Source: Flectonema sp. DT1601 (taxonomy: Eukaryota). From it: a stretch of DNA of 64,000 bases. A model generated the notes under the pieces. The model did not search any database and was not told the origin of the DNA. It saw nothing but the letters and a program-made list of their open reading frames with translations. The position numbers and the translations under genes were made by a program. Positions 1-64,000 of the stretch are shown in pieces (the first letter of the stretch is position 1; each line of letters starts with the position of its first letter). Where the stretch lies: positions 248,001 to 312,000 of the forward strand of contig OZ025789.1 in NCBI GenBank assembly GCA_964019425.1, given 5' to 3'.

Positions 1-173
1 GAGGTTGAGCACTCACAGAACCCGTCGATGCAAATCGCTGCAGCATCTCCGAACTGACGGCAGTCGTTGTTTCTGTTGCACAATCTGATGTTTGGTGTTG
101 GGAACCCGTACAAAGTCTCGTGCTGGGCCGTCGCCAAGGCGACAACACACAAAAGAAGCATCACTTTCGACAT
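1..173 (-). CDS. Cys-rich secreted/surface protein, 5' part (runs off window); paralog of 1434-2324
   Basis: Hand translation MSKVMLLLCVVALATAQHETLYGFPTPNIRLCNRNNDCRQFGDAAAICIDGFCECST: signal peptide plus Cys spacing matching CENDNECRLWGDTTATC..CTC of the next gene. Confidence 0.75.
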   Translation of the reverse strand, partial: MSKVMLLLCVVALATAQHETLYGFPTPNIRLCNRNNDCRQFGDAAAICIDGFCECST

Positions 174-632
174 CTTAATAATGAGATGAGGCTTAAGGCT
201 GAAAGTGAAATAAAAATTGAAGAAGAGCACGCTGATCCCTCAAGCCCAAGAACTCAAATACACCTGCATACTACTCACATTCATTCTTTTACCTGAAAAA
301 CAGAAATACATGACATCATTGTAACTTTTGTTTTTGTTTTTTTTTCTACGAAAGCGAGATCTTCCCTCCCCTCAATTTTTTTTTTATTCTTTGCCTGGGG
401 TCTGACTTTGCCAGGGGAGAAGACAATAGAAAATAAAAATAAAAAATAGGGAAGAAAAAAAACGCAGTTTTTTTACCGATACACTGACTATGAACAGATA
501 TTTTGGGGGGATATGGAGGGAGGGTCGTCAAGGTCGGAAAACGGACTGAACCACAAACACAACACTAAAGGCAGCGAAAACAATTCAAATTCGTTGTCCG
601 CGAGGGTATCACCCTGTCCGAAAGAAAAGTGG

Positions 633-669
<37 letters not shown>

Positions 670-1433
670 GGGAATTTTTTCATTCTTTTTTTTTTTTGGA
701 GGAAAACAATAGTAGAAACCACCAAACGCTCAGCCTCGTTGATTCTCATGATCAACCGAAGTCTGTGGACCATCAAGAGAAAAGGAAAAAGGGGGCAAGC
801 AAGCTCTACCACAAGACTATTTTTTTTTTTTTTCGTTCGGTAACTTTTTTTTTTTTTTTTTTTTTCCCTTCTACCCCTTTCCAAAAAAAAAAAATAAAAA
901 AAAATAAAAAAATAGCAGCAACGTAAGGATATCAATAGAACATTTGCTGCTAAAATGTGAGAATCCGTTGCCCTGCTTGTTTGTTGGACTTTACACAACA
1001 AATAGCAGGACCCCAGTCGTAAAAATAAGAGAATTTTTTTTTTTTTTCTTTTTTTTTTTTTTTCTCCTCCCCAACCTGTTTCAGGTAATTGCTTTATTGC
1101 TGTAGACCTCGTTCTCGTATTACTCGAGATTCGGCAATATCAAAATATTGAGGATGTTAAAAATACAAAATAAAAAATGACTATACATCAGAAAATCTTT
1201 TCCTCCATTATTCTTTAACCTAAAAAGAAGGCGATGATACCACACAGAAACACATCGAACTTCGGTTTATTTCTGAAAAAAGGCTTTTGCTTAAAAAAAA
1301 GAAAAAGAAAAAGAAAGGCGGTTGGTACAACACTGTTGGGGGGTGGGTTATGAGTTTTCTTTTTTTTCTATCTGTTTTTTTTTTCTTTCTTGTTTTTTTT
1401 TCCAGGAACATACAGTGGGTCATGGATACAAGT

Positions 1434-2324
1434 CTAGTACTCGTCATCCTCCTCATCAGGACCTCTTGGGGTCTCTTTTGTTAGTGGCATCTTGTCTTCC
1501 GTGCTGTAGTCTGGTCTCTGGTAGGCACGAAGGCAAACAACAAGAGTAGTGACAAGAACTATAAAGAGGAGGACTCCGAGAACGATGGCAACAACAACAC
1601 CGTCAGGGATATCATCGTCCTCTGGTCTTCGGGGAAGACGTTGGATGCACTGTCCGTTGATTAAGTCGAAGGCAGCATCACAAGAAATAGCAATACACAT
1701 ATCGTCCACTCTTGCCATGTACAATGCACCGAAGTCAAGATTGCAGAGACCCTTGTGGTTGTTTACTTGAGGGAACTTTGACTGAGATCCTAAAAAGTTT
1801 GTAACCAAAGCACTAGTTCCGACGAATCTACTTCCAGTTCCACCAGGTTGCCAGAAGATAGGAAAGTTTGGAATCACAGTGAAAACATCATTTAGACTCA
1901 CTCTAGCGTGAACAGCAACGTTGACACCAGACGGTTCAGCACATGAGAAGGTAACACTAAGAGCCTTTCCAATAGTATTCTCCATGGTTGTAATGTAATC
2001 AGTTATAAGAGCAGCTCTTCCAGTAACATTACACGATCCTCTCGGGTATTGAATAGTGAATACGAGTGGTAGTCTCAGCGCCAGACCGTCTTCATTTTCA
2101 TTTACACAAATAGCAACATTCCTTCCATTTAATGTTGGATTAATATATCTGCTCGAAGGCGTACAGGTACACTGCTTGGTGTTGAAGTTACATGTAGCAG
2201 TGGTGTCTCCCCATAGTCTACACTCATTATCATTCTCGCAAGTAGGGATGGTTCTTACATCCAATGCGAGAGGGGCAACAGCAGCTGCCGTTCCAATCAA
2301 AGCTGCGAGTAATAACTTCTTCAT
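1434..2324 (-). CDS. Type I membrane protein with Cys-rich (EGF/EB-like) ectodomain
   Basis: 296 aa ORF: signal peptide, Cys-rich domains, TM helix VVVAIVLGVLLFIVLVTTLVVCL, acidic tail. Confidence 0.85.
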   Translation of the reverse strand: MKKLLLAALIGTAAAVAPLALDVRTIPTCENDNECRLWGDTTATCNFNTKQCTCTPSSRYINPTLNGRNVAICVNENEDGLALRLPLVFTIQYPRGSCNVTGRAALITDYITTMENTIGKALSVTFSCAEPSGVNVAVHARVSLNDVFTVIPNFPIFWQPGGTGSRFVGTSALVTNFLGSQSKFPQVNNHKGLCNLDFGALYMARVDDMCIAISCDAAFDLINGQCIQRLPRRPEDDDIPDGVVVAIVLGVLLFIVLVTTLVVCLRAYQRPDYSTEDKMPLTKETPRGPDEEDDEY

Positions 2325-2783
2325 TCTGTTAAAGAGATACCTGTCAAAACAAGGAAGGAGAGTTCAGAAGTTGAATTATTTTTAAAAAAAAAAACATCAA
2401 ACAAAAATACAACGACCATTCCTTGCTGCCTCAACAACAACAACAACATCCTGGTGAGCGAGATTGTGAAAAAAAAATAAATCAGAAAAAGAAAATCAAA
2501 CGAAGTTACAACTATGACGTTATTTTTTTTTTTTTTTTTGGGTGTAAAGAAAAACTAAGAAAAGAAGAACTCCCGCAGTTCCAAAATATAATCCCAGCTG
2601 GGATATGATTTTAGTAAACCACCTTAGAACTTAACATAGACACGGCACTTAGTGACTACAGTAGAATCATCTATAACAAAACAAAACAGCAAGGCTTGAC
2701 TTTACTACGTCACATAAAAAAGGGAACATTATTCCCATCTCAATTTGACGATACCTTAGAGAAATACAAAGCAAGTACAGCAC

Positions 2784-2820
<37 letters not shown>

Positions 2821-2958
2821 ACACCCGTAATTTTTTTTTTTATTTTATCCTCAGCCACCCTCTCAAAAATAAGAGTGAGAGAGATCCCAAACCGAACGAC
2901 AATAACAAACCTGAATTAAAGTAAAGAAAAAAAAAAAAAAAGAAAACAATATAACACG

Positions 2959-4443
2959 TTATCGCAAACCCGCACTAATTAAGTTGTGGTGATGGTGATT
3001 CAGGGTAATAGGTCTCTTTGGTGGACGTGCTGTTTTTTTTTTTTTTTTTTTTAGTTGTTATTTATAACTTTATTAACAAGAAAGGAATAAATAAAAAGAC
3101 GACATACAAAGAGGAATCACGGGGTTGGAGATCGCTCTCAGCCTGATAGTATCGGTTGCTGGAGGTGCGATTGCCGAAGCCTCGAGGTCCTCAGCGGAAT
3201 GTATTTTACGCAAAAGAGGAGCTACAATATGAGCGCTGTGTGTGTGTTGTATATTTCTTTTCCCGCTGAGCAGAAAGCACTACAAGCATGTGGACCAACT
3301 TCACTTATTTACTCGTTTTGGATATCCGCAACCGATACAAAATTTTCATCCACCAAACAAAAAGTTTTGGTGGGTTCAAAAAAAAACATAAAAACCATAC
3401 CGTGGAAGAGATGATGAAGAAGAGCTCCGACTTCTAGCAGACGGTGCTAGTCGCTGACCGGTGAGATGCTGAAGACGACTTGAGTATTGAGGTTCGGTAT
3501 TTCCAGAACTTAAAGAAAGGAGTGAAACCAAAACTTTTCGAAACGTAAAGTGTTTCACCCTATGAAGATATTTAATAAAGACGACGGCTATGAGAACCAA
3601 CGATAGCATTCTGACAACCCATCTACACAATCCGTGAACAGTCACCCCGACAACAGGATTACGATACTCAACAGGTGCTATATTCGCAGCTAAACCAACA
3701 CAGGACATTAGAATAGTATCAACACCAGTGAATGGACGCATCCTCGACAATTCTTGTCGTGCTTCACGGATATCATTCTTATTACACTTTGATATTAACG
3801 TAGTAACGAATGATTCATTTGATAAAGGTTGACCAGGGGGTGGTTTTCCAGATGTATTTTTTGCTATTGATATACTCTCAACCATGTCGTGAAGATCACC
3901 GTTACGCTCACCAGCTTCATTTATACTTTTTTGAAGTGATTTGATTTGCGTTACCGCAAACTCCAACACCTCTGCCCTGCTTTTCTTATTCATAATGTCA
4001 AGCAGTTGCTCCAGTTCGATGAATGAATTAGAAATTCTACATTTTCTCGCAATTACGTCTCGGTCTCCACTCCTACTCGCTGTCCTCTCTCGTATTAATT
4101 GCGGTGGTGGAGGTGCTTGAAGAGGCAGTTCTGCTGGTGACAGTCGGCTTATTTTCTTATTAGTCTGTGAGCCAGGGGCCTTCCTGCCTATGGCACCCCT
4201 TATATTCTTCATTGCTTCCGAACTTAATATAGTGCTGTCAGTTTCAGGGATCCTAGTCGCTTGAGAACTTAACATTTGTAATGCTTTGTGAGGGTTTAGG
4301 GAAACCCTATGTTGCAACATACTCGGAGAAGGTGAATCTTCATCCTCAGACATAAAATCACGTACCTCTTCCAACTGCACTACTTTTACTTTGGCCGATG
4401 GCTTGTCACCAGCCAAAGTGCAGACACTTTTCCGTAAATCCAT
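2959..4443 (-). CDS. bHLH(-zipper)-like protein with hydrophobic/TM segments, 3 exons (4443-3401, 3235-3108, 3029-2959)
   Basis: Motif ARKCRISNSFIELEQLLDIMNKKSRAEVLEFAVTQIKSLQ fits the HLH pattern; hydrophobic WVVRMLSLVLIAVVFIKYL; two GT-AG introns join in frame to TAA at 2959. Confidence 0.7.
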
Positions 4444-5510
4444 TTTGGTGTTTTAGTGTCACTGGTTTTTTTTTTTTTTTTTTTAAAAATAAAATAAATA
4501 AATAAACATTCTCGCACTATTTTTAAAAAAAAAAAAAGTTTTCTTATTGAATGCATTATAATGGTGTTGTTGCTGTTTTTTTTTATTATTATTATTAAAA
4601 AATAGGTTCTCCCCTCTTCTTGTTTGAAAGAAAGAAAGAAAAGAAAAAAAAAAAGGAAGTACAATATAATTATTATATTGCCATTATATATTTTTAATTT
4701 TCTTTTTTTTTTTTTTTTTTTTTTTTTCCCCTTCTTCTTCATCCTTTTTTTTTTTTTTTTGGTTCACCTCGACAAGCCTTGTTTCCCTGCGGTCGAGAAA
4801 AACAAAAATCGGTTGTCTTTTATTTTTTTTTTTTTAAAAACGGGTGCCTACCATTCTTATTAATTTGGGATGGGGGGAGAGAGAGAAACAAACGGAGTGA
4901 AATCGGCGTTTTATTAAAAAAATAAAAAAATTTAAAAAAAAAAAATGAAAAAAAACCCGAACGAGAAGGGACCCCAACTTTGTTATTCCATTCCACGTAC
5001 CTCAGGGAGTTAAATACAACTTATTGACCTGTAAATGTGTAACCATACGGACAAATACTTTATCGTACGAGATAATTCAAAAAAAAGAAGGAAAAAAAAA
5101 ACCTCGGCTAGTTTTCACACAACCTAATCCTACAAGGCAAGAAAGCAAAAGAATAACAGCTGAGAAGTCAACCCAGAACGGGTTTGCGGGTTTGCGGGTT
5201 TGCGGGTTTGCGGGGAGGATTTAAGAGAGAGAAGAAAAAAAAAGAAAAAAAAAACGTAAACCATTCGAAGCTGAAACACGGTCACTGCTAATAAGCTAAA
5301 ATCGTATGATGTTTTTTTTTTTTTTTTTTTTTTTGCTAAGAGATTTGCCTGTGTTTCAACTCCAAATTCCCCAAAAAAATAAAAGGAAAATAAAGGTTAA
5401 CATAAAAAATATCACGCGCGGACGAGGGAAAAAAAGAAAAAAAAGAAAAAAAAAAAAAAAAAAACCGATTTCAATTTCGTAATTAAGAAGAAAAAAAGAA
5501 GAAAACTGCA

Positions 5511-5563
5511 TCAGACCCGCCCACGTAATAAATCCATTCATCTCGGGATAAGTCAACTATCAC
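5511..5563 (-). ncRNA. Candidate single-copy box C/D snoRNA
   Basis: GTGATAG (degenerate C box) ... CTTATCCCGAG-ATGA (D') ... CTGA (D); D' guide complementary to conserved LSU rRNA UUCGGGAUAAG. Confidence 0.35.
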
Positions 5564-5618
5564 AAGAAAAGCAGGAGAGAGGGCAAATCTAAAAGAAACA
5601 TAACTGCCATTAAAAATC

Positions 5619-7236
5619 TTATTTAGTCACTTCGTGCATGGCAAACGCAACGTGCTTTACGTTCGCTGGGGTTACTCCCGCAACTGAAATTCTTCCGTTG
5701 GAGGTCATGTAAACGTGGTACACAGAGACACACTCCTTAACCTGTTTTAGTTGTTTTTGTGAGGCCTCCCTACACACCCCCACACATTTTGAGAGTTTTT
5801 TCAAAGACTTGTTCCAAAGTGCTGAAGAAACAGTAGTAGATCGGAATTCCCATTGTTGCAACGTGTTTGTATTTGTTTTGCCAAAAGAAACTTCTCCGAA
5901 AGAAATTCAAAAATGACACTTCTAAAAAAAAAAAGGTAATCACAAACCTGCTCAGGGGTAAGACCTGTGAAACAAAACATTCCGATCTGGTTCTCAATGT
6001 GCTCCCAGTTACGGGTCGATCCGAGATTTTTCAATTCAGTTGTTAACGCCTTACGCATTGAGATGATACGGTCAGCCATCACTTTAACGTCTTTTCTCCA
6101 CTGAGTGGTTAGCTCTTCGGACTTTAAGATTTCGGTAACAAGACGGGCACCATGGATAGGTGGGTTACTGTACATGGCTCTAATGATAATCTTTGCCTGT
6201 GATTCAATCTTCTCCTTCTCTTCCTCAGAATCGCATACGATATGAAGAGCACCAACACGGTTTCCGTACAGTCCCATGTTCTTAGCGAATGATTGTGTGA
6301 TAATCATTCTGTGTCCTTGTTCAATGAAATATCTGACAGCGAAGGCATCTGTTTCTGGGCATCCAGAGGCGAATCCTTGGTATGCAGAGTCAAAGAATGG
6401 GTAGTGTTCCATCTCCTTACAGACATCTGAAATCTGTTTCCACTGTTCCTGAGTTGGGTCAACACCAGTTGGGTTGTGAGCACAGGCGTGGAGAAGTACG
6501 ACGGATCCCTTTGGAATGGCTCTCAAGTCCGAAACCATCTTCTCTAAGTTCAGTCCACAAGTTTCAGGGTTGTAGTAGGTGTAGGTAGCTGGCTTAATGT
6601 TAGCATCCTTGAAGATAGGTCCATGGTTTCCCCATGTTGGGTTAGGAACATAGATCTCTCTTTCCCGACCATCATCATACGCAAATCTGCTGAGGAAGTG
6701 AGCTCCAACACTGAGTCCTCCAGTACCAGAAATGGTTTGGAAAGATGCGAGTCTTCCTTCCTTCACTGCGCTGGAATCTTCTCCGAGAAGCAGACTGGCA
6801 GCAGCCTTGCAGAAAGTTGCTGGTTTTTGTTGTTGTTGTTTTTTCTTTTAATTATTTTTTGAGAATAACTCTGCTTTCCCTTAACAGTTAATCACAACAT
6901 ACCGTCACCACCAATAGGAGCGTACTCGTGGTTCATGTTTCCACAAATATTATTCTCGGCATCTCTTACACATGGAAGGACGAATGGTTTTCCATCATTG
7001 TCTCTGTAAGATCCAGTTCCTAAGTTAACTTTGTTCTCGAATGTGTCTTTGTTGTAAGCAACGGTAAGTCCTAGAATTGGATCAGGTGGGCCCATCTGCA
7101 CACCCTTAAAAATACCTCTGTTTTGATGTTTTGTGTTTGTATAGTGATATTAATATACAGAACATAAGAAAAGGGGAAAAATAAAAAAGAATTTAACAAA
7201 CCTGTTTGCGTTACGCAATATGCTGTTACGAAACAT
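5619..7236 (-). CDS. GOT2: Aspartate aminotransferase, probably mitochondrial; 4 exons (7236-7202, 7117-6903, 6819-5948, 5741-5619)
   Basis: Motifs [37 protein letters not shown] (PLP Lys), [12 protein letters not shown]; three GT-AG introns splice in frame; short Arg-containing N-terminus [12 protein letters not shown]. Confidence 0.93.
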
Positions 7237-8643
7237 ATTTTTTTTTTTTTTTACTTTTTTTTTTTAATAAATGATTAGGCTGGGGTGAGAATTAATAATT
7301 GTTTTGATTTCTTATATACCACGTAACCATTTTCTATTTTTTATTATTATTACTGCTACCAACTGGGGGTAAAGAAAAGTCTCCACCTGTTTAAATTACA
7401 GCACAGAACCGATATTATCCAAGAGTGCAGCAGATACAATTCAAGCTACTGGACAGCGTGAGATTAGTCGACTATCAAACTTGATCCTCATCGAGACAAG
7501 AGACAATTAATTACCCTTCAGTAGCCACAGTCACTATTCCTGAGTACGTCATTTATCATTCAGAACATTCGACTGACGCGCTGATTGGGTTTTTCCTACG
7601 CAGGGAGTCCGTCTAGAGAGTTACTGCGACCCTCTGTCCGGTATCATTACTTTTCTACCCAGTGGATGGCTAAGTCAGACTATTATAATAGTTCACAAGT
7701 ACTGATGAAATGAAAATAATTATTTAAGCAACAGAACCAAACAGACATCAGGGAAACTCTTCCAAAGATAAGGATAGTTGTTTTTGGTTTTTTTTTTTTT
7801 TTTTCTTTCTTTTTTTTTTTTTAACCGGTAGTCTTTAAAATTGTAAGCCAAGTACAAGTTGCCTCCTGACGGGTATATTGTGGGTAGTTCGAAAACGTTG
7901 TGCTCCAAAATATAACAAGACTCTACTCCACCCGCGTCAGGCGCATCTCTTGTCTTAGCCCTAGCATGCTACGTTGGAACATTGTCACCAGCCCGGTGGA
8001 CCAAGTTGTAATTATTGCCCCTGGTTTACTCATCACTCTTCCGTGTGACGGCGGTTATTCCCTAATAACCTGTTGTATGCTTTACCTAAGTCTTTTACTT
8101 TTTTCTTCTTCGCACGCTGTCGGTTTCCACCTTCGATGCAGTCAAACTTGTTCCGCCTTGGTTGTTTTTGGAAGAGCTAAGCTAAGTGGCAAGGTTTCAC
8201 TAACAGGTCGACTTTTTGTCAGCATCTTAGGCTTCTTTTTGCCGAGGACGTGCGGCTTTCTTTGTGGTCTCACAGTGACACTTTTAAAACTTTTTTTTCA
8301 CTCTTGTCGGAGGTTCCTCGCAGAACGCAGGTTCAAAAAAATGTTCAAATCAATCGGAAAGGCAAAACTTTATCAAAATAACTATTGATTTTCAGTTGGG
8401 TAGGTCTTTACCGAGTGTGAGGTAAACAAACGAGGCCACAAGTGAAAATCTATATCTGATTTGCATCTTTATTTTACGAGGCTTCGAAGGGAAAATTTAC
8501 ACCCCCGGCGGTCTACGGGCTCTTCAGGAGTCTATCCTGCATCCTTGGCTGCTTTCGGTGCACTCTGCTGGAATAGCTATGCTTTCTTGCATCAACAACG
8601 AGCCCCCGTGAGAGATCCCGAGTAAAGAATGTTCCTGCGTCGC

Positions 8644-9966
8644 TTAGAGCTGCCGGTTACCAGGCAGCCGAACAGAGGCGATGCTGTCCAAGAGGAAACT
8701 ATGTCCTATTTCAGTCACACTAAGATTAAGACTTGAAAGGTCAACAGAAGTGAGCTGTGAACAGAAATTCAAGAAATTATTTCCGATAGTAGTGAGACTA
8801 CTAAGACTACCAGAAAGGTCAAGAGAAGTGAGCTGCGAACAACGGTACAAGAAAAAACTTCCAATACTGGTGAGACTACTAAGACCAGAAAGGTCAAGAG
8901 AAGCGAGGTGTGAACACTGATACAAGAAACGATCTCCAATAGTAGAGAGACTGCTAAGACCAGAAAGGCCAAGAGAAGTGAGTTGTGAACAATCACACAA
9001 GAAACCAACTCCAATACTGGTGAGACTACTAAGACCTGAAAGGTCAAGAGAAGCGAGGTGTGAACTCTCACACAAGCAGTAATCCCCAATACTGGTGAGA
9101 CTAGTAAGACCAGAAAGGTCAAGAGAAGTGAGGTGTGAACACTCAGACAAGAAACCAACTCCAATAGTGGTGAGACTACTAAGACTTGAAAGGTCAACAG
9201 AAGTGAGTTGTGAACTCTCACACAAGCAGTAATCTTCTATAGTGGTGAGACTACTAAGACCCGAAAGGTCAAGAGAAGTGAGTTGTGAACACTCAGACAG
9301 GAAACCAACTCCAATACTGGTGAGACTACTAAGACCTGAAAGGTCAAGAGAAGCGAGGTGTGAATTCTCATACAAGAAGTAATTTCCAATAGTAGAGAGA
9401 CCACTAAGACCTGAAAGGTCAACAGAAGTGAGGTGTGAACTCTCACACAAGCAGTAATCTCCAATAGTGGTGAGACTACTAAGACCTGAAAGGTCAACAG
9501 AAGTGATTGAAGCTTCCCGCAGGAAGTCATGTGAGATGATTGTGATGTCGGAATTTGAATTGCAGAAAGAAATCCGTTTGGCAACTGAAGGCAGCGTACT
9601 TATACTAACACTGAGGCAACCATCTTCTGAGAATGTAGGGGTGTCTAAGTTTAAGTATTCCTCATTGTGGTTTCCAAGCCATTGAAGCAGCTTCTCCCGC
9701 TTCGATTCATCAACAAACCAGCATTTACCAAATAAACGAAACAACTTCCTCCGCATTTCTATCTCGCTGTCTGCACCCAATCCATGATCTGCCAGACGCT
9801 CTGTTTCGTTAAGGGTGTCACCAGCGAACGAGAGTTCAACTTCTTCCGGATCGATATCCCACTCAACAGCCGCCCCCTTCAACAAGTCGCTCACAAGTGA
9901 ATTAGTATCTAACGTGACTGACACAGCAGCGAGTTCCAATTCCGGGAATGTCACAAAAACCTGCAT
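8644..9966 (-). CDS. Ubiquitin-like domain plus tandem 23-aa leucine-rich repeats (BspA-like)
   Basis: MQVFVTF...LVSDLLK...VELSFAGDTL...LADHGL Ubl pattern, then ~11 repeats LTSLDLSGLSSLTSIGxxFLxECS (69-bp DNA period); intronless. Confidence 0.88.
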   Translation of the reverse strand: MQVFVTFPELELAAVSVTLDTNSLVSDLLKGAAVEWDIDPEEVELSFAGDTLNETERLADHGLGADSEIEMRRKLFRLFGKCWFVDESKREKLLQWLGNHNEEYLNLDTPTFSEDGCLSVSISTLPSVAKRISFCNSNSDITIISHDFLREASITSVDLSGLSSLTTIGDYCLCESSHLTSVDLSGLSGLSTIGNYFLYENSHLASLDLSGLSSLTSIGVGFLSECSQLTSLDLSGLSSLTTIEDYCLCESSQLTSVDLSSLSSLTTIGVGFLSECSHLTSLDLSGLTSLTSIGDYCLCESSHLASLDLSGLSSLTSIGVGFLCDCSQLTSLGLSGLSSLSTIGDRFLYQCSHLASLDLSGLSSLTSIGSFFLYRCSQLTSLDLSGSLSSLTTIGNNFLNFCSQLTSVDLSSLNLSVTEIGHSFLLDSIASVRLPGNRQL

Positions 9967-10493
9967 TGTTTTGAGTGATCTACTGAAAGACAAGAAGGGA
10001 TGTTAAAATGAGAGAGCGCCTGACCTGTGGCTTACGCTTGCTTCCCAATCTCGAACTAAACTTTTCCAGAGGCCTTCCCACGGGTGTTCTCGTAGATCTT
10101 GTTGCGATCGATGTTGTGAATATTCTTAAACATCTTAAACAATATTTTAAATTTGTATTTGGCAAGCAGAAGACACACAAGGAACACACAACTGTTGTTT
10201 CAACTGCGATCTCGTCAACGGTGTTGTCAATTTAGATAATTACATGTCGTGTAATCTACAGAATCAGGCATCAGGCTCCTTGAACTCTAAACATTTACGA
10301 TTCCACCTCCGCCTCTGTCATTAATGTAAGTAGTCTCATGCGAAGGAAAATATAATTTCATCAAAGAAAAAACCAACTTCATAATAAACAAATAAAAACA
10401 CCCTTCTCTTGCACGCTGGAAAGCATCAGTAAAGGGGAAAGTGTGCTACAAAACATCATCTCGTTGATTATTATTATTTTTTAACCAACGATG

Positions 10494-11128
10494 TTATTTC
10501 CAAACGGGACCATTCGACTCTGCTACTGGTATTCCTCGTTTTCGTCCTTCTCGTTTCATAAAGTTACGAGGATAGTAATAATTTCCTCGACTAACCATAA
10601 CTAGAGCGTTGGCAATCGATGCCTTGGTATTATCAGCGATCGTCCAGTTGCAAGAACGTGGAATGGTATCTTGATAAGGAGGGAGGGATGCAATACACGC
10701 AGGCCCCTCTTCTGGAAGACAACTTATCGATCTGTGTGATAGCATAAGGGATAAGCAACTGTCATTATTTTCAATTTGGTTAACAGCTGTTGTCGCTGGT
10801 GAACTCGTATTTATATTTCGATCAATTTCACTGTGGGAGTTGTTAACTTTTTTATTTGATCTACGAATGGCTGACGGTAACAAAGGCTTCATATTAAACT
10901 TACCCTTCACACCCACATCACCAACTCTGACTTGAAGCCTACCCTTCCTTGGATCCTGTGATGATGTTGGTCTACCTGAGCTGTCTGGATTCCTCGGAGG
11001 TTTTACTCTTTTTGAACTTAAGGGTCTCTGCCTTTCAGCAATCAGTTCAGGCTTCCACAAATCTAACAACTTCCCCTCTCTGAACTTACTGTGAGGGGGA
11101 AGCTCCGGTACCATATTGCACTCGTCAT
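10494..11128 (-). CDS. Hypothetical protein (3' exon; 5' structure unresolved, possible exon 11836-11717)
   Basis: Open frame of ~210 codons after TTAG acceptor; no family recognised. Confidence 0.55.
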
Positions 11129-11472
11129 CTAAGTTACAAAAAAAGAAAAAAATTAACGAGAATCGATCATTAAAAGCAAAACAACAGTAAAGCGTTGGTT
11201 CCTTTCTCAACCAGTTGAGTTAGTCATAAAATAAAAATATTTTTTCGTTATGAGATACCTCGCTAATATCAGAGATATAAAAAGAAAAAACAACAATCGT
11301 TCTGCTGTTTCCATATGAAATTAGTAGTGCCATACGTAGTTTCAGGAGCTATAATCTTATACAACTCGTCCCTTCGACCTTCCGCAGTGACACGCCTGTA
11401 AGAATGTTACTATTTTGGTGAGTGTAGGTGAGTAACTTAATAATGTAATTAAACACAAAAGTAACTCGGAAA

Positions 11473-11618
11473 TCCCTGTGATAATTTTTCTGTCACCTCC
11501 GGCTTCATCCCTTGAACATGAAGCGAGACTAAAGGATCGTTAGGCCATGCTTTCACACCGTGGATCGGTACTGAAGAGCAAGCTTTTACCCTTATGCTCC
11601 ACGTGAGATTTCTGTTCC
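11473..11618 (-). pseudogene. Fragment of LSU (28S-type) rRNA, domain V
   Basis: Minus strand GAACAGAAATCTC..AAGGGTAAAAGCT..GTGAAAGCATGGCCTAACGATCCTTT..GAGGTGACAGAAAAATTATCACAGGGAT is collinear with conserved LSU motifs; isolated ~145 nt, no flanking rDNA. Confidence 0.85.
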
Positions 11619-12063
11619 GCAGCAAAAGATTCCGAAATGGATGTATTCGAAATTCAATTTATTACATAGCAGACTTATAAATAAAATTCCCACAACACAT
11701 CATAACAATGAAATACCGACTGTGGTCCTTCCGATTGAAGACGTCCGTTCAGATGGTCTTGTTGAGATGTGATTGGTTCTCCATTTTCAGTTTTTATCTT
11801 CTTGTGTACAGGCACAGGATCGATGCTTCTCTTCATGTGGAATACTGCTCGTCTGAAGTTTTTTTAAAAAATAAATGAATGAAATGAGAATCACATCAAA
11901 GATGAAAGAAATAATAAAACAAAATAAAATCAGAAACTGAACATAAACATAAAACAAAACAAAACAAGAAACAAAGAGAAAAAAAAAAATGTATATTTTT
12001 TTTAAAATAATCTATTACTACGAGTTATGTCAGTTAGAGACTCTGATGGTTGACCTTGCTTAA

Positions 12064-36800: not shown

Positions 36801-39800
36801 TCCACTTCCCTCCACGGATCTGGACCCGGAGGGCTCAGAGTTGCGGGGGAATGTGGCATCTTAACCAAAGTCCTGAACAGTAAATATCAAACAGTAGATA
36901 TCAAATGAAACTGTTGGGGGAAATAAATAATTTTTAAAAGAATATAATGAACGACTACTGAAGACCTAACAAGATCGTACTTTTTGTTCCACTCATCGGT
37001 GCTACAGTCTTATCCCATTTTGACATCACGTGCAACACTTCCATTGTTGTGATTGAGTTCTTTCATATTCCGTCACCTAACTCAAAAGATAACATTGGTG
37101 TGAGTGTCAGAGCATTCCTTTCTTCATCAACATCCCATCTCCAGAATACCAAAACAGATCCAACCTTCGCTATTCACATCCATTGTTGTGATGTATAGTT
37201 GATACCAGTGGGGGGTATCGTTTTTTTTTTTATTATTCCGCTCATCACAAAGAGGGGAGGCGACAGGAGGAGGAGGAGGGGGGAGAACATTGATAAAAAA
37301 AAACCCATACCTGCTCATCAATCGACCCAAAGAAGTTACTATCAGGAAGTATAGTCAGAGAGTACGGGTTGGCGAACAATGAAAGTTTCTTTCGGAGGAG
37401 AGACGTACCCGGTGATCCAAATGCTATTGATTTAATATTTAATAAAGATCCGACTATGTTAGCAATGCCTCCGTTGGTTCCATGACCCGTTAATATAATT
37501 CTACTGTTGGGGAACCGTGTTTGAACAGTATTGATATACTTGATGATTGGAGAGAAGTAGTGATTCGATCCTTTGTTGTCCAACGCTTCCTTCAATGATG
37601 ATAACCCTGATATCCAATCTCTTTTCTGATCATCTGAAAACAGTTTTATAAAAGGAAACAAAGACGATAAAACGCTAAACAAGATACTGTCACCCCAAAT
37701 GTCTATGTCCCTCATTAAATGTTTCCCAACAAGGTTTGATCGAATAGTAATCACATGAACATCTGCTCGGTGAACGTGAACCCAATTTATGAGACCTCCT
37801 TCAGCTTGAGGATTGTTCTTCTCACCAAGTTCTTCATTAAAGAAGAAGAATAAATTCGTAGTTGATGGCAGCAGTATAATCTGAGCATTGAAAATACTAT
37901 CTCTCACTTCAGCATCCCATTTTCCAATCGAAGAAATATAACCGACATACGAAAGGTATGCCATGTCTGTAATAGTGAATCCGTTTCCTGCCTTGTCAGT
38001 AAAATCACCAAACTGCGCAGAACAAGCTGGATAATTATAAGTCTTTCGCGGTACAGTTCCCAAGTCCAGGATCGGAATTGCTTTTGGTTGCTTGTAGTAC
38101 GATGCTGAAGCCAGCACTATTCCAGCTGAGACGATGCAAACTAAAAGAAACCAAAACAACACTCTTACCGACAGCTGTTGTTGAATCTTCCTCCTTGGAT
38201 TGTTGTATCGATCTCCATAGACCTCTCCTCCATAGTACTCTGGTGTGAGTAACCAATGTCTGTTTCTCTTTTGAAGTAATTTAGATCTTGGCGATGGTGT
38301 CATAGGTGATGACGGTTCACCTGAACCATCTTGATTCCATCTAAGAAGAGCACTTAATATTTTAGATGCTGGAACCCAACTTGGTTGAGTATGAGAAGTT
38401 CTTCCTGTTTTAGTAGCAACTTTTCTAATGGCTGATTGAACTTTACTCATTGGAACCTTACCCTCATCTCTAGGGTTTGAATGCTCGAGGAGTTGAGTAC
38501 ATTTTTCAGTAACAGCTGAACTGAATACTAAAGGATCAACGTTGATCATTGGCTTTGCACGATGAGCAGCCAATAATCCTTGACTAAATATAATTAAAAT
38601 AGCGAATATTATGAGAGTCGATGTCGAGATTTTCGCCGTCGCTACGATTCCAAATATTTCAAAACCGACGACGAGTGTCAACACCAACAGAGCTACCCTA
38701 GTAGCTAAATGATCATCTCTGAGGATTTCTCTAATTACCAGAAGTAATAAAAAGGACACCAGCACTGTGACAATCCATTTCAGTGGAAATTCCACTTCAG
38801 ACGTACTAGTTAACCAATATAACATCATTATCGCTGCGTATGTCACTAAAAAAACAGCTAAATTACTCATAACCGTCTCCGCATCCAACGCAAGCTCTGC
38901 CATTAATAATTGATTCGAAGTAATCTTTTTCGGAGGTGTTCCATTTCTTTGAGATTCCGAATTATTTTTTCTATGTCGATAGAATTCACCGTATTTCGTC
39001 GCAAGTCCCAACGCCCAAGTGAAAATCATGATGAAGACATGAGTGCATAATCCAACTAAGGCACACCATTCACAGAAATATCCAGATATGGATATAATGC
39101 CTTGACCTTCAACAATTAGTTTTACCAAGGCGTAAATAAGAGGGACGGGTACCGTAAGAACAAACAGTGATATGAATATAAAAGACTTCGGGAACATCGA
39201 ATTTACAGGAAGACCCCAAACGGTTGCTCTATAAACAGGTGGAAGGACATGAAGGAGGTGTGAAGGCACAGGGTTGACAGCATCAACGTGTTCTAGATTG
39301 TTCCATAATGTCTCATCTCCGTGGAGCATTGCTCTGTTTTTGAAGTGACCGTCTCTTGGGTCGTATCGTTTTTGCTTTTCCGGATTTTTTAACCATTTTT
39401 CAGACCAATTGTCGTCTCCATACCAAATCATGTCATCAACGTAAACCCATTGATAGACTGTCTTTGCTACTGTTGTTAAAGCCGGTCCGATAAAAAAGAA
39501 TTGCGCAACCAGAATGCAAAAATACCCAACGGCATGCCAGTAGTCTGACACAACAGGAACGAATATCCTCCATGAAACCATTCCCATAAAGTGAATGAAA
39601 TAAAGATATAATTGAACTGCTCCAGCAACAAGCCAAATTGTTAGATAAAATCTAAATCCTGGTGATAGAGAAGCGAGCTCAAAACCTTTAAAACAGTTTC
39701 TAGAATACAGATTATATAGTCTTCCAATACGAGCATTTTTTCGAAGCCAATCTTCTCGAGTCGTGTGAAGCAACGCGACTGACGACGCCGCAACAGACGG

Positions 39801-40550
39801 AATCGGAACAACGATGTCATCCCCATTCTGATGAATGTGTTCTTCATCAATGTGAATACCTTTTTCATCGTGAGTTGAAGTCGAGTTCGCTGCGAACACT
39901 GTTGATTCAGCACCTGCCATACCAGTTCCAGTTCGACTGCTAATCATATTTAGTAAGGGAGCGAGTTCAATCTCTCTTCGTGGATACTTTGTTCTAATCC
40001 TTTCTAAAAGGAAAGCATACAAATCGTTCCATTTCTCGTGATGAAAAAACCTAGTTGCTAAGACTTTTGCGATGTCTTTTGTAGTTGATTCGTCCTCACT
40101 GAATAACTCTCCGAGTGATAACTTTCTTAAAAACATGTGAATCCTTCGATAATCATCACTTCTTGATGCGTGTTCTTGAGCATTACTGCTGTACATATCA
40201 AGTAGTTGTTGAACTTTGTGAGGAGGAGGTGGGAATTCCATAGCTTCTTGCATCGAACGAACAACTGCCTCGCCGTTTAAAGGATTTTCGTTACACCAGA
40301 TCGCAGCAACGTCAGTTTCAACCAATAGGTGTGGACCATATTCTTCCAGTAACTCTCTCACTCCTTGATATCCTTCCAAAAGCATTTTCTCTTCATAAAA
40401 TAAGAGAAGGATGCCTTCAGCGTCGAGGAACTTTTCCATATTACCTCCAGCAATTATTTCATTTTCGACATGAGCTTCGAATCTATCTCGTGAAAGAGCG
40501 AATTTGGAACCCGCCAATTCGTTGTATTCATCCCAGTATCCATCATCCAT
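33854..40550 (-). CDS. Multi-TM protein with C-terminal class-3 lipase-like domain and Thr-rich tail; exons 40550-37311, 34247-34153, 34082-33854
   Basis: Many TM helices; IILTGHGTNGG and AFGSPG motifs; phase-0 splice gives SIDEQ|DGSVQHIDCADEATCHNM..ACG, completing the lipase-like fold; last exon has TSTLPT repeats. Confidence 0.75.
34640..36859 (-). CDS. Long coiled-coil protein with EF-hand-like C-terminus, nested in the lipase-like gene intron
   Basis: ~739 aa intronless ORF with heptad-rich middle; C-terminal IQQAFSAF..GSMDKDHFR..LDFESF. Confidence 0.85.
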   Translation of the reverse strand: MPHSPATLSPPGPDPWREVEVLRKKVKFLQHIGTIFRQKIGTLFKEAAANGDVQMQQLDRTYRRLVAELPNSDTGPLVSPTRLVGDVAPDTAEGQYWHGKFMSATRKMKSMLEGSNSCENQLADDIRLLQEKLTQSEMHNRFLEEQLHATKNIQQTMSMGYPTTPMGLSRGAGGLSPPIPLTAPTPPPPMIPSVFPSAKETLHPQLLDPQECDTATTLVIRSMQQDNMQLSHQLNEALERVHTVDTLQQEVSTLQKQNSLLRNRLMKMKESQKQSKIESSTTAVEMQTNIHTLLGSLNDANAEIASKEAQMCEIATSKGSLLQDMQLLQAATNHYKERIAELERENLARLKTEQLKQQETNQESKVLYEQVSEKNQTVTDMSDQLGNLNNQVEKQYKTLKENTYHIELLNIEKMTLQEKVHHMDLLMSERKHFGNILGEVQSRLGGAVDDLKIMSTTREVADRVKELNNKVGGLEILESQLRQKDDLLAMKDDEVLKLQNSIKSLEQNVDSISSVFLKLPKSLEEMEQIIIERDTFKEAMVPEAAAEAHEDIAIKLIELESKRKSNPTPEQALADGGVAGLAAAAMQVLSNHECDSDDELLEVHQSSSKERSASTLGRMYESIYGNIQRVSLPPPPAYSFEQDSPPPGESQVGHFIQNQSPHEIIAPPVHQLEGNQYRPSVQDIQQAFSAFEHQGSMDKDHFRTCVLVLGLNVSKPAEEFLSFQQELDFESFKAAVDLC

Positions 40551-40911
40551 ATTTTTTTTTTTTTTCAAAAAAAAAAAAAAAAAAGGTCCCTATTATTGAA
40601 GTAGGATATTAACTTTGTTTGTGTCACGAAAAGCTAAATAACAAAATTAAAAAAGAAACTCAAGTAATAAATCAATACCACTGTTGAGGGGGAGAAGAAC
40701 CTTAAATCACTAAAAACTAACAATAAACACAACTATTTTTCATTTTCAATTTTTTTTTTTTGTTTTTTGGTACAAGACAATACAGCCATAGCAAGTGTGA
40801 GAACAAATTGTTTGGAAAGAGAAAGGAGGGGAAAAGAAGGAGAGGGGGAAAAAATTAAATTGAAAACGACAGCGTTCAAAATTATTTTTTTAAATAACAA
40901 AACATAACTTC

Positions 40912-42804
40912 TTACGACCATCGAGTTCGTTGAATTGAAGAAGGAGACGCAGACTGCTGTCGATAAGTTCTCTGAGGTGAGGGATGTGGTTGTTGGTATT
41001 GAGCAGCAGGTTGTTGTCTATATTGCACAGGTTGGTTTTGTTGGTACTGAACAGGCTGTTGTTGGTATTGAAGAGGCTGCTGTTGGTATTGAACATGCTG
41101 CTGTTGATACTGAGGACTACTGTATTGCGGCGCAGATACCTCCTCCGATTGATGTCTCGGTCTCAGTGGACTGGTATGCGCGACAGTCTGCGATCGTGGG
41201 TTCCATACTCCTGCTGTTCCCTTTAATGTTGGTGTCGCTGAACACGCAAACCCTAAGTCCTGAACTGTACCTGTCGTGTTCATTTCACTTAGTAAAGCCT
41301 CATCTCTTAGAGTTCTCAGGCGAAGCATTTTAACAAATGCCTCGTTCACATCGTCTTCGGTGACATCAGCGTGGAGTGGGATGCTGAGCATTTGCTGAGC
41401 TAAGTTGTTAATCTTCCGATCTTTAGGATTATGAGGTGACTGTTGGTTTGGATAATTCTGTTCTATGAAAGTTTGTTGCTTTCTCTCTCTGTCGAGACTG
41501 ATGGATTTGAGATATGAAATTTCTGTGTCAGTTCGAGACGCTGCCTCCGTCAGTCTGTTTAGACGAGTTTGAACATCGAGTCCACCAACAGCACGCAGAT
41601 AAGAAGTACCTGAGGGTATATCTCTGTGAGGTGACTTGTCTTCCTGGTAGCTATAACCTTGTGGTTGGTACTGTTGGCGTTGTTGTTGTTGCTGCTGTTG
41701 CTGCTGCTGTTGTTGTTGCTGCTGCACAACAGCAGATCTCGGGCTTGCTTTCGAGCTTTTATTTCTATTAGAATTCCCTGTGTTACTAAATAGTGACCCA
41801 ACAGCCTCATTAGTTAACTCTCCAAGGCGGTCTTGTAGTTGGTGGAGTTCCTCTGCTTTAGCTCGCAGAGTCATTCGTTCTCTCATGAACTCCCTGGCGT
41901 GAGCTTCCTTTTCAGCTTCTCGTTCGTCTCTCATTCGATCGATCTCATCAAGAAGTGACGCCCAACCAACACCTGACTTCAATGGAGGTAGAGACTTTGC
42001 TTTCGCTGCTACCGCTGCTGTTGCTGCTGCAGAGCTTCTGCGAGGGATTGGATCTTCTTTTGATACCAACGGTGGTTTTGATACCTCAACTTCAACAGAA
42101 GTATGACTGAAGTTATTAACTGAAGGTTGTGACATGTCTCTGGGGATTTCAGGAGACTTCACTGGCTCAACAATAGGTTTTACACTCACAGGCGCTGGTG
42201 TAGGAGGTGCCACTTGTACTTTCACTGGTGGTGCTACTTCTACAGCCTTAACTGGTGCAGGGGGTGGAGGCTCTACTTTTGGAACAACAACAGGAGGGGG
42301 GGGAGCAACCGCAACAGGAGGTGAGGTATCCTGAACTGGTTTAGGTTCCTCTGGTTTGGTACTACTTTTCTCCTCAACAGGCTGTGGAGGAGCAGGAGGA
42401 GGAGTTGGTGTTGGAGTTGGGGCTGGAGGTGGAGCTTTTTTTGCAGGCGCTTTTGGAGGTACCTTCGGAGCCTCTGAAGACTTTTTCGCTGCCGGTTTCT
42501 TGACAGCTCCACCAGGAGTGTTCGGAGGTGCCCCTTTCTTCTTCACATAAACATAAAACCCGTTCTTAACGCCATAGAATTCAAGTGTCTTAGTCCTCTC
42601 AAGCTTTACTCCCAGTTCCAGTACTGTTGGATCTTTCTCTTTGGCAGCGGCTTTCTGGTCGACGACTGTCCAGACGTCGAAAGTTTTCATTTTTAGTTTG
42701 TCTTTAACTTTTGCAGAGACATCAGCATACTTACCATTACCTATCACTGACCCAGCTTGTTTGTCTGCGAATGTTGTGGTATCAGAGAGGAACTTTATTA
42801 GCAT
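40912..42804 (-). CDS. Protein with N-terminal ubiquitin-like domain, Pro-rich linker, coiled coil and Gln-rich repeats
   Basis: Long ORF; KTLEFYGVKNGFYVYV Ubl-like end; start inferred at MLIKF after an A tract. Confidence 0.8.
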   Translation of the reverse strand: MLIKFLSDTTTFADKQAGSVIGNGKYADVSAKVKDKLKMKTFDVWTVVDQKAAAKEKDPTVLELGVKLERTKTLEFYGVKNGFYVYVKKKGAPPNTPGGAVKKPAAKKSSEAPKVPPKAPAKKAPPPAPTPTPTPPPAPPQPVEEKSSTKPEEPKPVQDTSPPVAVAPPPPVVVPKVEPPPPAPVKAVEVAPPVKVQVAPPTPAPVSVKPIVEPVKSPEIPRDMSQPSVNNFSHTSVEVEVSKPPLVSKEDPIPRRSSAAATAAVAAKAKSLPPLKSGVGWASLLDEIDRMRDEREAEKEAHAREFMRERMTLRAKAEELHQLQDRLGELTNEAVGSLFSNTGNSNRNKSSKASPRSAVVQQQQQQQQQQQQQQQRQQYQPQGYSYQEDKSPHRDIPSGTSYLRAVGGLDVQTRLNRLTEAASRTDTEISYLKSISLDRERKQQTFIEQNYPNQQSPHNPKDRKINNLAQQMLSIPLHADVTEDDVNEAFVKMLRLRTLRDEALLSEMNTTGTVQDLGFACSATPTLKGTAGVWNPRSQTVAHTSPLRPRHQSEEVSAPQYSSPQYQQQHVQYQQQPLQYQQQPVQYQQNQPVQYRQQPAAQYQQPHPSPQRTYRQQSASPSSIQRTRWS

Positions 42805-43043
42805 TTTTGGTTTTTTTTTTTTTTTTGTGAAAACACTATTGTAGAAGAATGATCGATACAAAAACAACACATCGGATGGCTTCAGTTGCATACAGATTGA
42901 ACCCTTGTTTTGAAATATAATATTGGTAGCTCCATACCACCACCTAGTAGTCGTTAATAATCCAACAAAAAAAACAAATCATAACTTTTAAACTGAACAA
43001 ATATAAAGAATGAAGGTTGATTTTTTTCTTCACACCTCTTCTT

Positions 43044-46000
43044 TCATTGTGATTGACTTTTATTAGCCTCTTCTCTTATGAGAATGTCAGATATTTTATT
43101 CATTAATTCAGAGCATTGAGCAGCAGCGTCATTCGCTGCATCGATCGATCTTTCTATTTTAGTTACCTCTTGAAGCTCTGATTGCAATCTGTTCAAGTTC
43201 AAATTGCTCTGGGTTAATCTTTTCTCAATAGTTTCAAAATTCACTTTTATGTCCCTCATCGTCTGTATTGTTGTGTACGTACCAGTTAGAAGTTGGCTAT
43301 TACTTTGCTTTGTAACAGTTTGAAATCCCGCAAGCAAATCAATCAGCTCTGAATGATCAATTTGTAATTCAGGAGGAACAGCAACCTTCTTATGTTCACC
43401 AGCTAATTTTCCTTGTATAATGGGATCAAGTTTTTCTATTGAATTTAACTTACTCATGATATTACCATCAGCAGAGTCTTCTGTGGGGTTAGGGGCGCTG
43501 TTTACCGTCATCATACGTTCCTGTGTGGTGATTATTTACAAGTTTCATTTTCCAATAATTGTATAACAGTGTACACATAGTAAGAGTGCAGCTACGTGAA
43601 GTCAGTACAGATCTTGGTTTGCGAATTGATAAATTAATCATTGTGATCATACGCCAGGTAAATATGATGTCATCATACAAAAACAGAATGGCGGGCACTG
43701 TTCATGTCTACACTTCGAGAAGCAGCAAACGTCACACGCTAATGAAGTTGAGGACTTCGAGGAGGACAAGAGAGGAGTCAGTACAGATCTTGGTTTGCGA
43801 ATTGATAAGTTAATCATTATGATCATACGCCAGGTAAATATGATGTCATCATACGAAAACAGAATGGTGGGCACTGTTCATGTCTACACTTCGAGAAGCA
43901 GCAAACGTCACACGCTAATGAAGTTGAGGACTTCGAGGAGGACAAGAGAGGAGTCAGTACAGATCTTGGTTTGCGAATTGATAAATTAATCATTGTGATC
44001 ATACGCCAGGTAAATATGATGTCATCATACAAAAACAGAATGGCGGGCACTGTTCATGTCTACACTTCGAGAAGCAGCAAACGTCACACGCTAATGAAGT
44101 TGAGGACTTCGAGGAGGACAAGAGAGGAGTCAGTACAGATCTTGGTTTGCGAATTGATAAGTTAATCATTGTGATCATACGCCAGGTAAATATGATGTCA
44201 TCATACGAAAACAGAATGGTGGGCACTGTTCATGTCTACACTTCGAGAAGCAGTAAACGTCACACGCTAATGAAGTTGAGGACTTCGAGGAGGACAAGAG
44301 AGGAGTCAGTACAGATCTTGGTTTGCGAATTGATAAGTTAATCATTATGATCATACGCCAGGTAAATATGATGTCATCATACGAAAACAGAATGGCGGGC
44401 ACTGTTCATGTCTACACTTCGAGAAGCAGCAAACGTCACACGCTAGTGAAGTTGAGGACTTCGAGGAGGGCAAGAGAGGAGTCAGTACAGATCTTGGTTT
44501 GCGAATTGATAAATTAATCATTGTGATCATACGCCAGGTAAATATGATGTCATCATACGAAAACAGAATGGCAGGCACTGTTCATGTCTACACTTCGAGA
44601 AGCAGCAAACGCCACACGCTAGTGAAGTTGAGGACTTCGAGGAGGGCAAGAGAGGAGTCAGTACAGATCTTGGTTTGCGAATTGATAAATTAATCATTGT
44701 GATCATACGCCAGGTAAATATGATGTCATCATACAAAAACAGAATGGCGGGCACTGTTCATGTCTACACTTCGAGAAGCAGCAAACGTCACACGCTAATG
44801 AAGTTGAGGACTTCGAGGAGGACAAGAGAGGAGTCAGTACAGATCTTGGTTTGCGAATTGATAAATTAATCATTGTGATCATACGCCAGGTAAATATGAT
44901 GTCATTATACGAAAACAGAATGGTGGGCACTGTTCATGTCTACACTTCGAGAAGCAGCAAACGTCACACGCTAATGAAGTTGAGGACTTCGAGGAGGACA
45001 AGAGAGGAGTCAGTACAGATCTTGGTTTGCGAATTGATAAATTAATCATTGTGATCATACGCCAGGTAAATATGATGTCATCATACGAAAACAGAATGGC
45101 GGGCACTGTTCATGTCTACACTTCGAGAAGCAGCAAACGTCACACGCTAATGAAGTTGAGGACTTCGAGGAGGACAAGAGAGGAGTCAGTACAGATCTTG
45201 GTTTGCGAATTGATAAATTAATCATTGTGATCATACGCCAGGTAAATATGATGTCATCATACGAAAACAGAATGGTGGGCACTGTTCATGTCTACACTTC
45301 GAGAAGCAGTAAACGTCACACGCTAATGAAGTTGAGGACTTCGAGGAGGGCAAGAGAGGAGTCAGTACAGATCTTGGTTTGCGAATTGATAAGTTAATCA
45401 TTGTGATCATACGCCAGGTAAATATGATGTCATCATACGAAAACAGAATGGTGGGCACTGTTCATGTCTACACTTCGAGAAGCAGCAAACGTCACACGCT
45501 AATGAAGTTGAGGACTTCGAGGAGGACAAGAGAGGAGTCAGTACAGATCTTGGTTTGCGAATTGATAAATTAATCATTGTGATCATACGCCAGGTAAATA
45601 TGATGTCATCATACGAAAACAGAATGGTGGGCACTGTTCATGTCTACACTTCGAGAAGCAGTAAACGTCACACGCTAATGAAGTTGAGGACTTCGAGGAG
45701 GACAAGAGAGGAGTCAGTACAGATCTTGGTTTGCGAATTGATAAATTAATCATTGTGATCATACGCCAGGTAAATATGATGTCATCATACGAAAACAGAA
45801 TGGCGGGCACTGTTCATGTCTACACTTCGAGAAGCAGCAAACGTCACACGCTAATGAAGTTGAGGACTTCGAGGAGGACAAGAGAGGAGTCAGTACAGAT
45901 CTTGGTTTGCGAATTGATAAGTTAATCATTATGATCATACGCCAGGTAAATATGATGTCATCATACGAAAACAGAATGGTGGGCACTGTTCATGTCTACA

Positions 46001-48186
46001 CTTCGAGAAGCAGCAAACGTCACACGCTAATGAAGTTGAGGACTTCGAGGAGGACAAGAGAGGAGTCAGTACAGATCTTGGTTTGCGAATTGATAAGTTA
46101 ATCATTATGATCATACGCCAGGTAAATATGATGTCATCATACGAAAACAGAATGGTGGGCACTGTTCATGTCTACACTTCGAGAAGCAGTAAACGTCACA
46201 CGCTAATGAAGTTGAGGACTTCGAGGAGGGCAAGAGAGGAGTCAGTACAGATCTTGGTTTGCGAATTGATAAGTTAATCATTGTGATCATACGCCAGGTA
46301 AATATGATGTCATCATACGAAAACAGAATGGTGGGCACTGTTCATGTCTACACTTCGAGAAGCAGCAAACGTCACACGCTAATGAAGTTGAGGACTTCGA
46401 GGAGGACAAGAGAGGAGTCAGTACAGATCTTGGTTTGCGAATTGATAAATTAATCATTGTGATCATACGCCAGGTAAATATGATGTCATCATACGAAAAC
46501 AGAATGGCGGGCACTGTTCATGTCTACACTTCGAGAAGCAGCAAACGTCACACGCTAATGAAGTTGAGGACTTCGAGGAGGACAAGAGAGGAGTCAGTAC
46601 AGATCTTGGTTTGCGAATTGATAAATTAATCATTGTGATCATACGCCAGGTAAATATGATGTCATTATACGAAAACAGAATGGTGGGCACTGTTCATGTC
46701 TACACTTCGAGAAGCAGTAAACGTCACACGCTAATGAAGTTGAGGACTTCGAGGAGGGCAAGAGAGGAGTCAGTACAGATCTTGGTTTGCGAATTGATAA
46801 GTTAATCATTGTGATCATACGCCAGGTAAATATGATGTCATCATACGAAAACAGAATGGTGGGCACTGTTCATGTCTACACTTCGAGAAGCAGTAAACGT
46901 CACACGCTAATGAAGTTGAGGACTTCGAGGAGGACAAGAGAGGAGTCAGTACAGATCTTGGTTTGCGAATTGATAAATTAATCATTGTGATCATACGCCA
47001 GGTAAATATGATGTCATCATACAAAAACAGAATGGCGGGCACTGTTCATGTCTACACTTCGAGAAGCAGCAAACGTCACACGCTAATGAAGTTGAGGACT
47101 TCGAGGAGGACAAGAGAGGAGTCAGTACAGATCTTGGTTTGCGAATTGATAAATTAATCATTGTGATCATACGCCAGGTAAATATGATGTCATCATACGA
47201 AAACAGAATGGTGGGCACTGTTCATGTCTACACTTCGAGAAGCAGTAAACGTCACACGCTAATGAAGTTGAGGACTTCGAGGAGGACAAGAGAGGAGTCA
47301 GTACAGATCTTGGTTTGCGAATTGATAAGTTAATCATTGTGATCATACGCCAGGTAAATATGATGTCATCATACGAAAACAGAATGGCGGGCACTGTTCA
47401 TGTCTACACTTCGAGAAGCAGTAAACGTCACACGCTAATGAAGTTGAGGACTTCGAGGAGGGCAAGAGAGGAGTCAGTACAGATCTTGGTTTGCGAATTG
47501 ATAAGTTAATCATTGTGATCATACGCCAGGTAAATATGATGTCATCATACGAAAACAGAATGGTGGGCACTGTTCATGTCTACACTTCGAGAAGCAGCAA
47601 ACGTCACACGCTAATGAAGTTGAGGACTTCGAGGAGGACAAGAGAGGAGTCAGTACAGATCTTGGTTTGCGAATTGATAAATTAATCATTGTGATCATAC
47701 GCCAGGTAAATATGATGTCATTATACGAAAACAGAATGGTGGGCACTGTTCATGTCTACACTTCGAGAAGCAGTAAACGTCACACGCTAATGAAGTTGAG
47801 GACTTCGAGGAGGGCAAGAGAGGAGTCAGTACAGATCTTGGTTTGCGAATTGATAAGTTAATCATTGTGATCATACGCCAGGTAAATATGATGTCATCAT
47901 ACGAAAACAGAATGGTGGGCACTGTTCATGTCTACACTTCGAGAAGCAGCAAACGTCACACGCTAATGAAGTTGAGGACTTCGAGGAGGACAAGAGAGGA
48001 GTCAGTACAGATCTTGGTTTGCGAATTGATAAATTAATCATTGTGATCATACGCCAGGTAAATATGATGTCATCATACACAAAAACGCTCAAAGAAGAAT
48101 AAAAACGATACCTGTTCCTCTCTTAGCAACGCTTGGTAGTCGGCTGTAGACTCCGCATTGGACTGTTTACTCTGCTTGTCTCCCAT
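43044..48186 (-). CDS. BORCS5: BORC subunit 5 (myrlysin)-like; exons 48186-48112 and 43520-43044, with a 4591-nt intron holding the C/D array
   Basis: MGDKQS myristoylation motif; CAG|GTATCG..CACAG|GAA phase-0 join; KLNSIEKLDPIIQGKL resembles BORCS5 KLQEIPTFQPLLKGLL (recalled), followed by coiled coil. Confidence 0.72.
43601..48078. repeat. Tandem array, 176-bp period: 26 snoRNA segments and 25 spacers
   Basis: GTCAGTACAG recurs from 43601 to 48001 every 176 bp; substitutions only. Confidence 0.98.
48002..48076 (-). ncRNA. Box C/D snoRNA (representative copy of 26)
   Basis: ATGATGA (C), ATGA (D'), ATGATTA (C'), CTGA (D), 75 nt; D guide ACCAAGATCTGT complementary to LSU GCAGAUCUUGGU. Confidence 0.88.
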
Positions 48187-48421
48187 GGTTGTGGATACCC
48201 TCCTTACAGAAAGTGATATTATTTTACAGAAAGATGTGATAAGATTGGCTGCTCATTCTTATTTGTTGTACTGGAAACAGGAACTGGTGTTAAGTTAGAC
48301 TGTCGTTATGTGAAATAGGGAAAGGCAACTTACTACCCTACACGTTTACCTTTCTTTTATTTAATTTTTTTTTTTTTGAATTTTTTTTTTCATCTTCACA
48401 CACACTCACGCCTGAGGATGC

Positions 48422-48856
48422 TTATGCGGACACAACGCAGGCACCACCAGCAGCCTTCAACTTCTTCTCAGCGATTCTGGAGATGAAACGAGCCTTCACG
48501 ATGAGTGGCTTGGTAACGAAACCCTTACCCAACAACTTGAATACTCCCTTCGAGGTCAGGTCAACGACTGGTACCTTCTTTCCGGTAGCGGCCTTGGTGT
48601 CAGCCTCGGAAACCATCGCGGAGAGCTGGTTAACGTTGCAAGTTGGCTTCACCATTGGGTTCTTCTTGTAGTGGAAGTGTCTCATACCAACCTTACCAAA
48701 GTATCCCGGATGGTACTTGTCAAACCAGATACGGTGATGGTGCTGACCTCCGGCGTTACCTCTTCCGGAAGGATGCTTTCTGTGCTTTCCTACACGACCG
48801 TGACCCGCACTGACGTGTCCTCTCTTCTTACGGTTCTTGCGGAGTGCGGTGGTCAT
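48422..48856 (-). CDS. RPL27A: 60S ribosomal protein L27a (uL15)
   Basis: [42 protein letters not shown]. Confidence 0.97.
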
Positions 48857-49335
48857 GTTGAAGAGGAAACTGTGGAAGGGGGGTGAAACATTGACAATTT
48901 AAAAACAGTAACATTTGGTATTAAAAACAAAATTAATATCAAGTTAATCAAGGAAACGTAAAAGAGAAAATTATATATTTTATCCAATTGACCAGAAGAC
49001 GAACTTACACTTAAACAAAAGTTAAAATAAAGTAATTATATTCGATCGAGGGGACAAGAATTTCTAACTTAAGACTTTTGTTAAATTGGTGGAAGAGAAT
49101 GTTTGTTTGTTTTTTGTATTCCCCGCTGCTTAGGATTTCTTTTGTTGGTAATGTGCATGTTAAGGTAAGCGAGTGTTTTTTTTTGCCCTAGTCAACACTT
49201 TCGGGTATTAGTCTTTTTTTTTTTTTTTTTTTTTTTTTTTCGCAAGCAGATCGACTTTTCGTCGGTATCTCTGACCTCTTTTTAGGCTTTTTCTCTATAC
49301 CTTTTTTTTTTTTTGTACCTATAAACCCATTGTTC

Positions 49336-49458
49336 GGTAGAAAGAGAATTGTGGCAGCGTAACTACCTATTCCTTTATTAGGATTTTCTACCGGTTGCGC
49401 ACAAACAAAATAAAAGTGTGAGTGAGTAAGTAAAAAGTGAAGTTTGCCGATTCTTTTT
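49336..49458 (+). repeat. Dispersed repeat C; inverted copy at 63877-63997, diverged copy at ~61363-61438
   Basis: GGTAGAAAGAGAATTG.GGCAGCGTAACTA.CCTATTCCTTTATTAGGATTTT..AAAAAGTGAAGTTTGCCGATTCTTTTT matches the reverse complement at the window end. Confidence 0.85.
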
Positions 49459-49555
49459 TTTTTTGGTAATTTTAAGGTAAGCCTCTCAAAACACTTTCAG
49501 TCAGTTACTTTTTTTTTTTTTTTTTTTCCATCACCTCTCCACATTCAACTGCAAC

Positions 49556-52162
49556 CTACAATTTGTTAAGAAAGTCAATAATGTTATTGTATTCACGTTC
49601 ACGGTAAGTAGCTGAAATGTTTATTGTTTCTACCGATTGGGAAATATGTCTTTCTATTGTACGATATTCAGCTTCAAGTGAGTTATACCATTCTTCAACG
49701 TCTTTAGCTGATTCTCTTGTACTGAACGCGTCTAATGCTCCGCAGTAGTGTTCCAATTGAGAAGGAGCACCTTCACATTTTTTAAATAAATTTCTGTAAT
49801 TCGATTTGATGAAATCGTAATACTGTGTTAAACCATATCTACGAGCGACAGAATTCAAGATGTAAGAGGAGTCTTGCTGCTTTACCTCATTTGATATTCC
49901 GTACTGAAGGGCAGCATCAATGAGTTTTGGTGATTTGGTGCAACCCAAAGCACGTAGAGTTCGAAGCTTTTCAGAAGCGTCTGTTGTTTTTTCGTATTGT
50001 GATTTCATTTGATTCCAAGTATCCTCATCTCCGTATTTGATGATGGCACCATACCCAGACGAACGATAGTCCGCTGGCATATCAGAGTCGTTACCGCTGT
50101 TGCAGTATTTTTTAAAGCAATTTGTGAGAAAATCCAAGCAAGTTTTTTCACCACATGACGCAAGAACTCCAACTATCTGACCCCTGCTTTGCTTTACTCT
50201 GTCAGAGTCAGATTCTCCGTGAGTCAGTCCAATCTTATTAAGAATAGGTTTGTAAACAGAAATTTTGTAGTCATCGAGTTTTGCAGAAGCTTCGGATGAA
50301 CTTTTCACGGTGTGAGAAATATCATAAAACAATCCCAACATTCCTGATATGACACTGCTATCAGAAGAGAAGTTGAATGCGGGTGCTAATTCCAACACAC
50401 TCGTAGCTGAGATTAATCCTTTACTTGAAAATGCAGCGACGTCATTTAGTAGACCTCCGATATCCATGTTTGGCAACTCACCAGATTTCATTGAGGAAGC
50501 GATTGACGAAAGCATTGATTCATCGTATAACACTCTACATAATGCTGTCTGACCCATGTTTAGTTTGATAAAAGGAGCCTTTGGATCGACTGATAATTTG
50601 TATTCTTCTTCAGCAGGTAGGAGAACCACCTTATCAGGAGCATCACTGATGATCATGGGTAGAATCCACAGGTGGTTCTTAGCTGACGGGTCATCCTTAG
50701 CTAAGAATCTTTGTTGCTTTACGATAACCGTATCAGGTGTTGGCCTTGAACATGATAAGAATGGATAACCCTGAACAGCTGTCCAATCGTTCATAATGTC
50801 TTTAACAGGTTTGCCTGATGCTTTTGAGAGAGCGTTCCAAAGATCAATAGTCGTTGCATTTCCATACTTGTGTTGTTCCATGTATGATTGCATTGCAGTT
50901 TTAAAAGCATCGAACCCAATCCATGTGACGCACATTCTCATTAAAGCACAACCTTTAGCATAACTAATACCATCAAATATTTCATCAATTTCCTGAGCTA
51001 AAGACACGTCAACTTCAACAGGATGTGAGTTCACCAATGCGTCAAGAGTCAAGGCACTGTCGTAATCTTGGGCTACGAAATCAGACCATAGTTCCCATTC
51101 TGGACTAAGGACGTCTGATACAAAGTATTCTAAATATGTCGCAAACGACTCATTCAGCCATAATTCCTTCCACCACTGCATAGTAACAAGATTACCAAAC
51201 CACTGATGAGCAAGTTCATGGGCTACCACTAACGTTACAAGTGACTTGGTACTCGTACTGCTTGATTCGGTACACAGAAGCGCTACTTCTCGGTAGGTTA
51301 CAAGTCCCCAATTCTCCATCGCCATTGTTGGGAAATCCGGAATTGCAATTAAGTCGCACTTATTTAACGGATAATCAATCTTAAAGAACTCCTCATACCA
51401 CATGAGAGACTTTACTGTTGTGTCGAGAGCAAGTTGACCTTCCTTTTCCTTTCCAGCAAAGGCATAAATTCTACACCTGCACGGCTCTTTGCTGATGTGC
51501 CTTTCGTAGCTGGCTTCAATGTATGAAAAGTTTCCAACCACAAATGCCAGAAGATAAGATGACATTTTTGGTGTTTTTGCGAAATTGATAAGAACTTTGT
51601 TGTCGGGAAGCTCTTCTTTAGAAATCTCACCCATGTTCGACAACGCATCGTACTCAGATGAAATGACCATACTGATGTCAAAGGTGGCCTTTAATTCTGG
51701 TTCATCCCAACACGGTAATATTCTTCTGGCGTCAGTTGGTTCGCATTGGGTCGTTGCTAACCATTTCTTATTACCGTTTTCATCAACGTAGTTTGATCTG
51801 TAAAAACCTTTTAAATTGTCAGTGAGTTCACCTTTGTATTTCAAACAAATCTGTAATTCATTGCCAATTTCAACATTTTTTGATAATTTCAACGTCAATC
51901 GTTCATCCTTATCGTTGCATAACAAGTCTGATTTCGAAATTACTTCCGAAGTGTTGTTTGTCTTGTTCTGAATAACAGCATCGTCAGTGTACACCAAACC
52001 AAGAGAATTCATCACAATTTCACTGCATGATGCGACTACAGAAATATCGATGATTACATTTCCAGTGAAAACAAAATTATCTAAATCAGTATTTACTTTT
52101 AAATTATAGTTGCTAACCTTCACTGTGTTAGGTAGGATAAATCTATCCTGTGTCAAAGACAT
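49556..52162 (-). CDS. M1 family (puromycin-sensitive-like) aminopeptidase
   Basis: AMENWGL, HELAH-x18-E (LWLNES), FDGISYAKG, C-terminal helical domain; start at MSLTQD. Confidence 0.95.
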   Translation of the reverse strand: MSLTQDRFILPNTVKVSNYNLKVNTDLDNFVFTGNVIIDISVVASCSEIVMNSLGLVYTDDAVIQNKTNNTSEVISKSDLLCNDKDERLTLKLSKNVEIGNELQICLKYKGELTDNLKGFYRSNYVDENGNKKWLATTQCEPTDARRILPCWDEPELKATFDISMVISSEYDALSNMGEISKEELPDNKVLINFAKTPKMSSYLLAFVVGNFSYIEASYERHISKEPCRCRIYAFAGKEKEGQLALDTTVKSLMWYEEFFKIDYPLNKCDLIAIPDFPTMAMENWGLVTYREVALLCTESSSTSTKSLVTLVVAHELAHQWFGNLVTMQWWKELWLNESFATYLEYFVSDVLSPEWELWSDFVAQDYDSALTLDALVNSHPVEVDVSLAQEIDEIFDGISYAKGCALMRMCVTWIGFDAFKTAMQSYMEQHKYGNATTIDLWNALSKASGKPVKDIMNDWTAVQGYPFLSCSRPTPDTVIVKQQRFLAKDDPSAKNHLWILPMIISDAPDKVVLLPAEEEYKLSVDPKAPFIKLNMGQTALCRVLYDESMLSSIASSMKSGELPNMDIGGLLNDVAAFSSKGLISATSVLELAPAFNFSSDSSVISGMLGLFYDISHTVKSSSEASAKLDDYKISVYKPILNKIGLTHGESDSDRVKQSRGQIVGVLASCGEKTCLDFLTNCFKKYCNSGNDSDMPADYRSSGYGAIIKYGDEDTWNQMKSQYEKTTDASEKLRTLRALGCTKSPKLIDAALQYGISNEVKQQDSSYILNSVARRYGLTQYYDFIKSNYRNLFKKCEGAPSQLEHYCGALDAFSTRESAKDVEEWYNSLEAEYRTIERHISQSVETINISATYREREYNNIIDFLNKL

Positions 52163-52480
52163 GGTTGTGTTGTTGTTTTTTTTAAATACGAGTAAACCTG
52201 AAAAGTAAAAGGAAATATTTATATAATTATGTTTCACAAGATCATCTCCATGTTATAACATGGACCAACAAACCTCTTCCCCACAAGAAGTAATCAATTC
52301 ACAAAAGACAAAAAGGAAATAAAAAGAACTGGAGAGAGGGGGGATTTTTTTTTTTAAAAAAAAAACTTCTTCTTTTTCTTCTTTTTTTTCCCCCGTTCTT
52401 CGTAACTTTTTTTTTTTTTCCTCCTTTACTAAATTGATAACTATTAACTTGTTCCCGCCCGACAGGAGTACTTTGTGTGC

Positions 52481-52915
52481 TTATGCGGACACAACGCAGG
52501 CACCACCAGCAGCCTTCAACTTCTTCTCAGCGATTCTGGAGATGAAACGAGCCTTCACGATGAGTGGCTTGGTAACGAAACCCTTACCCAACAACTTGAA
52601 TACTCCCTTCGAGGTCAGGTCAACGACTGGTACCTTCTTTCCGGTAGCGGCCTTGGTGTCAGCCTCGGAAACCATCGCGGAGAGCTGGTTAACGTTGCAA
52701 GTTGGCTTCACCATTGGGTTCTTCTTGTAGTGGAAGTGTCTCATACCAACCTTACCAAAGTATCCCGGATGGTACTTGTCAAACCAGATACGGTGATGGT
52801 GCTGACCTCCGGCGTTACCTCTTCCGGAAGGATGCTTTCTGTGCTTTCCTACACGACCGTGACCAGCACTGACGTGTCCTCTCTTCTTACGGTTCTTGCG
52901 GAGTGCGGTGGTCAT
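52481..52915 (-). CDS. RPL27A: 60S ribosomal protein L27a (uL15)
   Basis: Protein identical to 48422-48856. Confidence 0.97.
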
Positions 52916-53433
52916 GTTGTGATGATATCTAAGTGGAAGAAGGGAAGATAAAGTACAACATCATTAATAACATTATTATTATCTACATCGATTGATGTAC
53001 TTTAGTGAACTGCTCACATTTGAACCCTCTCTCGTGGCCGCTAGTCAGATGCAATAAATCTCTAACCGATTAGAGTCACTCCCACGGAACGGAAGGACAC
53101 ACCTCGGTGTTGTTTTTGCACGATGCAAGCAGAACGTCTCTCCCTTCATCAAACTGTGTCAAAGGCAGAGAATGTTTTGTTAGTATATCTGCAGGAAAAG
53201 TAAATAATTAAAAAAAGAAAAAAGAACGTTCAGAACTGAAGTAATATCACCTCGTGTCGTAACTAACAACAACTACGTGGGGTGGTGGAGACGGGTCGAA
53301 CACTTGAGTAACACGTTTCAATTTGATTGCTCTGTTAGAAACTAACCTGGAGCTGTTTTCTTTGTCTTCTTTTTTATAATTGAGGGCCGTGTGCCCAACA
53401 TGACTTGATCGAAATTTTAATTGCCGCGGGTGC

Positions 53434-53868
53434 TTATGCGGACACAACGCAGGCACCACCAGCAGCCTTCAACTTCTTCTCAGCGATTCTGGAGATGAAA
53501 CGAGCCTTCACGATGAGTGGCTTGGTAACGAAACCCTTACCCAACAACTTGAATACTCCCTTCGAGGTCAGGTCAACGACTGGTACCTTCTTTCCGGTAG
53601 CGGCCTTGGTGTCAGCCTCGGAAACCATCGCGGAGAGCTGGTTAACGTTGCAAGTTGGCTTCACCATTGGGTTCTTCTTGTAGTGGAAGTGTCTCATACC
53701 AACCTTACCAAAGTATCCCGGATGGTACTTGTCAAACCAGATACGGTGATGGTGCTGACCTCCGGCGTTACCTCTTCCGGAAGGATGCTTTCTGTGCTTT
53801 CCTACACGACCGTGACCAGCACTGACGTGTCCTCTCTTCTTACGGTTCTTGCGGAGTGCGGTGGTCAT
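53434..53868 (-). CDS. RPL27A: 60S ribosomal protein L27a (uL15)
   Basis: Protein identical to the other two copies. Confidence 0.97.
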
Positions 53869-56049
53869 TTTGTGATGGTCTGAAAGGACGGGAGGGAAGT
53901 AATAATAAAGTTTCCTAATTAGGAAGTTGAAATATCAAACGAGAATCCATCAGCCAACAACAAACATTACTAATCTGGTAAAAAATAATTATAATAACTC
54001 CACGAGAAGCACTGAATTACTATTTCTACACACAGTACTTTGTTCACAACGTAACGTAAGAAATCATCATACAAATATTCTTCTTCTTTCTTTTTTGTTT
54101 TGTTTTTTTTTTTTGTGGTTTTTTTTTTTTTTTTTTTCCTTCTTCACATCTCTTCTCCAAAACTACACTATCACGAGGGGGTATAATTATTTTGAACTTG
54201 TAATTACCAACTGCAATGTATCAAATCATAACGATAGCGTAACATACGTTAAAAGACACAATGACTAAGGTGTTCACAGGGGGGTTGACTGTTTGAAATC
54301 AATGCCTACAATATTAATATATTGTATCAAGGCTAACTATTATAAACATTTACCACGGGGAGGGGCATTTTTTTTAGGGAAAAAAAAAATAAGCAAATTA
54401 GGGGGTTAAGACATAAAAAAAGAAGAAGAAGGAAAATTCTCCGTTGTTCCCCCGAACAACTTTTATTTTTTCTAGCCACTCAAAAAGATTTTCTAAAATA
54501 CTTTTGTACCAAGGTGGATTGCTGAGGATATTGAGGTGGCAGTAATTCTGTCCCTTCTTTCTTTCCTGTCACCGGGACAAAAAACTTCGTCCCGAGTTTT
54601 TTTTTTTACTTTCCATTCAACACACACATCTACGAATTCATGGTAATGAGTTGATTGAAAGCCAATAACACAAACAGTCAAGTGATAACTTGAGAATTGA
54701 TAATGTAATCTGCTTTCTGAACTTCCACTGAGTACGAGTTGAATACTCCGATAACCAGGCTGCGGTCTGTAACTCGCAAGTGTATTGACCTTGAAGTTCA
54801 ATTTGAATGACGTGTAAGAGGACAACAGTTCTCCGTCATTTCGTTTCCAATTTAGTGAGGCAGAATGAAAAAAAAAAAAAAGAGTTGTTCAGAAACAGCG
54901 AATATTTTTTTTTTTTAAGTGCAGGCAACGGAGGAAAAGAAAAAAGTTAAGGTGACAGGCAACGGAGAGGAAAAAAAATGCTTTTTTTTGATGTAGGCAA
55001 CGGAGAAAGTCCAAAAAAAAAAAAAAAAAAAAAAATGAAAAAATGATCAGCAGCGAAGATGACAAAAAAGCAGGTGCAAAGGCAAAAATAAGTATAAAAG
55101 GCTAGACGTGGATTACATAAGGTTACAGTGCGACCAAGTAACCGAAAGATTAAAAAAAAAAAACTTGTTCCAAATCTGAAAAGCAGTGAAGATATGATAT
55201 TTTCCGTTACCCAGATCACTAGTGTACAAGAAAAGCAGAATCTGACTTTTCCCTGAAGTGCTTCCTCTTCGTGATTTTCCTGACGATGTAGACAAAAATA
55301 TTGAACGAATTTAGTTAAAACGCGCACAGCCCCATGGACAATCTTATAAGTATTTTTAGAATTTTCATTCCGAAACTGTCATTTTAAGGCCACTAACCAA
55401 GTTAGTTAAACACAGACTCACAATGTTACTTGTGGACAAACCAATACTGAAGGACAAGAAAACGAATTGAAAACTCTCTTTTCTTTTTTTTTTTTTCTTT
55501 CTCTGTTCTCCCCCCCCCCATCCATAATTATTCCCAAACACGTATTTATATCAACAAAGAACCCGAATATTCGGATCTTCTTTTTTTTTTTTTTTTTTTT
55601 TGTTCCTTCGTTTTTGTTTTTTTTTTTTTCCTCGCTTAACTCTCTTAGACTGCAATGGTTATTCCGTATTCTGAAGTTCTCTGTTAACCATGTGCTGTTG
55701 TTTAGCCATTTTTTTTATAGGTGTTTTTGGACAGTAGAACACCTCTCAAATAACAAGAAAAGAATCTCAATTTTTTTTTTTTATTTTTTTTTTTATTTTG
55801 GGAATATAATAAACGGAAAATGCCTACAACGGATAGAATGAAGATAGAAAAAAAAAAAAATACAGTGCTCAAGTTCGATTCCGATCGGTGTCATTTTTTT
55901 TTTTCTTTTTTTTTTTTCTGACAATCTGGGATTTTCGGATAGCAGTATGTTTTAAAAATTAGATCGAAACAGAGAATGATTAGCATTGGTCAAGGATGAC
56001 TCTCATTAATTGAGAAAATATCACCTTTTTTTTTTTTTTTTTTTTTTGA

Positions 56050-59000
56050 TCATGCCTCCTCTGCGTCAACAGGAGTGGCGGGTTCGGTTGTTCCATCGCT
56101 TTTTACATCATCTTCAACGCCATTGCTAAGTGGTTGAATATTTAATTGGTATTCCCCAACTCTCGTGAAGAAAGTTCGAGCGGCTTTTCGAGTTGCTGGA
56201 TCATCAGCCTTGTCGATGAGGTTGAGCAGACTTTGATAAAACAAAGGAAGTGTTGAACAGAATTCACTTTTTGGTAATCCTGAGATAATATAAACAGCAG
56301 ACGTGATGAGTTGAGGACGATGGTTTGAATGAGATGAGAAGACGTTTGAAATCAAGTTGTAAAGTCTTGGTCGAGCAGTAGAAACATGTTTTCCATCTTC
56401 GATATTCAGCTTTGATAATGTTGATAGGTGAACAGAGATACTTTCTTCAGCAGCAACAACATCTCTCTCGCATGTTACAAAAGAAAAACTATCAAGCATT
56501 GCATTTAATATTTCTTCATCCCAAAGGTGTGAGAATCTTCTAACGACCAATCCCTGGACCTGAATTAACTTTTGTAATCTGATTGAGATGGTTTTTCCTT
56601 GAGTCCCAATCTTTTCAAATGCTAAATGAATTTTTAATGCCACCGTCTTCCAGTCGTCATTTGAAAACTTGCTTGAAGACTCACTCTCAATCTCTCTTTT
56701 CTTTTCTTCTCCAAAGATCAAAGCGTAAAAATCACCTCTATCTGCATCAGCATTGTGGTTACAAATCAAGTCAACGAGAGAGACTAATCCGTGATCGAAG
56801 ACTCCTTGAGGGGTGTCTTGCTTAAAACAATTCGTAACAACCGTCAACACATCCGCAAGATGTGGTTGCAAAGCAGAATAGTACTGCGAGAATAAGTCAA
56901 CTGTATACGTGAGTCCAACCTTCACTATGAGTGAGCTTTTTTTCAATTCTGATTCTGCGCAGAGAGGTTCATCATTGGCAGTACATGAGACAGGAGTGAC
57001 ATCACAAAGAGCATTATCGAATATCGGAAACACTGCTCCAGAAAGAATAATTTTCCACATCGCAACTGAAAAGAGCTTTCCATGTTTTTTAAGCACCTCA
57101 AACAAACCGTTTAAAGCGGAGAGTCTAACCTCAACATCAGAATGCATAGTAGCATCAGTACTTAGCCCTGTAAAGACAGGAAACCAAACCTTTAATGCCT
57201 GATGATCACTACTGCAAACGACATCTGTTTGTGGAACTACAAAAATTCTTTCTTCTTTTGCAGGTGTTTCCGTACTACTATTGGCTGATGCATTGCAACC
57301 AACTGGTAGACCCTCAACTAAATAGTCAGCGCAGGTAGTTAGCTGACTTATCGCTTGAATAGCAATGTTTTTACATAATAAATTGCAAGCAAAGGCGGTG
57401 AGAGTGTTAACGCCGTCGATGAACGCATCTGCTGCGATCACCATTGAGAATATATTTTGTATGATATGACTGACTACGTCGTAGGCTAATACAACAATCT
57501 GTTCGGTCTGATCAGCAGCTGCCAGTGTTAGAACGGTGTAGATTGCTTTCCAACCTGACTTTATTTGAGGTGCTTTACCGTGAACCATTTGAGTGACACA
57601 TCTGACGATAAGCTCTTTTATAATGATTGATTTCGTTCCTTGAAAAATCTGTTCAAATGGTTTTAAAAAATCTCTTTGAAAATTATAATTCGCTAATTCT
57701 CTTTTTTCCAAAAATTTCGTAGCGAGTTGCCTGAGTGAGTCGATTCCAAACATAGAAACACTTAAGTTTTCGTTGGTTCCAATTCTGCAGAAATGCTTCG
57801 TAATGTGACCCCAAAGTTGACCCCAAACAAATCGAAAACGTCCCATATTTATATCAGCAACTTCGATTAGTTTTTGTAAAGAGAACATTCGAGGTGGTGA
57901 AGAATGCTCAATTTCTTCCATTGAAACTTCACAAAGATGTTTAACAAAGTAAACGATCGCTTCGGAAGAAAGTTCTGCCGTAGATGAGTAGATTCTAGAA
58001 ATGGCCACATCGTCAATTTGATTTGCGACAGTCAGTGAATTAATAACTTCAAGTTGACGAAGCCTTGTTCGATCATCTTTGTGTCCTTTGTGGTTGGATG
58101 CTCTGTCTGTTTCTGCCAAAAATGCGAAATCAGGTTTCGCACCTGCACCCAAAAGCTGTAATTTCTCTAACTGAGAAATACACCTGAGAGCTGCATACCA
58201 GGATGATCGAAGACGGTCGCCTTCAGTGGTCGCAATCTCAATTAAAACTTTTATTGATTTAATATTTTTGTGTTCTATTTCACGGTAGTTATTCAAAAAT
58301 GTTAATTTAGACAAAGCAGATACGAATGCGTCTCTCTGAACGTCCAAGAAAAACAGGCAACTAATGTGAATTCCCCTTGTGAACCCCTCAAGACAAAGAT
58401 CTATAATTGCTTGTTGTTGGCTGTCACACTGTTCAAGTAAAACTGAGAAGGCTGGTAACATAGTTTCCCAACCCCTTTCGAACATAGGACGGACGTTTCC
58501 TAGTTTGGAAGCGTGAAAGAATTGGTTGCATCTTTCATCATTCTTACCAATTAATCCTTTTGTCTTTTGTAACATCGCTTTACTCTCAGTTAGATAGTTT
58601 GCTGCACGTTTTTTATCATCGCTTGCGAATGCATCTGCGAGGTTGTCAAGTACTCCCGATCTCTTTTTATCTTTTTTATCTGCCGCTCCACCCAATTCAT
58701 CTTCCTTGTCACCAGCTTCTAATGTGAACGGGGTCCCTGTAACTCTATCGTATATTGAAGAGAGGACCTCATCAGCAAGGGATTTCCCTTCATCGATCCC
58801 CTGGTTGTTTCGCATAAACTCTTCTTTTGTCATCTTATCTTTGATGTGCGCTGAATGCGCATCAGTGTGAAGCATAATTATAGAAAATGATAATACATAG
58901 GCGGTACTGGCATTTGGAAATTTTTGTTGATTTGCTTTAGTGAAACACTCTGCGAACTTTTCCATTGTGTTATCAATCACGGAGGCTTCTCCGTTAATTT

Positions 59001-61146
59001 TAAAAGCTCCTAAGAATAGTCTGACGGCTTCATCGATCTCTAGATCCTTGAAATTAAATGACTCAACAAAATGAGACAAGACTTCTTGATTAAACGGCTT
59101 GATCACTCCTAAGTACTCTCCGATTGCTATTTTTGATAATCCGATGGTTTCACGAAAGAATATAGCTGTTTGGTTTGCGTCCTTTTCGACTACTTTATTA
59201 GTCCAAAATAATTCCATTCCCTTTTTAGGATTCTTTTTAAATTCAGTCATGAACACTCTCATTTCCTTTTTATAGGCTAAGGCTTTTTCAACTTCGTCAT
59301 CGTCGTCTTCTGTTGGGTGATCTGCAACCTGATCAGAGTGAAAATTAGTTTCTTCATCACCAATATCAGAGGATTTAATTTGAGGGGTCGTTGCTGTTTC
59401 TTCAAATTTTTCAGTCCAAACAACAATTGATCGAGTGATAGTAACCAGAGCTCGGAGAGCATGAAGTCTCATGTCCTGTTCTTGTTTGAGAGTTTCAGTT
59501 CCACTCGCAGAAACTCTTGCTTTTAATATTCTACTCAGATTATTGACAATAACTTCAAAAATATTTATTGATTCTAAGTCACAGTCATAGTTGACAAATA
59601 TATCAACCAGAGTCTGAGGAGTGTCGCACAATTTATAAATCACGTGGATCACCAGCATCTTCTGACTATAGCTGCTGTTGTTCGACTCCAGTATAACAAA
59701 GAAAACGTTGGTGAAAAACACTCCAATTTCACGTTTTAAATGTTCTTTGAAATTTTGAATTAAAGCAAGAAAGATATGTAAAGAAATTTTAAAGACAGAA
59801 GTCATAGACGACACGCAGTTTTGAAGTAATGACAAGCAAAGGTTTCGTTTGACAACTCTGATGAAGTTTTCCGACGATTGAAATGCAGGACCTGCTTTCG
59901 ATAACAAATTATAAAGTAGTTCCAGTGATAAAACCTTCGACTTTAGTTCAATCGACTCTTCCTGAGCAGAGTCAGGAACCTGTTTATCTGATAATTTACA
60001 AAACGACCAAAACAGTAAATAAGCATCCTTATGAAATCTACTTGGAAACGATAATTTCTCTGCAATGAGTGAATCATCGATACCCCCGTGGAGAGGAGCT
60101 GCTTTTGATTTTCCTGAAGTTGATGAACCAGTAGTCGATGTGGGTTGTTTGCCGGCTGTTGTTGCGATCCGTTCTGCCAATGCCGTGTTGAAATCGAAAC
60201 TTTCTTTTTTTGTTTCCAACGACAAATCCTCATCTTTATGACTTTGAGTTGATGTTATATCATCATCAATAGCCTTACATGAGTTTGAAACAGCCTGATC
60301 AACAACGACGTTAACAACTTCTCTTATCCAAGTTTCGTCATTCTCATCCGGCTGAACCAATTCTGACGAAGACAAACTCTTTGTTGGTGGGGTGAGACCA
60401 ACAGGGGTACTCGTCAAGGAATTGTTACCTAATTTTTGAGATAGAATTCGAGGTAAGCTAGGAGTGTCTGGAGGTGATGGTGATACAACTTTATGAACTG
60501 ACTCCATCCTCTGAAATACAATATTAATCATGTGTTTCAAAGATGCTTTTGCTGTTGTTTGATTAGTCACGTTAGTCGCAAGTATATAAATATTATACGT
60601 GTTTCTGACTGCCATTTTAAGTGTGCTGCCATGAACATCACACCCTGGAGATGATACTGCTGTCAACAATGCTTTTATAATTTGCAACTGAATACCATCG
60701 TGGATAAAATTTGAACTGACGTCGGAGATTGCTGAGACTACTTGGCTGATTAAAAGTTGAGATTCGTCATCAGGAGTATTGTTTTTTGATTTATCCAATC
60801 GTTCCTTGACGTGTTTCATCCACGACTCCGATCCATTTAATTTCGGAGGAGTCCAAACCATATCACCCGATATGCATGAATACTCCATTAGTTTTTGTAA
60901 GCATCCGAGGGCAATTTCGATAATCTTACAGGCCCTCGATTCAACAGCTAATCTTAGTGGTACGAAGCTCAAGCTTAACACGATTGAAGCATCAGTTTTA
61001 TTATTTTCCGATCCTTTTAAGAATTTTAACACATAAGCAGATGATGCTTTTATTTGTGACCATTTTTTTTGACTTCCGCATTGCTGACTAACTTGCTCAA
61101 GAGCCCTGATGATGAACGTATTTCGAGTTTCGGTCGCACTCGGCAT
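56050..61146 (-). CDS. Large Sec7-domain ArfGEF (BIG/Sec7 type)
   Basis: DCB region, HUS box NYDCD, Sec7 FKINGEASVID (catalytic Glu) and SIIMLHTDAH, HDS region FSLQKL..DSLRQL. Confidence 0.95.
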   Translation of the reverse strand: MPSATETRNTFIIRALEQVSQQCGSQKKWSQIKASSAYVLKFLKGSENNKTDASIVLSLSFVPLRLAVESRACKIIEIALGCLQKLMEYSCISGDMVWTPPKLNGSESWMKHVKERLDKSKNNTPDDESQLLISQVVSAISDVSSNFIHDGIQLQIIKALLTAVSSPGCDVHGSTLKMAVRNTYNIYILATNVTNQTTAKASLKHMINIVFQRMESVHKVVSPSPPDTPSLPRILSQKLGNNSLTSTPVGLTPPTKSLSSSELVQPDENDETWIREVVNVVVDQAVSNSCKAIDDDITSTQSHKDEDLSLETKKESFDFNTALAERIATTAGKQPTSTTGSSTSGKSKAAPLHGGIDDSLIAEKLSFPSRFHKDAYLLFWSFCKLSDKQVPDSAQEESIELKSKVLSLELLYNLLSKAGPAFQSSENFIRVVKRNLCLSLLQNCVSSMTSVFKISLHIFLALIQNFKEHLKREIGVFFTNVFFVILESNNSSYSQKMLVIHVIYKLCDTPQTLVDIFVNYDCDLESINIFEVIVNNLSRILKARVSASGTETLKQEQDMRLHALRALVTITRSIVVWTEKFEETATTPQIKSSDIGDEETNFHSDQVADHPTEDDDDEVEKALAYKKEMRVFMTEFKKNPKKGMELFWTNKVVEKDANQTAIFFRETIGLSKIAIGEYLGVIKPFNQEVLSHFVESFNFKDLEIDEAVRLFLGAFKINGEASVIDNTMEKFAECFTKANQQKFPNASTAYVLSFSIIMLHTDAHSAHIKDKMTKEEFMRNNQGIDEGKSLADEVLSSIYDRVTGTPFTLEAGDKEDELGGAADKKDKKRSGVLDNLADAFASDDKKRAANYLTESKAMLQKTKGLIGKNDERCNQFFHASKLGNVRPMFERGWETMLPAFSVLLEQCDSQQQAIIDLCLEGFTRGIHISCLFFLDVQRDAFVSALSKLTFLNNYREIEHKNIKSIKVLIEIATTEGDRLRSSWYAALRCISQLEKLQLLGAGAKPDFAFLAETDRASNHKGHKDDRTRLRQLEVINSLTVANQIDDVAISRIYSSTAELSSEAIVYFVKHLCEVSMEEIEHSSPPRMFSLQKLIEVADINMGRFRFVWGQLWGHITKHFCRIGTNENLSVSMFGIDSLRQLATKFLEKRELANYNFQRDFLKPFEQIFQGTKSIIIKELIVRCVTQMVHGKAPQIKSGWKAIYTVLTLAAADQTEQIVVLAYDVVSHIIQNIFSMVIAADAFIDGVNTLTAFACNLLCKNIAIQAISQLTTCADYLVEGLPVGCNASANSSTETPAKEERIFVVPQTDVVCSSDHQALKVWFPVFTGLSTDATMHSDVEVRLSALNGLFEVLKKHGKLFSVAMWKIILSGAVFPIFDNALCDVTPVSCTANDEPLCAESELKKSSLIVKVGLTYTVDLFSQYYSALQPHLADVLTVVTNCFKQDTPQGVFDHGLVSLVDLICNHNADADRGDFYALIFGEEKKREIESESSSKFSNDDWKTVALKIHLAFEKIGTQGKTISIRLQKLIQVQGLVVRRFSHLWDEEILNAMLDSFSFVTCERDVVAAEESISVHLSTLSKLNIEDGKHVSTARPRLYNLISNVFSSHSNHRPQLITSAVYIISGLPKSEFCSTLPLFYQSLLNLIDKADDPATRKAARTFFTRVGEYQLNIQPLSNGVEDDVKSDGTTEPATPVDAEEA

Positions 61147-61603
61147 CTTGCGACTGCACTCGGTTCCTGGAAGGGTGGAAAAAAAATTGGGTTAAGAAAA
61201 ACAAAAAAAAAAAAATAAACTTTTTAAAAAAAAACAGAAATACTATAAATAATAATAATGGTAATTATGAAGGAACATGAGGGTTTTTTTATTTTTTTTT
61301 TTTTAATGATGACAAAACAGAACTTAAAAAAGATTTTTTTTTATCTCGTTTTTACGAGCGAACGAGAATTGCAGCACCGTCAACGATAACACCCTTACTT
61401 TATTGGCTTCTTCCGTTGTGCACACACCCAGTAGTGTGCATTCAGACACTGACCAACAAGGCTAGATAAGGACAGTGATAGTGATAATTAATTTCCGAGC
61501 AGGTTATCCATTTCCCTGTTCAGTCAGGATTACTCTCTGTGATCAATAAACGTGTAAGGGTTTCGTAATGAATGTTGATTTAGTATTTTGGACATTAAAC
61601 CTT

Positions 61604-62452
61604 TTATTGGGGAGACACCTTTGGACACTCAGGGTTCGACACTCTGAAACCTCCCTTGTTAAGCTCTTGTTCTGATTCTGGTAGAATCCTTTGAGCTTTG
61701 AGTTCCTTTATAAAAGTGACGACAGGTGGGTAAGCCGTTATGTTTCGAATAGCGAACTCAGCCCATTCTCTTAGACCAGCATTCTCCTCATCGATAACAG
61801 TTGATGATAAGATGTACGGAACGAATCCTGTTTCTAACATGGTAGCTGTTACGTTTCGATTTTCATAAGTTGCATTTGCTATAACTCTCATTAGGTGAGT
61901 TCGGTAGCCTTCACCGTATCGGGCGAGTTCGATTTCACGTGGGATGGTTGCCATCTGTGAGATGATACCGATGATTCCCTCGTCTAGAAAGAATTGTTGA
62001 ATTTGATTTGTCGTCACGGCACAACAGCACAATGCTAACGACTCAGCTAAGATGGTTAACGAGTAGTAAACAACATCAGCATCAGAGACGTCATCAGGAG
62101 ATCCTCTCAAAGGAGGTACGGCTTCACTTCGATATTGGGAATTCTTAGTGTGAACATACGACAGAATCTTACTTGAAAACCTGCAAGTGTTCATTAGTAC
62201 TTTAGTTTTGAAAGCAACTCGTAATTCTGGTGTTGGTGAGCCAGTTCTGACACATGCTTCCCATCCGTCTTGAAGCTCTCTCTGATCAGTCATGAATTCT
62301 ACCTCACTACTTCTTAACTTCTCACAATACCTCGCATAGCATCTTAACGAATCGATGTGAATAGTTATTGTTTGTAGCGTTGCTTCTTCATTTTGTGATG
62401 TGCCTTTACTGCAAGTCCATGCATGTTCTCGTGCTGTTAACCAATCACCCAT
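61604..62452 (-). CDS. Ataxin-10 domain protein
   Basis: LMRVIAN..ILSSTVIDEENAGLREWAEFAIRNIT fits the ataxin-10 C-terminal domain pattern. Confidence 0.8.
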   Translation of the reverse strand: MGDWLTAREHAWTCSKGTSQNEEATLQTITIHIDSLRCYARYCEKLRSSEVEFMTDQRELQDGWEACVRTGSPTPELRVAFKTKVLMNTCRFSSKILSYVHTKNSQYRSEAVPPLRGSPDDVSDADVVYYSLTILAESLALCCCAVTTNQIQQFFLDEGIIGIISQMATIPREIELARYGEGYRTHLMRVIANATYENRNVTATMLETGFVPYILSSTVIDEENAGLREWAEFAIRNITAYPPVVTFIKELKAQRILPESEQELNKGGFRVSNPECPKVSPQ

Positions 62453-63835
62453 TTTTTTATTTATTTTTTACTATTTAACTTAGCAGTGTAATGAAAAATA
62501 CGAAAATCGGAGGGTTCAAAGCAACCTTTGACTGTCGGCCTGAAGACAGACTAAGGTCATCATTTTTGTTGAGCAACATAACTGTGAAAAATTAAATAAA
62601 ATAAAATGAAAATGAAATAACAAAACATTCCCTTTTTTTTCAGTTTAATTTAATGTATTAGAAGGGTTTCCTTAACTCACAAGAACCCACAACAACAGAA
62701 ATAATGAACCGGAAGGGAAAAAAAAAAATAGAGAGAAAAAAAAAGAGATGATTAATTTAGATTAACCCGACTGGAAGATCTACACAACGATTTCCTAAGA
62801 AATATCACAAAAAAAAAAAAAAGAATTTAAAAAAAGAAAAATGGAGAGATTAAGTGATATGGTTTCTGGTTAAAAAATTATTAAAAAAAAAAAAAAAAAA
62901 AAAAGTTCGCAACATACATACCCCTTTACCCAACCCCCTTCGGTGAAGAATGTGAGAAGCGGCCTGTATGTCTTTATAGAAGAAACCTTAGCGAGTCCAG
63001 AACTGATGACTACTGGGTCCGGGAAATCCGCACCAACAGAGGTTTAAAAAAAAACGGTGATAAAACATTTCCCCATGAATCATCTGATGTATTTTTTTTT
63101 CCCCTAAAGTCAAGTAAGTGAGAATCCTTGTTGAAACCCACGGGGGGGTTAACTGTTCGAGTTTGTACGTAAAATACAAATGTTTTGTATCATAAACAAC
63201 ATAACGATAATTTAACATTAGTTCTGAGATACAGTGACTAAAGGTAATGTTGAAACCCACGGGGGGGGTGAAACGTTGTAAAAAAAACAGTAACAACTTT
63301 AAGTATTAAAAAATAAAAATGATATTAAAAGTACTTGACTGAAAAAAAAAACGTTTGTACCGTTAATCAAAGAAAGAATTACGTTTAGAAAAAAGAAAAC
63401 ATAAAAAGAGAAAACTATATTTTTTTTGTATTACTGACCAGAAGACGTTGTCGAATCTGGTAATTCGGGGACAACATACTTAACTGTAGCCAACGAACAC
63501 CAGGTGTCAATGTAGAAACAGTAATTACCAAAGTAATTGACAAATTGACAGAATGAATTAAACTTCACTTTTAGAATAGCAACCAAAAGTAAAGATTTAA
63601 TCGGGCTAAGAAACTTTTAAAAAAATCCTTTTACTTCGGACCAATTCCCCTTACCCAGCTGAAGAAAGCAAGGGGAGAGACTGCAGGGTCAGGCCAGTCC
63701 TACTCATCGCGTTTGACCTTCTAAAAGAGAGAGACATACATGGTTGCATCCCTCTATATAAAATATCAGTGAACGAGAGATACCAACAATGAGTGAAAGG
63801 TCAAAAAGTTAGTATCGTGGATTTTCACAAATAAA

Positions 63836-63877
<42 letters not shown>

Positions 63878-64000
63878 AAAAAGAATCGGCAAACTTCACT
63901 TTTTTACTTAACTCACACACTAGCTTTTGTGCGCAGCCCGGTACAAAATCCTAATAAAGGAATAGGTTAGTTACGCTGCCGCAATTCTCTTTCTACCAAA

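What the first reader, a model, noticed from the sequence alone, without database searches (positions are those of the whole stretch)
43521..48111. 26 tandem copies of one box C/D snoRNA fill the intron of a BORCS5-like gene
Seen: on the transcribed strand the 176-bp array begins exactly at a C box (ATGATGA) and ends exactly at a D box (CTGA), giving 26 RNAs and 25 spacers. D' and C' boxes are present and the guides are invariant while spacers vary. The array lies between in-frame GT/AG sites of a two-exon gene. Established: LSU GCAGAUCUUGGU is the region where U24/snR24 guides yeast Cm1437. By the D+5 rule this guide would methylate the G three nt upstream, a site I recall being modified in trypanosomatids (to verify). 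Inference: one spliced intron yields 26 near-identical guides. Euglenozoan snoRNA clusters are known as non-intronic repeats; I know no intronic homo-array of this size.
Basis: partly seen in the sequence, partly recalled or inferred. Interest (0 to 1): 0.88.

Follow-up and report, generated by a model that had tools for sequence, protein, structure and literature searches.

The report
26 guide-RNA genes in one intron
One 4.6-kb intron of a diplonemid (marine flagellate) gene holds 26 near-identical tandem copies of a small RNA gene that likely guides two methylations of ribosomal RNA, a known kind of gene in a known kind of place but at an unusually high copy number.

Summary
Observation confirmed; interpretation largely supported and extended. 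The minus strand holds 26 units of 75 nt (C box to D box) and 25 spacers of 101 nt. The repeat runs only 2 nt past the boxes at each end. The 4,591-nt GT-AG intron is backed by a transcript-derived Flectonema protein spanning the junction; the host is a diplonemid, and the gene is probably BORCS5. The D guide matches, in sequence and register, trypanosomatid LM36Cs-1'C1/TB10Cs2"C3, assigned to LSU Gm1524, a site confirmed by mass spectrometry. New: the D' guide has its own 11-nt complement in diplonemid-type LSU rRNA. Guide invariance is not significant (P = 0.24), and 3 of 26 C boxes are mutated. Expression, processing and the host's own rRNA were not seen. A second intron in the window holds a 54-copy array with a guide-like hairpin but no target found. 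Intronic same-gene clusters of 2-3 copies are in print; the scan noted similar 20-26-copy intronic arrays in Euglena-like DNA (unchecked). New variant of a known kind.

The parts
48112..48186 (-). Coding part of exon 1 of the host gene (25 codons, starts Met-Gly)
   Evidence: 19 of 25 residues identical to the N-terminus of Flectonema transcript protein P0002; best match in six frames, score 84 against next best 36
43521..48111 (-). GT-AG intron, 4,591 nt, phase 0, holding the array
43600..48078 (-). Array: 26 x 75-nt C-to-D units (79 nt with the 2 shared nt each side) and 25 spacers, period 176
48070..48076 (-). Box C of copy 1 (ATGATGA; ATAATGA in the copies starting at 47724, 46668 and 44908)
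48052..48062 (-). D' guide of copy 1, 11-nt Watson-Crick complement to LSU CGCCAGGUAAA; predicted target is the C before AGGUAAA (LSU position 1052 in L121)
48047..48050 (-). Box D' (ATGA) of copy 1
   Evidence: sequence
48035..48041 (-). Box C' (ATGATTA) of copy 1
   Evidence: sequence
48008..48019 (-). D guide of copy 1, 12-nt Watson-Crick complement to LSU CAGAUCUUGGUU; predicted target G equivalent to L. major Gm1524 / T. brucei 1605
48002..48005 (-). Box D (CTGA) of copy 1
47901..48001 (-). First 101-nt spacer: no stable fold; opens with a pyrimidine tract (18 of 20) and AAG; one CAG 80 nt after box D
43602..43676 (-). Copy 26 (last), ending 81 nt before the acceptor
43044..43520 (-). Exon 2 of the host gene (158 codons and stop); spliced product 183 aa, probably BORCS5
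   Evidence: 72% identity to P0002

Best explanation
The intron holds a tandem array of 26 box C/D snoRNA genes whose two guides are predicted to direct 2'-O-methylation of two sites in large-subunit rRNA, and which are likely cut out of the spliced host intron as 75-79-nt RNAs. Shown: the anatomy, the intron, the complements in diplonemid-type rRNA, and the trypanosomatid counterpart of the D guide. Inferred: the array is co-transcribed with the host gene, the intron is spliced and debranched, cuts fall in the spacers by an unidentified activity, and trimming stops at protein-bound C/D ends. Also inferred: the array grew by unequal crossing-over between two earlier copies that shared only the RNA, which gives n RNAs and n-1 spacers, and is still being mixed by recombination or gene conversion. 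The number 26 is probably more a product of repeat turnover than a need for 26 doses.
For: Only two stretches of the 176-nt unit have a perfect complement of 9 nt or more in SSU, 5.8S and LSU of diplonemid-type loci, and they are the two guide positions. The D' complement of 11 nt was reached by 0 of 300 shuffles of the target. The D guide shares AACCAAGAUCUG, two spacer nt and a D box with LM36Cs-1'C1, assigned to LSU 1524, and Gm1524 is confirmed by MS. L121 was fetched by the D' motif and also carries the D target; its SSU 2064, ITS1 93, 5.8S 152 and ITS2 142 nt match the deep-sea diplonemids of PMC9082867 Table S1. All six weak Rfam hits are C/D snoRNA families on the minus strand. The array ends at the boxes. 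There are 17 haplotypes among 25 units and 12 of 45 column pairs show all four combinations. Plants make mature snoRNAs from intronic polycistronic clusters (PMC7671301).
Against: No reads were examined, so no RNA, junction or copy number was seen directly in this organism, and its own rRNA was not seen. No Rfam family reaches its gathering score. Conservation is no higher in the RNA than in the spacer (P = 0.52) and three C boxes are mutated. There is no terminal stem beyond about one pair (and sequence). The D' site has no complement in the kinetoplastid-like locus L001 (-9.3 against -21.6 kcal/mol), and I found no published modification matching it. Loci L001-L120 were selected by the D target, so the D match in them is circular. 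No nuclease signal was identified in the spacer.
Confidence: 0.72

Rival explanations
1. A real snoRNA gene caught in an intronic minisatellite: only one or a few copies (likely the end ones) give mature RNA, and the rest is neutral repeat DNA that is degraded with the intron.
For: No excess conservation of the RNA over the spacer and three C-box mutants spread by copying. A second intron in the same window holds a 54-copy array with no rRNA target found. Gene-adjacent tandem arrays of up to about 5 kb that are not part of the mRNA are described in D. papillatum (PMC10161547).
Against: 23 of 26 copies have intact boxes and all 26 have intact guides. With 10 variable columns the test for selection has little power. 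Every copy lies in the same transcript.
Confidence: 0.15
2. Splicing machinery separates the copies: each spacer's pyrimidine tract and AG would act as a spliced-leader trans-splice acceptor, or its CAG as a cis acceptor, so the copies are freed by splicing and not by a nuclease acting on one excised intron.
For: Trypanosomatid snoRNA precursors are trans-spliced and polyadenylated (review PMC6562600). The spacer opens with 18 of 20 pyrimidines and AAG, like the tract-plus-AG sites found upstream of 17 of 19 ORFs tested. The spacer's only CAG lies 80 nt after box D, and the true acceptor lies 81 nt after the last box D. GT precedes every C box.
Against: AAG ends only 2 of the 17 upstream sites. 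The unit has no AG|GT recursive site (sequence). 25 internal acceptors would compete with making the host mRNA. The GT before box C is also explained by pairing with the C after box D. The 80/81 match has roughly a 1-in-20 chance (my estimate).
Confidence: 0.08
3. The copies are not separated efficiently: the intron would persist as a long RNA, or a ladder of multiples of 176 nt, protected by C/D proteins at its ends (like a snoRNA-ended long RNA), acting as a multivalent guide or a sink for C/D proteins.
For: Human snoRNA-ended long RNAs arise this way (review PMC7038934). Ostreococcus clusters accumulate stable multi-snoRNA forms (PMC7671301). The spacer has no stable hairpin for an RNase III-type cut (z = -0.10).
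Against: The guides are ordinary rRNA guides with a counterpart that works as a single small RNA. Clusters in plants and yeast are normally processed rapidly.
Confidence: 0.04
4. The copy number is an assembly artefact and the true locus has one or two copies.
For: No long reads were examined.
Against: Copies differ by 10 shared transitions in 17 combinations with no indels, which neither collapse nor random error produces; the contig is 837 kb.
Confidence: 0.01

Closest known systems
Trypanosomatid C/D snoRNA LM36Cs-1'C1 / LD36Cs-1'C1 / TB10Cs2"C3 (PMC13487219, supplementary files 11 and 12, rows seen)
   Same: Same D guide core (ACCAAGAUCUG), same two-nt offset to the D box, same predicted target G (L. 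major 1524, T. brucei 1605); similar length.
   Different: The 5' half differs: the Leishmania RNA's second site is LSU 1552, whereas this D' guide matches a site about 440 nt upstream of the D target. Trypanosomatid snoRNAs come from trans-spliced, polyadenylated clusters, and cis-introns are confined to about three genes there (PMC11613528).
Intronic same-gene snoRNA clusters of plants (Arabidopsis snoR155a-c, snoR79a-c, snoR100a-c; PMC2875012, passages) and intronic clusters of Ostreococcus (PMC7671301)
   Same: Several snoRNA genes, sometimes copies of one, inside a single intron of a protein-coding gene.
   Different: 2-3 copies in the cases I saw, against 26 copies that are 98% identical here; those examples are H/ACA RNAs.
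Euglena gracilis clustered, multi-copy modification-guide snoRNA genes (as described in PMC2784804 and PMC7671301; the primary paper, Moore and Russell 2012, seen only as a reference)
   Same: Sister lineage, tandem multi-copy guide genes, polycistronic expression.
   Different: The passages I saw do not describe an intronic single-gene array; the scan's own unchecked notes report intronic 20-26-copy cassettes in Euglena-like DNA.
SNORD116 / SNORD115 clusters (27 and 48 copies; review PMC7038934)
   Same: Similar copy number of one C/D RNA in tandem within a host transcript.
   Different: Orphan guides in a non-coding host, typically one per intron (the per-intron layout is partly recalled); here all copies share one intron of a coding gene and have rRNA targets.
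BORCS5 / LOH1CR12 (PF10158), for the host gene
   Same: Three diplonemid homologues hit PF10158 at E 0.0007-0.004; the atlas's top hits are BORCS5 clusters at 0.93; Met-Gly start and a long C-terminal helix.
   Different: All Pfam scores are below the curated cut-off, the window's exon 2 does not hit the family, and the atlas recognition value is low.

Membership tests
Box C/D methylation-guide snoRNA | Box C (RUGAUGA) at the 5' end and box D (CUGA) at the 3' end, 60-110 nt apart | tested here: met
   23 of 26 copies have both; 3 have ATAATGA
Box C/D methylation-guide snoRNA | Internal D' and C' boxes | tested here: met
   ATGA and ATGATTA, both degenerate; AUGA also serves as a D box in LM36Cs-1'C1
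Box C/D methylation-guide snoRNA | Complement of 10 nt or more to rRNA just upstream of D or D' | tested here: met
   12 nt and 11 nt in 4 of 4 diplonemid-type loci; tested on relatives' rRNA, not the host's
Box C/D methylation-guide snoRNA | The nucleotide paired to D+5 is 2'-O-methylated | not testable with these tools
   The equivalent G is methylated in L. major; no data for a diplonemid or for the D' site
Box C/D methylation-guide snoRNA | Accumulates as a discrete small RNA bound to fibrillarin, Nop56/58 and Snu13 | not testable with these tools
   No read or protein-binding data examined
A curated Rfam snoRNA family | Score at or above the family's gathering threshold | tested here: not met
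   Best 20.6 bits against 48 (snoMe28S-Cm2645), E = 0.12
U24/snR24-type guide | D+5 falls on the C of GAUC | tested here: not met
   D+5 is unit position 67 and falls on the G three nt upstream; Cm1527 has a different guide in Leishmania
Intronic snoRNA cluster | Several snoRNA genes, sense to the host, within one spliceosomal intron | tested here: met
   In-frame GT-AG junction matched by P0002 without a gap at the junction; shown by homology, not by this organism's reads
Intronic snoRNA cluster | Mature RNAs are released from the intron | not testable with these tools
   No expression data examined
BORCS5 (PF10158) | Pfam score at or above the curated cut-off of 24.7 bits | tested here: not met
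   Best 20.2 bits; language-model look-alikes support the label as a lead
U1 snRNA (considered because unit positions 12-33 recall its 5' end) | Rfam U1 match and U1 stem-loop architecture | tested here: not met
   No U1 hit at E up to 10; the same stretch is explained as the D' guide

The most novel reading that the evidence does not exclude
In this diplonemid, satellite-like arrays filling introns of ordinary genes are amplified guide-RNA genes as a rule (two such introns in 64 kb, 26 and 54 copies, 17% of the window), and spliced-leader trans-splicing at each spacer's pyrimidine tract and AG is what cuts the copies apart inside a cis-spliced intron, joining the trypanosome way of maturing snoRNAs to the intronic layout of plants and animals.
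Probability: 0.12. Interest if true: 0.8.

Novelty: new variant of a known kind. Interest (0 to 1): 0.52.

Why it matters
Diplonemids are abundant marine eukaryotes, and my two searches (listings only) showed no paper devoted to their snoRNAs. This locus gives a concrete guide with a conserved target and a second target that the kinetoplastid-like rRNA examined lacks. It shows that repeat-masked intronic 'satellite' can be gene arrays. It also makes two questions testable: how a cell with both cis- and trans-splicing frees many snoRNAs from one intron, and whether copy number sets guide dose. The copy-specific variants allow small-RNA reads to be assigned to groups of copies. The components and the general layout are known, which caps the interest.

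Tried and rejected
No whole genome is held, so a genome-wide survey and the host's rRNA were out of reach; read evidence for expression, junction and copy number was not obtained. Guide invariance as evidence of selection: not significant. Extra guide-target helices upstream of the cores: matched by 719 and 1,282 of 2,000 shuffles, rejected. U1 snRNA reading: no Rfam support. A second RNA in the spacer: no fold beyond shuffles and no rRNA complement of 9 nt or more. Recursive splicing: no AG|GT in the unit (sequence). Orthologous loci: 0 matches in viral contigs (uninformative for a eukaryote); no look-alikes in the scan's notes; protein P0013, a genomic call that starts at the exon-2 Met, hints at the same intron in another assembly, but its DNA was not fetched. 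Host protein: Foldseek and PDB sequence searches gave nothing usable; a profile search found only diplonemid proteins. rRNA target for the 122-bp array: best 9 Watson-Crick pairs, reached by 33 of 40 shuffles; no matching pockets in the Leishmania/T. brucei H/ACA table (PMC11156624 file 7). A search for 'Gm1524' in main texts found 0 papers; the site came from supplements. PMC2390600 (Chlamydomonas intronic clusters) is not held. Additional file 1 of PMC10161547, which covers structural RNAs and introns, could not be read and may bear on the claim that diplonemid snoRNAs are undescribed.
Full report
Observation. On the minus strand there are 26 units of 75 nt from ATGATGA to CTGA (first 48076-48002, last 43676-43602) and 25 spacers of 101 nt, at an exact 176-nt period with no indels. 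The repeat extends only 2 nt into unique sequence at each end, so the repeated element with unique flanks is 79 nt. Internal boxes are D' ATGA (unit 27-30) and C' ATGATTA (36-42). Ten columns vary, all by transitions: 3 in the RNA and 7 in the spacer. One of the three is in box C, in 3 of 26 copies. The guides are invariant, but that has probability 0.24 by chance, and RNA and spacer do not differ in variability (Fisher P = 0.52). The anatomy as a whole is not chance: 1 of 3,000 shuffled units passed a box-plus-complement test.

Host gene and organism. GT at 48111 and AG at 43521 join a 25-codon exon to a 158-codon exon in frame, giving 183 aa. A complete transcript-derived protein from Flectonema neradi (P0002, 184 aa) aligns across the junction without a gap there; 19 of 25 exon-1 residues are identical, and exon 1 is its best match in all six frames of the window. 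Five of the six further homologues looked up carry names, all diplonemid (D. papillatum, D. ambulator, D. japonicum, Lacrimia, Namystynia); the sixth is unnamed. The intron is therefore supported by homology, not by this organism's reads. The BORCS5 label is a fair lead: three homologues hit PF10158 at E 0.0007-0.004, below the cut-off, and the atlas's best hits are BORCS5 clusters at 0.93 with a low recognition value. The fold model is one long helix with pTM 0.36 and gave no structural match.

D guide. The fifth nucleotide before box D (unit 67) pairs with the G of CAGAUCUUGGUU. In the supplements of PMC13487219 (rows found by search; main text seen as passages), L. major LSU fragment 1522-1530 is CA(Gm)AU(Cm)YUG by mass spectrometry. 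Site 1524 (T. brucei 1605) is assigned to LM36Cs-1'C1 / TB10Cs2"C3, whose 3' end has the same guide core at the same distance from its D box. Cm1527, the C three nt downstream, is assigned to another RNA.

D' guide (not in the finding). I fetched 120 metagenome loci holding the D target, from a scan that covered 4 of 64 parts of the collection; 62 looked like LSU rRNA and 32 were long enough to align. The 11-nt complement of the D' guide sits at one homologous site about 440 nt upstream in 5 of those 32 (L018, L020, L038, L025, L039); 2 of the 32 had no aligned sequence there. L018, L020 and L038 form one clade and are 88-97% identical to L121, whose SSU, ITS1, 5.8S and ITS2 lengths (2064, 93, 152, 142) match deep-sea diplonemids in Table S1 of PMC9082867 (for example 2067, 93, 152, 141; abstract and that supplement read). 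L025 and L039 are of unknown lineage, so the site is not unique to diplonemids. Across SSU, 5.8S and LSU of L121 plus L020, the only perfect complements of 9 nt or more to the 176-nt unit are the two guides, and 0 of 300 target shuffles reached 11 nt for D'. Caveats: L001-L120 were chosen by the D motif and L121 by the D' motif, so each set is independent evidence only for the other guide. The kinetoplastid-like L001 lacks the D' complement. The Leishmania table lists only positions 1010, 1039 and 1068 in that region, and my placing of the equivalent base near 1042 is an estimate. The D' methylation is therefore a prediction with no published counterpart that I found.

How it most likely works. 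The copies are sense to the host, so they are transcribed with it (inference). The simplest route is splicing, debranching, cuts in the spacers and trimming to protein-bound ends, as described for plant intronic clusters (PMC7671301, passages). The cutting activity is unknown; the spacer has no stable hairpin. Two alternatives stay open. Trypanosomatid snoRNA precursors are trans-spliced and polyadenylated (review PMC6562600, passages), and each spacer opens with a pyrimidine tract and AAG like the sites upstream of 17 of 19 ORFs tested, though AAG ends only 2 of those. Or the copies may stay joined, as in snoRNA-ended long RNAs (review PMC7038934, passages). On origin, n RNAs with n-1 spacers and unrelated flanks fit unequal crossing-over between two copies that shared only the RNA. 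That implies the RNA was kept while its flanks diverged, which is better evidence of past function than present invariance (inference). Seventeen haplotypes in 25 units and 12 of 45 four-gamete pairs show continued mixing and argue against an assembly artefact.

Context. A second array, 54 copies of about 122 bp at 21967-15413, fills the 6,713-nt last intron (22023-15311) of another gene, whose junction is matched by transcript-derived protein P0018. Its unit folds as a single hairpin with an internal pocket followed by AGA (z = -2.27), and a diverged final copy keeps both stems and both pocket strands but lacks AGA. No rRNA target beat shuffles and Rfam gave only SNORA35 at E = 0.6. It may be a pseudouridine guide for another RNA or a plain minisatellite. 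It cuts both ways: it suggests a genome-wide habit, and it shows that introns here expand repeats readily, as gene-adjacent arrays in D. papillatum also show (PMC10161547, passages).

Comparison and novelty. The RNA works like, and by sequence tests is, a box C/D guide, with expression and methylation untested; it belongs to no curated Rfam family. Intronic clusters of 2-3 copies of one snoRNA are known in Arabidopsis (PMC2875012, passages), repeated clusters in trypanosomatids and Euglena (PMC2784804, passages), and arrays of 27 and 48 copies in humans. I did not find a 26-copy array in one intron in print (searches; listings and some passages; subscription papers are not held), nor a study of diplonemid snoRNAs. 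The scan's earlier notes report 20-26-copy intronic cassettes in Euglena-like DNA and a six-copy intronic array in an invertebrate (unchecked), so the layout may recur. Verdict: real, a new variant of a known kind, interest 0.52.

Noticed in passing
window 15413-21967 (- strand): 54 copies of a ~122-bp unit fill the 6,713-nt last intron (22023-15311) of a small gene matched by transcript protein P0018. The unit is a pocketed hairpin followed by AGA, like euglenozoan single-hairpin pseudouridine guides; no rRNA target was found above chance.
   Followed up: partly
window 15378-15435 (- strand): A diverged, shorter final copy of the 122-bp unit keeps both stems and both pocket strands with a different loop, and lacks the AGA box.
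   Followed up: partly
window 15293-22444 (- strand): Three-exon gene of no Pfam family (introns 22219-22144 and 22023-15311); its last exon codes only five residues; one homologue found.
   Followed up: partly
window 48422-48856, 52481-52915, 53434-53868 (- strand): Three near-identical RPL27a genes (0-1 differences in 435 nt), one separated from the other two by an 868-aa ORF that looks like an aminopeptidase (label from recall).
   Followed up: partly
window 55931-56031 (+ strand): U6 snRNA gene (Rfam 46.6 bits) that lacks six nt of the consensus in the internal stem-loop region, on the strand opposite the protein genes.
   Followed up: no
window 43509-43514 (- strand) and proteins P0014/P0019: A Met just after the splice junction is present in all eight aligned proteins, and D. 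japonicum has both a 187-aa and a 156-aa transcript form starting there; a short form without the Met-Gly N-terminus may exist.
   Followed up: partly
window 8644-9966 (- strand): Ubiquitin-like domain fused to about ten 25-residue leucine-rich repeats (BspA-type).
   Followed up: no
L121:1-4986: A diplonemid-type rDNA contig lies inside a genome bin titled as a Rickettsiales bacterium: contamination, possibly from a host.
   Followed up: partly
whole window: All long ORFs lie on the minus strand, as expected for a polycistronic gene run; both arrays are C-rich on the transcribed strand.
   Followed up: no
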